From assembly GCA_035250975.1 (NCBI GenBank), contig DATFEP010000067.1, forward strand, positions 44,144-108,143: a DNA stretch of 64,000 nucleotides, given 5' to 3'. The notes under the pieces are model-generated. The model saw only the letters and a list, made by a program, of their open reading frames with translations, had not been told where the DNA came from and made no database searches. Below are positions 1-64,000 of the stretch, in pieces. Numbering within the stretch: the stretch's first letter is position 1; the number at the start of each line of letters is the position of its first letter. A program made the position numbers and the translations under genes. The DNA comes from Nitrososphaeraceae archaeon (GTDB lineage: Archaea > Thermoproteota > Nitrososphaeria > Nitrososphaerales > Nitrososphaeraceae).

Positions 1-453
1 CTTTCATTTTTAATTATCAGATGCTATCGTTAAGACATAAAAAGCCAGATAAATATTTTGTTCTGGTCACCATATTATCAATAATTATAATTGTCCGTAA
101 GAGAATTCTATCAGTTAATTCTTTTTTAAATTGTTGGATGAAGTACTTTTTAATAAAGTGAACTTTTGAAACATTATTGATCAACTAGGCTAAACAAGAG
201 ATAACAAAATAATTAACCTTCTTTCACTCATTATTTTCAAAACTTTAATGTTAAATAGGCTACATTGTAATATTTTTAATATATAATAAATTATTTGAGA
301 TGCAGTTCTAAAATTACCAAATATTTTAAGCTGATTAAGAAATAATTTTCCATGATAGTCTTTAATATCAAAATGAGACCAAGAAAAAAATGAAATAGCG
401 TACTTTGGCTAATTGTTGCCATACCGCTGTAAAAAATTCAAAAGTTATTACGA

Positions 454-1143
454 TTATCTTTCCAAAATATATCTTAATCTATTTTTAAGACTAGGCTCGA
501 CTTGAAAATTCAAAATAGAGGACACTGGTATTGAAATATTATTATCTTCTAGGCGAATTTTTTTAATCATCAATCCTCTGTTTATCCAATTTTTGACAAC
601 CTGCTCTTCCAAATGTACATCCTTAAACCCATCTTGAAACTTATTTTTTAAACATGTCAAGAGAATGTTGTCGTTTTTGAATAGTTTCTTTGCATCAAAT
701 AACCGTTCAAAATCATCATATTTTTCTTCATAGAAAGTACTTTTTACATTATCTGAATGAATGTTCATTTTCATAAAACGATTTACTAAACTCACATAAT
801 GTAAAAACTCATGTGCAAGTATCGTATGTATCGAACTCTTCAATCCATAGACGACAAGAGGAGCCGTTATCTGAATAAAAATAGATAAATCTCCCTTACT
901 ATTAATATCTGGAATTGTTCTAGCAAAAAGGAGACCGTACTGGTCAAACTCTATCAAGGATGACGATACTACAAGACTGGGTTCAATATAATATGGGGGG
1001 AATTTTATCATACTTGTTTTTTCAATTCTTTTGATTCCATCCAACAAAATGGAAAACCGTTTTAAAATAATTTCATATATTTCCCTAGGTATCAGTTTAT
1101 TGAGAAAAGCATCATTAATAGCAGTCAGAGGTTCACAATCCAT
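454..1143 (-). CDS. Hypothetical protein with HEXXH zincin-like motif
   Basis: 229 aa ORF; ILAHEFLHY motif; co-directional with the Pus10-like/SRP54 genes. Confidence 0.7.
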   Translation of the reverse strand: MDCEPLTAINDAFLNKLIPREIYEIILKRFSILLDGIKRIEKTSMIKFPPYYIEPSLVVSSSLIEFDQYGLLFARTIPDINSKGDLSIFIQITAPLVVYGLKSSIHTILAHEFLHYVSLVNRFMKMNIHSDNVKSTFYEEKYDDFERLFDAKKLFKNDNILLTCLKNKFQDGFKDVHLEEQVVKNWINRGLMIKKIRLEDNNISIPVSSILNFQVEPSLKNRLRYILER

Positions 1144-1180
1144 TATTAGATAAGATCAAAATATCATAAATATAAAAAAA

Positions 1181-2332
1181 TTACGCGACAGTTATATCCA
1201 GAACGTCAAATTTTATACAAGTACATTTATTACCAATATATGATGAAACATTTGGTTCTATCCAATTCTTTCCCTCTATAAACTGTTTTACGGACAATCC
1301 GCTATCTGACAAAAAGGTAACAACAAAATCATATTCATCTAATCTCTTTACAGAGATTTTGTAGATTTTCCTTTGAACTATTTTTGTTTTGTTTTTATAT
1401 TTTATTGTAGAATTCTTCAGTTGCTTTAGTCTCAATAAATTTAAATTGTTTATAGGAAATAGTGTTTTCACATAGGCTTTTGTTTTTGATATATAATTTA
1501 TGGTGTATTTTTTTATTGATTCTTTTTTTTCTTTTATCTTAAATAATATTCCATCCTCTTGGAAAATTATATTCTTTTTTATTTTCCTTTTTTTTGGGTT
1601 AATGATTTGGGCTATAAAAAATCTTCCCTTCCCTAAAACCATACTATTTTGATCTTCACCTCCCATCCATGTAAAATTTACATTCTCGCAAGAGGTAAAA
1701 TCCATCAAATGACGTTTTATGATCATTTCAATCGATTTTTTTTCATTATTGTTTTCAATAAGGTTACATATCTTACATCCTCGTCCTTCACAATTATCAC
1801 ATTTGATTTTCCTTTGATGCATTAGTTTTTTCTTTGTATATCTGCAGATTAAGTAATACGTACGGGTTCGAAAGTCAACAGAAAATTCAAGATCATGAGA
1901 TATTGAAACATTTATCAGCATATCAGGAGATTGTATTTTTAAAGGCTTTTTTAAAACTTTTTCAAAATTATTTCTCACTGCATGATTAAAAGCTGATTTG
2001 ATATTCTCTTCTCCACGTAGTTGAAAAAGAGACCTGAAATGATCTTCATTATCAAACAAATGTGCAGGAAGAGAAGTTCCCAAACAATAAGAATCAAACT
2101 CATATTTATTTTTAACAGATATGAGAAAGGCTATTTCCTTTACAATTTCTTCTATGATATCAAATAATCCCCTACAAATAAAACATTTTGAGGCAGAGTT
2201 ATCTGTACTTGTTACCTTATGATCTTTAAGCATCGCGTACTTACCAATTAATATTTTTGCTGTATTGTTTCTTTTTAAACAATAATCACACAACATATAA
2301 AAATCATTGACAATATTTTCAGATTGTTTCAA
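1181..2332 (-). CDS. pus10: Pus10-like tRNA pseudouridine 54/55 synthase (divergent)
   Basis: N-terminal LCDYC...CFIC Zn/THUMP region, YTK, GGED..S.VLG.GR.F, and DSGLSVKQFI..I.PNVS....CI.FDVLDI C-terminus typical of Pus10. Confidence 0.75.
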   Translation of the reverse strand: MKQSENIVNDFYMLCDYCLKRNNTAKILIGKYAMLKDHKVTSTDNSASKCFICRGLFDIIEEIVKEIAFLISVKNKYEFDSYCLGTSLPAHLFDNEDHFRSLFQLRGEENIKSAFNHAVRNNFEKVLKKPLKIQSPDMLINVSISHDLEFSVDFRTRTYYLICRYTKKKLMHQRKIKCDNCEGRGCKICNLIENNNEKKSIEMIIKRHLMDFTSCENVNFTWMGGEDQNSMVLGKGRFFIAQIINPKKRKIKKNIIFQEDGILFKIKEKKESIKKYTINYISKTKAYVKTLFPINNLNLLRLKQLKNSTIKYKNKTKIVQRKIYKISVKRLDEYDFVVTFLSDSGLSVKQFIEGKNWIEPNVSSYIGNKCTCIKFDVLDITVA

Positions 2333-2370
2333 ATTATTATTGCACTTAACTATTGTTATTGTTAGTTACA

Positions 2371-3738
2371 TTAACCCAAACCGAAACGTCTCAACATTCC
2401 ATGCATCTGTCTGCCTTTTGCCTGTTTCATCATACTTTTTGAATTATTGTATTGTTTTATCATTTCTTTAACATCATGTTCCATTATACCTGATCCTCTT
2501 GAAATTCGTTTTCTCCTTGAATCATTGATCACATTTGGATCTTTTTTTTCCTCTTTTGTCATTGATTGTATAACAAATCTCCATTTTTCAATCTTTGTTT
2601 GTAAATTATCTAGTTGTTCATCTTTTACCATACCAGAAAGTCCTGGAAGATTTTCCATTACATTTCTAAATCCCATTTTACTTACATTTTCCATTTGAGA
2701 ATAGAAATCTTCTATAGTCATTCTACCGCCTAACAATCTTTTAGCTTGGTTTGCGTCTGCTTCCAATTCAAGGCTTTTTGCCATTTCTAACAATGCCTTG
2801 ATATCACCCATCCCCAATAAGCGCCCTACAAACCTAGTTGGAGAAAATAATTCTAAATCATCAATCCTTTCACCAGTTCCGATAAACATAATTTTAGCTC
2901 CAGTGGCTGCAGAAGCTGCTAAAGCACCTCCACCCTTCGCAGTTCCATCTAGTTTAGTGATCAAAATTCCTCCCACTGGAGCGGCATCGTGAAATGCTTT
3001 TGCCTGATTGTATGCCTGCTGTCCAATAGTACCATCTATTACTAGGATGACTATATCAGGATTAATAACATTATACATATCATTCATTTCCTGTAATAAT
3101 CCTGACTCTTCTTTGTGTCTTCCAGCTGTATCTATAATGATTACATCATAATCGAGATTATCATAATACTTTAATCCATTTCTCACTATAGAAACAGGAT
3201 TCTTATTATCTTCTTCTCCATAAACTTCCACTTTAATTTTAATGCTATTCATCTTCAATTGTGTAAGAGCGCCAGGTCTCCACGTATCTGCACCTATAAT
3301 AGCTGTTTTATATCCATGCCTGGTTAACCATCTCGCAAGTTTAACTGTACAAGTAGTTTTTCCGCTTCCCTGAATACCAAGCATCAAAATGATATTCTTC
3401 TTCCCAGGTTTAAAATTTAGAGATTCTTTTTCGTCTGAATAAGATTTCTCTATATTAGTTATGCTTGTTCCGCTATATCCAAGTAAAGAAGCAATTTCAT
3501 TATAAAGTATTGTAATAATATGATCTTTTCTTGATAATCCTTTTGGAGACTGTTCATTCAAGGCACGCTCTTTTAAATTCTTTGTAATAGAAAGCACCAA
3601 TTTAACATTAATATCGGATTGCAATAATGATCTTTGGATATCCTTAGAGAGAGAATCAATCAATTCTTCATTTATATCCGATGCTCCTACTATTTTCTTG
3701 AGAGCGCTTCTTAATCCGGTCCGTAGATTATCAAACAT
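2371..3738 (-). CDS. srp54: Signal recognition particle protein SRP54
   Basis: GIQGSGKTT, DTWRPGA, DTAGRH, TKLDGTAKGGGALA, M-domain SRRKRISRGSG. Confidence 0.97.
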   Translation of the reverse strand: MFDNLRTGLRSALKKIVGASDINEELIDSLSKDIQRSLLQSDINVKLVLSITKNLKERALNEQSPKGLSRKDHIITILYNEIASLLGYSGTSITNIEKSYSDEKESLNFKPGKKNIILMLGIQGSGKTTCTVKLARWLTRHGYKTAIIGADTWRPGALTQLKMNSIKIKVEVYGEEDNKNPVSIVRNGLKYYDNLDYDVIIIDTAGRHKEESGLLQEMNDMYNVINPDIVILVIDGTIGQQAYNQAKAFHDAAPVGGILITKLDGTAKGGGALAASAATGAKIMFIGTGERIDDLELFSPTRFVGRLLGMGDIKALLEMAKSLELEADANQAKRLLGGRMTIEDFYSQMENVSKMGFRNVMENLPGLSGMVKDEQLDNLQTKIEKWRFVIQSMTKEEKKDPNVINDSRRKRISRGSGIMEHDVKEMIKQYNNSKSMMKQAKGRQMHGMLRRFGLG

Positions 3739-3739
3739 T

Positions 3740-4426
3740 TTACTTATCCATTAATACAATATCCGTTATTTCTATTATACCTCTTTGTCCATCCCATTTA
3801 GTCTTTGAATTAAGAATTTGTAATCTCTTTTCATAGATTGGACAGTCAATAACAAGTGTTTCTGCTTCCCCTCCTTCAAATGCCACATTAAACCCATATT
3901 TTTTGCTTAACAAAAATAATTTTTCTAGTTTATCTTGATCTATAATTATGCCCAACCAAGCCTCATCAAGCCCCATTGCAGAGACACCAACTATGAGTAT
4001 GAAGAATTTATGAATGAGTAGTTCCTTCATATATGAAAATTGGTCAGCTTCCCATAGTGGAGAATAAAGTATCAAATCATTATCTTTACAAATATTAAGA
4101 AAAATATTTTTTTGAAAATTTGAGAACAATCCTCCATTGACTAATCCTTCGATGTTGTATTCTGCCTTGGCAATTTTTACCAAATGATCTAGAGATTTTA
4201 TTTCATCATCTAAATTGTTAATTTTAATGTTACCTTCGATAATGGGTATATTCATAGCTCTAGATTGTAATTCAGGAACCCCTTTATTTGGGAAGTGAAA
4301 TAGAAGACTTTCTTCATTAGATGGATATAATGTAATCAAACATTCTATTGAAAATCCTTTTTTCTTAGCGAGATAGATAGCATATGTACTATCCTTACCG
4401 CCGGAGAAAAGACTCGCTAGTTTCAT
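3740..4426 (-). CDS. dph6: Diphthine-ammonia ligase family PP-loop ATPase
   Basis: SLFSGGKDS PP-loop; EGGEAETLVIDCP. Confidence 0.9.
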   Translation of the reverse strand: MKLASLFSGGKDSTYAIYLAKKKGFSIECLITLYPSNEESLLFHFPNKGVPELQSRAMNIPIIEGNIKINNLDDEIKSLDHLVKIAKAEYNIEGLVNGGLFSNFQKNIFLNICKDNDLILYSPLWEADQFSYMKELLIHKFFILIVGVSAMGLDEAWLGIIIDQDKLEKLFLLSKKYGFNVAFEGGEAETLVIDCPIYEKRLQILNSKTKWDGQRGIIEITDIVLMDK

Positions 4427-4496
4427 TATTTATATCAATTAAATTAATAGCATATATAAAAATAAAATATGGCAAAGCAGATGATACTTTTGATTA

Positions 4497-4880
4497 TTAC
4501 ATAGTGGAGAGTGAATTATGCTGCTGAATAGTTGCGTAATTGGGCTGCTCCGATATCTCTGGGAACAATCCTGCTAATTTATCATGTTTCTCTAGAAAAT
4601 CTGCTCCCATAGACGTCGTCTTGTACAAACCAGTAACTTTGGAATATTCCATTAAACCTTGTTTTACTGCTAATCGCAAATATCGAGTTATTTGAGAATG
4701 AGACACAGACGCCTTATTCATTATAGTTGTTTGATATTCCCATTTATTGGCAGCACAACGAATTATAGATGCAATTATTCCTATATCAGTTCTATTTTTC
4801 AAAGAATCTTTACCTCTTTCTTCATTGTATGAATGCTGAATGATAGAATTCAATTTAGATAATAAAAAAACCTTTGACAA
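4497..4880 (-). CDS. Winged-helix transcription regulator (archaeal HTH_45-like)
   Basis: R..I.IIASI....TTIMNKASVS..QI.RYL....GL......YKTT.MG..FL pattern. Confidence 0.75.
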   Translation of the reverse strand: MSKVFLLSKLNSIIQHSYNEERGKDSLKNRTDIGIIASIIRCAANKWEYQTTIMNKASVSHSQITRYLRLAVKQGLMEYSKVTGLYKTTSMGADFLEKHDKLAGLFPEISEQPNYATIQQHNSLSTM

Positions 4881-4938
4881 TTATTAACGACAAAATTGTT
4901 TGTTAAATTAAAACCGATAAAAAGAAATAATAAAAATT

Positions 4939-5028
4939 AATCAAAACACCTCAGCAACTCATAATCTTCGTCACATACAAATTACAATGTATCGGACGGC
5001 TCTTCCTATACTTCATCGGCATTTGATT
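4939..5028 (-). ncRNA. Box C/D 2'-O-methylation guide sRNA (23S PTC guide plus tRNA-Met anticodon guide)
   Basis: Minus strand: stem AATCAAATGCC / C ATGAAGT (5016-5010) / guide ATAGGAAGAGCCGT / D' CCGA / hairpin / C' GTGACGA / guide AGATTATGAGTTG / D CTGA (4954-4951) / stem GGTGTTTTGATT. Confidence 0.85.
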
Positions 5029-5149
5029 TGTTTATTATCTTTAATTTAAATTGATCATTAATAAAGACTGCTCTTTTGGACAACTACTTTAAATACTGAT
5101 TTTTTTTTATTCCAATCCGACGTGTAGAAATTCGGCAGTTATAGTTGAT

Positions 5150-5400
5150 ATCATCTGTCTATTCTTCTAGTAATATTACTAAACACGTGCTCGTATTATA
5201 TCTTCAGTCTGCCTCTATTGTAAATGAAAGTAAACTCAGATGCAATCCAACGATTTGGTATACGAACTATCCACCTTCTTTATACCTGTTAATCTTCCAT
5301 TTTGGTATCTGGGTTATCAATAACATCAATATCAAGAAATTTCTCCTCTCTTTATAACAGGTTATCTCTATTTCTCCCAGTGAAAGAGATACTAGCATTA
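5150..5400 (-). pseudogene. Possible decayed IS5-like transposase C-terminal remnant
   Basis: Broken minus-strand frames give RRWIVR...W...RLKI and YEHV, reminiscent of the IS5 RW.VER...W signature; several stops and shifts. Confidence 0.3.
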
Positions 5401-5601
5401 AGATTGTTAGCTAAATAAGTTAGAAATCTGACTTATGCAACAAGACATTAGAACCAAATAAAGAGATTTGAGTCAGGATAGTGCAAATACAAATGTGATT
5501 TAAAAGTAAAATAAGCTAAAGAATGTTTTTTTTGCACTTAATATTCATAAAATAAAATGAAATAAAATTAATTTTTATTATCCTTATTTTATATTGAGAG
5601 T

Positions 5602-6654
5602 ATGATCTCTGCAAGGATAGTTAAAACAAATGAATCTCTGATAATTGAAAATATGCAGCAACCAAAACCTGTACATACACAAGTTTTGGTACGAGTTAAA
5701 GCTGCTGGTATATGTCATAGTGACCTACACTTGTGGGAAGGAGGATACATTGGTTCTGGCGGAAAAATTATGAAGGTAGAGGATAGAGGAGTTCGTTTCC
5801 CATTAACACCAGGCCATGAGGTGGCAGGTGTCGTGGAGGACATAGGAGAATCAGTGTCATATTTTCAAAAAGGAGACAGCGTATTGGTTTATCCTTGGAT
5901 TGGGGATGAAATATGTTCGTCATGCAAGTCAGGGGATGAACATTTATGTGATAAACCTAGAACATTAGGAATTTATCAAGATGGAGGCTACTCAGACTTA
6001 ATTCTTGTTCCTAATTATAAATACCTAATAAAATTAGAACAAGATGATTTTGATTCTGCAGCTTCTCTTGCATGTTCTGGGTTAACTGCTTATACAGCAA
6101 TAAAGAAAGCAGCTGCAACTCCCAATGATAATTTGGTAATCATTGGAGCTGGCGGTTTGGGATTGATGGCAGTGCAGATAGCAAAATCAATCACTAATTC
6201 CAAGATTTTGGTTGTAGATGTGGACAATGAGAAATTAAATGAAGCGAAGAGATTAGGTGCAGATCACATTATCAATTCCGTAGAGACAGATCCTATCAAG
6301 AATGTAAAGGATTTAACAGGAGGACAGGGTTGTGAAATAGTAATAGATTTTGTAAATAACAGTAAAACCGCTCCGGTAGCTATGGATAGTTTGAGAAAGA
6401 GAGGAAAATATATAATGGTAGGGCTATTCGGAGGATCATTAGAATTGAATCTCCCATTGGTTCCCTTGAGAGCATTTAATATAATGGGCGCTTATACTGG
6501 AAGAATTACAGACTTGGTTGAACTAGTATCACTTTATAAAAAAGGAAAGATAAGTTCAGTTGTATCAAAGAAATACAAACTGGATGCCGTGAATGATGCT
6601 CTCCAAGATTTAAAGGACAGAAAAATTATTGGAAGAGCAGTATTTAATCCTTAA
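5602..6654 (+). CDS. Zinc-dependent (MDR) alcohol dehydrogenase
   Basis: GICHSD, GHEVAG, structural Cys cluster CSSC...C, GAGGLG. Confidence 0.93.
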   Translation: MISARIVKTNESLIIENMQQPKPVHTQVLVRVKAAGICHSDLHLWEGGYIGSGGKIMKVEDRGVRFPLTPGHEVAGVVEDIGESVSYFQKGDSVLVYPWIGDEICSSCKSGDEHLCDKPRTLGIYQDGGYSDLILVPNYKYLIKLEQDDFDSAASLACSGLTAYTAIKKAAATPNDNLVIIGAGGLGLMAVQIAKSITNSKILVVDVDNEKLNEAKRLGADHIINSVETDPIKNVKDLTGGQGCEIVIDFVNNSKTAPVAMDSLRKRGKYIMVGLFGGSLELNLPLVPLRAFNIMGAYTGRITDLVELVSLYKKGKISSVVSKKYKLDAVNDALQDLKDRKIIGRAVFNP

Positions 6655-6696
6655 AGAAAATTTCTAATCTTCTCTTTTTAATCTTATTTAAATGTA

Positions 6697-6855
6697 TCCC
6701 GCGAGCAGGATTTGCCCCAAATAACAATTGTTACTTTGTTTGAGCCTGCGACAATTCGGTATCTGTTAAATGTAAGCCTGATAGGCTGATCACAACGGTT
6801 AGCTAAACAGCCAACTTCTACAGCCGAAAGCTCTACCAGGCTGAGCTATCGCGGG
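6697..6855 (-). tRNA. tRNA-Tyr(GTA) with two introns: 37/38 (6761-6817, 57 nt) and 58/59 (6712-6739, 28 nt)
   Basis: Acceptor CCCGCGA/TCGCGGG, D arm GCTC/GAGC, anticodon stem TTCGG/CCGAA, T stem GCAGG/CCTGC; both inserts bounded by bulge-helix-bulge motifs. Confidence 0.93.
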
Positions 6856-6918
6856 ATATCTGCTGTGAAACATTTATTATATATAATTGATTCTAAGCAG
6901 ATATTCAAAGATTCAATT

Positions 6919-7914
6919 TCAATTCGACATGAATTCAGATAAATACAATGAGGAATAAGTAATTATTTTATCTGCTCCAGATCTTTTAAGTGAACCCAAG
7001 AGATTTAAAAGAAAGTGAATCTCATCTATAACTCCCATCTTTGATGCTGCTTTTATCATCGAATATTCGCCAGACACAATCTGGACTACTGTTGGAGCGG
7101 TGTATTTCTTACTAACTTGATAAACCAAATCTAAAGAAGTAATAGAAGGTTTTAACATTATCATATCTGCACCTTCTCGAATATCAAATTCAATCTCCCT
7201 AAGCACCTCCATGGTGTTGCAAAAGGATACCTGATAGGAAGATTTGTCCAAGTATTTCTGAAAGTTCAGGAATACTCCAGATTGAAAGGGTTTATAAAGG
7301 GACGAGGATTGTTTTGCTGAAAATGAAAGTATTTGTGTTTTCTTATAACCCTCAGTATCCAGTTTTTCCCTAATACAGCGAACTTGACCATCCATCATTG
7401 ACGAAGGAGCTACAATATCGGCTCCAGCGATGGAATGACTTAACGCTATCTTAGCAAGATAATCGACGGTTTGATCATTTTTAATTTCATTATTTTTGCT
7501 CGTTATACCGCAATGTCCAGATTCGTTATAGTTACATAGACATATATCAGTAATCAATTTCAGTTTATCTCCAAAATTAGATTTCAATGTTCTTATTGTC
7601 TTTTGAACAACTCCGTTTGCTGAAAACGCGAAAGAACCATCTCTTGTTTTATTTCTCGGTATTCCAAACAATATGATTGATTTAATCCCTTTATCTACTA
7701 CATCTCCTACCGAATCGATTATTTTATGATAGGGAATTTGAAAAATTCCAGGCATTGATCCAAGTTGATGATACCTTGCCATCTCAGTAATAAAAATTGG
7801 ATAAATCAGGTCATCTTTATATAGTCTAAAATTTTTTGTCAGTTCCAAGTAAAATTTTTGGTCTGATTCTGACATGTTTAGTACACTCTTGATGTAATTA
7901 TTTATAACTTCCAT
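6919..7914 (-). CDS. Porphobilinogen synthase (HemB) paralog, divergent
   Basis: DICLCNY..SGHCG, VAPSSMMDGQV, GADMIMLKPS, VSGEYSMIKAA; the canonical copy lies at 49066-50115. Confidence 0.85.
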   Translation of the reverse strand: MEVINNYIKSVLNMSESDQKFYLELTKNFRLYKDDLIYPIFITEMARYHQLGSMPGIFQIPYHKIIDSVGDVVDKGIKSIILFGIPRNKTRDGSFAFSANGVVQKTIRTLKSNFGDKLKLITDICLCNYNESGHCGITSKNNEIKNDQTVDYLAKIALSHSIAGADIVAPSSMMDGQVRCIREKLDTEGYKKTQILSFSAKQSSSLYKPFQSGVFLNFQKYLDKSSYQVSFCNTMEVLREIEFDIREGADMIMLKPSITSLDLVYQVSKKYTAPTVVQIVSGEYSMIKAASKMGVIDEIHFLLNLLGSLKRSGADKIITYSSLYLSEFMSN

Positions 7915-7959
7915 GAAAGAAGATCATACAATTTGATTCAATGATAAATTGCTTCTTTG

Positions 7960-8625
7960 TCATTTTTTTTCATCTTCAGAGAGAGTCCAAGGAAACCATT
8001 TCCCAATAATCCTTCCCCAATCTATTTTCAAGTATAGATAAATTATTACTACTAATACTATGATACTCAGTCCTATTCCAAGATAAAGATAAATAGGATC
8101 GGTATTTCCGGAAGTAAGAGAATCAACAACAGGACGACCTAGGAAAACGCTACCAAAAACAATTATTTCATTTAAAATAAATTTTCCTGAGAATGTAGAT
8201 ATGGCAAATTTCCATGGACTATACTTTGCTAAACCAAGTGGAATATATACCAAGTCGTCAGGTATTGGAGTCATTGCTGCTATAAACGCCCCAGGCCATC
8301 CATATTTGGATACTAATCTTTGCAGGGGCAACATCCTCTTCTTAGTTTTGGTACTCAAAATACGTCGTCCGTAATAACTTGCATAAAAAATAATCAATTT
8401 AGCTATAACGGCACCTACAGCACTCGCAATAGATACAAGATGAGGATCTAATTGTTTATCGATTCCTGCCGTAAACAAAACAGGAAAATAAGGAACTGGT
8501 ATAAATACAACTATACTTGCCAGAAAACTTATTATCAGGATTCCTAAATATCTTCCTGTGTTACCATATTCTTCTACGTATCCAAAATCTTGAAAGAATG
8601 AAAGCAGATCATTAGTATTTTCCAA
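7960..8625 (-). CDS. DedA/VTT (SNARE-associated) membrane protein
   Basis: Hydrophobic; FIPVPY, AAMTPIPDD..YIPLG motifs. Confidence 0.85.
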   Translation of the reverse strand: MENTNDLLSFFQDFGYVEEYGNTGRYLGILIISFLASIVVFIPVPYFPVLFTAGIDKQLDPHLVSIASAVGAVIAKLIIFYASYYGRRILSTKTKKRMLPLQRLVSKYGWPGAFIAAMTPIPDDLVYIPLGLAKYSPWKFAISTFSGKFILNEIIVFGSVFLGRPVVDSLTSGNTDPIYLYLGIGLSIIVLVVIIYLYLKIDWGRIIGKWFPWTLSEDEKK

Positions 8626-8755
8626 ATATCGTTACTCCTTTTCCTTGTATTTAATCGATATTTAAGTGAATAATGTGATCAATAAAATTCCTTATAGATT
8701 TGATTATGATATTATTATCATATATTATTTTAATAAAAGTAAATATGTGTCTCAT

Positions 8756-10213
8756 TTAGTAGGATTTTGCAAAAATAACAACATGTTTTGAGGTCTTTTT
8801 ACAGAATATACAAAGAGCATTTTCGTCTTTTTCCTTTGAATCAAAAGGAATTATCCTGATATCTGCACCGGTATCGTTTTTTATCTTATTTTCGCAATCT
8901 TCATTTCCACACCAAGTGGATAATATAAAACCGCTATTCTTATCTAATTTATCTCTCATGTCATCGTAACTTGAAACTCTATGGAAATTATTCAGCTGAA
9001 ACTGCAACGCCTTATCATACAATGCTTTTTGAATATCAGATAGAATAGTAGTAAGAATTCTTATTAAGTCCTTTTTTCTTTCAATAATTAATTTCTCTTT
9101 TGTATCTCTTCTGACAAGTTCTAACTTTTCGTTATTTATATCCCTTGAACCTAGATTAATTCTAAGAGGTATCCCCTTTATTTCCCAATCATTGAACTTC
9201 CATCCCGAAGTATATTCATCTCTTGCATCCAGGTAACTTTTCAATCCTCCAGATACCAATTCCTTTTGCAAATTTTTTGATTCTTCAATTACAAAGTCTT
9301 TATTGTTATTTTTATAAATTGGTACGATAACTATCTGAATAGGTGCAATATTTGGAGGTAAAATTAAGCCTTTGTCATCTCCATGAACCATTATTAATGC
9401 GCCTATTAATCTCCAGGACATTCCCCAAGAAGTTTGCCATGCAAAATATTGCTTGGAATCCTTTCCAAGAAATCTAATCTCGAATGGTTTCGAGAAATTT
9501 TGTCCTAGATTGTGAGATGTCGCCATTTGTAAGGCCTTGCCATCAGGCATTATTGATTCGAGGCTGGTAGTATACGAAGCCCCAACGAATTTCTCTTTTT
9601 CAGTCTTTAAACCTTTGACTGTCGGGATAGCAAGATAATTTTCTATTAATTCTTGGTAATATCCTAAAATTAGTAAAACTTCATTTTCGGCATCGGTACT
9701 AGTTTCATGGACAGTATGTCCCTCTTGCCAAAGAAATTCAGAATTTCTTATGAAAGGTTTTGTAGATTTTATCTCCGCTCTCAGAGCAGAATTCCAAAAA
9801 TTTATTTTTAAGGGCAGGTCACGATGACTCATTATCCATTTTGAAAAAATGTTATAAGCTAAAGTCTCTGAGGTTGGACGAACGGCTAATTTATCTGAAA
9901 GATTATTGTTCCCAGCCTTTGTAACCCAAAATACTTCTGGAGTAAATCCAGTAAAATGGTCTTTCTCTTTAGAAAGAAGACTTTCTGGAATCAATATAGG
10001 TAAAAAACCATTTTCATGTCCAGATTCTTTTAGCTTCTTGTCAAGAATCTCTTTGATATTTTCCCAAATTCGATATCCATAAGGTCTAAGAATAATGAAT
10101 CCCTTAACTGGAGAATAATCAACTAACCCGGATTTGGTAACCGCTTGTGTGTACCATTCAGAAAAATTATCATTTTTTTTTACAGTTATTCCGATTTCCT
10201 TATAATCTGACAA
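8756..10213 (-). CDS. proS: Prolyl-tRNA synthetase (archaeal/eukaryotic type)
   Basis: NFSEWY, RPTSET, EFLWQEGHT, TSWGMSWR, C-terminal FAKSY. Confidence 0.97.
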   Translation of the reverse strand: MSDYKEIGITVKKNDNFSEWYTQAVTKSGLVDYSPVKGFIILRPYGYRIWENIKEILDKKLKESGHENGFLPILIPESLLSKEKDHFTGFTPEVFWVTKAGNNNLSDKLAVRPTSETLAYNIFSKWIMSHRDLPLKINFWNSALRAEIKSTKPFIRNSEFLWQEGHTVHETSTDAENEVLLILGYYQELIENYLAIPTVKGLKTEKEKFVGASYTTSLESIMPDGKALQMATSHNLGQNFSKPFEIRFLGKDSKQYFAWQTSWGMSWRLIGALIMVHGDDKGLILPPNIAPIQIVIVPIYKNNNKDFVIEESKNLQKELVSGGLKSYLDARDEYTSGWKFNDWEIKGIPLRINLGSRDINNEKLELVRRDTKEKLIIERKKDLIRILTTILSDIQKALYDKALQFQLNNFHRVSSYDDMRDKLDKNSGFILSTWCGNEDCENKIKNDTGADIRIIPFDSKEKDENALCIFCKKTSKHVVIFAKSY

Positions 10214-10258
10214 ACATTCATTCCTCTTTTAAAGAGCTTCCAATAATCATTTTAAAAA

Positions 10259-10570
10259 TTAAAGTGGTTCTCCACGGCAGTATACCTTCCCAGATATCCT
10301 ACTATTGAAATTTTTACAAACATAACATGGTATAAAAGGCACTTCTTTTTGCAATACCGGACAATCAACTGATTCCATTTTCATCCTTTTAAGCATTTTT
10401 GGACTAACTCCCTTTAATTTTAGTTTACCTTTGTCATCCATCATACCAATTCCCTTTAATTCATTTTTAACGTCATCAGTTAATCTAGAACTTTTTTCCG
10501 ATAATTTTATAGGTACTATGAATTTTGTTTCAGTATCGACATTATTGTTAGAATTTGAATCTTCCATCAA
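10259..10570 (-). CDS. Small hypothetical protein with Cys cluster
   Basis: 103 aa; DCPV...PCYVC...VYC; upstream of proS. Confidence 0.65.
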   Translation of the reverse strand: MMEDSNSNNNVDTETKFIVPIKLSEKSSRLTDDVKNELKGIGMMDDKGKLKLKGVSPKMLKRMKMESVDCPVLQKEVPFIPCYVCKNFNSRISGKVYCRGEPL

Positions 10571-10677
10571 AATATTTTTCCTTCAATAGAATATATTTGA
10601 TTTCCTCATCAAAATTGTTTATGAAAAAAATAGAATTACTTTTTATATTATAACTGCTTTAAAACACTATTAACGAA

Positions 10678-11874
10678 TTGAATTCAGACCTGATACCGTG
10701 TAACAATAGTATTGTATCTGAAATTCTTCGAAAGTGTTTTGAAAAAAAAACTCTATCAAAAGATGAAATTCTTTTATTATTAGAATCAAAAGAAGATCGT
10801 TCTTTATTCCATGTTGCTTCCTTTCTGAAGGAAATTTATAAAAAAAAGACGATAACCTACTCAAGAAAAATTTTCATCAACATCACAAATTTATGTAAGG
10901 ATTTTTGTTCCTATTGTACTTACAGGAAAGATCCTTATAATCAACAAGCAGTCATGATGTATCCAAATGAAATATTGGAATTGGCAGAGAAAGGAAAAAA
11001 ATGCAAGTGTACTGAAGCTTTGATAGTTTCAGGAGAAAGACCAGAAGAGCGGTATAAAGAAGCAAAAGATTGGTTGAGATCATTAAATTTTAAGTCTACT
11101 GCTGAATATGTTAGCAACATTTCAGAAAAAATAACTAAAAAAACCGGATTGCTTCCACATTCTAATTTGGGAAATGTATCCAGAGATGAGATGAAAATGT
11201 TAAAAGATTATAATGTTAGTTTGGGATTAATGTTGGAGTCTTCAACCTATAGATTAAGAGGGAAAGGGATGGCTCATGAATACGCACCAAGCAAGGATCC
11301 AGGAATCAGGTTAGAAACAATTGAAAATGCAGGTATATTAAAAATTCCTTTGACTACAGGGATATTGATAGGTATAGGAGAGAATATTGAGGAAATAATA
11401 GACTCGATTTTGTTAATTGGAAATATTAATTCAAAATTTGGTCACATTCAGGAAATTATCCTTCAAAACTTTAGGCCAAAAACTAATACGAAAATGCATA
11501 ATATGCCCCCTCCAGAAGATAATCTTTTTTTGAGATTGGTTGCAATATCACGAATATTATTGCCTACAATGAATATACAAATTCCACCTAATTTATCTCC
11601 ATTAAACTATAACTCGTTTATTGATGCTGGAATTAATGATTGGGGAGGTATTTCACCTGTTACTGTTGACCACGTAAATCCAGAATTTGCTTGGCCTGAT
11701 ATTAAAGACATAAAAAAAAATACTCAATCAAAGAACCAAATTTTGAGAGCTAGATTACCTATTTATCCCGAATTTATAAAAAAAGAATTCATTAATCCAA
11801 CTCTAGAAAATTATATAGATAATCTAATGGATGAAGAGGGATTAGTAAAAGAGGATTATTTAAATGAATTTTGA
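10678..11874 (+). CDS. cofG: FO synthase subunit 1 (radical SAM)
   Basis: TYSRKIFINITNLCKDFCSYC; IQIPPNL; NDWGGISPVTVDHVNPE. Confidence 0.95.
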   Translation: MNSDLIPCNNSIVSEILRKCFEKKTLSKDEILLLLESKEDRSLFHVASFLKEIYKKKTITYSRKIFINITNLCKDFCSYCTYRKDPYNQQAVMMYPNEILELAEKGKKCKCTEALIVSGERPEERYKEAKDWLRSLNFKSTAEYVSNISEKITKKTGLLPHSNLGNVSRDEMKMLKDYNVSLGLMLESSTYRLRGKGMAHEYAPSKDPGIRLETIENAGILKIPLTTGILIGIGENIEEIIDSILLIGNINSKFGHIQEIILQNFRPKTNTKMHNMPPPEDNLFLRLVAISRILLPTMNIQIPPNLSPLNYNSFIDAGINDWGGISPVTVDHVNPEFAWPDIKDIKKNTQSKNQILRARLPIYPEFIKKEFINPTLENYIDNLMDEEGLVKEDYLNEF

Positions 11875-13108
11875 AAGTATTCAAAAATACATTGACCCAG
11901 TAATTTCAGAAATTTTAGACAAAGCATTGGACAATAAAGAAATTACTATTTCTGAAGTACTAGAATTACTCGATTGTAAGGGAATGGAAATGAATATGTT
12001 AATTGCTGTTGCAAATTATCTTCGTAAAAATAAAAATGGCGATGTGGTTACATATGTTTTGAACAGAAATATTAATTTCACTAACGTTTGCATCAAAAGA
12101 TGTGGATTCTGTGCTTTTAGTAGAGATTTTAGACAAGAAGAAGGATATTTTTTACCAACTGAAGAAGTTATTAGGAGATCAAAAGAAGCATATCAATACG
12201 GAGCAACAGAAGTTTGCATACAAGCTGGACTACCTCCCAAGATGGATGGAAATCTATACGTGGAATTATGTAAATCAATTAAAAAAGAAATCCCCAATAT
12301 TCATATTCATGCTTTTTCACCAGAGGAGATAATGTATGGAGCTCATCGTTCAAATATTTCAGTAAAAGAATATCTAAGTAGGCTAAAAGACGCAGGACTA
12401 GATAGCATTCCAGGAACAGCTGCAGAAATACTTGACCAAGAGATTAGAAATATTATTTCACCTGGAAGAATTTCTGTAAAAGACTGGATTGATACAATAA
12501 AAACAGCCCACTCCATTGGAATCCCATCCACCTCGACAATTATGTATGGGCATATTGAATCTCACAAACACATAGCAGAACATTTGCAACTAATAAAAAA
12601 CATACAAAAGGAAACTAGAGGGTTTACGGAATTTGTTCCCTTAAGCTTTGTTCATACTGAAGCACCAATGTTTAACAAGAATTTAATAGACAATATAAAA
12701 CCGGGTCCAGATGGAGCGTATGTATTGAAAGTGCATGCTGTATCGAGAATTTTCCTTAATAACTATATAAATAACATACAGGTTTCTTGGGTAAAGGAAG
12801 GTCCTAGGATGAGTCAAATCTTGTTAGATGCAGGAGTGAACGATTTTGGTGGAACATTGATAAATGAAAGTATTTCTACATCCGCTGGTGCAAATAATGG
12901 ACAAATATTAAAACCAAAGAATATCAGAAAAATAATTCACAGTGCTGGAAAAATTCCAGCACAGAGAACTTCAAGATATAAAATCATTAAAAAATTCTGT
13001 GAAGAAGACTATGATGACGAAGAGCTATTGGATAAGGTTGACGCCGAATCGTTTGGATCATACCAAGAATTAATTAAATTAGATAAGTTCAGATTCAGGA
13101 AAGAGTAG
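11864..13108 (+). CDS. cofH: FO synthase subunit 2 (radical SAM)
   Basis: NRNINFTNVCIKRCGFC; PGTAAEIL; NIQVSWVK; DFGGTLINESIS; overlaps cofG. Confidence 0.95.
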   Translation: MNFESIQKYIDPVISEILDKALDNKEITISEVLELLDCKGMEMNMLIAVANYLRKNKNGDVVTYVLNRNINFTNVCIKRCGFCAFSRDFRQEEGYFLPTEEVIRRSKEAYQYGATEVCIQAGLPPKMDGNLYVELCKSIKKEIPNIHIHAFSPEEIMYGAHRSNISVKEYLSRLKDAGLDSIPGTAAEILDQEIRNIISPGRISVKDWIDTIKTAHSIGIPSTSTIMYGHIESHKHIAEHLQLIKNIQKETRGFTEFVPLSFVHTEAPMFNKNLIDNIKPGPDGAYVLKVHAVSRIFLNNYINNIQVSWVKEGPRMSQILLDAGVNDFGGTLINESISTSAGANNGQILKPKNIRKIIHSAGKIPAQRTSRYKIIKKFCEEDYDDEELLDKVDAESFGSYQELIKLDKFRFRKE

Positions 13109-13243
13109 TTAAACCTCTTAAAACTAAACTAGAAAATTTATATATATCGATCTACTAATAGCATTTTCATTTCAAGTGCAAACATCATATTTCTAAAATA
13201 AGAATTGGTAAGATTTATCAATAGTAATAGATTTTCATAAATT

Positions 13244-14938
13244 TTGTATAAATATATGAATAATTCTCTAAAAAATTCTTTCAAATGGAAAACATTGCAA
13301 CATAATGGAGTTGCTTTTCCTCCAGATTATTCCTACAAGGCAATAAAAATTGGGATAAAAAATGATCAATTTCAATTAAATAAAGACCAAGAAGAATTGA
13401 TATATGCTTGGGCAAAAAAGAAAGATTCTCATTATATTCGAGATAACGTATTTCAAAAAAACTTCTTAAAAGATCTTAAAAAATTATTACCTAATAGATT
13501 TCAATACATAAAAAATATTAGCGATATTGATTTTTCTGAGGCTTTCGGACTAGTCGATGAAGAACAAAGAACAAAATATCTAGAGAAGGAAAAAATCAAA
13601 TCATTACCTATAGAAGAGAAAAAAAAATTATCAGCAGAAAAGAAAAGACAAAAAGAGTTGTTGAAAAAAACATATGGCATAGCAATAATAGATGGAGTTG
13701 AAGTGGAGGTCGCAAACTGGTTAGTTGAACCACCGGGATTGTTTATGGGAAGAGGATTACACCCTCTAAGAGGACGATGGAAACCAAGAATACGACCCCA
13801 GGATGTAATATTGAACTTGGATGAAAATTCTCCTGTTCCCGAGGGAGCATGGAAGAAAGTTGTACATGACCATACCTCTACATGGCTTGCAACATGGACG
13901 GAAACATTAACTAGTAAGAGAAAGTATGTTTGGTTACACGATTCTGCATTATTAAGACAAGATAAAGATAGAGAAAAATATGAGAAAGCAAAAAATCTAG
14001 AAAAACATGTAGAGAAAATTGAAAAGGATATAATAAATAAAATGATTAACGAAAAAGATCTTAATCAAAAAAAAATTGCAACAGTTTGTTATCTCATATT
14101 AAAATTAGCTATGAGAGTTGGCGACGAAAAAGATACTGATGAAACTGATACTGTAGGAGCATCAACTTTAAGAGTAGAACATATTAAATTTCCTGAAACA
14201 GATGATGGAAGAAAATTCATACAATTTAATTTTCTTGGCAAAGATAGCGTACCATGGCAAAAAACCATTGAAATAAGTTCCGTAGACACAAACACATTAT
14301 ATGAAAATCTACGATTTTTTATGATAAATAAACAGAAGGATAGTGAAATTTTCGACAATATAAACTCTGCAAAGGTGAATTCTTTCTTAAGGAATATTGA
14401 TCCTAAAAATGTTCCCGGATTGACCGCAAAAGTATTTAGAACATATTTAGCAACAAAAATTGTTAAAGATGCATTAAAATCGCCACCTATACAAGTGAGT
14501 AAAAATTCATCTGAAATCAAAAAAATCTATATCTCAAAAATCGCAAATTTAAGCGCAGCTATAGAATGTAATCACAAAAAAGGAATTGATCCTAATAATC
14601 CAGCAAGTAAGAAGGCGATCGAAAGATTAGAGGAATCATTGGAAAAAAAGAAGCAGACAATTATGAATCTAAGAAATGATATCAATTTAAAAAAATGGAA
14701 AACAGAAAAGCAAAAAGAAAAGTTAGAATCCAGAATTGAAAAAATAACATATCAATTAAAACTGCAGAAGGAAACGCGTGACTACAATCTTGGAACATCA
14801 TTGAGAAATTATATTGATCCAAGAGTGATGAAGTGGTGGATGGATAGCGTAGGTCTAGATTGGAAGAAAGTATACACAACAACCCTCCAAAGAAAATTTA
14901 AATGGATAGAAACATCTGAAATATCAAAGGATGTCTAA
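13244..14938 (+). CDS. DNA topoisomerase IB (eukaryote-like)
   Basis: KWKTLQHNGV, EPPGLFMGRG.HP, AMRVG, FLGKD, TAKVFRTY, CNH, TS..NYIDPR; true start may be the ATG at 13256. Confidence 0.95.
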   Translation: MYKYMNNSLKNSFKWKTLQHNGVAFPPDYSYKAIKIGIKNDQFQLNKDQEELIYAWAKKKDSHYIRDNVFQKNFLKDLKKLLPNRFQYIKNISDIDFSEAFGLVDEEQRTKYLEKEKIKSLPIEEKKKLSAEKKRQKELLKKTYGIAIIDGVEVEVANWLVEPPGLFMGRGLHPLRGRWKPRIRPQDVILNLDENSPVPEGAWKKVVHDHTSTWLATWTETLTSKRKYVWLHDSALLRQDKDREKYEKAKNLEKHVEKIEKDIINKMINEKDLNQKKIATVCYLILKLAMRVGDEKDTDETDTVGASTLRVEHIKFPETDDGRKFIQFNFLGKDSVPWQKTIEISSVDTNTLYENLRFFMINKQKDSEIFDNINSAKVNSFLRNIDPKNVPGLTAKVFRTYLATKIVKDALKSPPIQVSKNSSEIKKIYISKIANLSAAIECNHKKGIDPNNPASKKAIERLEESLEKKKQTIMNLRNDINLKKWKTEKQKEKLESRIEKITYQLKLQKETRDYNLGTSLRNYIDPRVMKWWMDSVGLDWKKVYTTTLQRKFKWIETSEISKDV

Positions 14939-15506
14939 TCTTATTCCATGATAGAATTGATTATGCAAAGTTAAAATATATCTCTAGCACTGTTTTTCAT
15001 TTATTATATTATTTTGTATTTGGTTATCACAACCGCCTTCTAAGAAATACAACAAATGGAATAATATTTGTTACAAAGTTCAATTTTCATAAAACAATAA
15101 TCGATAATTTAGAGAATTAGAAAAACAGAATAAGAAAAATCCCAGAAATCGCTAATTATAATGTTCTTATAATAAAGTAATAATACAAGCAAGGGTGGAT
15201 ATCATTAAATAATACTTTAAAAAACTATATTCTTATAATTCTCAAAAATTAGCCAATAGATCTCGAAATATTAGCTTTAGGTATGCCACACAAATTGCCA
15301 CATTAAGCCAAACAATATCATAAATAAAAATAACAAGGAAGATAAGAAGATTGTTTAAAATCTTATATATTATTTTATAAGAATTTATATCTACTAACAG
15401 ATTTATAAAAAAAATCGCGAGAATTATCGTCATAAATGACGCGGATTTTAATATGAATAGAATATATATTACAAAAATTAAAATTTTCTTGAACGCTTCT
15501 GAGTTT

Positions 15507-15581
15507 GCCGGAGTGGCTCAGCTTGGTTAGAGCGTTCGACTCATAATCGAAAGGTCGCGGGCTCGAATCCCGTCTCCGGCA
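15507..15581 (+). tRNA. tRNA-Met(CAT), probably elongator, intronless
   Basis: GCCGGAG/CTCCGGC acceptor; TTCGA-CTCATAA-TCGAA anticodon arm; no A1-U72 or three G-C pairs of an initiator. Confidence 0.92.
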
Positions 15582-15588
15582 TTTTTTT
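15582..15588 (+). terminator. Oligo-T terminator after tRNA-Met
   Basis: T7 run immediately after the discriminator base. Confidence 0.55.
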
Positions 15589-15792
15589 AAAAAATGATAT
15601 AATTGAAAAATCTCTTAAGACTAAAGAATTACAAATATTAAATACAGAAATAAAGATAAATTGAATTATAACACTATTTGCAAAAGGACAATAGATCTGA
15701 GTCAGATTTATTGATTCTTTCTTTGAAACTTCTACAAATTTAAATCACTATTAACTATTTATTATTTATCAATATCACCAAATAGAGAATAC

Positions 15793-16470
15793 ATGAGTGA
15801 AACAGCCAATCTTAGAACAAGTAAATTTTTGATCGTACTTATCTCTTTTATAGGCTTGACTTTTTTTGTTCATGGCGGAATAACTAATAACGTTGATAAT
15901 TTAATAACCAAGATTTTTTACAATATTGGGGGACTCCATAATACCATTGATGTAATTGTAATCATCATTTCATCTCTTGGAGATCTTTTTTTAATGGTAA
16001 TAGTAGGATTAATTTTAACAATAATTAGAAGAACAAGGAGAATCGGACTGCTTGTATTGATTTCAATTGTTATCCTTTCAGTTTCAACGATGTATATTAA
16101 ACCGCTTGTAGGGAGATCTGCACCATTGGAACAATACATACCTAAATTTCATGTTCCTGATAAATATACTATCGAAAAAGACAGCATGATGCCAATTTCT
16201 AGAGACCTTTCATTTCCGTCGAATCACGCAGCTCGTGCTACTGCCTTTATAATAATAATAGGTTTCTGGTTCAATGTTCAAGAAAAGAGAAATATAGTTG
16301 CAAGAATATTATGGATATTTCCTCTATCGATAGGATTCACGAGATTATACTTGCTTCAAAACTATTTATTTGATATAGTCGGGGGTTCGCTTTATGGGAT
16401 AATAGTTGGATTAGTACTATGTAGATTAATAAAACTAAACAGAATGTCAGAGATGAATAAATTTAATTAG
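15793..16470 (+). CDS. PAP2-family membrane phosphatase
   Basis: K.LVGR..P, SFPSNH, TRLYL..NY..DI..G (the third-motif His is replaced by Asn). Confidence 0.85.
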   Translation: MSETANLRTSKFLIVLISFIGLTFFVHGGITNNVDNLITKIFYNIGGLHNTIDVIVIIISSLGDLFLMVIVGLILTIIRRTRRIGLLVLISIVILSVSTMYIKPLVGRSAPLEQYIPKFHVPDKYTIEKDSMMPISRDLSFPSNHAARATAFIIIIGFWFNVQEKRNIVARILWIFPLSIGFTRLYLLQNYLFDIVGGSLYGIIVGLVLCRLIKLNRMSEMNKFN

Positions 16471-16515
16471 AATTTTTTATCTAGTTTTTTTTATTACTTG
16501 CATTCTTTCATGAAT

Positions 16516-16857
16516 TTATTCAGAATTCATGTGTTTCTCGTATATTTCAGAATTTAGTAATAACCATCCATAATGTTGTGGGTCGTGGATGTATTTTATA
16601 TCTCTTAATATTACCTTGATCTTTCTCTTTCTCAATTCATCCAAAAAATATAATTGAATGTTCAATCCGATTTTTTTTGAATAACTATTATTTTTTTCAT
16701 TACGAGGGATGAGGATTCGGTAACTGAATTTATGTTCCTTTGCAAGTAAAATATAATCTTCCACCATGCTTTCAGTAATTTTATTTATATCTTCTTCATG
16801 AGACATCTCCACTGTTTTATAAACAGGGAAATTTCTAAAAAACAAGGAGTCATTCAT
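16516..16857 (-). CDS. Hypothetical protein
   Basis: 113 aa ORF downstream of sufU in the same orientation. Confidence 0.6.
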   Translation of the reverse strand: MNDSLFFRNFPVYKTVEMSHEEDINKITESMVEDYILLAKEHKFSYRILIPRNEKNNSYSKKIGLNIQLYFLDELRKRKIKVILRDIKYIHDPQHYGWLLLNSEIYEKHMNSE

Positions 16858-16905
16858 AAATCGAAAATAGATATCATTTTTATTTGATATACTTTTATTT
16901 AGAAA

Positions 16906-17334
16906 TTAATAAAGATCTGAATCTTTCTCCAGTTTTTGAGCTGTGTTTGGTTCTTTGTCTTCATAGTATTTGACCATGCCCATCTTTAAAACCTTTAATG
17001 ACAATAACGCGCATTTTATCCTAGCTGGACCCAAATTTGTTAGACCAATATTTTCTAAAATATCATCTTTCGAGATATCTTTTGCATTAGTTAAAGGTTT
17101 GTTAATAATCATCTCAGTCAGCATAGAAGCACTTGCTTGACTAATTGCACATCCTCTCCCATCGAATTTTATATCTTCAATATTTCCATCTTTAACCTTG
17201 AGATAAATATCAATTTGATCTCCACATAAAGGATTACTGTCGTGGATTACAACGTCAGCGTTTTCTAGTTTTCCTTTATTTCGAGGATTTCTATAATGAT
17301 CTAATATAATTTCACGATAAATATCGTCACTCAA
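16906..17334 (-). CDS. sufU: SufU/IscU-like Fe-S scaffold
   Basis: YREIILDHYRNPRN, NPLCGD, GCAISQASAS, RIKCALL. Confidence 0.93.
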   Translation of the reverse strand: MSDDIYREIILDHYRNPRNKGKLENADVVIHDSNPLCGDQIDIYLKVKDGNIEDIKFDGRGCAISQASASMLTEMIINKPLTNAKDISKDDILENIGLTNLGPARIKCALLSLKVLKMGMVKYYEDKEPNTAQKLEKDSDLY

Positions 17335-18572
17335 AGTCGAAACAACTTTATAGCTTTGTCTAAAGCATTAATAAATATATTGATTTCCTCCCGAGTGTTA
17401 TAAATGTAGAAACTGGCTCTTGATGTAGCAGACACGTCTAATTTTTCCATCAATATTTGCGCACAATGGTGTCCGGATCTAATTGCAATGCCATGATCGT
17501 TCAGGATAGTTGCAAGGTCGTGTGGATGAATATCACCCAAATTAAAAGATATAATGCCACCCCTACTTGAAAGATTAGGATCACCATATAATTTTATTCC
17601 CTTCAAACTTGACAGACACTCGAGAGCATACCTTGTCAGCTCTAATTCATGTCTACGAATATTATCCATACCAATCTTGTTCAAATAATCCAGAGCATGA
17701 CTAAACCCTATTACATCTGCGATATTTGGAGTACCACCCTCATATTTATAGGGTAAATCATTATACGTAGTTTCATATTTATGAACTTCCCTAATCATAT
17801 CTCCGCCGCCTATGAAAGGATTCATGCATTCAAGAATCTCTTTTTTGGCATAAAGGACACCGACTCCAGTTGGTCCAAGCATTTTGTGTCCTGAGAAAGC
17901 AAGAAATTCACAATCTAAATCTGTAACATCAGTTCTAATATGAGGAACAGACTGTGCCCCATCTACAAAAAATGGTATTCCAAATGAATGCGCATATTTT
18001 ATCATCGACTCTATCGGTATTATGTTTCCTAACGCATTAGACATATGACTTAAAGAAATTAATTTTACGTTATTCTGTTGAATATATGATTCCAGTTTAC
18101 TTAAATCTAAATTTCCGTTGTTATCTACATTCAAGTATTCGATTTTTGCTTTTTTTTCCTTACACAACATTTGCCATGGAACTATATTACTATGATGTTC
18201 CAACTCTGATAGAATTATCGTATCACCTTTTCCGATAGCTTTTCGGCCCCAAGAATAAGCAACAAGGTTTATAGCTTCGGTGGCATTTCTCGTAAAAATT
18301 ATTTCCTCACGTGAATGTGCGTTGATAAATTTACAAACTTTATCCCTGGTCATCTCATATGATTCGGTAGCTTCTTCCGCAATCTGGTAGACTGCCCTAT
18401 GAATATTAGCATTGTAGCTAGCATAATAATCAGAGATTGCATTGATTACAGAAAAAGGTTTCTGGGTAGTTGCAGCGTTATCAAAGTACACTAATGGCTT
18501 CCCATTAATGGTACGGGACAGAATAGGAAAGTCTTTTCGAATCTCATTTACTTCTAATTGGGATGTTTGCAT
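17331..18572 (-). CDS. sufS: Cysteine desulfurase, SufS type
   Basis: DNAATTQKP, EHHSN, SGHKMLGPTG, RSGHHCA. Confidence 0.95.
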   Translation of the reverse strand: MQTSQLEVNEIRKDFPILSRTINGKPLVYFDNAATTQKPFSVINAISDYYASYNANIHRAVYQIAEEATESYEMTRDKVCKFINAHSREEIIFTRNATEAINLVAYSWGRKAIGKGDTIILSELEHHSNIVPWQMLCKEKKAKIEYLNVDNNGNLDLSKLESYIQQNNVKLISLSHMSNALGNIIPIESMIKYAHSFGIPFFVDGAQSVPHIRTDVTDLDCEFLAFSGHKMLGPTGVGVLYAKKEILECMNPFIGGGDMIREVHKYETTYNDLPYKYEGGTPNIADVIGFSHALDYLNKIGMDNIRRHELELTRYALECLSSLKGIKLYGDPNLSSRGGIISFNLGDIHPHDLATILNDHGIAIRSGHHCAQILMEKLDVSATSRASFYIYNTREEINIFINALDKAIKLFRL

Positions 18573-18720
18573 AATATATGAATATATAACAATTAATAAA
18601 TATAAATTGATTGAAAAAAATTTTGAAAGAAATTATTTTTGATTTGCTAGAAAAAGTTTCGTAAGTATCAGTTAACAATACCTTTCAAGAATTTCAAAGA
18701 CTGCTCCTTAAAATTCATTC

Positions 18721-19182
18721 TTATGATCTGGCTTTTGTTGACCAAAATGTCCCTCCTGAATTTCTCCAATTTAAGTAATCTTTGATAATTAATTTATGAT
18801 CGAATGCGAAGTCAATATTATTGATATTATCTAATGGGATCCAGTGTAATTCTTTTGCATCATCCCCGGCGTTTGGCTCTCCTCCATGCATAATGGTAAT
18901 GAAAACAACAGTTAAAATATGTCCTCTTGGATCTCGTTTAGGATTAGAATAAACTCCAAGAATTTCAATAGGATGAATTTCTAGAGATGTTTCTTCAAAA
19001 ACTTCCCTTATTAACGCTTCTTCTACTGTTTCACCTTCATCAACAAATCCACCTGGAAGGGCAAAAGTATCCTTAAAAGGATCATTTTGTCTTTTAATCA
19101 CCAATAAAAAAGATGATTTTTGAATTATGGCATCAACTGTTGGTCTAGGATTTCTATATTCTTTCATATGACTAAATATCAA
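18721..19182 (-). CDS. NUDIX hydrolase
   Basis: PGGFVDEGETVEEALIREVFEET Nudix box; RDPR. Confidence 0.93.
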   Translation of the reverse strand: MIFSHMKEYRNPRPTVDAIIQKSSFLLVIKRQNDPFKDTFALPGGFVDEGETVEEALIREVFEETSLEIHPIEILGVYSNPKRDPRGHILTVVFITIMHGGEPNAGDDAKELHWIPLDNINNIDFAFDHKLIIKDYLNWRNSGGTFWSTKARS

Positions 19183-19227
19183 GGATTATTTTAAAAATAT
19201 TATATATAATAAGTGTGAAAGACCAGT

Positions 19228-19470
19228 ATGCAACTTTTATGGAGAGAAGAATGGCTTAAGCCTTTAATAGATTATGAGATAAGTTCTGAAGAGTGTAATT
19301 TCTGCAAAAAAAAGTTCCTAGATTTTTCTTTTGTAACCTCATGTGAATTCTGTGACATTGGGATAATGCATGATCATTGTGCGAACTCACATTTAGTGGG
19401 TACTCATTATCAGGAGTTGATAAAAAAAACAAAAAGATACAAGGAAAAACAATTACATGATTTCCAATAA
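19228..19470 (+). CDS. Small putative zinc-finger protein
   Basis: CNFC...CEFC....H..C...H; TA-rich TATA-like element at about 19197-19208. Confidence 0.65.
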   Translation: MQLLWREEWLKPLIDYEISSEECNFCKKKFLDFSFVTSCEFCDIGIMHDHCANSHLVGTHYQELIKKTKRYKEKQLHDFQ

Positions 19471-19496
19471 TGTAGAGTTTAATTAGAAATATATTT

Positions 19497-20453
19497 TCAT
19501 TCCTCATAGAGCCAACATTTCACATAACCGTCTTTCCCAATTTTATAATCTGGGGGATTATTCTTACATTTTTTCATTGCATGTTCACACTGTGAGTAAT
19601 ACTTACAACCATTGGAATCGATTTTATCATTCAATATAGGCAATTTACCTCCGCTTGGATTTACTTCTTTAACTATAAATTCAGCCTTGGTATCTGGTAT
19701 CTGTGATATCAAAGATTTAGTATAAGGGTGTTTTGGATTAAATATTATTTCTTTGGTAGAGTTTATTTCAACGAGTTCACCTGCATACATAATTCCTATC
19801 TTGTCTACTAATTGAGCAATTAATGGAATATCATGTGAAATTAATATAATACTTATCTGTTTTTCTTTTTTTAATTTTTTTAAGAGATTAATAATCTGAG
19901 CTTGAATCAACACATCCAAAGCAGTAGTTGGTTCATCAGCAATAATTACCTCTGGGTCAAGCAATAAAGCCATGGCAATGATTATCCTTTGTTTCATTCC
20001 TCCACTTAATTCATGAGGATATTTATCGAGTATTGATTTATCCAACCCAAAATCTTTAAAAATTTGCAGTACCTTCTCTAAATTTTCTTTTTCTCTATGC
20101 GCTAAAAATATACCATTTATTTGAGATTTTATTTTATAAACAGGGTCCAATGAATTCATTGCACCTTGAAATATCATGGAAATTTTTTTCCACCTTATCT
20201 TCAAACTGAAATCCTTATCAGATAATTTAGAAATATCTTCGTTATTAAAAAATATGCTACCTGATTCTATTTTTCCGGGGTAACCGATATTTTTCAATAT
20301 TGCTGATGCTAAAGTACTTTTACCGCATCCAGATTCTCCTGCGATTCCAAAAGATTCTCCTGCATTAAGACAAAAGGATACGTTGTCTACTGCCCTAATA
20401 GTCATATTATGTAGGTAATATGAAACACTTAAATCTTTAACAACTAATCGCAT
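19497..20453 (-). CDS. Oligopeptide/dipeptide ABC transporter ATP-binding subunit (OppD/DppD-like)
   Basis: GESGCGKS, LSGGMKQR, DEPTTALD, HPYT, C-terminal Cys cluster. Confidence 0.92.
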   Translation of the reverse strand: MRLVVKDLSVSYYLHNMTIRAVDNVSFCLNAGESFGIAGESGCGKSTLASAILKNIGYPGKIESGSIFFNNEDISKLSDKDFSLKIRWKKISMIFQGAMNSLDPVYKIKSQINGIFLAHREKENLEKVLQIFKDFGLDKSILDKYPHELSGGMKQRIIIAMALLLDPEVIIADEPTTALDVLIQAQIINLLKKLKKEKQISIILISHDIPLIAQLVDKIGIMYAGELVEINSTKEIIFNPKHPYTKSLISQIPDTKAEFIVKEVNPSGGKLPILNDKIDSNGCKYYSQCEHAMKKCKNNPPDYKIGKDGYVKCWLYEE

Positions 20454-20560
20454 TCCTGAAGACAGTTTATTATTTTTATCCCAAGAGATATTTTAATTTT
20501 TTTCAGATATTTATTCTAGATATATATACTGGATAAAAAAAGAATTAATATAAAGAAAAA

Positions 20561-21070
20561 TTGAAAACTCCTATTTGTTCTTTTGATGCTAAAACTGGTA
20601 TATTGTGTTCAAAATGTGAATCCAAATTAAAATCAGGTCATCTTACAGAAGGCGATGTAGAAGCATCGATAAAATTAACGAAGTTAGCAGAAAAAAATAA
20701 TACTATCGATAAATTCACGTTAACTGGAGCGTATAAGCTTGACGAAGGTTTGATAATGGTTCTTCCCAGTCCAGATATCAGTATCATCAGATCTGATGAA
20801 AATATAATGAATAAAATTAAAGAAGAATTTAAAGAAAATATTTGGATTATTGAGACAGGAGCGACTGAAAAGAGATTCATTGAGAATTTAGTATATCCTG
20901 TCAAAATAGATTCTATAAACCTAGTATGGTTACCAGATGGTAACAAACTCACAAAGATAGTGATATCGGAAAAAAAGAATAAAAATAAAATTATAGAAGA
21001 AGTCAAGATAAAAGGAATCGCCAGCAAGATAAAAAATATTGAGCTATTAATAGAATATGTCAAGAAATAA
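20561..21070 (+). CDS. Archaeal NusA-like protein with N-terminal Zn motif
   Basis: MKTPICSFDAKTGILCSKC; W.PDG; upstream of aspS. Confidence 0.75.
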   Translation: MKTPICSFDAKTGILCSKCESKLKSGHLTEGDVEASIKLTKLAEKNNTIDKFTLTGAYKLDEGLIMVLPSPDISIIRSDENIMNKIKEEFKENIWIIETGATEKRFIENLVYPVKIDSINLVWLPDGNKLTKIVISEKKNKNKIIEEVKIKGIASKIKNIELLIEYVKK

Positions 21071-21121
21071 ATTTTACTACAAGGAAAAAATGAAATAAAC
21101 CATAAAAACCATTATAAAATA

Positions 21122-22414
21122 TTGAAAAAAAGAAATAAAAGAACTCATTATTCTAATCAGCTAAATGAAAAGATGATTGGTAATAGGGTGAATGTCGGAG
21201 GATGGATTGAGGACTTGCGAGATATAGGAAAAATAATTTTCTTAATAATTAGAGATATAACTGGACCGATTCAAATTGTTGTAAATTCTGATGATTTTCC
21301 AGAAATAAAGGAAATTCCTAGGCAAAGTTCGGTACTTATTTCAGGAATAGTACAGAAAAGCAGAGCAAAGGAAATTAAAGTCGAACTAAAGCTCGATAAG
21401 ATAATAACTATATCATATGCACAGCACCCTCTTCCAATAGATCCAACCGGAAGACTAGAATCGGCTATTGATAAGAGACTGGATTCAAGAGCACTGGATT
21501 TGCGAAATATGAATGTTTCAAGGCTTTTCATTATTAGGTCAATTGCTCTCGAGATCATAAGAAAGACCTTAAGAAAAAAAGGCTTTATAGAGGTAAACAC
21601 TCCAAAAATTATAGGAAGTGCAAGTGAAGGCGGAGCTAATTTATTCTCTTTTGATTATTTTAAGAAAAAAGCTTATCTGGCCCAGAGTCCTCAATTATAT
21701 AAGGAACAATTAATTCTTGCGTTGGATCGTGTCTTTGAAATAGCTCCATATTTTCGAGCTGAAAATTCCAATACTGTTAGGCATCTGACCGAATTCCAAA
21801 GTGTCGATATTGAAGCAGCATTTGTTGACTACCATGAGATCATGGAAATAATGGAAGAAACAATAAAAAATGTCATCAGCAAAATGCGGAAATATGATTT
21901 GATTAATTTAGACAATAATGAAAAGATAAAAACTGCATTGGAGTCGAAATTTGAAATTTTGCCTTACAAAGAATGTGTGGTAGAGCTAAGAAAGAATGGA
22001 GAGGAAATAGAATATGGAGATGACCTTTCAGACACATCGTTAAGAAAATTAGGGCAACTACATCCAGGATTTTACTTCATAACTGATTGGCCTTTGAAAT
22101 TGAAGCCATTTTATATTCATGAAAATGAGGACGATCCTTTTCTTTCATACTCCTTTGATTTGCAGATTGGATATTTGGAATTGATTTCTGGTGGAACGCG
22201 ACAACATAATCCGGATAAGATCAAAAAAAGATTGATTGAACAAGGCCTCAATCCAGATAATTTTTCCGAACATTTGAAAACTTTTCATTGGGGAATGCCT
22301 CCTCATTCTGGGTGTGGGTTGGGTCTAGATAGGCTGATGATGGCAATTACGAATTCTACTAATGTACGAGAAGTAGTACTTTATCCAAGGGATCCGGACA
22401 GGCTTAATCCTTAA
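21122..22414 (+). CDS. aspS: Aspartyl-tRNA synthetase (archaeal type)
   Basis: LDLR, SEGGA, LAQSPQLYK, FRAE, MPPHSG.GLGLDR. Confidence 0.96.
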   Translation: MKKRNKRTHYSNQLNEKMIGNRVNVGGWIEDLRDIGKIIFLIIRDITGPIQIVVNSDDFPEIKEIPRQSSVLISGIVQKSRAKEIKVELKLDKIITISYAQHPLPIDPTGRLESAIDKRLDSRALDLRNMNVSRLFIIRSIALEIIRKTLRKKGFIEVNTPKIIGSASEGGANLFSFDYFKKKAYLAQSPQLYKEQLILALDRVFEIAPYFRAENSNTVRHLTEFQSVDIEAAFVDYHEIMEIMEETIKNVISKMRKYDLINLDNNEKIKTALESKFEILPYKECVVELRKNGEEIEYGDDLSDTSLRKLGQLHPGFYFITDWPLKLKPFYIHENEDDPFLSYSFDLQIGYLELISGGTRQHNPDKIKKRLIEQGLNPDNFSEHLKTFHWGMPPHSGCGLGLDRLMMAITNSTNVREVVLYPRDPDRLNP

Positions 22415-22832
22415 TTCTATTTATGAGTACTTCAATAATTTTTTTTTCTTCACTTAGCAAGAAAGCTTTAAATGAAAATTCCGTTGTTGAATATATTAGC
22501 CAAATAACTGGATTTATTTCCATATATCTTAGGTCAGTTGCAGAGGGATAAGGTATTGATGGATGAGAGTGAAATATTGATATAACATCCAAATTCATTG
22601 ACTTGGATTTTTCATAAAAGGTTATCAAATCTTTTGGATGTACTGTGAAAAATGTAGAAGACTTTGAGAAATTATTCGTTATTATGACATTTTTTACAGA
22701 ATAATTAGTTATAGAATTTTTTTTTCCTAAAAGCAAAGCACAGGATTCTAGAGGAATTGAATCTTTTGCCAACCTTTCTAAATGGGTTAAATTATAATCA
22801 CTTATAGAAAGAATTATTGAGTCCATAATCAC
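22404..22832 (-). CDS. JAMM/MPN+ (M67) metallo-isopeptidase
   Basis: P.ESCALL.G; FHSHP....PS.TD. Confidence 0.9.
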   Translation of the reverse strand: MIMDSIILSISDYNLTHLERLAKDSIPLESCALLLGKKNSITNYSVKNVIITNNFSKSSTFFTVHPKDLITFYEKSKSMNLDVISIFHSHPSIPYPSATDLRYMEINPVIWLIYSTTEFSFKAFLLSEEKKIIEVLINRIKD

Positions 22833-22939
22833 AATTTAAATAAAACAAAATAAATTTTTTTTTAAATAAAAAAGAATAGTCAGAAGAATTTGCTTTTCAG
22901 TTTTTTTCGTCGACTCAAATCTTTATTTTAAAAAAAATA

Positions 22940-23840
22940 TCTAGAGCCATACTCTGTAATGAACTGGGTTTCTAGATATCCTTAGAGACATCCGTTTCAC
23001 AATACGTGTTGTCATAGCTATATGTTTTCACTCTCTTTGTATGTATGTAATTTACTAGGGCAGGTACAAACTAGACTAGATATCATACAATTTAAACATG
23101 TGACCGTAATGTATATACATCAAACCAATTTTCTTGATCCGATAGATTGTATATTTTTGTATTATACTCTGTTCACACAATTTTCATATAATAAAATATC
23201 TCATATCCATGTTCATTATCTCGCTTTACCTTAAGAAATTAAGTTTAAATCTGGAAAATCCTTTGATACTGATATTCATCCTAAATATTAATGCTTATTA
23301 AATGTTAGTCTGTTGCAACATGTTGATTTTTGTGTAACACATAATGTTATCTAATTCCTTTTCCATATCTTCGTTTAGTGACCTGACGGGTTTGTTGTCA
23401 AGATGTACATTTTGTTATCATACATATGTATTTTTATATCATACTTAGGTCTGTGGATTTGTTGTTCAATGGATTTTATCAAAGTGTTAAAATTAGAAGA
23501 CCATATGTAATTCAATATTAGTTTTTAATTTTCTACGATATGCTATAACTCCTTTCAAAATTTGTCTGTACTTTTTAACCGAAGCTGTAATGAAATAGCT
23601 ATGCATTTACGAAATATTCTTTTAGTTCTAAGAGAAATCCCAGGAATTGTCTGTATTCTGATTATTCTTGAGTGTATATGATCTTTTTCTTCAGTCTCTA
23701 CAGGTCAGATCGGAATTAAGCAGAGCCAATCCTAGAATTAATACAAAATAATCCATTTTTATGGATGAGTGAGTAAAATTTGGTAAATCCATATGGACTG
23801 ACCCGGTGAAAAGGGAACGTAGTTGTAAACTTATTATCAT
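22940..23840 (-). pseudogene. About 0.9 kb ORF-free region, possibly a heavily decayed transposase
   Basis: No long ORF; scattered minus-strand fragments (PNFT, IPVD, HGY, CET..S) in an order resembling IS5/DDE_Tnp_1 enzymes. Confidence 0.2.
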
Positions 23841-23854
23841 GAAGATATCTGATA

Positions 23855-24655
23855 CTACTCTATTTTGAATTTCGCATTCATATATGGATGAATGGTGCAA
23901 AAATATTCATACTCTTTATCTTTGAGATCGGATAACATTAAAGTATAGCTTTCATTTGATTTTATAATTGACGAGTCGAATGATTTGCCATCGTCTTTGA
24001 GGCTTGTAACCGTGTGTGGAACATTATCTAAATTTGTCCATTTAATTCCAGAAAAGTCTTTTATAACTAGATCTTCAGGGGAATAATCCGGATTTCCTTG
24101 TGCAGAGGAGCCTGCCAGTATTTCTACTTTTGCTAGTTTCGAGGTATCTATGTTACTAGTTTGAATCTGATTTGTTTCCTGTTTTTGCGTAACTTCCGGT
24201 GCGGCTTCAGGATGCGGTATTGCAAGTAAAGATAGTACTGCAATTCCTACAACAACAGATATAATAAATATAAGAAGATAAAATTTAACTTTAGAGCTAT
24301 TTCTGTGAATTGCTATCACAACTGCTGTGGCTGGAATTGATACAAGTAAGATAAGCCCGATGTATATGAAAATACTTGGAGTTTGAACACTAGAAATAAC
24401 AGCATTGGTTAATCCTAAGATTACCAGAATTCCTAATGTAATGAAGGTTGCTAATTTTGCTTTTTTCGAAGAGGGAAATCCATCTTTGAGAACCCCCGCT
24501 GAAAGAAAAATCATACCTATTAAAAATGTTAATAACGATACAGCGTGCATTCCATCAATAAATGTCTTAGCTATTCCAGAAAGGGATATCATTACACCTA
24601 CAATACCCAGAGATGTAAGACCTATACCAGGGGTTAAGAGGTCCCAGTCAGACAT
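23855..24655 (-). CDS. Membrane-anchored blue-copper (cupredoxin) protein
   Basis: About 5 TM helices, then WTN.D..PHTVTS and YFCTIHPYM type-1 Cu ligands. Confidence 0.9.
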   Translation of the reverse strand: MSDWDLLTPGIGLTSLGIVGVMISLSGIAKTFIDGMHAVSLLTFLIGMIFLSAGVLKDGFPSSKKAKLATFITLGILVILGLTNAVISSVQTPSIFIYIGLILLVSIPATAVVIAIHRNSSKVKFYLLIFIISVVVGIAVLSLLAIPHPEAAPEVTQKQETNQIQTSNIDTSKLAKVEILAGSSAQGNPDYSPEDLVIKDFSGIKWTNLDNVPHTVTSLKDDGKSFDSSIIKSNESYTLMLSDLKDKEYEYFCTIHPYMNAKFKIE

Positions 24656-24817
24656 ACTGTATGGTTAGTTTGGAGGATTTCGCTATAATTTTAACCTTTT
24701 CAACTGTAATAAGTATCTCAGATTGAGTGATAATGACAAAAAAATTATGTTAAATCATAGATATTTAACGAATAAATTAAATCCAACGTTATTAATTAAT
24801 TTATCCGTGCCGATACA

Positions 24818-25705
24818 GTGGATATAAAACCATATATTGAAGTCTCAAAACCAAGAATTGTAGTTGTTTTAGTAATAACTGCGGTAACATCAATGCTAGG
24901 TGCAACTCGATTCGATACCTCGCCAGATATTGCATGGGATATATCTCTTTGGAAATTATTTTTCTTGATTCTTTGTGGTTCTCTTGCCTCTATGGGCTCT
25001 AGTGCTTTAAACCACTACTACGACAGAGACATTGATAAGATTATGGAAAGAACATCGAAAAGACCTATCCCATCTGGACAATTATCAGCAAGAACTGTCT
25101 TTATTTATGGTATATGCATTAGCGTTTTTTCAGTGGTCATTGCATGGTTTACATTAAATCCCATGGCTACATTCATGATTGCATTAGGAATATTTGTTTA
25201 TGTAGTTATATATACAGCATGGCTAAAAAGGTCAAACTCCTTGAATATAGTTATCGGAGGATTCGCTGGAAGTGCAGCATCGATGGCTGGATGGGCCACA
25301 ACAACTGGATCCATGGATCTGTTGGGATTTCTAGTAGGCTGGTTGGTTTTCATGTGGACACCGCCTCATTTTTGGTGTCTGGCGATAAAAAAGAGAGAAG
25401 AATATGCAAGTGTAAAAGTTCCTATGCTTCCTGTGCTTATTGGAAATACAAAAACTGCACAGTATATTTTTATCAATACTGCCATATTACTACCATTTTC
25501 ACTATCGTTATATTTTTTTGGATTGGGAATAGTTTACACAATAATAGCATTTATTTCTGGTACTGTTATGCTAATTTATCACTATAAATTAACGAAAAAT
25601 CCAACCCCTGAATTTGCTTGGAAGGCGTATAAGGTAACAGCTCCTTACTTAGTTATAGTATTTATAGCAATTGCGATAGACGCGTTATTTTATTTTAGAT
25701 TCTGA
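24818..25705 (+). CDS. cyoE: Protoheme IX farnesyltransferase (heme O synthase)
   Basis: KPRI, DRDID.IM.RT..RPIPSG, YT.WLKR, NIVIGG, WTPPHFW. Confidence 0.95.
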   Translation: MDIKPYIEVSKPRIVVVLVITAVTSMLGATRFDTSPDIAWDISLWKLFFLILCGSLASMGSSALNHYYDRDIDKIMERTSKRPIPSGQLSARTVFIYGICISVFSVVIAWFTLNPMATFMIALGIFVYVVIYTAWLKRSNSLNIVIGGFAGSAASMAGWATTTGSMDLLGFLVGWLVFMWTPPHFWCLAIKKREEYASVKVPMLPVLIGNTKTAQYIFINTAILLPFSLSLYFFGLGIVYTIIAFISGTVMLIYHYKLTKNPTPEFAWKAYKVTAPYLVIVFIAIAIDALFYFRF

Positions 25706-25721
25706 AAAAATTATAGATAAT

Positions 25722-25931
25722 TTAACGCAATAGTTCAATTCGTCGTTTATCTTTAGATATCCACGAGACTTTTAATAAACCATAAATTTCCAAATCTAAC
25801 AGGATTTTGTTTAGTTCTGCAGAATCTAACTCTATTCCTTCCTTTGACAAAATTGACGTTAATTCTGAATCGGTAACATTATTTAATTGCTGTATTTTTT
25901 CATAGATGATATTTCTTAACGGATATTTCAA
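25722..25931 (-). CDS. Small conserved winged-helix-like protein
   Basis: LNK.LLDLEIYGLLKVSW...RRI; follows EF-1beta in the same orientation. Confidence 0.7.
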   Translation of the reverse strand: MKYPLRNIIYEKIQQLNNVTDSELTSILSKEGIELDSAELNKILLDLEIYGLLKVSWISKDKRRIELLR

Positions 25932-26012
25932 GCTTAATGATAAATGAACATCAAATATAGTATTAATATATTTTCCACTTTCAAAGTCATGCGAATTAAA
26001 TAAAAAACTCTT

Positions 26013-26294
26013 TTACTTTATATTTACAGATTGTCTACTTACGCTAATAACTTGTATCTCACTTACACCGTTTGTTTTCTTTATGCTTTCTTCTAAGGCA
26101 TCCATTTGACCTTCTGAATCGTCTAATGTGAAATCGCAAAGTAGAGAGTATATACCAAACGCAAGAGGTTCTTTACCATATCTTTTAAGTTCCATTCCAC
26201 TTGGAATTTGTGAGGGTAGATCTTTAATAATTTCGTCTAGATTAGTATCAGATTCCGTTGGTAATATTTTAATTCTAGCCACGAGTCGAGCCAT
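26013..26294 (-). CDS. ef1b: Translation elongation factor aEF-1beta
   Basis: KILP..., EPLAFG...L, 93 aa. Confidence 0.92.
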   Translation of the reverse strand: MARLVARIKILPTESDTNLDEIIKDLPSQIPSGMELKRYGKEPLAFGIYSLLCDFTLDDSEGQMDALEESIKKTNGVSEIQVISVSRQSVNIK

Positions 26295-26296
26295 AT

Positions 26297-26476
26297 CTAT
26301 GGACCCTCGAAGCTACAATTAACACATTTATATGATCTTGCAAATTCTCTACAGCTTTGACATCTCCACAATAAAACGTATCCACAACTAGGGCAATAAA
26401 ATTTTACACATTCATCATTAGGCATTATAGATCTATTACATGATGAACAGACTGGCAATTCTAATGTTTTAGACAT
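26297..26476 (-). CDS. Zinc-ribbon protein (DUF1610/HVO_2753-like), absent from the ORF track
   Basis: Translated by hand: MSKTLELPVCSSCNRSIMPNDECVKFYCPSCGYVLLWRCQSCREFARSYKCVNCSFEGP* (59 aa, four CxxC); conserved archaeal position upstream of EF-1beta. Confidence 0.9.
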   Translation of the reverse strand: MSKTLELPVCSSCNRSIMPNDECVKFYCPSCGYVLLWRCQSCREFARSYKCVNCSFEGP

Positions 26477-26519
26477 TTTGATTCAATTTGAGAAATCCGA
26501 ATTTATATCTTGTTATATA

Positions 26520-27689
26520 TTAAAAGTCTATCATATGTCTTAATTCATTTCCCAATATAGTGCTGATCAATTTCATAGTTTTTTTAGTTCCAAGAATTTT
26601 AGATATAGCTATACTATGAAAATCGAAACTTGCGGATTCAGAAATTTCATCAAGAGTGGTATCGGTCACAACTGAAAGTATTTCGTCTAGGGATTTGTTG
26701 TCCAGTCTTTCCAAAATTTTCCTAAATAGAAGCATAATTTGAAATTCTTTTCCAAAAATCGAAAACCATTTTTTTTCATATTCATGAAGATGAATTTTTT
26801 GATTAGTTATTTTGTACCTTGCGATGCTCTTTCCAGCCAATATTCCTCCCATTCCGCATGAAAAAATTCCTCCGGCAGTGGTTGGTTTTGTTTGGCCTGC
26901 AGCGTCACCCACCAACATACTTCGCTCGTTTATGAAATTTTTTAGTGGTCCTCCAACCCAAACAGGAGCATATATCTTTCTAATGGCAGAATATTTGAAA
27001 TTGAAACTTGAGATAAAGGATTCAAGTGTTTGTAAGGCATTGATTTTGCTTCCTGCAACACCTATCTTTGCTTTTCCCTGACCAGTTGGAATTATCCATG
27101 CGAAAAAATGAGGATATATTTCGCTATCTAATTTTACTAGGATTTCATCACTTGGAATCCTATCAGCATAGATCTCATACTGAGCAGATTGTAAAATGCC
27201 ATTTCGATTAGTACGATTAATAAGAGATGAAATACCCCTTGCATCAACAAAAAGATCCGAACTGAATGAGCAATTATTAGTGCTTATTCCGAATTTCTTT
27301 TCAAGAGAATCATAATTTATAGTGGTAACTAAATTTCTTGTTACAATATCGGCTCCAGATTTTTGAGCTTGAAACGCTATCTGTTTGTCAAATTCCCTTC
27401 TATCGAGGACGATTAATGTATCGTGTTTTATAATAATATCAAAACTTTTAGAAGCTGACGAGATTTTTGCTTTTTTTACACTATGTACAATTGATCTCGA
27501 AGATGGAATAATTCCCAATTTTTCCATAGCCTGAAGACTAACCAGTCCACCACAATGTTCTGGAGTTCCAATTTCACTATCTTCTTCAAGAACTAATACT
27601 GATAAACCGGACCTCGCTATTTCTCTAGCGCACAATAAACCTGAAACACTTCCACCCGCTACTATTACATCATAGAATTTTTTTTCCAT
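26520..27689 (-). CDS. Geranylgeranyl reductase-family FAD oxidoreductase
   Basis: YDVIVAGG...G, EIG.PEHCGG, FAWIIP, LVGDAAGQ.KP.TAGGI. Confidence 0.88.
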   Translation of the reverse strand: MEKKFYDVIVAGGSVSGLLCAREIARSGLSVLVLEEDSEIGTPEHCGGLVSLQAMEKLGIIPSSRSIVHSVKKAKISSASKSFDIIIKHDTLIVLDRREFDKQIAFQAQKSGADIVTRNLVTTINYDSLEKKFGISTNNCSFSSDLFVDARGISSLINRTNRNGILQSAQYEIYADRIPSDEILVKLDSEIYPHFFAWIIPTGQGKAKIGVAGSKINALQTLESFISSFNFKYSAIRKIYAPVWVGGPLKNFINERSMLVGDAAGQTKPTTAGGIFSCGMGGILAGKSIARYKITNQKIHLHEYEKKWFSIFGKEFQIMLLFRKILERLDNKSLDEILSVVTDTTLDEISESASFDFHSIAISKILGTKKTMKLISTILGNELRHMIDF

Positions 27690-27738
27690 TAATACAATAT
27701 AACCATTTTATTAATAATAATTAAAATGTATTTTAGAT

Positions 27739-28092
27739 ATGGATCTTAAACAAGTCATCATAGTTCGAAAAGATCTTAAAATGGGTACTGGAAAGATAGC
27801 TGCGCAGGTAGCACACGCTTCAGTTTTAGCATATGAAAGATCTAGAGTCAAAAATAGTACTTGGCTTAAAACATGGTATAATTTTGGACAACCAAAGGTG
27901 GTACTTAAAGTAAACAGTTTAGAAGAGTTAGAGGAAATAAGGAAAAAAGCACAGGCACATGATTTACCTGTCGTAATAGTACGTGATGCTGGTTTGACTC
28001 AACTTGAGCCAGGTACTGCAACTTGTCTTGGAATAGGCCCCGCGCCATCTGTTTTAATTGATAGGGTTACTGGAGGTTTAAAGCTTCTCTAG
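27739..28092 (+). CDS. pth2: Peptidyl-tRNA hydrolase 2
   Basis: KQVIIVRKDLKMGTGKIAAQVAHA, DAGLTQ, GIGP. Confidence 0.96.
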   Translation: MDLKQVIIVRKDLKMGTGKIAAQVAHASVLAYERSRVKNSTWLKTWYNFGQPKVVLKVNSLEELEEIRKKAQAHDLPVVIVRDAGLTQLEPGTATCLGIGPAPSVLIDRVTGGLKLL

Positions 28093-28230
28093 AATAGTGG
28101 AAAAAAATTATTATATTGATCAAATTTTGTTATCTAGTAATATTAAAAAGCCACTTGATAGTATTATATAGAAAAAGTTAAGAATTCAGTTAGCTAAAAA
28201 AAATTAACACAAAGCCTTATTTTAGTTGTA

Positions 28231-28626
28231 ATGTATAAAATACTATTGCGAAGGAAGAAAAAAGACATAGTTCATAGTTCACAGATAACCTTAGATGAAT
28301 TCTATATTAAAAAATTTAAGGAAAAAATAGAAAAGATGTTGTTAATAAGTAATAAGAATAACCATCCATTAGTACTTTATAGAAGGACGATTGAGGAAAA
28401 CGATGTAAGTATAGAAGAAGAAATAGCTACTGTTTCGGAGAAATATGTGGTAGTTCAAATTTTTACTCATGGAGGATATCTTCCTGTCCTATTCAGGGAG
28501 CAACATGTTTTCACACCTGAAGAATTCCCCTACTGGATAATCAAAAGAAGTAGGAGTATGCTTCTACAATGTATGGAAAATATGGATGACTTTATAAACA
28601 CGTACAATAATGATTTGCAGAATTAA
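28231..28626 (+). CDS. Hypothetical protein
   Basis: 131 aa ORF, no recognised motif. Confidence 0.6.
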   Translation: MYKILLRRKKKDIVHSSQITLDEFYIKKFKEKIEKMLLISNKNNHPLVLYRRTIEENDVSIEEEIATVSEKYVVVQIFTHGGYLPVLFREQHVFTPEEFPYWIIKRSRSMLLQCMENMDDFINTYNNDLQN

Positions 28627-28685
28627 TTATTTTTTAAAGGGTTTTTTAAATCTAATCTAATGATATATAGCTGAAAAGAAAAATT

Positions 28686-29879
28686 TTAAAAATTAGAATC
28701 TAATATAACTAAACCTGGCATCTTATCACCAGCAAGATATCTAAGCGAAGCTCCGCCTCCGGTTGAAACGTGACTTACTTCTGATTCTGAAACTCCAGAT
28801 TTCTTCATAGCCTCTAATGTGTCACCTCCTCCTATTAGTGTCTTGGAGCCTCTCCAATATGCTAAAGCCATACTTTTTGCTATATGGATAGTACCATTAG
28901 AAAAGAGATCCTTCTCAAAAAATCCCATTGGTCCATTCCAAAAAATTGTTCCGTTTTTATTAGATCCAATCTCAGAGGAATAATTTTGTATAGTTTCATT
29001 TCCTATATCAAACCCTATCATTCCATCAGGAATATTTTCCTTACATAGCATTGCCGACTCGCTTTCAGCATTTGTTGCAACTATGTGATCGACTGGAAGT
29101 ACTATCTTTTCCTGGTATCTTTTTAAAGAGTTTTTAGCCCAAACTAAATGCGCTTCGTCGATCGGAGAATTCCCAATATTCAGTTCCTTTGCCTTGAGAA
29201 AGGTATATGCGGCGGCTCCGCCTATCAAGATCTTGTCTGCTTTTGGTAACAAATTTTCCATGGCCCCAATTTTATCTCTTATTTTGACACCTCCGATAAC
29301 CACAAGAAATGGTCTAATTGGTTTCTCTTTTATCATTGTAAGATATTCGAGTTCCTTCTTTAGATTAAATCCGCCCAATTTTATATCAAACAATGTCGCT
29401 GCACCATAAGTTGACGAATGTTTTCTATGCGATGTGCTAAATGCGTCATTCACATAAATATCAGCCAATGATGCAAGTTGTTTTGAAAATTCTGGATTAT
29501 TTAATTCCTCCTCATGATGAAAACGGAGATTTTCTAATAAAATAATTCCTGATTTTTGAAGTGCTCGAACTTGGTTATAAACTTCATTTCCAACACAATC
29601 AGGAACAAATTTGACTTGTGTTTTAAGAATTTCAGAAAGTCTTGTTGCAACAGGAAATAGAGAATAATCTGAATTGTGATCTTTGGGTCTTCCTAAGTGT
29701 GAAATTAGTACTACCTTACAATTTCTTTTTACGAGATAATCTATGGTTGGAATAGACATTCTAATTCTATAATCCTCACCTATGTTTCCATTTTTAATAC
29801 TGACATTAAAATCAACTCGAACTAAGGCAGTCTTTCCATCGTATTTATCATCATAGAGATCTGTCAAGAATTTGATCAT
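28686..29879 (-). CDS. pgk: Phosphoglycerate kinase
   Basis: RVDFNV, SHLGRP, LLENLRF, NDAF, WNGPMG.FE, GGGDT, STGGGA. Confidence 0.95.
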   Translation of the reverse strand: MIKFLTDLYDDKYDGKTALVRVDFNVSIKNGNIGEDYRIRMSIPTIDYLVKRNCKVVLISHLGRPKDHNSDYSLFPVATRLSEILKTQVKFVPDCVGNEVYNQVRALQKSGIILLENLRFHHEEELNNPEFSKQLASLADIYVNDAFSTSHRKHSSTYGAATLFDIKLGGFNLKKELEYLTMIKEKPIRPFLVVIGGVKIRDKIGAMENLLPKADKILIGGAAAYTFLKAKELNIGNSPIDEAHLVWAKNSLKRYQEKIVLPVDHIVATNAESESAMLCKENIPDGMIGFDIGNETIQNYSSEIGSNKNGTIFWNGPMGFFEKDLFSNGTIHIAKSMALAYWRGSKTLIGGGDTLEAMKKSGVSESEVSHVSTGGGASLRYLAGDKMPGLVILDSNF

Positions 29880-30585
29880 AATAGATAGAATAAAAAATAT
29901 CTGCGGGAGAATAAAGGTTTTGATTATTAAAATAAAGATAAATACCCCGAAAAAAACAAATGAAATATGTGAAAGTCTTTCTCCGAAAATTATTTTAGGG
30001 AAATTTATGCATATTAACGATTCATCATGGAAAACTAATAACGGTAAAAAGTTAATATTTTTCTTAGGTGCTGGTTTCTGTCCATATTGTGCTGCAGGAA
30101 GATGGGCAATAGTTGAGGGATTAAGAAAATTTGGAGAATGGAAAGAATTGATCGAGAATCACAGTGCAAGCACTAATGAAAAGTTTTTAAATATAGCTAC
30201 TTTTGATTTTTCTCATTCCAAATATGAAAGTTCGTTTGGAGAGTTTCGTGGAATTGAAATTGCTGATAGGGATTCAAAAGCAAAAGAAAAATTGGAGAAA
30301 ATCGACAAGGAAATCCTAGGAACATATAACCCTGATCATCTTATTCCATTTTTACTAATTGATGGTCAATTTATGCAATTTCGAACTGGGATAAATCCAG
30401 AATCATTAGAGAAATTAAATCATGAAGAGATAAGAAAAATAATTCGCGACGAAAATTCAGTGGTTGGCAAATCTATTATAGATGAGAGCAACATTATAGC
30501 ATCTCTAATATGCAAAAGCATTGACAATATACCAGAAAATATCAAAGATAAACAGATTATAGAACTGTTTTACAAAATAAAATGA
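29872..30585 (+). CDS. Thioredoxin-fold protein (DUF929-like); true start probably further downstream
   Basis: GA.FCPYCAA.RW....L..FG, IPFL.I.G. Confidence 0.75.
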   Translation: MIIIDRIKNICGRIKVLIIKIKINTPKKTNEICESLSPKIILGKFMHINDSSWKTNNGKKLIFFLGAGFCPYCAAGRWAIVEGLRKFGEWKELIENHSASTNEKFLNIATFDFSHSKYESSFGEFRGIEIADRDSKAKEKLEKIDKEILGTYNPDHLIPFLLIDGQFMQFRTGINPESLEKLNHEEIRKIIRDENSVVGKSIIDESNIIASLICKSIDNIPENIKDKQIIELFYKIK

Positions 30586-30603
30586 AGGAAATTGAATAAA
30601 AAT

Positions 30604-31098
30604 TTATTTCAAACCAGTTATTCGTATTTCAGTTGGGCATCCAAGTTTACTTGATGCTACTTTGAATCCTTCTTTTGCCAATGGTAAATTTGCAGAAGTA
30701 ACATAAGCTTCTATTATTGATTGCCCCGGTTTAACCCTCGCTGCTAACCCAGTTGCTTTCCCAAACGCTCTTCTCATACCTTCCTGGAGTCTATCTGCTC
30801 CTGCAGTTGCTATCATTTTGTTTTCCCTTAGCAATACATGAGGATACACTTTTAATTTAGAGAAAAAACTAGTCTCACCAGCCTGAGCCATTCTTTTATT
30901 AGCAGCTAATCTTGCCGCCTCTAAAGCATTATGACGAATTTGAATATTTTCCGTAACAATTAATTCCAATTTATAATCATAGCTATTACTTGCTTGACCT
31001 GAAGAAAATTTTGCAATTTTTGATTGAGGCTTACCTTTAATATATTCCCTTCTAACATAGGGCATTCCCCTAGGTTCTCGATAATTTACACCCTTCAA
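30604..31098 (-). CDS. rpl10e: Ribosomal protein uL16 (L10e)
   Basis: QIRHNALEAAR, RENKM...AGADRLQEGMR.AFGK. Confidence 0.96.
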   Translation of the reverse strand: MKGVNYREPRGMPYVRREYIKGKPQSKIAKFSSGQASNSYDYKLELIVTENIQIRHNALEAARLAANKRMAQAGETSFFSKLKVYPHVLLRENKMIATAGADRLQEGMRRAFGKATGLAARVKPGQSIIEAYVTSANLPLAKEGFKVASSKLGCPTEIRITGLK

Positions 31099-31135
31099 TT
31101 TTATTTCACTAATCTTTTTATATCAAACATAAACT

Positions 31136-31758
31136 TTGATTTATTCGTTTATGTATAATACGACATGGGACAGTAATTACAATAACACTGGTAATGAAAA
31201 TGAATTAAGTTTTACTGTAGATGCACAAATAGATAATAAAAATACAATAATTATAGATTCTATTAAGCAACAGGATCAACTAAGAAATAAGGGGTTTGGA
31301 GAAAAAATAAAAGAAAAATTTATTATTGAAGCGTATGAAGCTCTTTTTCTTTTATATAACAAAAGATTAGTTTTAAAAAAAAAAAGAAAAAATTAGATTT
31401 TTCACAACTTTCTGAAATGTTATTGAAGGATGACATTTCAATATTTACAAAATTTCTCATATATAGAGATCTAAGAAGTAGAGGATACGTAGCGAAAGAA
31501 GGATTCGGATTTGGTTTAGATTTTCGCGTTTATGAAAGAGGAGAATATCTCAAAAAGCCTGCTAAATACGTAGTTTTTGGAATTAATGAAGGATTGAATA
31601 TTCAGAGTAGCCATTTATATGACAATGTTAATTCCATTGAGAAAATGGGAAAGGAAGGAATAATTGCTGTAATTGAGAGAAGAGGAGAAATAATCTATTA
31701 TAAGATAAATAGAAAAAAATTTGAAACTAATAGCAAATCGATTTCACTTGCTCAATAA
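31136..31758 (+). CDS. endA: tRNA-splicing endonuclease subunit, split by a -1 frameshift at about 31375-31393
   Basis: ORF 31136-31396 (GFG....I...EALFL, N-domain) plus ORF 31417-31758 (IYRDLRSRGY...G..FG.DFRVYERG); adding one A to the A11 run fuses them. Confidence 0.85.
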
Positions 31759-31819
31759 TAAAAAAAGTGCAATTAGTAGATGTAAAAATAAAAAAATTAA
31801 AAAAATAGAGATAGCTACA

Positions 31820-31830
31820 TTTTTTATATA
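31820..31830 (+). promoter_or_regulatory. TATA box of the downstream C/D sRNA
   Basis: TTTTTATATA about 23-30 nt upstream of the sRNA 5' stem. Confidence 0.55.
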
Positions 31831-31852
31831 TGATATTCTGTGTAAGATGATC

Positions 31853-31942
31853 TGTGGGATAATGATGATCACGATAGTCCCCCTATTATATGGGATTATT
31901 CCCTGTAAAATGAAGAGAGACACCGGACTACTGAGTTCCATA
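31853..31942 (+). ncRNA. Box C/D guide sRNA convergent with tRNA-Glu
   Basis: Stem TGTGGGAT / C ATGATGA (31862-68) / guide TCACGATAGTCCC / D' CCTA / hairpin / C' ATGAAGA / guide GAGACACCGGACTA / D CTGA (31931-34) / stem GTTCCATA. Confidence 0.85.
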
Positions 31943-31945
31943 AAA

Positions 31946-32021
31946 TGCTCCGACCGGGATTTGAACCCGGGATCGTCGCCTTGAGAGGGCGAAATGCTTA
32001 ACCGGACTACACCATCGGAGC
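31946..32021 (-). tRNA. tRNA-Glu(CTC)
   Basis: GCTCCGA/TCGGAGC acceptor; TCGCC-CTCTCAA-GGCGA; CCGGG-TTCAAAT-CCCGG. Confidence 0.95.
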
Positions 32022-32164
32022 CCAACAACAATAGAAACCTTCTCAATATAAAAATTCTGTTAGTGCTAAGTAAAAATAAATTTAACGAAGTTGATCTTGG
32101 TTCGAACGATTAATGAAATATTAAGGAAATTAATACTTGAGAAAATAAATTTTATAACTGAAAT

Positions 32165-32407
32165 TTAGACAGTTATAACAGGGGCTTCTAGTGGTTCAAC
32201 GGTTTTTTTGGTTTTAGCACGTAACTTTGCTTTATATTTTAGATTACGTGGTTTAGTTCTCAATCGATAACCACAACATGGGCACCACAATCCATCCCAT
32301 TTTATGAAGATTTCACAAATTTGGCAGCGTTTTTGTCCGCTGGCATACCTTCCAGAACCTACTGGTTTCTGAGCTTTATGTCTAACGCAAATACCTTTAC
32401 AAGTCAT
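32165..32407 (-). CDS. Small basic Cys-rich protein (thaumarchaeal conserved type)
   Basis: CKGIC...RY..GQKRCQIC..F.......CPCCG.RLR.KPR. Confidence 0.8.
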   Translation of the reverse strand: MTCKGICVRHKAQKPVGSGRYASGQKRCQICEIFIKWDGLWCPCCGYRLRTKPRNLKYKAKLRAKTKKTVEPLEAPVITV

Positions 32408-32529
32408 TGGTATATATATATCATTAACGAGTATTTAAATATGAATAAAGTCATATTATGATAAAATTTAATAAACGATGAGAAGAATTTTTAAAAAATA
32501 AAAAGAATATCAATAGTTTGGAAATTTTT

Positions 32530-32784
32530 TTAACTAACCGATATACTCTTTGCCTGAAACGCTTCGTTCATGGAAACGTATTCTTCTATTTTCATCTTTA
32601 TATCATCTGGATCAGTATCATCCATTCCTGAAAGTCCTGCCTTAAATGAGATTTTATTTCCAGAAACGTTGACATTATCCACTTCCATGTCTGCATAAAC
32701 ATTTGTTAATTCAGTAACCCAGTCTTTAGCTTCTTGTGAGTCTATTCCCTCGGTATCAATATTTACATTTAGCATTTTTGTCAT
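32530..32784 (-). CDS. Small acidic hypothetical protein
   Basis: 84 aa, D/E-rich, natural-looking composition. Confidence 0.75.
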   Translation of the reverse strand: MTKMLNVNIDTEGIDSQEAKDWVTELTNVYADMEVDNVNVSGNKISFKAGLSGMDDTDPDDIKMKIEEYVSMNEAFQAKSISVS

Positions 32785-32867
32785 CCAAATACACCTAACT
32801 GATTTATGAAAAAGACATTAATAAATTTGACTAATATAGCTTATAAATATAAAGTAAAAATATAAAG

Positions 32868-33032
32868 CTATTCTTTCTCATCAAATCTCCAATATTTTAT
32901 TAGTTCTTTTTCAAATTTAGAAAACTGATTATCATTTAATGATTCTCCGCAATTTTTATGAGTCGGTACTACTCTCATTCCTGCTAGTTTGAAATCAACC
33001 TCATAAAAATGAACAGAAGGACAATCACACAT
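32868..33032 (-). CDS. Small Cys/His protein (start reassigned to the ATG at 33032)
   Basis: MCDCPSVHFYEVDF.....VPTHKNCG; the longer track ORF overlaps the divergent gene. Confidence 0.7.
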   Translation of the reverse strand: MCDCPSVHFYEVDFKLAGMRVVPTHKNCGESLNDNQFSKFEKELIKYWRFDEKE

Positions 33033-33145
33033 TACATGACAATATAAATGATATCCATTTATATTCTTATTAGCCTCAAAAGCTAGTGTAAAAATCACGA
33101 AATATAATAAACATTTATGAATCCTTTTTTTAATTATTATCTTAT

Positions 33146-34219
33146 ATGAAAAAGCATTCATTGATTCAATTTGGATCAAAAATGTCAGTCAAAATAATCT
33201 TTTTCACTTTGGTATTGTCATTAGGAACAATATTTCTGACTTTACCTGATTCACAAGCTGAAGACAACAATTGGTATGTTGGAGAAGGAGTGAAAAAGGA
33301 TATGTACGTGAAGTATAAGGTAAGTTATTTTGATACTAATAATGGAAGACCATTTGATATAACTATATATTTCAAAGAGCAAGATGAGAAGGGAAATTGG
33401 ATTGCTCCAGTATATGTTGAAGATCAGGGAAAAGTTGTAAGTGGAACATTTATACTCACTCCCCTTGACTTGACTGCATTAGGAACATCAGAAATACCGC
33501 CAGAGATGGGAGAGTATAGAACTGGTTATGCTAATTCGTTACAATGGCTTGCGGCATATGTATCTAAACCAGGAATGTCACTTAGCGCAGGTTCATGGGG
33601 TAAGATAGCCTCAATAGGCGGTTCAGAAATCAAGCCAGTAGGTTCTCAACAATTAACAATTCCAGCATTTTCTCAACCTATAGACACAACCATAGTGCAA
33701 TATTATAAATCCGTTGCAAGTAACATTTACATAAAAAATGAATTTCCATATCCAGTTATGGCTAGGACATTTGTAGATGTGACCACTGGAAGCCCTCCAA
33801 TTCAGTTTCAATTTATATTGGAAGAGACAGGAACTGGTGAACCGCCTATTCCAGAAATGGCAAGTTTTGAAGCTACCCCGCCACTACTTGAAAGAACAGA
33901 GAGAGGGGATTATTATGTACAATTGGATTGGAATCCGGTACCCATTCTTGCTGGAAACGAAACAACATTTACAATAGACTTTCTTGATAAAGAGCAATTT
34001 CCAACATCAAAGGTAAGTTATAACCTAAAATTGACTGGGTCTAACAATACATCTATTGCGGATTTGAAAAATCAGTTTGCTCCAGATGGAACAAAAGCTC
34101 ATAAATTTACGTTCGAAAAACCAACATTAGTTAATGTAGAAGTATCGATCAATAGTGTAAAAGGTGTCGATACAGGAGCATTCGTCGAGAAAACTGATTT
34201 TACAATCAATGTAAATTAG
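33146..34219 (+). CDS. Secreted/surface beta-rich protein
   Basis: Signal-peptide-like hydrophobic N-terminus; WYVGEG..K....Y; C-terminal Ig-like LDWNP.PI.AG..T.F.IDF. Confidence 0.75.
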   Translation: MKKHSLIQFGSKMSVKIIFFTLVLSLGTIFLTLPDSQAEDNNWYVGEGVKKDMYVKYKVSYFDTNNGRPFDITIYFKEQDEKGNWIAPVYVEDQGKVVSGTFILTPLDLTALGTSEIPPEMGEYRTGYANSLQWLAAYVSKPGMSLSAGSWGKIASIGGSEIKPVGSQQLTIPAFSQPIDTTIVQYYKSVASNIYIKNEFPYPVMARTFVDVTTGSPPIQFQFILEETGTGEPPIPEMASFEATPPLLERTERGDYYVQLDWNPVPILAGNETTFTIDFLDKEQFPTSKVSYNLKLTGSNNTSIADLKNQFAPDGTKAHKFTFEKPTLVNVEVSINSVKGVDTGAFVEKTDFTINVN

Positions 34220-34271
34220 AAAGAAAAGAATTTTTTCAATTTTTTTTTATTGAATCTACTTTTATCAAATT

Positions 34272-34976
34272 ATGTCTCCAAAAAAAAGAGTAATTATAAT
34301 AACTTGTGTTTTTATTGTAACCTCTATTATAGTCAATTTAACAATCATAGCATATAACGGAGGTTTTAGCAACAGTAATTTGGTCACCCCTACTGGATCT
34401 CAAAATCTATGGAAGGCAGGCAATAATATAAAACCGGGGGATTTTATGGTTTATGAGCTCCAAACAAAAGATAAACAAAACAATATTCAAAATAGAATCG
34501 TAAATATTTCCTTTTACTACACCCCAAATGAATATTGGAATACCCGATTCATTATTTCAAACCAAACTGGAAGTAGTATGAAGTTTGTAGAAAAATTATC
34601 TAAGTCAAATCTGTTAGTAAAAGACTCCGATGAGAGGAATAAAGAATATTTTAAGGAAATTGAGACAACAATTCTATCAATAAGAGACATAACAAGAGAA
34701 CAAAAATACCTAATAATAGGAGCACAATGGGATACAATTTCCTCCGGCGTTTCCACCATTCCATTGAAAATAACTTCAAATGAAGACTTAGAAACCCCTA
34801 TAGGAAAAGTAAATGCATATGTTTTAAACTACAAACTAAACAATACCAACAATAATATATGGATTTCAGAAAAATTTCCATTACCGATAAAAGCAGAGAT
34901 TCATGATGAAGAAGGCAAAATAATATTCAAATATTTAATAAAAAATACAAATATTAAATCTTCTTTAAAGACATAA
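34272..34976 (+). CDS. Membrane-anchored protein related to the preceding gene's N-domain
   Basis: N-terminal TM; W..G..IK.GD...Y.L; IWI...FP.PI.A resembles YIKNEFPYPVMA. Confidence 0.7.
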   Translation: MSPKKRVIIITCVFIVTSIIVNLTIIAYNGGFSNSNLVTPTGSQNLWKAGNNIKPGDFMVYELQTKDKQNNIQNRIVNISFYYTPNEYWNTRFIISNQTGSSMKFVEKLSKSNLLVKDSDERNKEYFKEIETTILSIRDITREQKYLIIGAQWDTISSGVSTIPLKITSNEDLETPIGKVNAYVLNYKLNNTNNNIWISEKFPLPIKAEIHDEEGKIIFKYLIKNTNIKSSLKT

Positions 34977-35465
34977 ATTAAAAAGTTGCTTATTTTTCTT
35001 TGACATAAAAACCTCAGCCAAAAGCCAATTTATATAATTTTCTATATAAGTGTCAATTAAACACCAAATGTGTACAGAACCTGGAAGTATTTCAATTCTG
35101 CCATTTTTTAGAATAATTCGTACTCCTTCTTTACCCTCATACATATATGCATCTAAGACACGAGCTCCAGGAATACTAGCTACCGCTTTAGATTTGACTA
35201 TTTCTCTGGATATTATAAAATTTTTTCTAAATTTATCTACAATGATACCAATATTTTCACGGCCGTATGAGTCAAAATCATATATTTTTCTGGAGTCAGG
35301 AAAATGTAATTGCAACTCTAGATTATACCTTTTCCCCACAAATTGTGCGATTTCGTTTATCCTAGCAAATGCAAGATTTGAATTTTTTCTAGACAATTGT
35401 TCTAAAACGGCTTTATTGCCCATAAAATTAAATCGCAAATCCCTAATAAGATCTGAGAATATCAT
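34965..35465 (-). CDS. Hypothetical protein
   Basis: 166 aa; conserved-looking DAYMYEGKEGVR....GRIEILPGSVHIWC. Confidence 0.7.
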   Translation of the reverse strand: MIFSDLIRDLRFNFMGNKAVLEQLSRKNSNLAFARINEIAQFVGKRYNLELQLHFPDSRKIYDFDSYGRENIGIIVDKFRKNFIISREIVKSKAVASIPGARVLDAYMYEGKEGVRIILKNGRIEILPGSVHIWCLIDTYIENYINWLLAEVFMSKKNKQLFNLCL

Positions 35466-35528
35466 ATTTAGAAGAGTTTCATAACATATTTATATATTAA
35501 TACACCTTTAACAATAAATTTTAATGCT

Positions 35529-36158
35529 ATGTTAAATAGTGGAAGTAGACAAGACAGGATAGAAAATGTCAATAATTATAAGATAATATGTACTGAATTT
35601 ATCAAGGACCTATCTACAGATTACATTGGATGGATAGAAAGATATGATCTCGAAGAAAAAGAAAATAAAAAGAGAAAAGAAGGAATCAAGGAGATAGTAG
35701 AAAAATCGAATAATTGGATTTATGTGTTCGGAAATTCAATAAAGAAAATAGATATAATAATGAATGACGGCATAAATAAGATGGCTGAAACTACGGCAGG
35801 ATACCCATTTAAATTTGACATATATATTAAAAATATGTTTAGATATACTTATCATGAGATCGGAAAAATAAATGTAAATTTAAAAGCTATCCCCAGGCCA
35901 GAGTATCAAATAAGATTGGGAAAATATGATAACATAAATTCACTACTAATTAATTCATCATCAACTGTTAATTACACCATAAGTAAAAATAGTTTTGAAC
36001 TAGTCGACGTGTTAGATGATTTTATTGTTATTGATGCAACGAAATGTTCTGATAAGGATGTCATATCATTCACCACAATTGTAGAGGAATGTAAGAATGA
36101 TTTTGTATCTGAAAAGAGAGGATATTCGACAATCATTTCCATAAACCAAAATTCATGA
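35529..36158 (+). CDS. Hypothetical protein
   Basis: 209 aa ORF, TATA-like TTTATATA upstream. Confidence 0.6.
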   Translation: MLNSGSRQDRIENVNNYKIICTEFIKDLSTDYIGWIERYDLEEKENKKRKEGIKEIVEKSNNWIYVFGNSIKKIDIIMNDGINKMAETTAGYPFKFDIYIKNMFRYTYHEIGKINVNLKAIPRPEYQIRLGKYDNINSLLINSSSTVNYTISKNSFELVDVLDDFIVIDATKCSDKDVISFTTIVEECKNDFVSEKRGYSTIISINQNS

Positions 36159-36199
36159 AAAGATACTTTAAATAACGTAGGGGTTGAGATTTCGTATGT

Positions 36200-36274
36200 G
36201 CGACGGTCGTCCAGTTTGGTCTAGGACATCAGATTGCCAATCTGGTAACCCGGGTTCAAATCCCGGTCGTCGCA
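36200..36274 (+). tRNA. tRNA-Gly(GCC)
   Basis: GCGACGG/TCGTCGC acceptor; TCAGA-TTGCCAA-TCTGG; CCGGG-TTCAAAT-CCCGG. Confidence 0.95.
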
Positions 36275-36305
36275 TATTTTTAGATCGAATCTAATAAATC
36301 ACTAT

Positions 36306-36527
36306 TCAATCAAATCCACTTCCACATGCACAAAGACCATTCTCGTCAACACCTGCATCACATATTGGACACACCGCAATGTATTTAGATTCCCAAACGG
36401 ATTTTCCAAATAAATGAAAATGCGTGTCGATCTCCTTTGGAATTTCAAAATCCTCTAATTTATAAGATGTTTCATTGTCAGAGGATTTAGACTTTATATT
36501 TTTATTATGTCTCTTATTTGGATACAA
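36306..36527 (-). CDS. Small protein with C-terminal Cys cluster
   Basis: CPIC...DE.G.CACG. Confidence 0.6.
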   Translation of the reverse strand: MYPNKRHNKNIKSKSSDNETSYKLEDFEIPKEIDTHFHLFGKSVWESKYIAVCPICDAGVDENGLCACGSGFD

Positions 36528-36532
36528 CTAAA

Positions 36533-36988
36533 TTATTCTCTTCTTTTATAGTACGATCTTTCGATATTATTCTTAATAATATTAATGGCATTTTCTATCC
36601 TATCTCTATTGGGAAGCTGAACCATAAACAAATTAGAAGAATAATTATTAGAATATTCTTTCGGGATAATGGCTAATAGACCATTTCGGTACAGACATTC
36701 GAAAAATTCTAATGATGTATTTGCATGTATCAAAAAATTTTCCTCTATGCCCAAATTAATCATTTCTAATTGTATATCTACAAAAACATAATAACCATCA
36801 TAAAAAATATTTAGCAGAACTTCAACAATATATTTTTTTCCGAAAGATTTTTTGATAATATTTTCATAAGCGTTTTTATTTAAGTAAATGCAAGGTACTT
36901 TATTACCTTCATAATCAATCACTCCAAAACCTTCTTTATGCAGATTTGTCAAAAAATCCCTTAAATCGTTAAATTTCCTAAATCTCAC
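36533..36988 (-). CDS. Hypothetical protein
   Basis: 151 aa ORF, co-directional with the AAA+ gene. Confidence 0.65.
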   Translation of the reverse strand: MRFRKFNDLRDFLTNLHKEGFGVIDYEGNKVPCIYLNKNAYENIIKKSFGKKYIVEVLLNIFYDGYYVFVDIQLEMINLGIEENFLIHANTSLEFFECLYRNGLLAIIPKEYSNNYSSNLFMVQLPNRDRIENAINIIKNNIERSYYKRRE

Positions 36989-37049
36989 AATAAAAAATTC
37001 AAGAGAATTACTTTTATTTCTTTTTCTTTTTGGATAATGCAGGATTAGA

Positions 37050-38669
37050 TTAGTTTAGATTGATTGATTTAGCTAATAAAATAGCCCTCTGAGTATCTTC
37101 ATTTGTACTCATATTAGCTTTTAATTTATAAGCATAATACAACAAGTCGATTATTTTGGTACGATCCAAAGTTATCTTATGAGTTCCAGAACCGGTTATA
37201 TTAGAACCGGAGAACACACTGCTTCCATTAGAAGCAAATTCTGCAATATTGTTAAGAGATAAATTTTGTTTAAATAAGAGGGCACCAGAATTACCTGAAA
37301 TAGAAATTGCTGATGTTTCATTTGGAGGATTGCCGAAAATTTCAATATCGTCATGCGAAAAATAATAATTTTCATAATGCGGATCGCTTTGTTTAATTGA
37401 TTCTAAAAGATTATTAATAGAAGTTATAATTTCCTGCTTTAAATCAACTACAGAGATCATATGATTTTTAATTTTAATGAATTCTGAAATAGAAATATTC
37501 ATTATACTGCCTTTTATCTTCAGACCCGGATAAGTACTCTTTAGAGCTTCATCTATTGAATCTTCAGTAACTGATTGAAGATTTTTATGGTGAGCTATTT
37601 CGAAAGAATTGTACATTATATTCAAAATTGAACGGATATTTCTAAAATCAAAATCTTCATATAATATCTTAATTTTAGACAATAGATCTTTTATGTCGGC
37701 TTCCGATAAACCGGAGTTTTGATTATAATACCTTATATATTCAAGAACAATGTCTGAAATTTCTTCAAAGGAATTTGATCCTGCTAAATCAATTTTATAA
37801 TTAGCCTTTTCTAGTCTATCAAAAACGGAACTATCCTTCATCCCAATTCCGTTATACGCGAATGGAGTTGAAATTAACATGAGAATTGTATATGGGAGGT
37901 GGGTGTTTATCAAAGCTTTTACGAAAGATAATGTATCACTAGTTGCGTTGAATTCATCAAACTGGAATATGGAAATCTTGTTCAGTAGTTTTAGATTAAG
38001 GCGAGACAATAATGATAACCTATTTATCATATCAAGCAATGTAATAGAGTCATAAGAATCGAATTTATTTTGTATTATTTTCTTGATTATCACTAAATCC
38101 GTTGACGAGAACTCGCCTTCAAATAAAGAATCGATTTTATCAATATTGAGATCTGTCTTATTTGCTATAATTTGAAGAACTTTACTTTCCAAACCTTTAC
38201 CGGATAAAGACTCGAAAAAGCCTAGTTTAAAAATTTTTTTTGCAAGTTTATTATTACTTTTACTTTTATCCAGTATATAAAATAGGATTTCTTTCCTTAG
38301 CATTCCCAGATAATCATTGTCAAAACCGTGGATCATCGATTGATAAATACTTGGAATATTTTTAGGATAAATTTGAGATAAATCAAGATAAGAAAAAATA
38401 GCTTTCTCTCTCAGATCGGATATTTTTACGTGGAGAGTTAAATGTGTCTTTCCAGATCCTACATCTTGAACTATCGTAACTATTCGAAACTTATTATTAT
38501 CATTATTGATTGCCGCAATGTTATAAATATCTTCAACACAGGAAATAATAGAATTTTTTGCATCATTATGTCTTTTACCTCCCAAGATCTTAGAGTCTTC
38601 TATACTAGGAGTAGGACTGCTAGGAAAAGGATTATGACGTAGATGATATGGATACAATTTTATAAACAC
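37050..38669 (-). CDS. Uncharacterised AAA+ (P-loop) ATPase
   Basis: LRHNPFP N-motif, Walker A QDVGSGKTH, Walker B IFQFDE, sensor-1-like ISTP, Arg finger FDRL, sensor-2-like NIRS. Confidence 0.8.
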   Translation of the reverse strand: MFIKLYPYHLRHNPFPSSPTPSIEDSKILGGKRHNDAKNSIISCVEDIYNIAAINNDNNKFRIVTIVQDVGSGKTHLTLHVKISDLREKAIFSYLDLSQIYPKNIPSIYQSMIHGFDNDYLGMLRKEILFYILDKSKSNNKLAKKIFKLGFFESLSGKGLESKVLQIIANKTDLNIDKIDSLFEGEFSSTDLVIIKKIIQNKFDSYDSITLLDMINRLSLLSRLNLKLLNKISIFQFDEFNATSDTLSFVKALINTHLPYTILMLISTPFAYNGIGMKDSSVFDRLEKANYKIDLAGSNSFEEISDIVLEYIRYYNQNSGLSEADIKDLLSKIKILYEDFDFRNIRSILNIMYNSFEIAHHKNLQSVTEDSIDEALKSTYPGLKIKGSIMNISISEFIKIKNHMISVVDLKQEIITSINNLLESIKQSDPHYENYYFSHDDIEIFGNPPNETSAISISGNSGALLFKQNLSLNNIAEFASNGSSVFSGSNITGSGTHKITLDRTKIIDLLYYAYKLKANMSTNEDTQRAILLAKSINLN

Positions 38670-39412
38670 CTTACAAAGCCGTGCAATAATCCACGAATAA
38701 TTATTCCCTCTTCCCCGCCAGAAGACAACTCGTAATTATTTTTGAATTGATCAATCAATTCTTTTGTATAATAGTAAAATTGTTTCTCTGTGAGTTCGTG
38801 TTTTAGACAAAGATCATTTCGAACTATAGATAATGCCACCCAACCAATTGAACCAGCATTTTTTGAAATTGATAAATCGAAATCAAGTTTAAAAGTATTT
38901 AAATCAATTGTTTTTTCTGGTTTTAAAGCCGACTCCTCATATCGTTGGTTACTGTTCGTTAATAAAGAATCCATTAGTAAAATGAGTCGACCATCTAATT
39001 TTTCAACATGTTTATTAACTGATGAAGACAGTCCATGAAATGAGTCTTGTAAATCTTTCAAAAGCTCGTAAATATACTTAAATTTAGCGTCGGAATTAAT
39101 AAGATATTGAAAATAGTTATCTTTATGCCAATAGTAATATGTATTTGCTTTTTTGGCAATAATTACCTCTCCAGTTTTAAGCCATTCTTCAATTTTTTTA
39201 TCAAAGTCTGTACCCACATATTCTTTTTTTAAGGCAATCTTTTTTACCCCTTCTTCACCTGAAGAAAAAATTTTGTCAAATATTTTTTCCTCCAAAGACA
39301 TGGAATACATTTTTAATTTTCTTATAAAAGATACTTGGTGATAATAGATAAAATAATTAGTGAATTTAATTTTACTATCATAGACCTTGGATTTATTCTC
39401 AAATTGCAACAA
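38660..39412 (-). CDS. Hypothetical protein: wHTH-like ends with a central coiled coil
   Basis: Helical N-terminus ending G.V..AKK....YYW; heptad stretch LLKDLQ...LDGRL; C-terminal WV.LS.VR..L.....EKQF...YELSSGG. Confidence 0.65.
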   Translation of the reverse strand: MLQFENKSKVYDSKIKFTNYFIYYHQVSFIRKLKMYSMSLEEKIFDKIFSSGEEGVKKIALKKEYVGTDFDKKIEEWLKTGEVIIAKKANTYYYWHKDNYFQYLINSDAKFKYIYELLKDLQDSFHGLSSSVNKHVEKLDGRLILLMDSLLTNSNQRYEESALKPEKTIDLNTFKLDFDLSISKNAGSIGWVALSIVRNDLCLKHELTEKQFYYYTKELIDQFKNNYELSSGGEEGIIIRGLLHGFVRCL

Positions 39413-39515
39413 AATGGTCGTTGTAAAATCTTAAATTTTACTTTAATTTCCCAATAAAATAATTAACAATTATTAATAATACAGATCAAATTTGAATATA
39501 AAATCCATTATTTAT

Positions 39516-39576
39516 TAACGGGATGATGAAAACTTTGCTGATCGATGATGAAAGCACTAGGGTATCTGACCGGTTA
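39516..39576 (+). ncRNA. Box C/D guide sRNA with four perfect boxes
   Basis: TAACGGG / C ATGATGA (39523-29) / AAACTTTG / D' CTGA / C' ATGATGA (39545-51) / AAGCACTAGGGTAT / D CTGA (39566-69) / CCGGTTA. Confidence 0.88.
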
Positions 39577-39931
39577 CTGTTTTACAGGCTTAAAAACCTT
39601 GTAGACATTCTACAGCTCTTTAAGATTTAGTATAGTCGAAAATCATAGATTAATCGATATTGTTATCTTGGTTTGGCTTCAATATAGGATCTTTCAAATA
39701 TGATTTTTTATACTTGTTTACTGATGGAACATAAATCTCTTGTCGAAAATTTCCTCTTTCTATGCAAATATATTTTATGGAATTCTATACCTTGTTGCCT
39801 AACTTGTTCTTCTAACACATTTAGCTAACCTATCCTAGTCATAATAGGGGAACTGGAGAAATTATAAGTAGCCTCTATTAAAGAGCGGAGATATTACTTG
39901 ATATTAACGTAATTTACATATATTAAATACA

Positions 39932-40294
39932 ATGAATAATGATTTAACAGACAATGAAGATGGATGTATTTCTTTTCAAGAATTTTTAAAAATCGATTTA
40001 AGAGTAGGAAAAATAAAAAAAATTGAGACTGTTCCTCGTATGAACAAAATATACAAAGCCGAAATTGACATTGGAACAGAGAATAGAGATGTAGTAATTG
40101 GAGTTGCCGAGCATTATAAGCCAGAACAATTAGAGAGAAAAATTGTTGTTGTGTGTATTAACCTTCGTCCAAAAAAGATGGGACAGATATTTTTCAGAGG
40201 CATGGTATTAGCTGCAGAATGTGATAAAGAAAAACCAGTTCTTATTACTATTGATAGTACAGAGAATTGTAGTATAGGATCAAAAATTCATTAA
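39932..40294 (+). CDS. tRNA-binding OB-fold protein (Trbp111/CsaA/MetRS C-domain-like)
   Basis: F.KIDLRVGKI, G.AEHY.PE.L, NL.P.K......GMVLAA. Confidence 0.88.
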   Translation: MNNDLTDNEDGCISFQEFLKIDLRVGKIKKIETVPRMNKIYKAEIDIGTENRDVVIGVAEHYKPEQLERKIVVVCINLRPKKMGQIFFRGMVLAAECDKEKPVLITIDSTENCSIGSKIH

Positions 40295-40299
40295 TCATA

Positions 40300-41016
40300 T
40301 TAAACATTATTATTATGATTATTTGTTTCCTTTTTATTATACATATCTTCCATTAGGTCTTCGTATTCCTTATCGAGATCCTTAGTATCTATTCTTATTT
40401 TCTCTAGTTTGGAAAAAGCATTAATAATACTCTTAGCTGCCAAAGGTTGTTTAATATCTGTTTTTGAAATTTCTCCAAACAATCCTATTGCATCTATTCC
40501 TCTTTGCCAAGCTAATCCCAAAATCAAACCATTAAACCAAGTAATATTACCAATTTCGTTTCCAACCAATTCTATTCCCGAATTAAACAAACGCGGCTTT
40601 AGTTCAGGATTATTTGTCACTCCACAAACTTTGGGAGCACCTGTCACTTGTTGTTTTAAGTAACCGCCTGCAGAATATAGACATTTAATTTTCCCAATAG
40701 ATAATATGTAATCTAAAAAAACATTACATAAACTATACAGTTCATTTGAATCTTGTGGCTGGGAATCACCAGTAAAAATTATTATATTATATTTTTCTGA
40801 AAAATATATTTTATAAAAATCAAGTATGGGTTTGACAATCCCATTAGAATGGGATACCCATGGTTTTTCAATAGCTTCAATGTTTGCAATATTTTTTGAA
40901 TCTAATTTTTTGGATAAAAAAGAAGATACAATTCCTCCAACTTTACCCATATCAGGTAAAGATGATATAACCATAAAATCATTAAGATGAATATGTTCCA
41001 AAATTTCAAGTTTCAT
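40300..41016 (-). CDS. PAC2 proteasome-assembly-chaperone family protein
   Basis: LPDMGKVG, TGDSQP, GGY, NGLILG, LFGE. Confidence 0.85.
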   Translation of the reverse strand: MKLEILEHIHLNDFMVISSLPDMGKVGGIVSSFLSKKLDSKNIANIEAIEKPWVSHSNGIVKPILDFYKIYFSEKYNIIIFTGDSQPQDSNELYSLCNVFLDYILSIGKIKCLYSAGGYLKQQVTGAPKVCGVTNNPELKPRLFNSGIELVGNEIGNITWFNGLILGLAWQRGIDAIGLFGEISKTDIKQPLAAKSIINAFSKLEKIRIDTKDLDKEYEDLMEDMYNKKETNNHNNNV

Positions 41017-41019
41017 ATC

Positions 41020-41898
41020 TTATTTCATTCCATTTAATTTCTTGACCAATGTATAGATAGCGGTATAATCAAGATTTGCTAATCCCATTTTCGAAGCATA
41101 ATTAAATAAATGTAAAACTGAATTTGTTATCGGTAAAGTGATATCGTTATCGTCTGCCAGGTGCATAACTAAACTTAGATCCTTTTTCATATGCTTGAGG
41201 TAAAAAGATGGATTATAATCACCCTTTATCATTCTAGGACCTTTATTCTCACTCATACCGGTTTTAAAATAAGTAGAATTCAGAATTTTGAGATACAAAC
41301 TCGGGTCTAGTCCGAAACTCTCTGATAAAATCAACCCTTCCGAAAGCGCTACAGCAATTATTCCTATATTAAGATTTAAGGCTAGTTTTATGGCATTAGC
41401 TAACCCTGGTTTATCGCCAACATAATAAATGGGATTACCTAGATTACAGATTACTGAACTAATTTTTTCATACACAGACTTTTCTCCTGAAACAATTGGA
41501 ATAAGTTTCCCTTCAAGTGTTGCAGCAGGCCCTCCCATCACTGGAGTGTTTAGGTACGTAATTCCATTTTCCTTGAATTTATTATTACAAATTTCCGATT
41601 CTTTTGGTGTAATGGTACTAAAATCCAAAACTGTCATGTTTTTATTATTAGAATTTATTAGACCGTCCTCCATAAAGCAAAGATCATTAATTGCTGCATA
41701 ATTAGTCACACAAATGGCAACAATTGAAGACTGATCGCCTATTTTTTTTGGAGAATCTAATACAATTGCTCCACTTCTTGCTAGTGCTGATGATTTGGAA
41801 GATGTTCTATTATATACATTAATTTTGAAATTACAATTTAACAATCTCAAACCAATATTATAACCCAATAATCCAAGTCCAATAATACCGATTTGCAT
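41020..41898 (-). CDS. Beta-hydroxyacid (3-hydroxyisobutyrate-like) NAD(P) dehydrogenase
   Basis: IGIIGLG.LG, YNRT, STI.P, PVMGG, KL..N, KDL. Confidence 0.9.
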   Translation of the reverse strand: MQIGIIGLGLLGYNIGLRLLNCNFKINVYNRTSSKSSALARSGAIVLDSPKKIGDQSSIVAICVTNYAAINDLCFMEDGLINSNNKNMTVLDFSTITPKESEICNNKFKENGITYLNTPVMGGPAATLEGKLIPIVSGEKSVYEKISSVICNLGNPIYYVGDKPGLANAIKLALNLNIGIIAVALSEGLILSESFGLDPSLYLKILNSTYFKTGMSENKGPRMIKGDYNPSFYLKHMKKDLSLVMHLADDNDITLPITNSVLHLFNYASKMGLANLDYTAIYTLVKKLNGMK

Positions 41899-41957
41899 AA
41901 AAAAACAATAAAAGATTCCATAAAAATATTTTTTTATTTTAAAAAAATAATGACCGA

Positions 41958-42278
41958 TTATACCAACAAGAACACGGATCCATTAGAAATCTTTGTTTGG
42001 TAAATCCCTAAAGGTATCTCTGCAGGTAGATTTTCAGGTTTTCCAGTTTCTAATTTGAACGCTGACATATGGAGTGGACATGTAACTGTTTTTTCTTGTT
42101 CATTTAGAATGCCTAAAGAAAGATCTGCATCAGCATGGGTACAAATTCTATCACTTGCATAAATATGATCTCCTATTTTTACCAACAAGATTTTTTTTTC
42201 TTCGTAATTAAACTCCATAATCTCTCCAGATGAAAGAGACTTTAAATCACATACTTTAATCCAAGGCAAAAGACACAC
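41958..42278 (-). CDS. Rieske-type [2Fe-2S] ferredoxin
   Basis: CTH....L...CPLH.S.F. Confidence 0.92.
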   Translation of the reverse strand: MCLLPWIKVCDLKSLSSGEIMEFNYEEKKILLVKIGDHIYASDRICTHADADLSLGILNEQEKTVTCPLHMSAFKLETGKPENLPAEIPLGIYQTKISNGSVFLLV

Positions 42279-42305
42279 ACCGAATCATGGTAAAATAACA
42301 GAAAG

Positions 42306-43721
42306 CTATCGATATTTGTAATGTTTTTCAAATATATCCTCTGTTTCTCGATATCTAGTTTTCTCAACTTCAAGAATTTGTTCCATAGCCTCGTCTGTTC
42401 TTAAAATCAATGGTTTTCCTAACCATTTATTTTCGATAAGATAATTTATCCAAGCTCGAATAGTAGGACCCATTCTTCTTGAAATAGGTTCTAAAAATCC
42501 CCCAACTATTTCCCGCTTTGCCGATTCTTTAGATAAACCACGACTCATTAGATAGAAAATTTGTTTTTCATCGATTTGAGATACTGATGCTGAATGAGTC
42601 GCCTTGACTTCATTTGATTCTATCTCCAATCCTGGAATAGCATCGGATTTTGCTCCTTTGTCTAACAAAATAGCATGTCCTGCAAGATAAGATTCTGTAG
42701 ATTTTGCATTCTTGTTTATCTTTATCATTCCCTTAAATAAGGATTGAGAAGTATCTTTCATTACAGATTTAACTAGAACCCTACCCTTAGTATTTGGCGC
42801 AGAATGTATCAAGTTGGAAGAAATATCAAAGGATTGGTTATCTATTCCAAATATGATCTCCACATCCTCAACTGATGCACCTTGACCTTGCATTATGCTA
42901 TCTATTTTATATCTTGAAAGTTGTGAACCAAATAGACCTATCGACCAAGACATATTAGCATCTTGTTCAACAAACGATTTTCTATTTGAAAAATTAACCG
43001 CCTGGTAATCCAACGATTGGAGAGTTACCATTTCTAGTTGCGAATTATTCATGAGGTGAGCGTCTAGTAATTCAAAATATACCTGCTGAATATCCTTATT
43101 TTTTATGTTTGCAGAATACAGCTCTTGAACTATAGTAGCTTTTGAATCTGGTTCGCTAATGATAATATTTCGAGAGATAGAAGAAATTCCGTTTTCTGAA
43201 AGATAGTTAATTATTCTTATAGGCTCATCTATTACCATATTCTTTGGTACATATATAAAAAACCCATGCTGAAAAGCTGCGGAACAGAGAGCCAAAAACC
43301 TATCTTCTTTGAAGTCAAGTTTATTTTTTGTAAGGTGTTTTTGTATTATATCAGAATATTCATTTAATGCATCAGATATTTCAGAAATAACAAGACCTTT
43401 TTTCCTTAATTCATCATCCAAAAATGTATTTACAATATTGCTATCCTTGCATACAATACCAGTTCCTTTACTCAACTCTGCAACTCTATCCGAGAATAGA
43501 CTTACATCTTGATTCTCTTTCGTTTTATCAAAAAAAATCTTATCCGGTATTAGACGATTTGCATTTGAATATTTTGTATATAATTGCGAGACCTCAAATG
43601 GAAGCTTTTCATAATTTAGAGATGCATCTTTCCTGAATTGGCGCATCCATTCTGGTTCCGAATCATCAAAAATACTGTCAAAATTATCTTCTATAGACGA
43701 TAATTTGTACATTTTAATCAT
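42306..43721 (-). CDS. sufD: Fe-S assembly protein SufD
   Basis: AIPGLEI...EVKATHSA; IFYLMSRG. Confidence 0.92.
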   Translation of the reverse strand: MIKMYKLSSIEDNFDSIFDDSEPEWMRQFRKDASLNYEKLPFEVSQLYTKYSNANRLIPDKIFFDKTKENQDVSLFSDRVAELSKGTGIVCKDSNIVNTFLDDELRKKGLVISEISDALNEYSDIIQKHLTKNKLDFKEDRFLALCSAAFQHGFFIYVPKNMVIDEPIRIINYLSENGISSISRNIIISEPDSKATIVQELYSANIKNKDIQQVYFELLDAHLMNNSQLEMVTLQSLDYQAVNFSNRKSFVEQDANMSWSIGLFGSQLSRYKIDSIMQGQGASVEDVEIIFGIDNQSFDISSNLIHSAPNTKGRVLVKSVMKDTSQSLFKGMIKINKNAKSTESYLAGHAILLDKGAKSDAIPGLEIESNEVKATHSASVSQIDEKQIFYLMSRGLSKESAKREIVGGFLEPISRRMGPTIRAWINYLIENKWLGKPLILRTDEAMEQILEVEKTRYRETEDIFEKHYKYR

Positions 43722-43749
43722 CTGTTATTTGAAAAAATAGGTGTTTTGA

Positions 43750-45150
43750 TTAACCCACAGATCCTTCCATTTCTAATTTGACTAATCTATTGAGCTCAAC
43801 AGCATATTCCATTGGTAATTCTTTGGTAAATGGTTCTATGAATCCCCCAACAATAAGAGATAATGCATCTGATTCTGAAAATCCCCTACTCATTAAATAA
43901 AAGATTTGGTCTTCACCTATCTTTCCCACAGTAGCTTCATGTGAAATAGTCGCATCATCTTCATTCACTTCAACATATGGATATGTATCGGTTCTTGAAT
44001 TTTCATCCAGTAAAAGTGCATCGCATCTTACATTTGATTTTACTCCAGTTGCACCTTTGGCAACATGCAATAGGCCTCTATAAGTTGTTCTTCCTGATTG
44101 TTTACTGACAGACTTACTCGTAATTCTTGATGTTGTATCTGATGCAAGATGTACAGCTTTGGCTCCTGCATCTTGATGTTGATCCGATCCTGCAAAAGCA
44201 ATTGATACAACCTCAGCGTGAGCATTTTTTCCCAACAAGTATACACCAGGATACTTCATAGTCAATTTACTTCCAATATTTCCATCAATCCATTCAACTT
44301 TTGCATTTTCATAAGCGTATGCTCTTTTGGTCACTAGATTATAGACGTCTTTACTCCAATTTTGGATAGTAGTATATCTTATTTTAGCACCCTTCTTGGC
44401 AATTAACTCAACTACAGCTGAATGTAATGATTCAGTAGTATATACAGGAGCAGTACATCCTTCTATATAATGAACTTCAGAGCCCTCATCAGCAATTATC
44501 AAGGTTCGTTCAAACTGTCCGATATTTTCTGCATTTATTCTAAAATATGCTTGTAAGGGTAATTCAACTTTTACATTTGGCGGAACATAAATAAATGAAC
44601 CACCAGACCAAACTGCACTATTTAATGCAGCAAATTTATTATCTTCTGGAGGAATTATTTTACCGAAATATTTGCGAAAAATATCAGGATGTTCCTTCAC
44701 TGCTGTATCAGTATCTAGAAATATTACTCCTTGTTTAGCTAAATCTTCATGTAAGTGGTGATATACTACCTCGGATTCATATTGAGCACCAACCCCAGCA
44801 AGAAATTTCTTCTCGGCTTCAGGGATTCCAAGCTTATCAAAAGTGTTTCTAACAGATTCCGGAACATCGTCCCAGCTTTTACTTTGCTTTTCAGAAGCTT
44901 TAGCATAATAATAAATATTTTGAAAATCGATTTTTGAGAGGTCACCGCCCCAAGTAGGCATCGGTTTATTCATAAAAATGTCATAAGATCTTAATCGAAA
45001 ATCAAGCATCCACGCAGGTTCATTTTTAATTTTACTTATTTCTTCTATCGTGCCACGGGAGAGTCCTTTCTTACTTAGATACACGTATAAATCAGTAGAG
45101 TCCTTAAAATCGTATTTACTGTAATCCATGTTGATTTCTTCGAGAGTCAT
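43750..45150 (-). CDS. sufB: Fe-S assembly protein SufB
   Basis: [36 protein letters not shown]. Confidence 0.96.
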
Positions 45151-45252
45151 AGAATTAATAACGGCGTTATACTATATATAAATTTTGCAACACTATAAAA
45201 TAAGACAAAAATAGCATTAGAATAAAAATTTTTATAATGACATCTAAGAAAA

Positions 45253-46035
45253 TTAAATTTGAGATTTTAACAACTCTGCAACATCATTTAAAGAATGCAT
45301 GTGTGATTCGGTAAAGCTTATGCCATATTTTTGCAATTCTTTGCTTGTTTTGGGTCCTATTGAAATAACCAGACCTATTTTTTTTATATTTTGTAATAAA
45401 TCTTCTGATATCATTTTAATAATATCAAAAAAAAATCTAACATTAGATGGACTAGTGAAAATCAAAGAGTCTATCTTATTATCTCCTAGCAATCTGGAAA
45501 AATCTATCCAGTTATCGTCGATACCAGATGGTTTAACATCATACAAATAAAATTCATGAACTTGATATCCTAATCTCGTAAGATTTTCTCGCAAATAGTC
45601 ATCGGCTAATCTACTTCTAGGAATAACGATTTTTCTTGCTTTCTGCGTCTTTCCAAATATTTTTAATATCTCTTCTGAGGATGATTTTGATGGAACGTAT
45701 CGAACGTTTATAGCATTTTTATTCAGACTATTACTAGTTGAATTACCTATCGCTACAACTGTAACTTTTTCATTAAGAATTCTGGCAATATCATCATATC
45801 TGTTTATTTTCTTGGCAAATTCAAAAAATAATTGTACAGCATTAACACTTAAAAAAACAAAATAATCGTCTTCAGTAAAAGAGAATCGAAATATCTCATT
45901 TATAATCTTAGCATTGTTAGGTATTATTTCACTAGTTTTGAGTCTAACTAACCGAAGAGACTCATTATTTAGTAAATATGAAAACTCGCTTGATAAATTT
46001 CTGGAATGAGTTATTGCAATAATTTTATCTTTCAT
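45253..46035 (-). CDS. hemD: Uroporphyrinogen-III synthase
   Basis: F.S.NAV, AIG..T, FTSPS.V, SIGPKT; last gene of the hem operon. Confidence 0.88.
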   Translation of the reverse strand: MKDKIIAITHSRNLSSEFSYLLNNESLRLVRLKTSEIIPNNAKIINEIFRFSFTEDDYFVFLSVNAVQLFFEFAKKINRYDDIARILNEKVTVVAIGNSTSNSLNKNAINVRYVPSKSSSEEILKIFGKTQKARKIVIPRSRLADDYLRENLTRLGYQVHEFYLYDVKPSGIDDNWIDFSRLLGDNKIDSLIFTSPSNVRFFFDIIKMISEDLLQNIKKIGLVISIGPKTSKELQKYGISFTESHMHSLNDVAELLKSQI

Positions 46036-46051
46036 ATTATCAGAAATTTTT

Positions 46052-46855
46052 TTATCTCCAACCGATCCTTTCTGATAATGAAACTACCTCTCCTATTACT
46101 ATTACTGCAGGTGGTTTAATAGATGATTCTTTCATCTTTTCTATAATATTTGATGCATTTCCTATTATTATTTTTTGATCTTGAAGAGTACCACGTTCGA
46201 TAATAGCCACTTTGGTATTCTTATCCAGGCCGTGATGCATTAATTTACCCATTATTTTTGGAAGATTCTCTATTCCCATAAGAATAACTATTGTATCCAC
46301 AGATTTAGCCAATTTATCCCATCGAACACTTTTTTCTTCTTTGCTCGGATCTTCATGCCCTGTAACTATCGCAACTGAGGATGAAAGTTTTCTATGGGTA
46401 AGCGGAATTCCAGAATAAATTGCTGATGCTATTGCTGAGGAGATCCCGGGAACAATTTCAAATCGTATATTATTTTCAAAAAGAAACTCTGCTTCTTCTC
46501 CTCCTCTACCAAAAATAAAAGGATCTCCTCCTTTGAGTCGTAAAACTTTTTTGCCATCTCTAGCATACTTTAACATCATTTTATTAGTTTTTATTTGATT
46601 ACTAGTAGGATCTCCAGAAGATCTTCCAACATAAAGCCGAATTGTTTTTTCTGGTATTAGTTTTAAGATTTCATTACTTACTAGACGATCATATAATATA
46701 ATATCGCATTTTTTGATTAACTCATGACAACGCATTGTAATCAATTTCGAATTTCCTGGTCCAGAGCCACAAATGTAAATCTTACCCTTAGTGATTTTTT
46801 TTGTTCCATTCGTCAACAGCTTTATCCCACCCTTGTGCAAACCTAGCTGCACCAT
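46052..46855 (-). CDS. cobA: Uroporphyrinogen-III C-methyltransferase
   Basis: [32 protein letters not shown]. Confidence 0.95.
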
Positions 46856-47744
46856 TCCTTAACAAATATTTAGCAGCTATATTTCCCAATTTCTTAGGGG
46901 AATCATAGGAGCCTATTTTTTTAACAACCAATTCTTCTGATCCATCAGAGGAAAATATTTTTGAAAAAAATCTTATACTATTATTTCTTTTTGAAGCAAT
47001 CGCACACGCTCCTATAGGAAATCTACAACCACCTTCTATTCTTGATATAAAAGTTCTTTCTGCTTCAATAGATTTTCTCGAAGGCTCATCTTCAATTTTT
47101 TTCAAGAAATTAATTAGTGTTTTATTGTTTTTTTTAGATACTATTCCTAAGGCACCTTGCCCCGGCGCTGGTAAAAATTCTGTTATTTCAAGTCTTTGAC
47201 TAATCACATTTAACTTCCCCAATCTTTTTAATCCTGCTTCTGCAAGGATAATTCCATCGTAATCTCCTTTTAATGTTTTATCTATTCTTGTATCAATGTT
47301 ACCACGAATTGGTTTTACAATCAAATCCTTCCGAAGATTGATCAACTGAATTGCCCTACGTAAACTACTAGTACCAATAACAGAGTTCGAAGGAATATCT
47401 ATCAATTTTCTTTTTCTTTTACTAATTAAAACATCGTTTATAGATTCTCTCATGGGTATAGAACAAATAGTCAAATTATTATTTAGTGTAGAAGGAACAT
47501 CTTTGATACTATGAATTGCTATGTCTACTTCGCCATTTAGCACAGCTTCATTGATTTCTTTTTCAAATATCCCTTTCCTATCCATTGAAAATAATGCTTG
47601 TTGTTTATCTAAATCTCCACTAGTTACAATCTTAACAATTTCATATTCGAAAACAGGATTTACTCGTGAAAGAGAATCTAACACAATATTTGTCTGAGCA
47701 ATGGCTAATTTGCTACCCCTAGTTCCTACTCTCAATCGATTCAT
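46788..47744 (-). CDS. hemC: Hydroxymethylbilane synthase
   Basis: GTRGSKLA..Q, HSIKDVP, GTSSLRR, RGNIDTR, GGC. Confidence 0.96.
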   Translation of the reverse strand: MNRLRVGTRGSKLAIAQTNIVLDSLSRVNPVFEYEIVKIVTSGDLDKQQALFSMDRKGIFEKEINEAVLNGEVDIAIHSIKDVPSTLNNNLTICSIPMRESINDVLISKRKRKLIDIPSNSVIGTSSLRRAIQLINLRKDLIVKPIRGNIDTRIDKTLKGDYDGIILAEAGLKRLGKLNVISQRLEITEFLPAPGQGALGIVSKKNNKTLINFLKKIEDEPSRKSIEAERTFISRIEGGCRFPIGACAIASKRNNSIRFFSKIFSSDGSEELVVKKIGSYDSPKKLGNIAAKYLLRNGAARFAQGWDKAVDEWNKKNH

Positions 47745-49027
47745 TTTATATTTTTAATGTTAAGTAATGAATTAAAATAACTCTCTATAGTTCTTTCTAT
47801 ATCTTCTTCATTATGAGAAAATGATGTAAAACATGTTTCAAATTGCGATGGTGGTATGAAGATATCCTTTTGAAGGAGCATCAAGAAAAATTTTTCAAAT
47901 AACTTTTGATCTGATTTTATAACATCAAGTGTTGAGTTTACTTTTCCAATAGTAAAAAATATTTGAAATAGTGATCCTATGGAATTAATAGTAAAAAATT
48001 CATCGAATCTATTTATACTGTCCCTTATTCCCTTAACCAAAGTATCACATGATCGAGCCAGTTGCGGATAAATTATATTCTTGTTAGCCTTCAGGATTTG
48101 CATTGTAGCAATGCAAGCAGACACAGAAATAGGATTTCCAGCGTATGTACTAGCCTGATAAACATTTCCAATTGGGGATAACTGGTCCATTATCTCTGCC
48201 TTCCCACAAATTGCCGCAATAGGGAATCCGTTACCAAGTGATTTGGAAAATGTAGCAAGATCCGGTTTAATACCAAAAAATTCACTTGCCCCACCCAAGG
48301 ATAGTCTGAATCCAGTTATGACCTCATCAAATACTAAAATAATATCATTCTCCCGAGTTACTTTTCTCAAATTATTTAAATAATTTTTTTCAGGCAACAC
48401 TAGACCATAGTTTCCCAATATAGGCTCAACAATGAGACAACTGATATTTCCTGAATCTTTTTTAATAATATTCTCAAGATCCCCTAGATCATTATATTTG
48501 ACTATCAATGTCTCTTTGGAAATTTCTTCAAGCGAACCTTCTGAAGAGGGGATATTTGCTGCTCCTGAACCCGCTTTTACTAGAACATAGTCGTACGCTC
48601 CGTGATAACCTCCATCAAATTTTATAATTTTCTTTCTCTTATTAAATGCCCTGGAGAGTCTAATGGCAGTCATTGTGGATTCGGAGCCGGTGTTTAGAAT
48701 TCTTACCTTTTCAGCACAAGGAATAATTTCAGTCAAAAGTTCTGCAAGATACACCTCCTTTTCGGTAGGGATACAGAATAGCGTTCCCTTATCGAGCTGA
48801 TTTTTTATTGATTCCAGCACTTGAGGATATGAGTGACCTAGGATTAAAGATCCATAACCCATACAATAATCTAATAATGTCCTATGATCAGCAGTTACTA
48901 TTTTACTTCCAAATCCGGAAGAAACAAAGAATGGATATGGTTTAAAAAATCTTACAGGACTGTTTACCCCTCCCGGAATTACCTTTACAGATCTATCAAA
49001 TAATTCCTTTGACTTTACAAATTTCAA
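47741..49027 (-). CDS. hemL: Glutamate-1-semialdehyde 2,1-aminomutase
   Basis: PGGVNSPVR, DEVITGFR, PPSQFE. Confidence 0.96.
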   Translation of the reverse strand: MKFVKSKELFDRSVKVIPGGVNSPVRFFKPYPFFVSSGFGSKIVTADHRTLLDYCMGYGSLILGHSYPQVLESIKNQLDKGTLFCIPTEKEVYLAELLTEIIPCAEKVRILNTGSESTMTAIRLSRAFNKRKKIIKFDGGYHGAYDYVLVKAGSGAANIPSSEGSLEEISKETLIVKYNDLGDLENIIKKDSGNISCLIVEPILGNYGLVLPEKNYLNNLRKVTRENDIILVFDEVITGFRLSLGGASEFFGIKPDLATFSKSLGNGFPIAAICGKAEIMDQLSPIGNVYQASTYAGNPISVSACIATMQILKANKNIIYPQLARSCDTLVKGIRDSINRFDEFFTINSIGSLFQIFFTIGKVNSTLDVIKSDQKLFEKFFLMLLQKDIFIPPSQFETCFTSFSHNEEDIERTIESYFNSLLNIKNIK

Positions 49028-49065
49028 TAATCATTACTTTGATATTATTCTATTTATAAAATAAC

Positions 49066-50115
49066 TTATTTATTGTTAAGCACACTTGCCATTTTTTTTG
49101 CGTGATAAGTTATTATTATATCTGCACCTGCTCTCTTTATTGAGGTAAGAAACTCGGTCATCACATCAATTTCATTTATCCATCCTTGTTCAGAGGCTGC
49201 TTTAATTAAAGCATATTCACCGGAAACACTGAAGGCACAAAGTGGAAGTTTAAAGGATTTCCTTGCTTGATATATAAGGTCTAGATACGGAATCGCAGGC
49301 TTAACCATGATCATATCTGCACCTTCATTTATGTCCATTTCAATCTCCCTTATTGCTTCCTTTGGATTTGTGAACGGCATTTGATAGGTCTTTCTATCTC
49401 CAAATTCGGGATATGAATCTGCCAAGTCACGGAATGGGGTATATAAAGGAGATGCAAGTTTTGCAGAATAAGCAAGAATTGAAGTGTCAAAATATCCTTT
49501 TTCATCTAGTTCATGTCTGATGGCAGATACTTGTCCATCCATCATTGAAGAAGGTGCCACAATATCTGTGCCTGCTGCTGCGTGACTCTCAGCAATTTTT
49601 GAGAGAGCAACGTTAGTTGGATCGTTATCAATTTTTTTGTTTTTTATTATACCACAATGTCCTTTTGGAGTATATTGGCACATGCATACGTCAGATATTA
49701 CGACTACTTTTTCACCAAAGTTACTGCGTATATTTTTGATTGTCTTTTGAATAATTCCTTTTTCACTAGATGCTGCGTTTGCCTTATCATCTTTATCAGA
49801 TTCAATTCCAAACAAGATTACGGAATTTATCCCCAACTTCAAAATTGAATCAACTTCATCAGTGATTTTAGATAAAGGCAATCGCTTAACATCTTGCATA
49901 GAAGATATATTTTTTGGTTCCTTTAATCCAGATTGTACAAAAACTGGACAAATAAAATCCTTAACAGAAAGTCTTGTTTCCTGCAACAGTTCTCGTATGG
50001 CTTTGTTTTTTCTCAACCTCCTCAGGCGTACAAAAGGATATCCAGATCCTCCTAATAGCCCATAATTTGAATTAATTTGTGCTCTCATTATCGTAATTAA
50101 ATAATTTAGCAGCAA
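49066..50115 (-). CDS. hemB: Porphobilinogen synthase (canonical copy)
   Basis: RLRRLR, DVCMCQY..GHCG, YSAK, PFRD, DRKTYQM, MVKPA. Confidence 0.96.
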   Translation of the reverse strand: MLLNYLITIMRAQINSNYGLLGGSGYPFVRLRRLRKNKAIRELLQETRLSVKDFICPVFVQSGLKEPKNISSMQDVKRLPLSKITDEVDSILKLGINSVILFGIESDKDDKANAASSEKGIIQKTIKNIRSNFGEKVVVISDVCMCQYTPKGHCGIIKNKKIDNDPTNVALSKIAESHAAAGTDIVAPSSMMDGQVSAIRHELDEKGYFDTSILAYSAKLASPLYTPFRDLADSYPEFGDRKTYQMPFTNPKEAIREIEMDINEGADMIMVKPAIPYLDLIYQARKSFKLPLCAFSVSGEYALIKAASEQGWINEIDVMTEFLTSIKRAGADIIITYHAKKMASVLNNK

Positions 50116-51385
50116 TTTTCATAATTTCCTGTTCATCACTTGTATCGCTTTGGATATATCTACGTAGATTATTCATAGGAGTAGAAATAATTCCTTCCAA
50201 TAAAGCATGAGAAAATTGTTCAATTATCTTCATTTCTTGAGGACTCATATTCTTTCCTAGAATTGATAAGGCCTTTTTCAACTCTCTTTCCCGGATCTTA
50301 TCTACATTGCGAAAAACAGATATTACAACTGGATCAGCTTTCTTTCTCTTCAACAATATATCAATATTCTTCATTTCACCCTCAATAATATCCTCAGCTG
50401 ATTCAATTTCCTTCCGTCTAAACTGAATATTTCTCTTCACTATATCTCCAATTTCATCCATATTAAATAAATTAATATTTTCGATAGATGAACAAGTTTC
50501 CTCAACAGTTCTTGGATTTGATAGATCAAAAATTAAGAGTGATTTTGATCTAGAACTTGCTGCTCTCTTGATTCTATCATAAGTTAACAAATAATAAGGA
50601 GCTACGGTGCTGACAAAGATAATATCCATTTCTCCTAATGATTCAAGAGCTTTTTCAAAAAATATCGGACTTCCTCCCATTGATTGCGCGAAAGACTTTG
50701 CTCTTTCAAAAGTTCTACTGGTATTCATAAAAAAGATATTTCGCTTTTTAAGGGTCTTTGCAACCAGACCTGCCCCTTCACCCGAACCGATTAACAAAAT
50801 GTTTTTGTTGTCTAACGTTCCAAGTTTTTCTTCTGCGAGATTAACTGCCATAGATCCAACAGAAACACTACCTTTATTGATCCCAGTAAGATATCTTACC
50901 TTACTGCCAACTCTTATTGATTTTTCAAAAACAAGAGATAGAACATCTTTTGTAAAGTTATTTGATCTAGAAAATTCATACGATTTTTTGACCTGACCTA
51001 GAATCTGATCTTCTCCTAAAACTAATGAATCTAATCCTGATACTAACTTAAATAGATGTCTGACCACATCTTCTCCATTTTCCACAACTATCATTTCAGA
51101 AAACGTTTCTACTGATAATCCACAATGCTGTGCCCAGAATTTTATAATGTTTTCTGTGTCTATGGTATTATTACATATTCCAAAGATTTCCACCCTATTA
51201 CAAGTCTGTAATATTAGACATTCTCTTAGATTGAAATTTTCTAGTAAAAATGTATGGGCACCTTCGATGTCTTTAAAAGAAAATTTTTCGAGTAAATGAA
51301 TAGGTGCTTTTTTATAGGTAACGCGAAAATTTATTATTTCAATGAATTCACTTACTAACGTCATTATTTTCCAGACACGCCCCAC
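50072..51385 (-). CDS. hemA: Glutamyl-tRNA reductase
   Basis: TCNRVE, GLDSLVLGEDQILGQVK, DLSNPR. Confidence 0.96.
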   Translation of the reverse strand: MGRVWKIMTLVSEFIEIINFRVTYKKAPIHLLEKFSFKDIEGAHTFLLENFNLRECLILQTCNRVEIFGICNNTIDTENIIKFWAQHCGLSVETFSEMIVVENGEDVVRHLFKLVSGLDSLVLGEDQILGQVKKSYEFSRSNNFTKDVLSLVFEKSIRVGSKVRYLTGINKGSVSVGSMAVNLAEEKLGTLDNKNILLIGSGEGAGLVAKTLKKRNIFFMNTSRTFERAKSFAQSMGGSPIFFEKALESLGEMDIIFVSTVAPYYLLTYDRIKRAASSRSKSLLIFDLSNPRTVEETCSSIENINLFNMDEIGDIVKRNIQFRRKEIESAEDIIEGEMKNIDILLKRKKADPVVISVFRNVDKIRERELKKALSILGKNMSPQEMKIIEQFSHALLEGIISTPMNNLRRYIQSDTSDEQEIMKIAAKLFNYDNESTN

Positions 51386-52032
51386 TTGTTCAACAATTTG
51401 AGAGTAAGAGTTTTGGCTTCTTCCATCCTACTGTCTTTAATTAATGTTTGAATATTCTCATCTCTAATTAAAGAATACAAGAATTTCTTTCTTTCCGATA
51501 CAGTGTTGATAATAGGCCTTGCTTGTATTCTTGCGAATTCCTGTAATTTTGTATTGTCAATATCTGCCTTCGTAATTATTCTTCTTAAAATACGTTCTGC
51601 TTTTATTCTTAATCTCCTGGCCATAATAGGACTTTTACCGTAGGTTGAAATTGCCACTTGCATAATGCCTTCAATATTTATTACTGAAGCATAGGAAAAG
51701 TCGCTAACATCGGGATCATCAGCAGCGTATACAAAAGATCTAGACAATCTACCTTTCTCAACGATTTTTCTGTTCAGGTCCCTATCATCGGTTGCAGCCA
51801 AAACAAGAAAAACGTCTTTGAAATTATCTAAAACATTGGTGTCGGTAATCTTTTGTTTTATTAAATTAATCTTTCCTTCGTCGGATAAAGTACGAAGATT
51901 ATAGTTAACCCTATCACTTACGACTGTGATTTTGCAATTTTGACCTAATAGGCCTCTTACTTTTCTATAGCCTTCTACCCCTCCCCCAATAACTAGGACA
52001 TTTTTTCCATTGAGGTTCAGGTCAACTATCAA
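51364..52032 (-). CDS. Precorrin-2 dehydrogenase/sirohydrochlorin ferrochelatase (SirC/CysG N-terminal type)
   Basis: VLVIGGG, AATDD..LN, VAIST.GKSP. Confidence 0.9.
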   Translation of the reverse strand: MIVDLNLNGKNVLVIGGGVEGYRKVRGLLGQNCKITVVSDRVNYNLRTLSDEGKINLIKQKITDTNVLDNFKDVFLVLAATDDRDLNRKIVEKGRLSRSFVYAADDPDVSDFSYASVINIEGIMQVAISTYGKSPIMARRLRIKAERILRRIITKADIDNTKLQEFARIQARPIINTVSERKKFLYSLIRDENIQTLIKDSRMEEAKTLTLKLLNKWGVSGK

Positions 52033-52174
52033 CTACCACACCGTGTTGAAGAAACAATATCCATTACATTATTTAAATTATTTCAAGAAAAAGAAAAGAA
52101 AAAACTATTAATAATTTTGAATCCTAAACAATATTTATTTGATTATAAAATAATATAGTAAAAAATGATCCTAA

Positions 52175-53155
52175 TTGATAAATAAAAACTCCGCAAATAA
52201 AAAATTAGAACTTGAGGATATTGAAGAAATAGGTCCTGCAACAAAAATGCATTTAATTAACGCAGGAATCGAATCCGTAAGAGACTTGGTTGTCAGAGGA
52301 CCGCAGAATATTTCTGAGGTAACAGGAATAAGTATCGAAAAGGCAGTAGATTTGTGTAATAAAGCAAGAATGAAGTTAGAGGAGTTTGAGATTATAGATA
52401 AATCATTTACAACTGCTACGGAGTTATATAAAAAAAGACTAAATATTGAACGAATATCCACAGGATCGAAAAATCTCGATGAGTTACTAGGCGGGGGAAT
52501 TGAAACTGGAGCTATCACAGAAATATATGGTGAATTTGGTTCTGGAAAAACACAAATTTGTCACACCACAGCAGTTCTGGTACAACAAAAAAAAGAAAAA
52601 GGGGGTTTAGAAGGTGGAATCATATACGTAGACACAGAGAATACCTTCAGGCCTGAAAGGATAGTTTCTATATCAAAATCAAGGAATATCGATTATTCGC
52701 CTGTCTTAGAAAATATTATTGTTGCAAAAGCTTTTAACAGTTCTCATCAGGAGCTTATTATTCAAGAAATTGGAAAAATAATAGAAAACAACAACATCAA
52801 GTTAGTAATAATTGATTCTGCTATTTCCCATTTTAGAGCAGAATTTTTAGGAAGAGGTACACTTTCTGAAAGACAGCAAAAATTAAATAAATTAATGCAT
52901 CTCCTTATAAGGATTGCTGAAACGTATAACATTGCAATAATAATCACTAATCAAATTCAATCTGCTCCAGATATGATATTCGGGGATCCATATAGACCGA
53001 CCGGAGGGAATGTCATGGCACATTCCAGTACTTATAGAATATATTTAAAAAAAGCAGGAAAGAATAGGATAGCAAGGATTGTAGACAGTCCATATCATCC
53101 AGAAATTGAAGCTCTCTTTTCCCTAAGTGACGAGGGTATTTCTGACCCAGTTTAA
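52175..53155 (+). CDS. radA: DNA recombinase RadA
   Basis: HhH N-domain, GEFGSGKTQ, DTE.TFRPER, FRAEF.GRGTL.ERQQ. Confidence 0.96.
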   Translation: MINKNSANKKLELEDIEEIGPATKMHLINAGIESVRDLVVRGPQNISEVTGISIEKAVDLCNKARMKLEEFEIIDKSFTTATELYKKRLNIERISTGSKNLDELLGGGIETGAITEIYGEFGSGKTQICHTTAVLVQQKKEKGGLEGGIIYVDTENTFRPERIVSISKSRNIDYSPVLENIIVAKAFNSSHQELIIQEIGKIIENNNIKLVIIDSAISHFRAEFLGRGTLSERQQKLNKLMHLLIRIAETYNIAIIITNQIQSAPDMIFGDPYRPTGGNVMAHSSTYRIYLKKAGKNRIARIVDSPYHPEIEALFSLSDEGISDPV

Positions 53156-53200
53156 AATTTATCAGTTAATGTTAAATTAAGGAAATAATCTAGGAGTAAT

Positions 53201-53485
53201 ATGCCACGTTCACATGGAAGTAGAAGAAAATCGAGATCGGTATTAACAAAAAGTAGTGTACTTAGGGGTATTACTTATTTATTAATAAATTATAAAATTG
53301 GCGACAAGGTCATGATAAATATTGATCCTAGTGAACACAACACTATGCCACATAGAAGATATCAGGGAAAAATAGGAACTGTCTTAGAAGTTGGAAAAAG
53401 AATAGTAAGAATCGCTATACAAATTGGAAACAAAGAAAAGATTCTTCAAACTAAAAGAAATCACATAAAATTAATAACAAATTAG
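53201..53485 (+). CDS. rpl21e: Ribosomal protein eL21
   Basis: SHG.RRK.R, GDKV.I.IDPS.H..MPHRRYQGK. Confidence 0.95.
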   Translation: MPRSHGSRRKSRSVLTKSSVLRGITYLLINYKIGDKVMINIDPSEHNTMPHRRYQGKIGTVLEVGKRIVRIAIQIGNKEKILQTKRNHIKLITN

Positions 53486-53498
53486 GTTTGATGTTTTT

Positions 53499-53834
53499 TT
53501 GGAAATACTAAAAAAAGAAGTAGTTTCTCTAGGGCAAGTAAAGGAGATTCTTGACAAGACAGAATCAGAGAACATGGATCAGATTCAGAGATGGACTCTT
53601 GATTATGTAACCAAATTCTCAAAAACCTCACCAGAAGAGTCAAGAAAAATTGTTGAGGAATTAGTTCATCAGTGCGATCTAAAAGAAGAGGAAGCTGTGG
53701 AGATCACCAATTCTATGCCAAGTTCAATTGAAGAGCTAAGGGCCTTTACATTCGGGTGGAAAAAACTTATCTTAACAGATACTCTTACTCGAATATTAGA
53801 AATTATAACCAAGGCAAGAAATAAAGATAGTTAG
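53499..53834 (+). CDS. rpo4: RNA polymerase subunit Rpo4 (F)
   Basis: Q...LDY..KF, P....ELR; conserved order rpl21e-rpo4-DUF655-ksgA. Confidence 0.88.
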   Translation: MEILKKEVVSLGQVKEILDKTESENMDQIQRWTLDYVTKFSKTSPEESRKIVEELVHQCDLKEEEAVEITNSMPSSIEELRAFTFGWKKLILTDTLTRILEIITKARNKDS

Positions 53835-53852
53835 AATTAAGGATGATCAATA

Positions 53853-54467
53853 GTGTCACAGCCAAACTATAATCCGACAACTAGATCTAGCGAGTTTGGT
53901 GGCAGTGGCGGAATTTATCTACATCGTAAATATGAAGAATTTGCACACATATTGGATTTTTCAATAACAGGTAAGGCATCTACAGTAAAAAAAAGAGAAG
54001 GAATAATAATACAAGCAATAGGGGAGGAGAGATTAACATTATTAGAACTATTAGGAGATCCTAAAAAGAACTTTGACATAGGAGAACGTGTTTATATAGG
54101 CAGAGAGGGCAGAGAAAAAATTATTAGCGTACTCGGACGTCTTAATTTTAATGATCTATCCCAATCATCTAAAAATGAAATACCAAATGTGATTGAGACA
54201 ATAGTAAATATTAACCAGAAAAGATTTGTTGATTATATTAACCATGCACAACCTCTAACACCCAGAATTCATGCCTTGGAATTGATCCCAGGGATTGGAA
54301 AAACGTATATGAAAAGTATAATCACTGAAAGAGAAAGAAGAAAATTTGACGACTTTAATGATCTTCAGGCAAGAACCGGAATAAAGGAACTTCAAAAACT
54401 TATTGCAAAAAGAATAGTAGAAGAAATTTCTGGAGATACAAGGATGAACATCTTTGTAAGAAAATGA
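53853..54467 (+). CDS. DUF655 family RNA-binding protein
   Basis: QAIGE..LTLLE, RVYIG, RIHALELIPGIGK. Confidence 0.9.
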   Translation: MSQPNYNPTTRSSEFGGSGGIYLHRKYEEFAHILDFSITGKASTVKKREGIIIQAIGEERLTLLELLGDPKKNFDIGERVYIGREGREKIISVLGRLNFNDLSQSSKNEIPNVIETIVNINQKRFVDYINHAQPLTPRIHALELIPGIGKTYMKSIITERERRKFDDFNDLQARTGIKELQKLIAKRIVEEISGDTRMNIFVRK

Positions 54468-55189
54468 ATTCGAATAGGCAACTTGGTCAAAATTATTTAA
54501 TTAGTAAAAAAATAGTAACAAAGATAATAGAACACTCAGAGATTAGACCTGATGAATTCGTATGTGAAATGGGTTCGGGTAAAGGTGCAATCACATTTGA
54601 CCTTTGTAAAACAGCAAAATCTGTAAAGTCATTTGAAATAGACAAGAAATTGTATGAACAATTATTCATGAAAAGTATAAAATATAAAAACCTACAATTA
54701 ATTAATAAAGACATTTTAAAATATGAAAAACCGTTGGCTTTTGATGTCTTTGTTTCTAATATTCCGTACTCAAGAAGTAGAGAGACAATATCGTGGTTAG
54801 CAACTAAAAAATTTAATAGAGCTTTAATAATGGTTCAAAAAGAATTTGCTGATAAGTTAAGAGCATCAAAAACAGAAACAAATTATAGGGCAATATCAGC
54901 CATATCCCAATATTGTTTTGACATTCATACATTATTCGATGTTGGAAAAGATGCCTTCTTTCCTAGACCAAAAGTGGAATCTGAAGCAATCAAGTTAACT
55001 CCAAAAAATTTATTGGTTACTATGAATTTAATATCCATTATACATTATATTTTTTCCTTTAAGAATAAAAAAGTAGAAAAAATTTCAAAAAAAAATCAAA
55101 TCCACTTAGAGATGAAAAACACAAGGATAAGGGAACTTAATCCTGTAGAGATATTTGAATTAGCTAAAAAATTGGCCACCTTCAAGTGA
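54464..55189 (+). CDS. ksgA: 16S rRNA dimethyladenosine transferase KsgA/Dim1
   Basis: LGQNYL, EMGSGKG, SNIPY, MVQKEFA, F.PRPKV.S. Confidence 0.9.
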   Translation: MNSNRQLGQNYLISKKIVTKIIEHSEIRPDEFVCEMGSGKGAITFDLCKTAKSVKSFEIDKKLYEQLFMKSIKYKNLQLINKDILKYEKPLAFDVFVSNIPYSRSRETISWLATKKFNRALIMVQKEFADKLRASKTETNYRAISAISQYCFDIHTLFDVGKDAFFPRPKVESEAIKLTPKNLLVTMNLISIIHYIFSFKNKKVEKISKKNQIHLEMKNTRIRELNPVEIFELAKKLATFK

Positions 55190-55198
55190 GATATTAAA

Positions 55199-55732
55199 TT
55201 GTATTTACCTAGTGATGATACTTTATTATTAATTGATTCAATAAATGGATATTCAGGTTTTTCAGCTTTAGAAATAGGCGTGGGTGCTGGAGACGTTTGT
55301 ACAATACTTAAGAACAATTTTGATTTTGTGGTAGGTGTTGACATAGATATTGAAGCTATAAGATATTGCAAAAATAATATCAAGTCACAAATAACATGGA
55401 TATGTTGCGATGTCGTTTCCTGCATTACAGGAAAATTTGATCTTATTGTTAGCAACCCACCCTACTTACCTAGTGAGAAAACATGTGACGTAAAAGATAA
55501 TACAATTTACGGTGGAAAAAATGGAGTAGAGATGACTATCAAGTTTATACAGGATTCATTATCATTATTAAAACGTGATGGAAAGTTAATGATTGTTGTT
55601 TCTTCAATTGGGGCCACAAACAAACTAGATAAATTCATCATGGATAATAAGTTAGAAAAAAAGATAATAAATGAAAAGAAATTATTCTTCGAATTTTTAT
55701 TCGTCTACGAAATTCTGAAAAAATGTGACTGA
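55199..55732 (+). CDS. HemK/PrmC-like SAM methyltransferase
   Basis: Y.PSDDT.LL, LEIGVGAG, SNPPYLP, GG..G. Confidence 0.88.
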   Translation: MYLPSDDTLLLIDSINGYSGFSALEIGVGAGDVCTILKNNFDFVVGVDIDIEAIRYCKNNIKSQITWICCDVVSCITGKFDLIVSNPPYLPSEKTCDVKDNTIYGGKNGVEMTIKFIQDSLSLLKRDGKLMIVVSSIGATNKLDKFIMDNKLEKKIINEKKLFFEFLFVYEILKKCD

Positions 55733-55746
55733 ATATTGTAAAATAA

Positions 55747-56781
55747 TCATTTTTTAAGTAATTTCGATGCGCGAGATGAGATCTGCTCCGTCATTTTTGA
55801 AAGTGTAGCATTTCCACCCAAATCATAGGTTACATATTTGTTTTCATTAATTACTTCTTCAGCAGCTCGAAATATTGCTCTTGATATTTCTTTTTCTCCA
55901 AGAAATTCAACCATCCAAGCACCAGAGCAGATAGTTGCTACTGGGTTTACCTTATTTTGACCAGCATATTTTGGTGCACTGCCATGAGCAGGCTCAAACA
56001 TTGCAAATTTATCACCGTAATTACCAGAGTAAACGTTGCCTATCGACCCCAGATGTCCAGAAGCACATTCAGAAATAATATCCATAAATAAATTCGTACT
56101 TAGCAAGATACTTTCATTGAACCGTTCTGGATTCTTTACCAACTGTTGAGTCACATTATCTATATAATACTCTTCTATATCGATATCTGCAAATTCCTTG
56201 TTAATTTTTTCGACAGCTGACATGAAGATTCCATCAGTTTCTTTCAGAATATTACGTTTAGTAACAACAAAAATCTTTTTAAATCGACGATCTTTAGTTA
56301 CCTCAAAAGCTTTTTTTACTACTCGTTCACATCCTTTTCTTGTAATTTTTCGTATAGCTATGGCAGAATCATCACTTGTTTTGAACTCTATTCCAGAATA
56401 AAGACCCTCAGTAGATTCTCTAACACAAACAAAATTGAGGTTTAACTTTGATGTTTTGTATGTTTTAATTGGTCTAATATTTGCATATAATTCAAATTTT
56501 TGTCGGATACTGACAGCAACGCTTCGAGGAGCCGATGGGTCAGGAATTGTGGTGGTCGGACCTTTGAAGCACGCATCGCTTTCGGAGAGCATTTTCCAAA
56601 CTTCATCCGATATATAGGAATTTGTTCTGTTTTTTTCCCAATATTCTGAACCTGCTTCGACGGGAATTAATTCAACTCTTGTATTACATTCCTTTAAGAC
56701 CTTCATCATAGCGCAGACCAATTCTGGTCCTGTACCATCTCCCCTAATCACTATAGCTTTTTTTTGTGTCAAAAGTATCAA
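55747..56781 (-). CDS. Isocitrate/isopropylmalate dehydrogenase family
   Basis: GDGTGPE, KGP.TT, RESTEGLY, NLFMDIISE, FEPAHGSAP. Confidence 0.92.
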   Translation of the reverse strand: MILLTQKKAIVIRGDGTGPELVCAMMKVLKECNTRVELIPVEAGSEYWEKNRTNSYISDEVWKMLSESDACFKGPTTTIPDPSAPRSVAVSIRQKFELYANIRPIKTYKTSKLNLNFVCVRESTEGLYSGIEFKTSDDSAIAIRKITRKGCERVVKKAFEVTKDRRFKKIFVVTKRNILKETDGIFMSAVEKINKEFADIDIEEYYIDNVTQQLVKNPERFNESILLSTNLFMDIISECASGHLGSIGNVYSGNYGDKFAMFEPAHGSAPKYAGQNKVNPVATICSGAWMVEFLGEKEISRAIFRAAEEVINENKYVTYDLGGNATLSKMTEQISSRASKLLKK

Positions 56782-56810
56782 AAATTCACTAAAGCTAATC
56801 TATTTATATT

Positions 56811-57374
56811 TTATTTGGATCTCAATTCCATTTTTACTACCATGTATTTTGTAAATGGTGGCATTAATGTAGAATTTGAAACCGTAGTAAATTCATTATT
56901 TTCAGAGTAATAAGAATATTCAATATTATATCTATCAAGATCAACAATTTCGTTGATAAAAGCGCCAGTATTATTATCAACAACATGAATAGTGTTATTA
57001 TCAGATGTATAAATTTTAAGGAAATCGTCCATTGTCATCCTAATCGGTCTAATATATTGTAGATGAACATTTTGACCAACCTCATCTGTGTGAATCAAGT
57101 GAATACATTCATTTCCGTCTTTGATTTCTTTCCCAACAGAATCTGGTAATAATTTCTGCTTATCATCAACAAAAATTTGAATTATTGGATATACATTAAA
57201 TGTATCTACATTATGAGCTTTTAAGCATATATCTAACACAGGGGGCGGTGGAGAAAGTTGCATTATAATAATTCCCCCAAAAGTAGCTATACCTATCAAT
57301 ATTGGGGGAAGCAAAAGTTGTTTTTTTCCAATCTTTTTTGATGGTTTTATCGGCTTAAACCGTCTTTTTGGCAT
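56811..57374 (-). CDS. Membrane-anchored hypothetical protein
   Basis: Basic N-terminus plus TM; P..VG....C..IHTD motif. Confidence 0.65.
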   Translation of the reverse strand: MPKRRFKPIKPSKKIGKKQLLLPPILIGIATFGGIIIMQLSPPPPVLDICLKAHNVDTFNVYPIIQIFVDDKQKLLPDSVGKEIKDGNECIHLIHTDEVGQNVHLQYIRPIRMTMDDFLKIYTSDNNTIHVVDNNTGAFINEIVDLDRYNIEYSYYSENNEFTTVSNSTLMPPFTKYMVVKMELRSK

Positions 57375-57522
57375 TATGTACTTTACTGTCTTGAAATTTG
57401 AATATTAGAGTCTTTCTAAATTATTTTTTCTACTATGGATTGCAATTTTATTCATAAAATTGATAATTTATTTTACAGATATTTTTGGTATTATTTAATA
57501 ATCTTGAAAAAGAAAAAATGAT

Positions 57523-58272
57523 ATGAGAATAGTTCAAATTTCAGATATTCATGTGGGGAGTTATTTCAGACAAGATGTATTTGACACATTAGTATATGAA
57601 ATAAATTCTATAATAAAACCTGATTGCATAATAATAACTGGAGACCTTACTGATGAAGGATTATTATTTCAATTCGAAAATGCTAAAAATCAAATCAGCA
57701 GATTAGACTGCCCCAATAAAATAATACTTGCAGGAAATCATGATTATAGACATACCGGATATTTAATATTTAAAAAATTTTTTCCATCCAAGAATCAAAT
57801 TTACGAGTTCGATGACGCTGCTATTATAACACTCGGGACTGCAAGACCTGATAGGGACGAAGGAGAAGTAGGATACAGACAAAATTCCTGGATGGAGAAG
57901 ACACTTGCAAAAATCAACAAGGTGAAGATCATTGCAATGCATCATCATTTAATAAGTATTCCAGATACTGGAACGGATAAAGTGATTGTGTATGATGCTG
58001 GGGATTCTCTTAGATCTTGTCTTCAATCGTCTGTTAATTTGGTTCTCTGTGGCCATAAGCATAGACCTTGGCTATGGAACTTGGGAAATTTAAAAATCGC
58101 CTATGCAGGAACAGCAAGTTCTTCCAGATTTAGAGGTTTCTTTGAAAATTCCTATAACATCGTAGAAATATGCGATAATAAAAAATTTAACTTGGATATC
58201 AAGATAGTTGGAGGAAAACGTTTCCCACTAATTGATTTGGTCGAGAAATACAAGCCATATCTAGATAGTTGA
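57523..58272 (+). CDS. Calcineurin-like metallophosphoesterase
   Basis: SDIH, TGDLT, GNHD, MHHH, GHKH. Confidence 0.92.
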   Translation: MRIVQISDIHVGSYFRQDVFDTLVYEINSIIKPDCIIITGDLTDEGLLFQFENAKNQISRLDCPNKIILAGNHDYRHTGYLIFKKFFPSKNQIYEFDDAAIITLGTARPDRDEGEVGYRQNSWMEKTLAKINKVKIIAMHHHLISIPDTGTDKVIVYDAGDSLRSCLQSSVNLVLCGHKHRPWLWNLGNLKIAYAGTASSSRFRGFFENSYNIVEICDNKKFNLDIKIVGGKRFPLIDLVEKYKPYLDS

Positions 58273-58345
58273 TTTTTACTTGATTAAAAATTCCTAATAC
58301 TTTATCATTTCAGTTAAAAATATAAAATCTAATCACATATTTTCA

Positions 58346-58783
58346 ATGAAAATTTTGCTATCGATCAATATCGATGGGGCATCCAGAGGAAATCCTGGTC
58401 CATCTGGGATTGGAATCTCGATGATTAAAAGAGATAAACTAATCTTAAGATATGGTGAATTTATAGGTATTCAGACAAATATTCAGTCAGAATATTTTGC
58501 CTTAAAAAGGGCCCTTGAAATAGCGATTGGAATCGATAATGATTTAATGATCTTTTCTGACTGTTTGTCAGTAGTTAAACAACGAAAAATAAAAAACAGA
58601 GTAAGAAAAAAAGGGTTAAGAACGCTTACTAGGCAAATAAGTAATCTTGAAAAAAATTTTAAGCATATATCTTATATGTTTATATCCAGAAGAAAAAATA
58701 TCAATGTTGATAGGATTGCAAACCAAGCAATAGACGATTATTTTAATACGAACAATATGTCCTTATATAGCAGGCAGCAGTGA
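58346..58783 (+). CDS. rnhA: Ribonuclease HI
   Basis: DGASRGNPG, TN..SEY.AL, FSD, R..N..VD.IAN. Confidence 0.88.
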   Translation: MKILLSINIDGASRGNPGPSGIGISMIKRDKLILRYGEFIGIQTNIQSEYFALKRALEIAIGIDNDLMIFSDCLSVVKQRKIKNRVRKKGLRTLTRQISNLEKNFKHISYMFISRRKNINVDRIANQAIDDYFNTNNMSLYSRQQ

Positions 58784-58839
58784 AGAATCAGAGTTAATCT
58801 TGAAAAAATAATGTAATAAAGGCATTTGACTGAGCTGCC
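58773..58839 (+). ncRNA. Box C/D dual guide sRNA (23S H69 and H70/71), overlapping the rnhA stop codon
   Basis: GGCAGC / C GTGAAGA (58780-86) / ATCAGAGTTAATC / D' TTGA / degenerate C' / AAAGGCATTTGA / D CTGA (58830-33) / GCTGCC, a perfect 6-bp stem. Confidence 0.82.
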
Positions 58840-58896
58840 AGTATATAAGATTTAATCTAAAAGTTTATGTAACGAGTTATTCGATTTTATTTAAAC

Positions 58897-59487
58897 TTGT
58901 TAGGAAAGAAAGATAAAAAGTATAGTTATATTAAGGATATCATTATTATTATAATAGGAGTAGCAATATTCTGGTTTGCAGTAAAGATTTTCTTAAATGT
59001 AGATAATCCCTTTTACGTAGTTTCTAGTGGGAGCATGATACCTGTTTTGAACGTAGGCGATATTTTAGTAGTCAGAGATGGAAATTCTTTCGAAAATTTG
59101 AAAGTCGGTGATATTATCGTATTTAATAGACCTGATGGTGCAGACAGGGTGATAGTTCATAGAATAATTGATATCACAGATAAATTCGGGGAAAAAATTA
59201 TAGTTACAAAAGGCGACGCGAATGACGGAATTATTCCCGGAACAGACTTTCCTATTAGAGAAAAAGATTATATAGGAAAAGTCGAAAAGGCAGAGTTGCC
59301 TTATGTGATTCCAAAGGTTGGAATCGTATTAAAATACATTAACCCGCCAGTGAATTACATAATAATAGCTGCAATAATTGGTGCATTGATTTATACAAAT
59401 CTAAGAAAGAAAAAACATGAAAATGAAAATATAGATAACAACGAGAATAGCATGAGCAGTAAAGATGAGAATACTGGAAATAGATGA
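58897..59487 (+). CDS. Signal peptidase I (Sec11 type)
   Basis: VVSSGSMIP....GD, IVHR, TKGDAN. Confidence 0.93.
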   Translation: MLGKKDKKYSYIKDIIIIIIGVAIFWFAVKIFLNVDNPFYVVSSGSMIPVLNVGDILVVRDGNSFENLKVGDIIVFNRPDGADRVIVHRIIDITDKFGEKIIVTKGDANDGIIPGTDFPIREKDYIGKVEKAELPYVIPKVGIVLKYINPPVNYIIIAAIIGALIYTNLRKKKHENENIDNNENSMSSKDENTGNR

Positions 59488-59522
59488 GATTCTCGAGTAA
59501 TGATAAGGATATGAATTACCTG

Positions 59523-60644
59523 CTATACTGCGTTAATTTTTTTGATAATTGTTAAAATATCCTGATCAGTCAAGATATGATCCAAACCTACTTTTTGTCC
59601 TTCGAATTTAACACTATTCCCCCACACTAATGCGAATTTAAAATCTCTAAGCAAATTTCTATGTAATTTAGCACAAATGTCTTTCACTCTTGTTCCTTTT
59701 CTCACTATTAGTGGTTCTTCAAAATCAGTTTCTTTTCCCTTTGGTCTCATGTATATCCTTATAAATTCCAATTTTTGAAAAATAGACTCTTTTAATTTTT
59801 CTATATTTTTAGTTGAATCTGCTGAAACTGGAATAAAGGTATCTGGAAAGTTTTTTACAATTTCATTCAGATTATTGTTATCAATCAAATCTATTTTATT
59901 CAGAACTGTTATACATTGCGGATACACCCTATTCTCAGATAATACGTCAATCAAATCATCGGTGGTAAAATTTTTCTCCCTGATAGTTATTCTGCCATTA
60001 TGTATGCCATAAATTTTACACATTTCCCTGACTAATGGTTCTGGGACCTGTATACTGGAATCCGAGCTTACCGATACACCGCCTCTTTCAGTTTTTGCAA
60101 CCAGAACATGGGGTGGTTTTTTATTAACCTTAATACCAATCTCGGATAATTCTTTAATTAAAATAGAATAATGATGTGGGTGAAAAACATCTACAATTAC
60201 TAAAACGAGGTCGGCATTCCTAGCTACTGATAAGACCTTCTTACCCATTCCTTTCCCTGAAGCAGCACCCTTAATTATACCAGGCAAATCGATTATCTGT
60301 ATCTTTGCTCCGCGATAATTCATCATACCAGGAATAGCAGTTAGTGTTGTAAATTGGTATGAAGCAATTCTCGAGTTTGCATTTGTTAGGGCATTAAGAA
60401 GCGTTGATTTCCCAACACTTGGAAATCCTATGAGAACCACTGTTGCATCACCTTCTTTTTTTACATCATATCCAGTACTTCCTTTGCCGGATGATACCGT
60501 TCTCCCGTGTTTATTTTCCTCTAGATCTCTTCTTAATTTTGCAATTTTTGCCTTTAAAAGGCCTATATGGAATTCCGTAGCTTTATTTATTTGTGTTTTG
60601 TGAATTTCATCTTCTATCGCTTTAATTTTTTCAGGAATTCCCAT
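59523..60644 (-). CDS. DRG/OBG family GTPase with TGS domain
   Basis: NKATE.H.G.LKAK.A, GFPSVGKS, FTT, DLPG, NKID. Confidence 0.93.
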   Translation of the reverse strand: MGIPEKIKAIEDEIHKTQINKATEFHIGLLKAKIAKLRRDLEENKHGRTVSSGKGSTGYDVKKEGDATVVLIGFPSVGKSTLLNALTNANSRIASYQFTTLTAIPGMMNYRGAKIQIIDLPGIIKGAASGKGMGKKVLSVARNADLVLVIVDVFHPHHYSILIKELSEIGIKVNKKPPHVLVAKTERGGVSVSSDSSIQVPEPLVREMCKIYGIHNGRITIREKNFTTDDLIDVLSENRVYPQCITVLNKIDLIDNNNLNEIVKNFPDTFIPVSADSTKNIEKLKESIFQKLEFIRIYMRPKGKETDFEEPLIVRKGTRVKDICAKLHRNLLRDFKFALVWGNSVKFEGQKVGLDHILTDQDILTIIKKINAV

Positions 60645-60687
60645 TTCTACAATAATATAATGATCATAGACAATTAAAAAATCTTAT

Positions 60688-61239
60688 CTAGAAAATTCTA
60701 AAAAATTTCAAACCATGCATTAAGGCTATTAGCGAACCTGAAGCCATCATAAGGATCCATGGCATTGCAGGTAATTTTGGAGAATCAAGAGTAATCTGAT
60801 GATTGTCAATAACATGGGTTATATAGTCCCTGACTTTAGCATTCCAGATCTTGTATTCTATCTTGTGTTTTTTCAATATAGATTCTATTTCATAAATCAC
60901 AGGACATCTTACTGACCTAATATGTTGAATATATTTCCTTGAAATTTCAACCTCTCCTTGAAGTGCTATTAAACCATGATTTATTTCTAAAAGTCTGACA
61001 TGTATTTCCCAAGGTTTTTTCAATCTCTTGGCAAATCCATGACCTATTTGTCCAGGTTTCTTATTTTCAAATTTTACCTTTTTAAATCCTTCAGCTATAA
61101 GAGTTTGAACTATTTCATCTTTTCTGATTTTTACCATCAAACTCAGATGATCAAATTGTATATCCTCGAATTTTATTAATTCTTGTATTCCTTTTAATAT
61201 ATTTATTTTTCTAGGATATCTAGTAAGGAACTCTGACAT
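60688..61239 (-). CDS. Conserved hypothetical protein with C-terminal TM
   Basis: 183 aa; PWE.HVRL...EVEISR.Y..H. Confidence 0.7.
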   Translation of the reverse strand: MSEFLTRYPRKINILKGIQELIKFEDIQFDHLSLMVKIRKDEIVQTLIAEGFKKVKFENKKPGQIGHGFAKRLKKPWEIHVRLLEINHGLIALQGEVEISRKYIQHIRSVRCPVIYEIESILKKHKIEYKIWNAKVRDYITHVIDNHQITLDSPKLPAMPWILMMASGSLIALMHGLKFFRIF

Positions 61240-61302
61240 TCGGTTATTAAAATTTTGAGGTCATAGTTATATTAAAATGCTATGCTGATAATACAACTAT
61301 TC

Positions 61303-62058
61303 TCAAGCAAGAGGTTTATATCCTCTAAGATAAATGTCGTTATTGTAATCTATTGCAAGATTCTTCCAAGTCAATCTTCTATCAGTTAGAGGTACATTTG
61401 AACCACGAATAACAACTATAGGTATAGATTCGTCACTTTCTCCCATCATAAATGTTCCCATAGTTGCGAAGCAATCGGCAGAAGCCTTTAGAGTGTATTT
61501 GATTTTTTTACCCCAGAGATCTTTTTTTCCTCTTAAATCTTCAACGGGTTCTATTCCGGAACATCCAATAGCTACACCGATAGTACCTATCCGTGTTGGC
61601 ATCAACCTACTGTCTGAAATAATAACACCAATCTTCAATCCATGTTTTACAAGGAAATGTGTTCTAATATTTTCAGCTGTCGTAAAAGGATCCTTTGGCA
61701 AGCATATTACATAATTTTCTGGAACATTAGATTTGTCTATACCTGCGTTGGGAGCTAAAATACCGTCCTTTATGGAAAGTAAAAATCCTGGTAATCCACC
61801 AAATATAATATCCGATTCTCTGATTACCATTTCAACAAATCTTGCATCCATATAGTACTGACTTGCAAGTTTCTTTGCCTCTTGACTAACTTTTACAGCT
61901 GAAAGATCAACTAGAGATCCCTCACTCATAGAAACAAATTTACTTGAAATAACTATAACATCGCCCTCTTTAAAAATAAAGTTGGTCGATTCAATAACAT
62001 TTGGTAGGTTAAAAAGTGTTTTTTTAGTTTTAATCTTTAAAGCAAATATTTCGATCAA
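61303..62058 (-). CDS. cofE: Coenzyme F420:L-glutamate ligase
   Basis: SSKFVS..EG, NAGID.SN, VIISDS, D.RG..D, MGE.DE..P.VVIRG. Confidence 0.9.
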   Translation of the reverse strand: MIEIFALKIKTKKTLFNLPNVIESTNFIFKEGDVIVISSKFVSMSEGSLVDLSAVKVSQEAKKLASQYYMDARFVEMVIRESDIIFGGLPGFLLSIKDGILAPNAGIDKSNVPENYVICLPKDPFTTAENIRTHFLVKHGLKIGVIISDSRLMPTRIGTIGVAIGCSGIEPVEDLRGKKDLWGKKIKYTLKASADCFATMGTFMMGESDESIPIVVIRGSNVPLTDRRLTWKNLAIDYNNDIYLRGYKPLA

Positions 62059-62151
62059 TTCAATATTTATTAAATAATTAATATAGTTACATTTTTATTT
62101 TTTTAGAAAGTCTTAATTCTTAGAAACTGAAATTTTGGTTGAAAAAAGAAA

Positions 62152-63429
62152 ATGGGAATGAATATTACTGAAAAAATATTAGCCAGGGCATCAGGTAAAT
62201 CTATTGTTTCGCCTGATGACGTAGTAATAGCAAATATAGACAAGGTGATGATTCATGACGTTTCTGGTCCTGGTGTCATTAAAGTTTTCTCCGAATGGGA
62301 AAAGAAGGGTATTAAATTAGAACATGTGTGGGATCCGGATAAAGTATGGATCACCGAAGATCACTTCGTTCCTGCATCAGATACAATATCTGCTAATAAT
62401 ATTTCACTTTTATCTAATTGGTCGAAGAAATACAATATTAAAAAACACTATAAATATGGTTTAGGCCAGTATGGGATCTGCCATACATTATCTCATGAAG
62501 AAGGTTTGATTTTGCCTGGTGAGGCATATGTGGGTGGTGATTCTCACACAAATACTTCTGGAGCTATCGGAGCGCTTGCTGTTGGATTAGGACATACAGA
62601 TATTGCTTATGTTATTATGAATGGAAAAATTTGGTTTAAAGTTCCAGAGACAATATTATTCAAACTCAGTGGAAAAAAACCAGAACATATTATGGCAAAA
62701 GACATTATTTTAAAAATTATTGGAGATATCGGAACTGACGGTGCCAATTACAAGACAATGCAATTTACAGGAGAGGTCGTTGAAAATTTGGTGATGGAGG
62801 AAAGATTAACACTTACAAATATGACAACAGAAGCAGGAGCTAAAAATGGGATAATTGAACCAGATAATACAACCTATGAATATTTAAGTTCCAGAACGAC
62901 TGAGGGTTATTATCCTATATTGGGTGACCGTGATGCAGAATATTCTGAAATTTATACATACGAAATTGAAGAATTAGAACCTACCATTGCGAAACCATTC
63001 TCTCCTCAGAACATCACCGTCGCAAGAGAATTGCAAGGGATTGAATTGGATAAAGCATACATAGGGTCTTGTACTGGAGCTAAATTGGAAGACCTGAGAA
63101 TGGCTGCCAAAATCTTGAAGGGAAAAAAGGTAAAAATCAGGACAGAGGTGGTTCCTGCAGCACAGTCAATATACCTAAAAGCAGTAAATGAGGGATTGAT
63201 AAATATTTTCATAGAAGCTGGTGCCGTTGTTGGTCCGCCAACATGTGGAGCCTGTTGTGGTGCTCATATGGGAGTACTCGCAAAAGACGAGATATGTATA
63301 AGTACGACTAACAGGAACTTTCCCGGAAGAATGGGTCATATCGAATCCAAAACATATTTAGCTTCACCTTTGGTAGTTGCAGCCTCAGCAATTAGTGGAA
63401 AAATAGTAGATCCAAGAGATGTGAGATAA
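62152..63429 (+). CDS. leuC: 3-isopropylmalate dehydratase (or homoaconitase-type) large subunit
   Basis: TEKILA, DH, GICH, DSHT, IGSCT, CGACCG, STTNRNF.GRMG. Confidence 0.9.
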   Translation: MGMNITEKILARASGKSIVSPDDVVIANIDKVMIHDVSGPGVIKVFSEWEKKGIKLEHVWDPDKVWITEDHFVPASDTISANNISLLSNWSKKYNIKKHYKYGLGQYGICHTLSHEEGLILPGEAYVGGDSHTNTSGAIGALAVGLGHTDIAYVIMNGKIWFKVPETILFKLSGKKPEHIMAKDIILKIIGDIGTDGANYKTMQFTGEVVENLVMEERLTLTNMTTEAGAKNGIIEPDNTTYEYLSSRTTEGYYPILGDRDAEYSEIYTYEIEELEPTIAKPFSPQNITVARELQGIELDKAYIGSCTGAKLEDLRMAAKILKGKKVKIRTEVVPAAQSIYLKAVNEGLINIFIEAGAVVGPPTCGACCGAHMGVLAKDEICISTTNRNFPGRMGHIESKTYLASPLVVAASAISGKIVDPRDVR

Positions 63430-63434
63430 AGAAA

Positions 63435-63917
63435 ATGAAAATTTTGAAAGGAAAGGTACACAAATATGACAAGGACAACATAGACACTGACGTCATTATT
63501 CCAGGTCCTTACCTCAAGATCCATGATCATAAAGAATTAGCAAAACATGCAATGGAAGGACTCGATCCTAATTTTTCAGACAAGATTTCTGAAGGAGATT
63601 TTCTTTTGACAGGCAAGAATTTTGGTTGCGGATCGAGCCGAGAACATGCGCCTATAGCATTACATGAAGTCGGTATAAGAGCAATTTTATCACCTTCATT
63701 TGCAAGAATCTTTTATAGAAATGCAGTAGACGGTGGATATTTGTTGCCAATTGAAATAGATAAAGACATAGTTATGAAAATTTCTGATCAAGACATATTG
63801 GAAATTGATCTAAAAGAAGATAAAATAACGAATTTGACTAAAAATGAGACATATTCTATCAAACCATTCCCAGAATTAATTTCAAAAATAATAAACGCAG
63901 GCGGCAAATCTTCATAA
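63435..63917 (+). CDS. leuD: 3-isopropylmalate dehydratase small subunit; last residues possibly altered
   Basis: NIDTDVIIPG, NFGCGSSREHA, SFARIFYRN; ends AGGKSS* at a composition shift. Confidence 0.88.
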   Translation: MKILKGKVHKYDKDNIDTDVIIPGPYLKIHDHKELAKHAMEGLDPNFSDKISEGDFLLTGKNFGCGSSREHAPIALHEVGIRAILSPSFARIFYRNAVDGGYLLPIEIDKDIVMKISDQDILEIDLKEDKITNLTKNETYSIKPFPELISKIINAGGKSS

Positions 63918-64000
63918 TCTTCATCAATGTCCATGTCATTGCGGTTTTTGGAGCGGCTAGTCCCAGAAGTAGCTTTAGCAGTGTGTTGTTGACGTTGGGC

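Follow-up and report, generated by a model that had tools for sequence, protein, structure and literature searches.

A conserved dual-guide box C/D sRNA gene in an ammonia-oxidising archaeon, with guides complementary to 23S rRNA and to the anticodon arm of tRNA-Met

The locus and the anatomy of the sRNA

The stretch of DNA analysed here, referred to as the window, comprises 64,000 nt of contig DATFEP010000067.1 (positions 44,144 to 108,143 of the forward strand) in assembly GCA_035250975.1 of a Nitrososphaeraceae archaeon. The genome (G000; 91 contigs, 94.6% complete) encodes archaeal AmoA and is thus that of an ammonia-oxidising archaeon. A genuine box C/D sRNA that has two guides and is conserved among relatives is encoded at about 5022–4946 on the minus strand of the window. 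Downstream of its gene comes a small winged-helix gene (4497–4880, minus strand), followed by the genes for diphthamide synthase and SRP54; a divergently transcribed gene for a Zn-dependent dehydrogenase is located on its other side. An earlier note, drawn up from the letters alone, had proposed a box C/D RNA at 4939–5028 of the minus strand and called it unannotated. The sequence reads as described there, with correct coordinates and guide string, and Rfam at curated thresholds returns only three tRNAs in the window. The guide string, the 13-mer ATAGGAAGAGCCG, occupies 5009–4997 of the minus strand (its complement being 4997–5009 of the plus strand); next come a U (4996) and CCGA (4995–4992). 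The individual features, those of the sRNA gene in the order of transcription, are as follows:

5043–5050, minus strand: TATA-like A/T-rich element TTTAAATT, about 21–28 nt upstream of 5022
5023–5028, minus strand: outer 5' part of the 11-bp stem, in the window copy only, paired in the predicted fold
5018–5022, minus strand: conserved terminal stem, 5' strand AUGCC, pairs with 4946–4950
5010–5016, minus strand: C box AUGAAGU, deviating from the consensus RUGAUGA at positions 5 (A) and 7 (U)
4996–5009, minus strand: D' spacer AUAGGAAGAGCCGU, 14 nt, invariant in 18/18 same-genus copies
5006–4997, minus strand: duplex-forming part of the D' guide, GGAAGAGCCG, positions 2–11 counted from the D' box
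4992–4995, minus strand: D' box CCGA, CUGA in most relatives
4975–4991, minus strand: internal loop between D' and C', 17 nt, variable, with length and indels differing among same-genus copies
4968–4974, minus strand: C' box GUGACGA, the majority of same-genus copies having AUGAAGA
4955–4967, minus strand: D spacer and guide AGAUUAUGAGUUG, 13 nt, pairs with the tRNA(CAU) anticodon arm
4951–4954, minus strand: D box CUGA, invariant in 18/18 same-genus copies
4946–4950, minus strand: conserved terminal stem, 3' strand GGUGU, pairs with 5018–5022
4939–4945, minus strand: outer 3' part of the window-specific stem, beginning with a U run, from sequence and predicted fold
15507–15581, plus strand: tRNA(CAU), Rfam tRNA match of 69.7 bits, tRNA-Met according to ARAGORN

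As expected of an archaeal C/D sRNA, the terminal C and D boxes are able to form a k-turn that is closed by the stem, with a single G between the 5' stem strand (5018) and the C box (5016), and internal D' and C' boxes are present as well. Our reading of the C box departs from that of the earlier note, CCGAUGA: the base preceding AUGA varies between G, A and U among the 18 aligned same-genus copies, and the C box is therefore AUGAAGU. This heptamer matches the majority C' box AUGAAGA; the AUGA and the following G of the C box are invariant (18/18), and position 5 varies between A, C and G. With the boxes re-read in this manner, the spacers measure 14 nt (D') and 13 nt (D), which is longer than the 12 nt usual for archaeal C/D guide spacers. 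The window copy and its relatives G019 and G016 carry C at position 2 of the D' box and C at position 5 of the C' box, the other copies having U and A, respectively; these U-to-C and A-to-C changes are linked across the internal k-turn.

A terminal stem of about 11 bp, as put forward in the earlier note, indeed forms in the window copy, the predicted fold containing 11 pairs and one bulge, but it is lineage-specific in that only the inner five pairs are conserved. The latter are standard pairs in every cell (100%) of the 17 distinct same-genus rows compared, and the outer pairs are, by eye, broken in the closest relatives (G019, G016). Changes within the terminal stem are one-sided (C-G to U.G, A-U to G.U), with no double-sided covariation among these rows, and shuffles were uninformative in this respect. 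The predicted fold of the window copy also has a small hairpin in the loop between D' and C'; its folding energy is unremarkable (z = -1.6; 9 of 200 shuffles fold at least as well). The outer stem segment at 5023–5028 may lie upstream of the transcript start. Judged from the usual spacing of archaeal promoters, the element at 5043–5050 is a putative promoter element, in a region that is A/T-rich throughout; a promoter and terminator scan of the bacterial type was uninformative at this locus. RNA-library evidence came from four runs in the form of assembled contigs, which carry neither ends nor levels and for which DNA carry-over is possible: contig X10 covers 4762–5022 and X8 covers 4832–5010, X12 and X13 cover only 4700–4825, and none covers 5036–5300. 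The end of X10 is a weak hint at a transcript boundary near 5022.

Conservation was followed at increasing phylogenetic distance. An exact search with the 13-mer found the sRNA in 17 of 24 same-genus genomes, where all matches are sRNA copies and none falls inside a 23S gene; the matches in G033 and G034 are unrelated DNA and were discarded. When 18 same-genus copies were aligned, both guides together with their spacers proved invariant, with variation in the loop, the flanks and non-critical box positions; the sequence flanking the RNA differs between relatives while the RNA itself is conserved. A covariance-type search of related archaea, which the earlier note had proposed, was carried out with a model (R1) built from these 18 copies and found the RNA in 78 of 151 sampled genomes of the order Nitrososphaerales, among them 22/23 of the window's family (f1), 23/23 of f13, 10/11 of f9 and 0/13 of f7. 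The RNA is conserved across ammonia-oxidising archaea. Three candidates from this search (L117, L151, L159) look, by eye, like false positives. The arrangement GAA[G/A]AG[C/U]C-NN-D' box recurs in 74 of the 80 R1 match rows, and the D' core GAAGAGCCG persists throughout the order as well as in Bathyarchaeia. Outside the order, about 131 more genomes from the phylum were searched, and R1 matched in three of the five genomes of f31, in which the 23S site reads GCUCUUCCUAU; a match in G216 is probably a false positive, again by eye.

We also scanned species-representative prokaryote genomes with a pattern composed of C box, guide and D' box, which returned at least 120 stretches. Among the 80 matches listed, 60 are from Bathyarchaeia, 15 from Nitroso-/Thaumarchaeota, one is from another archaeon and four bear bacterial labels, two of these having the Bathyarchaeia-type sRNA and two being coding DNA; no Asgard or euryarchaeal record is among these 80 listed matches. 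The Bathyarchaeia copies have the D' guide and are devoid of the tRNA-Met guide. The near-verbatim Bathyarchaeia-type sRNAs at L209 and L260 reside on contigs of Acidobacteriota MAGs (Sulfotelmatobacter, Acidoferrum), which suggests mis-binned archaeal contigs.

The D' guide and its site in 23S rRNA

An LSU rRNA gene was not found in the G000 assembly, and its 16S gene is partial only; a genome-wide search of G000 with the 13-mer returned the complement of the guide itself as the sole match. The pairing described below was read against the 23S rRNA of relatives. The earlier note had postulated complementarity over 13 nt, which is not what these genes contain: the relatives' 23S rRNA pairs with the guide over 10 bp, beyond which an A.C mismatch and another two pairs are found. 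All seven same-genus 23S genes with the site read CGGCUCUUCCCAU rather than ending in CCUAU, the wider site being GAUGUCGGCUCUUCCCAUCC in G004, G010, G012, G015, G016, G017 and G019. The note had also stated that absence of its target string from the 23S rRNA would refute the proposal; taken literally, and judged on these 7/7 same-genus genes, the string is absent. What the D' guide does form with 7/7 of them are 10 contiguous Watson–Crick pairs, corresponding to 2577–2586 in the local numbering of the G019 23S gene with N+5 at 2580. Extrapolating from these genes, the putative site in the 23S rRNA of the window organism would read CGGCUCUUCC. In other genera, the guide bases located 5' of GGAAGAG vary, and the extra UAUA complementarity is therefore not a conserved feature.

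The position of the site was not affected by the shortened duplex. As proposed earlier, the target lies just 3' of GAUGU in the large-subunit rRNA, with the C of CGG-C at N+5, and the assignment of N+5 to the equivalent of E. coli C2510 holds despite a helix of 10 bp. The C in question is position 2509 in the annotated 2,903-nt E. coli 23S gene; combined with the landmarks A2503, G2505 and U2506, which we take to apply to the 2,904-nt E. coli numbering, this yields C2510 in the standard 2,904-nt numbering. The target cytidine presumably sits at the base of 23S helix 90, in its 5' strand. It adjoins the peptidyl-transferase ring and is not one of the catalytic nucleotides. The region of helices 90–93 is known as a hotspot for guided methylation in archaea (PMC4644070).

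For both guides, the complementarity attains at least 9–10 bp and includes the fifth pair from the D or D' box (10 bp for D', 12 bp for D). Among LSU rRNA, SSU rRNA and 31 tRNAs, the 23S site is the sole strong one for the D' guide. In a shuffle test, in which single-sequence guide shuffles were compared with rRNA and tRNA totalling 7,028 nt in 2000 trials, the observed pairing of the D' guide was reached in 67/2000, a result that is weak if taken alone.

A co-change of guide and target was found in family f13. Its 23S rRNA reads GCUUUUCC in 21/21 genomes with a 23S match, with U where others have C, the sequence in all other families of the order being GCUCUUCC; correspondingly, the sRNAs of f13 read GGAAAAGCC in 23/23 cases and the rest GGAAGAGCC. 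The 55 pairings of guide and target states, which include the doubtful L117 and count G111 twice because of its two 23S fragments, comprise 32 G:C, 21 A:U, two A:C and no G:U combinations. At the level of the compared sequences, the G-to-A change in the f13 guide and the C-to-U change in its 23S rRNA are a single clade-level compensatory event and not 21 independent ones. Two genomes of family f4, G101 (L158) and G109 (L161), combine an A-type guide with C-type 23S rRNA and count against a perfect rule. The A.C mismatch in this pair of genomes is positioned two pairs from the predicted methylation site, and their D guides are unrelated to tRNA-Met.

The D guide and the anticodon arm of tRNA-Met

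The earlier note missed the predicted tRNA-Met target of the second guide. The D guide forms 12 contiguous pairs (11 Watson–Crick plus one G.U) with C29–C40 in the anticodon arm of tRNA(CAU); the paired stretch extends over 15537–15548, U33 being 15541 and C34 being 15542. The gene for this tRNA belongs to the window too, at a distance of about 10.5 kb from that of the sRNA. In the shuffle test described above, the observed pairing of the D guide was equalled in 11/2000 trials, and the D-guide segment AGAUUAUGAGUU is invariant in 18/18 same-genus copies. Against LSU rRNA, the D guide gave only G.U-rich runs, and against the whole genome with up to two mismatches the number of matches was 563 versus 565 for a reversed-pattern control. 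The tRNA set used for these comparisons consisted of the 31 tRNAs found by the Rfam tRNA search, ARAGORN in intron mode yielding only 19.

The tRNA(CAU) of the window is probably the elongator tRNA-Met: its acceptor stem differs from that of tRNA-Ile(GAU), to which the second CAU tRNA of the genome is similar. In the anticodon arm, by contrast, the window tRNA(CAU) and tRNA-Ile(GAU) are identical except for position 34. The same tRNA-Met arm was encountered in G092 and G166. Covariation between D guide and tRNA was not seen in the genomes compared, G166 having one G.U and G085 one mismatch. In G085 (L170) and G029 (L171), the elongator tRNA-Met harbours, by eye, an intron in the 5' strand of the anticodon stem that is situated within the guide-paired stretch, so that the D guide could bind only the spliced tRNA in these two organisms.

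The register of the D guide differs between genera. Its core ([U/C]UAUGAG; GAUUAUGAG) is kept in 66 of the 95 family rows examined, and in 41 of these 66 rows GAG is separated from the D box by 2 nt, which places the wobble base C34 at N+5. A spacing of 3 nt, with U33 at N+5, occurs in 23 of the 66 (21/21 in the window's genus plus one each from g19 and g18); two are unclear. Under the strict rule, C34 is consequently at N+5 at the level of the sRNA family but not in the window copy, and the one extra nucleotide preceding the D box would shift N+5 from C34 to U33 in the window's genus. To our knowledge, U33 is not an established site of 2'-O-methylation. For C34, the first anticodon base of tRNA-Met, precedents are at hand: PMC7994747 names it as a C/D target in Pyrococcus, and haloarchaeal sR-tMet guides Cm34 of tRNA-Met according to a table in PMC4033218 that cites Joardar et al. 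2011.

At L101 (G040), L153, L154 and L147 (families f15 and f17), GAUCUUGAG takes the place of GAUUAUGAG in the D guide; it would complement a CAA anticodon loop, and the D guide of these copies may, by this complementarity, have switched from tRNA-Met to tRNA-Leu(CAA). In the f15 copies the D' guide is different as well. The f9 copies (L137, L149, L150, L157, L160 and others) have kept the 23S-directed D' guide and share a different but conserved D guide, with ACCAGUUCAAU before CUGA.

Relation to known guide RNAs and the proposed function

In an Rfam scan of 271 nt at a permissive threshold, SNORD49 was the best match (24.8 bits, E = 6e-4), followed by Plasmodium snoR28 and plant snoR77Y, all of which align via the guide plus the D' box and in the same register. 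The gathering threshold of SNORD49 (RF00277), 37 bits, is not reached by these 24.8 bits, and the Bathyarchaeia-type copy attains 20.7. Like the window RNA, SNORD49, snoR28 (RF01604) and snoR77Y (RF01178) have a D' guide of the form AUAGGAAG-N-GCCGU preceding the D' box, and in SNORD49 and the window RNA N+5 falls on the same conserved cytidine. The differences from SNORD49 are that the window RNA possesses functional C'/D' boxes as well as another guide directed at a tRNA, that one guide base is A instead of the U of the SNORD49 consensus, and that the pairing with the rRNA of the window's genus amounts to 10 bp. The earlier proposal that the window RNA addresses the same site as human SNORD49 is borne out by the match in register with the RF00277 consensus, the site assignment being that of a table in PMC9941101, which lists SNORD49A/B for 28S Cm4456 (Cm4426). 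Its further description as the counterpart of a eukaryotic snoRNA-guided site holds in the sense of functional equivalence, but not as a statement on descent: the score rests on the boxes and a target-constrained guide, and other members of the family favour archaeal families, so that homology to SNORD49 is not demonstrated.

One such archaeal family is sR41 of Pyrococcus (RF01126), an anticodon-loop guide for a CAU tRNA, whose consensus D guide ends in UAUGAG-NN-CUGA. With this 2-nt spacing, C34 is at N+5 in sR41 as in most genera of our sRNA family, the window's genus having one nucleotide more; the consensus D' spacer of sR41 is unconserved, whereas D' is the most conserved part of the window's sRNA family. 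For the Nitrosopumilaceae-type copy, sR41 is the best match (31.4 bits, the highest sR41 score of a family member and below the gathering threshold of 54); it was not found among the Rfam matches of the window copy at E values up to 10. Haloferax volcanii sR-tMet is also a C/D guide for tRNA-Met, a likeness that refers to its stated target alone. The dual guides of Pyrobaculum, Sulfolobus and Pyrococcus have the same layout of C box, guide, D' box, loop, C' box, guide and D box with a short terminal stem; the rRNA target of the window RNA lies in the helix 90–93 hotspot. For Pyrobaculum, PMC7994747 describes tRNA-targeting sRNAs as having one tRNA guide and another guide devoid of a target, and rRNA dual guides as addressing sites no more than about 100 nt apart; unlike this description, the window's sRNA family combines one guide for rRNA with one for a tRNA.

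As to the protein partners, the L7Ae family is present in the G000 genome, and searches of the assembly (94.6% complete) detected neither fibrillarin nor a Nop domain (Nop5). Fibrillarin scored above the cut-off in 39 of 40 relatives, including 23 of 24 of the same genus, and the missing pair in G000 is probably a matter of one unassembled locus or assembly gap. The machinery considered below would accordingly be the one indicated by relatives.

Based on the features outlined above, we consider it likely that the RNA encoded at about 5022–4946 (minus strand) acts as a box C/D sRNA with two working guides, one for the C2510 equivalent of 23S rRNA and one for the anticodon arm of tRNA-Met. The sRNA would assemble with L7Ae, Nop5 and fibrillarin; its D' guide would base-pair over 10 bp with that part of the 5' strand of helix 90 which comes immediately 3' of GAUGU in the peptidyl-transferase ring. 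Counted from the D' box, the C2510-equivalent cytidine would then be in the fifth pair and thus be presented for 2'-O-methylation. For its part, the D guide would pair with positions 29–40 of tRNA-Met, the fifth pair being C34 in most genera of the family, and the extra nucleotide in the window's genus would bring U33 to the fifth pair.

The main alternatives to this dual-guide function concern origin, mode of action and the identity of the transcript. The RNA could be a true orthologue of SNORD49/snoR28/snoR77Y that eukaryotes inherited from their archaeal ancestor, instead of an independent guide for the same site, in line with SNORD49 being the best Rfam match (E = 6e-4), with the base-for-base alignment of guide and D' box, and with the D' guide being old in archaea (Nitrososphaerales, Bathyarchaeia). 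We regard this as unlikely, as nearly all of the 24.8 bits (versus 37) are contributed by the boxes and by a guide under constraint from invariant rRNA, the Nitrosopumilaceae-type copy scores higher with archaeal sR41 than with SNORD49, and no Asgard or euryarchaeal record is among the matches listed; guides moreover turn over quickly, according to PMC7994747. A more elaborate scenario would have the D' half as the archaeal SNORD49 orthologue of TACK-type archaea (Nitrososphaeria, Bathyarchaeia), passed on to eukaryotes and, in ammonia oxidisers, fused with a wobble guide for tRNA-Met, with the genus-specific insertion having moved methylation from C34 to U33; this, too, appears improbable to us.

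A role mainly as folding chaperone or occupancy factor on 23S rRNA and/or tRNA-Met, with one or both guides having no part in methylation, would accommodate the longer than usual spacers and the D-guide register that differs between genera, which matters less for a pure binder, and such roles of archaeal C/D guides are discussed in PMC7994747. We nevertheless hold it to be very unlikely, since the D' box and the paired C are separated by a constant distance throughout the order, and likewise in Bathyarchaeia, as ruler-based methylation predicts, and fibrillarin is retained in 39/40 relatives. We judge it highly improbable, finally, that the RNA serves as a leader acting in cis on the winged-helix gene downstream (4497–4880, minus strand), or is a chance look-alike, rather than a trans-acting guide. 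The two do share a strand, with the RNA situated immediately upstream of the gene, and one RNA-library contig spans from 5022 through the sRNA to 4762, but the conservation is order-wide, with invariant guides and flanks that differ between relatives. C/D sRNAs are known to be transcribed together with adjacent genes in some cases (PMC7994747), so that read-through is no argument against a guide.

Searches of openly available full texts did not uncover any account of C/D guide RNAs from ammonia-oxidising archaea; in PMC4836417, a full-text match, the relevant word appears in the reference list only, and in the sections of PMC7994747 and PMC4644070 that were covered neither Thaumarchaeota nor Nitrosopumilus occurs. 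The sRNA family presented here leads to two testable predictions in cultured, ecologically important organisms, namely a ribose methylation beside the peptidyl-transferase ring and another one in the anticodon loop of tRNA-Met. The family displays a clade-wide co-change of guide and rRNA target, and its 2-nt versus 3-nt spacing to the D box represents a natural experiment on how strictly the N+5 ruler is applied. The 23S site would add one more rRNA position guided in both archaea and eukaryotes, which alone is no proof of a shared ancestry of the guides.

Follow-up and report, generated by a model that had tools for sequence, protein, structure and literature searches.

The window, by which we mean the whole stretch of 64,000 nucleotides analysed here, carries on its minus strand a box C/D sRNA gene of about 79 nt (about 5023-4945), whose boxes and stems can be read directly. 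The gene is flanked by a winged-helix gene (Pfam HTH_45) and a zinc alcohol dehydrogenase gene, which leave an intergenic gap of 721 nt (Table 1). The sRNA gene stays within a few kb of the SRP54 gene, both here and at the orthologous loci, which come from several families of this archaeal order. On the plus strand lies a tRNA(CAU) gene that probably encodes the elongator tRNA-Met; the two RNA genes are ~10 kb apart in this genus, in conserved synteny. In some genomes of genus g5 (G180:C277, G222:C9 and G165:C6; loci L150, L152 and L153) the sRNA is found ~90 nt from the tRNA-Met gene. An earlier, sequence-only reading of this DNA had proposed a box C/D sRNA with two guides, and both guides and all boxes were indeed read on the minus strand. 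A TATA-like element is found ~20-27 nt before the 5′ end of the sRNA. Judged from the usual spacing of archaeal TATA elements, which is the basis of this reading, TTTAAATT is a candidate promoter of the sRNA.

Table 1. Coordinates of the sRNA gene, its neighbours and its predicted tRNA target in the window.
Feature	Position	Strand	Sequence or detail	Basis
SRP54 gene	2371-3738			
Winged-helix gene	4497-4880	-		Pfam HTH_45
Box C/D sRNA, whole	4945-5023	-		Direct reading; BLAST homologs; weak Rfam C/D snoRNA matches over 4949-5021; two metatranscriptome contigs
Stem I, 3′ strand	4945-4950	-	GGUGUU	Homolog parse
D box	4951-4954	-	CUGA	Direct reading and homolog parse
D spacer, 13 nt	4955-4967	-	AGAUUAUGAGUUG; core GAUUAUGAGU at 4957-4966	
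C′ box	4968-4974	-	GUGACGA; NUGANGA forms in relatives	
D′ box	4992-4995	-	CCGA; CUGA in most relatives	
D′ spacer, 14 nt	4996-5009	-	N2-N11 at 4997-5006, GGAAGAGCCG, pairing with 23S CGGCUCUUCC	
C box	5010-5016	-	AUGAAGU	Register set by stem I, 3-nt bulge GAU and sheared GA
Stem I, 5′ strand	5018-5023	-	AAUGCC; pairs with 4950-4945	
TATA-like element	5043-5050	-	TTTAAATT, A/T-rich	Direct reading
Zinc alcohol dehydrogenase gene	5602-6654	+		
tRNA(CAU), probably elongator tRNA-Met	15507-15581	+	No intron	ARAGORN and Rfam
Target stretch C29-C40 of tRNA(CAU)	15537-15548	+	U33 at 15541, C34 at 15542	
T loop of tRNA(CAU)	15558-15574		CUCGAAU	

Stem I comprises 6 bp, at least five of which are kept in 90 of 91 homologs, and several pair types occur at each position, with compensatory changes. 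The three-base bulge GAU overlaps the C box. Another C-box register, CCGAUGA, was dropped because only AUGAAGU leaves a 3-nt bulge after the compensation-supported stem I. Positions 5 and 7 of the adopted C box depart from the consensus RUGAUGA, and the versions found in relatives are AUGAUGA, AUGAGGU or AUGACGU. Taken together, the terminal C and D boxes, stem I, the 3-nt bulge, the GA and the CUGA suggest a design compatible with a K-turn. The sRNA has features that mark archaeal box C/D sRNAs, namely terminal C and D boxes with such a K-turn, internal D′ and C′ boxes and, for both guides, guide-target pairing of at least 8-10 bp, with 10 bp for D′ and 11-12 bp for D, and a Watson-Crick pair at the fifth nucleotide from the box (N+5). 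The loop between the D′ and C′ boxes has 17 nt in the window's sRNA and is free in length and sequence across relatives. At 14 nt (D′) and 13 nt (D), both spacers are above the archaeal norm of 12 nt, which is the length of the D spacer in 48 of 91 homologs. Longer spacers are described as still functional in vitro (PMC7229835).

RNA-library contigs from soil or rhizosphere (two studies) cover the sRNA at 4762-5022 (run X18) and at 4832-5010; both continue into the downstream gene, and DNA may be present in libraries of this kind. Upstream of 5023 no contig cover was found in four RNA runs, which is a gap in the contigs and not evidence for a start site. The contigs hint at transcription from the predicted start, possibly jointly with the downstream winged-helix gene. 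The sRNA may also be cut from the leader of that gene, as the contigs run from the sRNA 5′ end into it. Of the protein partners, L7Ae has a gene in this genome; neither fibrillarin nor Nop5 turned up in the assembly, whose completeness is 94.6%. Among relatives, fibrillarin lies above the cut-off in 39 of 40 genomes (23 of 24 congeners) and Nop5 is found in five out of five. Because the two genes are adjacent in relatives, including the nearest one, a single unassembled stretch may explain their joint absence. Of the rRNAs, the assembly (G000) lacks the 23S altogether and covers the 16S only up to about nt 750.

The D′ guide is complementary to 23S rRNA. Positions 2-11 of its spacer form 10 Watson-Crick bp with CGGCUCUUCC in the 23S of four relatives (G019, G016, G025 and G044). 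Its N+5 nucleotide is C2580 of G019, or C2510 in E. coli numbering, where N5 forms a G-C2510 pair just 3′ of G2505/U2506, according to an alignment to the annotated E. coli 23S whose anchors were checked. The distance from the D′ core to box D′ is constant in 92 of 92 homologs. The idea that a single RNA is aimed at both a site of the peptidyl-transferase centre in 23S and a tRNA anticodon finds its counterpart in these complementarities, which would direct the D′ guide, with its 10 bp, to the neighbourhood of G2505/U2506 and the D guide to tRNA-Met.

At gathering and curated thresholds, Rfam matches nothing except tRNAs and offers no family for the sRNA. In a permissive Rfam scan the near-matches over the sRNA are mainly to C/D snoRNA families, the best of them to SNORD49 (RF00277; E = 6e-4). 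Here the D′ guide and its boxes align (AUAGGAAG-GCCGUC-GA), whereas the D halves are unrelated, and the 24.8 bits stand against a gathering score of 37, which makes the sRNA a non-member by the Rfam rule. SNORD49 presumably guides the 28S cytidine equivalent to E. coli C2510, and the likeness may reflect merely a common conserved rRNA target. A literature search pairing SNORD49 with C4426 gave no match.

The 12 nt directly before box D (GAUUAUGAGUUG) pair with CGACUCAUAAUC in the anticodon arm of the window's tRNA(CAU), 12 out of 12 and without a mismatch, with U-G30 as the one wobble. Such a pairing with positions 29-40 of tRNA-Met, including the single G-U, had been predicted before. The core of the guide is complementary to A31-C40, while N2 (U4956) faces G30 and N1 (G4955) faces C29. 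Counted from box D, N5 is A4959, which faces U33, and N6 is G4960, which faces C34; the earlier count, with U33 by strict N+5 and C34 at an offset of one nucleotide, is therefore reproduced. The sRNA thus has an element antisense to the tRNA-Met anticodon stem-loop, as tRNA-Met wobble guides do, where the identity of the tRNA as an elongator is one that we infer.

Initiator tRNAs are marked by an A1-U72 pair and by three G-C pairs in the anticodon stem. Two CAU tRNAs are present in the assembly, and the one in the window is without these hallmarks; no tRNA with the initiator-type three G-C pairs in the anticodon stem was found in the assembly. The other CAU tRNA (C40:12837) has its acceptor stem and T arm in common with tRNA-Ile(GAU), which is not true of the window's tRNA. 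Because of this resemblance, the other CAU tRNA is more likely tRNA-Ile2 and the window's tRNA is, purely by the comparison of stems, probably the elongator tRNA-Met. Its T loop has C and not U at position 54, as does every family copy read. The anticodon arms (26-44) of tRNA-Met(CAU) and tRNA-Ile(GAU) (G000 C23:41793-41866) are identical except for nt 34, and any factor reading this arm meets both tRNAs.

The specificity of the D guide was assessed by shuffling, against 7,201 nt of stable RNA made up of 33 tRNA candidates of this genome, the 23S of G019 and the 16S of G016. A match with no mismatch and at most one G-U arises in 9 of 5000 shuffles of the 12-mer, and the corresponding figure for the perfect 10-mer core is 15 of 5000. 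The real D guide has exactly one such match in the tested RNA, the window's tRNA(CAU). Genome-wide, the 10-mer target word has 10 occurrences, close to the chance expectation. The closest competitors are tRNA-Ile(GAU), mismatched at nt 34, and the second CAU tRNA of the genome, whose pairing includes two G-U and one mismatch. Since the assembly has no 23S of its own and only about half a 16S, rRNA rivals were sought in the rRNA of relatives. A better-matching rRNA target, which had been named in advance as evidence against the tRNA pairing, did not appear in the 16S and 23S of four relatives; sites with at most one mismatch are confined to one with seven G-U pairs and one with four. On these relatives' rRNA, such G-U-rich or mismatched sites were ruled out as targets of the D guide. 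A search of the rest of the assembly for a second guide to the tRNA-Met loop found none, and two other pattern matches have no flanking boxes. By complementarity, the anticodon arm of the probable elongator tRNA-Met is by far the best predicted target of the D guide.

A BLAST search with the sRNA recovered homologs from other genera as well as from 21 of 24 congeners. A pattern made of the D′ guide and ATTATGAG matches 143 of 201 genomes of the family, in 15 of 18 genera, and a reversed control pattern matches in 2 genomes. Because this pattern presupposes the D guide, the search was repeated with the D guide left free and only the D′ guide and the 3′ end fixed, and a match was obtained in 133 of 201 genomes. 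Conservation of the guide in relatives had been set beforehand as a test of the proposal, and the guide proved to be kept: counted by eye, 125 genomes from this search carry the tRNA-Met guide. A further count by eye covered 128 published genomes with the sRNA, once three unpublished genomes and three matches to something other than the sRNA had been set aside. GAUUAUGAG (also given as GATTATGAG) is exact in 111 of them. Another 12 have GGTTATGAG, in which an A to G change opposite U39 yields G-U39 and keeps the pairing, and two (G031 and G034) have variants that mismatch at or next to the target pair. The remaining three, all from genus g12 (G092, G126 and G035), have an unrelated D guide, …GAUAUCAGUAU…, on the same scaffold and with the same D′ guide; their tRNA-Met arm is unchanged.

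The guide G opposite C34 is invariant in all but one homolog. On the side of the tRNA, none of the 48 copies read from the family differs in the anticodon arm with the target stretch. Because this arm never varies, two-sided covariation between guide and tRNA is impossible, and the changes in the guide are one-sided. N1 varies freely (A, G or C) against the invariant C29, as expected for an unpaired position 1. Outside the family, an ortholog in G044 (L033, L070) keeps the 23S guide and has UACCAGUUCAAU as its D guide; the tRNA-Met ortholog of this genome carries an insert of ~20 nt just 5′ of the anticodon, probably an intron. In family f6, G057 (L030) combines the two guides in a single RNA whose box D is CAGA, and in G041 (L031) a tRNA-Met-type guide with a UUGA box occupies a locus separate from the 23S guide. 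Both of these homologs have poor D boxes and read as the 12-nt form.

The spacing between the D guide core and box D is variable in the family. A gap of 1 nt between the core and box D is found in 48 of 91 parsed homologs, from seven other genera; these have a 12-nt spacer, pairing at positions 2-11 and C34 at N+5, which is the arrangement of tRNA-Met wobble guides. In the other 43 parsed homologs the gap is 2 nt and the spacer 13 nt, with U33 at N+5, as in the window, where C34 comes to N+6. One further homolog, with a CGGA box, reads as the long form. Among the genomes of the D-guide-free search, 81 have the short and 44 the long form. The concern that the register is shifted or the site unusual was thus well placed: by strict counting the site is U33 in this genus, and about half of the homologs in the family have the C34 register. 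All 21 parsed homologs of this genus (g1) are of the long form, as are those of g3, g4, g6, g36, g38 and g39, and those of g8 and g11 in the D-guide-free search. The short form characterizes g5, g9, g10, g13 and g37 and predominates in g2 (12 of 14) and g35 (11 of 13). Named records with the short form include Nitrososphaera sp. AFS and Ca. Nitrosopolaris.

Between box C′ and the core, 88 of 92 homologs have a single nucleotide, so the change in length is confined to the side of box D. On an SRP54 tree of 30 rows, the gap has switched at least four times. The backbone of this tree is unresolved and 9 of its 27 inner branches are open, and switches were accordingly counted from well-supported sister groups only. 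Such groups that differ in form are g13 (short) and g39 (long), as well as groups within g2 and within g35; g3 (long) and g9 (short) form another pair, with weaker support. Most of these changes resemble slippage by one base within a short T or C run. These lineages constitute a natural experiment, with dozens of genomes that have the same tRNA, 10-nt core and boxes and a spacer of either 12 or 13 nt. A pair of the two forms could reveal whether box D alone sets the ruler and whether U33 can carry a methyl group.

A mechanism may be proposed from the anatomy and complementarities of the sRNA. Together with L7Ae, Nop5 and fibrillarin, the sRNA would form a methyltransferase particle. Its D′ guide would dock on 23S beside the peptidyl-transferase nucleotides and select C2510 (E. 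coli numbering). The D guide would dock on the anticodon arm of elongator tRNA-Met, open the stem and bring the 33/34 step into the active site. Canonically for the family, with a 12-nt spacer and 10 bp at positions 2-11, wobble C34 would be selected, giving the known Cm34. With one extra nucleotide between the invariant core and box D, the rule-based target in this genus would become U33. We infer both assembly of the particle and methylation. It is highly probable that the two-guide box C/D sRNA is genuine and that it places the C34/U33 step of elongator tRNA-Met in the methyltransferase active site. For the nucleotide that is methylated in this genus, U33 falls a little short of an even chance, C34 is a contender that we rate lower, and the case that neither is methylated, or only inefficiently, is distinctly less probable.

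The methylated site would be decided by how the particle measures. According to work on guide RNPs in vitro, the particle measures from box D, leaving position 1 unpaired and reading ~10 bp; surplus spacer nucleotides are looped out on the 5′ side, and the methylation site stays where it is when the extent of pairing is altered (PMC7229835). In yeast, insertion of a U in front of box D′ displaced the site by one nucleotide, in agreement with this rule (PMC5389607). With the measurement starting at box D as published, Um33 is expected in this genus. The tentatively preferred explanation is that the ruler is strict, with 13-nt lineages methylating U33, the U-turn nucleotide, and 12-nt forms C34, and with either of these, or any methyl group in the loop, serving the cell. 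In the long form N5 is an A that faces U33 in Watson-Crick geometry, and with N2 paired to G30 positions 2-11 still make up 10 bp. The form is fixed in the parsed congeneric homologs with an intact core, which argues against decay, and site shifts driven by indels are reported for conserved guide families of Pyrobaculum (PMC6009581). However, modification of U33 is described as very rare (PMC7668247), and none among the matches listed in a literature search for 'Um33' concerns tRNA. Loss of Cm34 in half of the family would also be odd, given an otherwise frozen tRNA and guide core. That this genus and eight other genera of the Nitrososphaeraceae really methylate U33 is accordingly a tentative proposition. 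If true, the nearly universal and almost never modified U-turn nucleotide would here have its first guide-directed ribose methylation, and evolution would have alternated several times between Cm34 and Um33 on a tRNA-Met that is otherwise frozen.

A somewhat less probable explanation is that both forms modify the same site. The perfect 10-bp core (A31-C40) would then lie in the protein channel alike in both, with the extra nucleotide looped out or absorbed into stem II and C34 at an effective N+6, and a natural terminal C/D motif with a canonical CUGA would break the N+5 rule. The constant distance between C′ and the core, the restriction of all variation to the box-D side and a core that is never lost across the gap switches are what such a mechanism leads one to expect. 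A frozen core with a free linker on the side of box D would fit a duplex positioned by caps at both ends, and caps that measure duplex length from both ends are indeed discussed (PMC7229835); among the parsed homologs, no sequence feature was found that separates the two forms as this cap model needs. Yeast guides show a one-nucleotide displacement of the site that can depend on the stem II sequence and on the final nucleotide of the guide (PMC5389607), and in the window's sRNA pairing of N1 and N2 with the C-box residues U7 and A8 would be possible. However, an extended stem II was rejected as the cause of the one-base shift, since the same pairing potential exists in 12-nt forms (genus g13) and is absent in some 13-nt forms (g3), and so does not track the spacing. 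Box D is, moreover, a canonical CUGA, N1 is a purine and not C, and the published insertion did shift the site (PMC5389607). Improbable, by comparison, is a D guide that binds tRNA-Met or its precursor in this genus without methylating it efficiently, either as a chaperone that folds or protects the tRNA or as a tolerated relic kept by some other constraint. A register that varies freely around a pairing core that does not would agree with this, and chaperone roles of C/D guides have been discussed (PMC6009581, PMC7994747). Yet both registers retain Watson-Crick pairing at N+5, selection on the boxes and the K-turn is clear, and another constraint, for example an overlapping gene, is not visible in the intergenic gap. 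It is very improbable that the match to tRNA(CAU) is incidental and that the guide serves tRNA-Ile2(CAU), tRNA-Ile(GAU), a missing rRNA segment or an mRNA. The arm of tRNA-Ile(GAU) is the same apart from one nucleotide, the other CAU tRNA pairs over 29-38 with two G-U, the assembly is without its own 23S and half of the 16S, and of the two CAU tRNAs the window's is only probably the Met one. Against this, the window's tRNA is the only perfect match, the complete 16S and 23S of relatives have no credible site, and the near-invariant G opposite C34 fits a CAU anticodon and not GAU.

Among the known systems, haloarchaeal sR-tMet, going by the title of Joardar et al. 2011, reportedly acts on an intron-containing pre-tRNA, whereas the tRNA gene in the window has no intron. 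Compared by description only, the two RNAs are alike in that sR-tMet is a box C/D guide for Cm34 in the anticodon loop of elongator tRNA-Met (PMC4033218, PMC6601510); they differ in that the second guide of the window's sRNA serves 23S and that its register is U33 in this genus. More generally, wobble guides for tRNA-Met have been described in haloarchaea, Pyrococcus and humans (PMC4033218, PMC7994747, PMC6601510). The C/D sRNA of Pyrococcus is likewise an archaeal guide to the first anticodon (wobble) position of tRNA-Met (PMC7994747), though it comes from a hyperthermophile of a different phylum and was also compared by description only. Human SNORD97/SCARNA97 are antisense to the anticodon stem-loop of elongator tRNA-Met and select C34 at the fifth position; unlike the archaeal RNA, they are eukaryotic and intron-encoded, and two RNAs cooperate (PMC6601510). 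Rfam gave no match of the window's sRNA to SNORD97-type families.

Precedents also exist for the variable register. Within Pyrobaculum sRNA families, such as sR127, a 1-nt indel moves the predicted site while the pairing region is kept; those shifts are in rRNA (PMC6009581), whereas the shift described here affects a tRNA anticodon loop, where it has arisen several times between U33 and the wobble base. The C′/D′ motifs of yeast U18, snR48, snR13 and U24 are similar in that the methylated position can be displaced by one through stem II and the final guide nucleotide, but they are eukaryotic, internal and have non-consensus boxes, whereas the terminal box D in the window is canonical (PMC5389607).

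Cm34 of tRNA-Met is held to prevent misreading of AUA (PMC7668247). The G+C content of this genome is 30.6%; because AUA codons are expected to be common at such a composition, discrimination between AUG and AUA should matter here, and a guide for tRNA-Met would plausibly be useful for it. A literature search, in which the string 'C/D' could not be matched, found no catalogue of C/D sRNAs for soil ammonia-oxidising archaea. Judged from its sequence, the sRNA represents a new lineage, the Nitrososphaeraceae, for the tRNA-Met anticodon guide known from haloarchaea, Pyrococcus and humans, and would extend this guide to mesophilic soil ammonia oxidisers.
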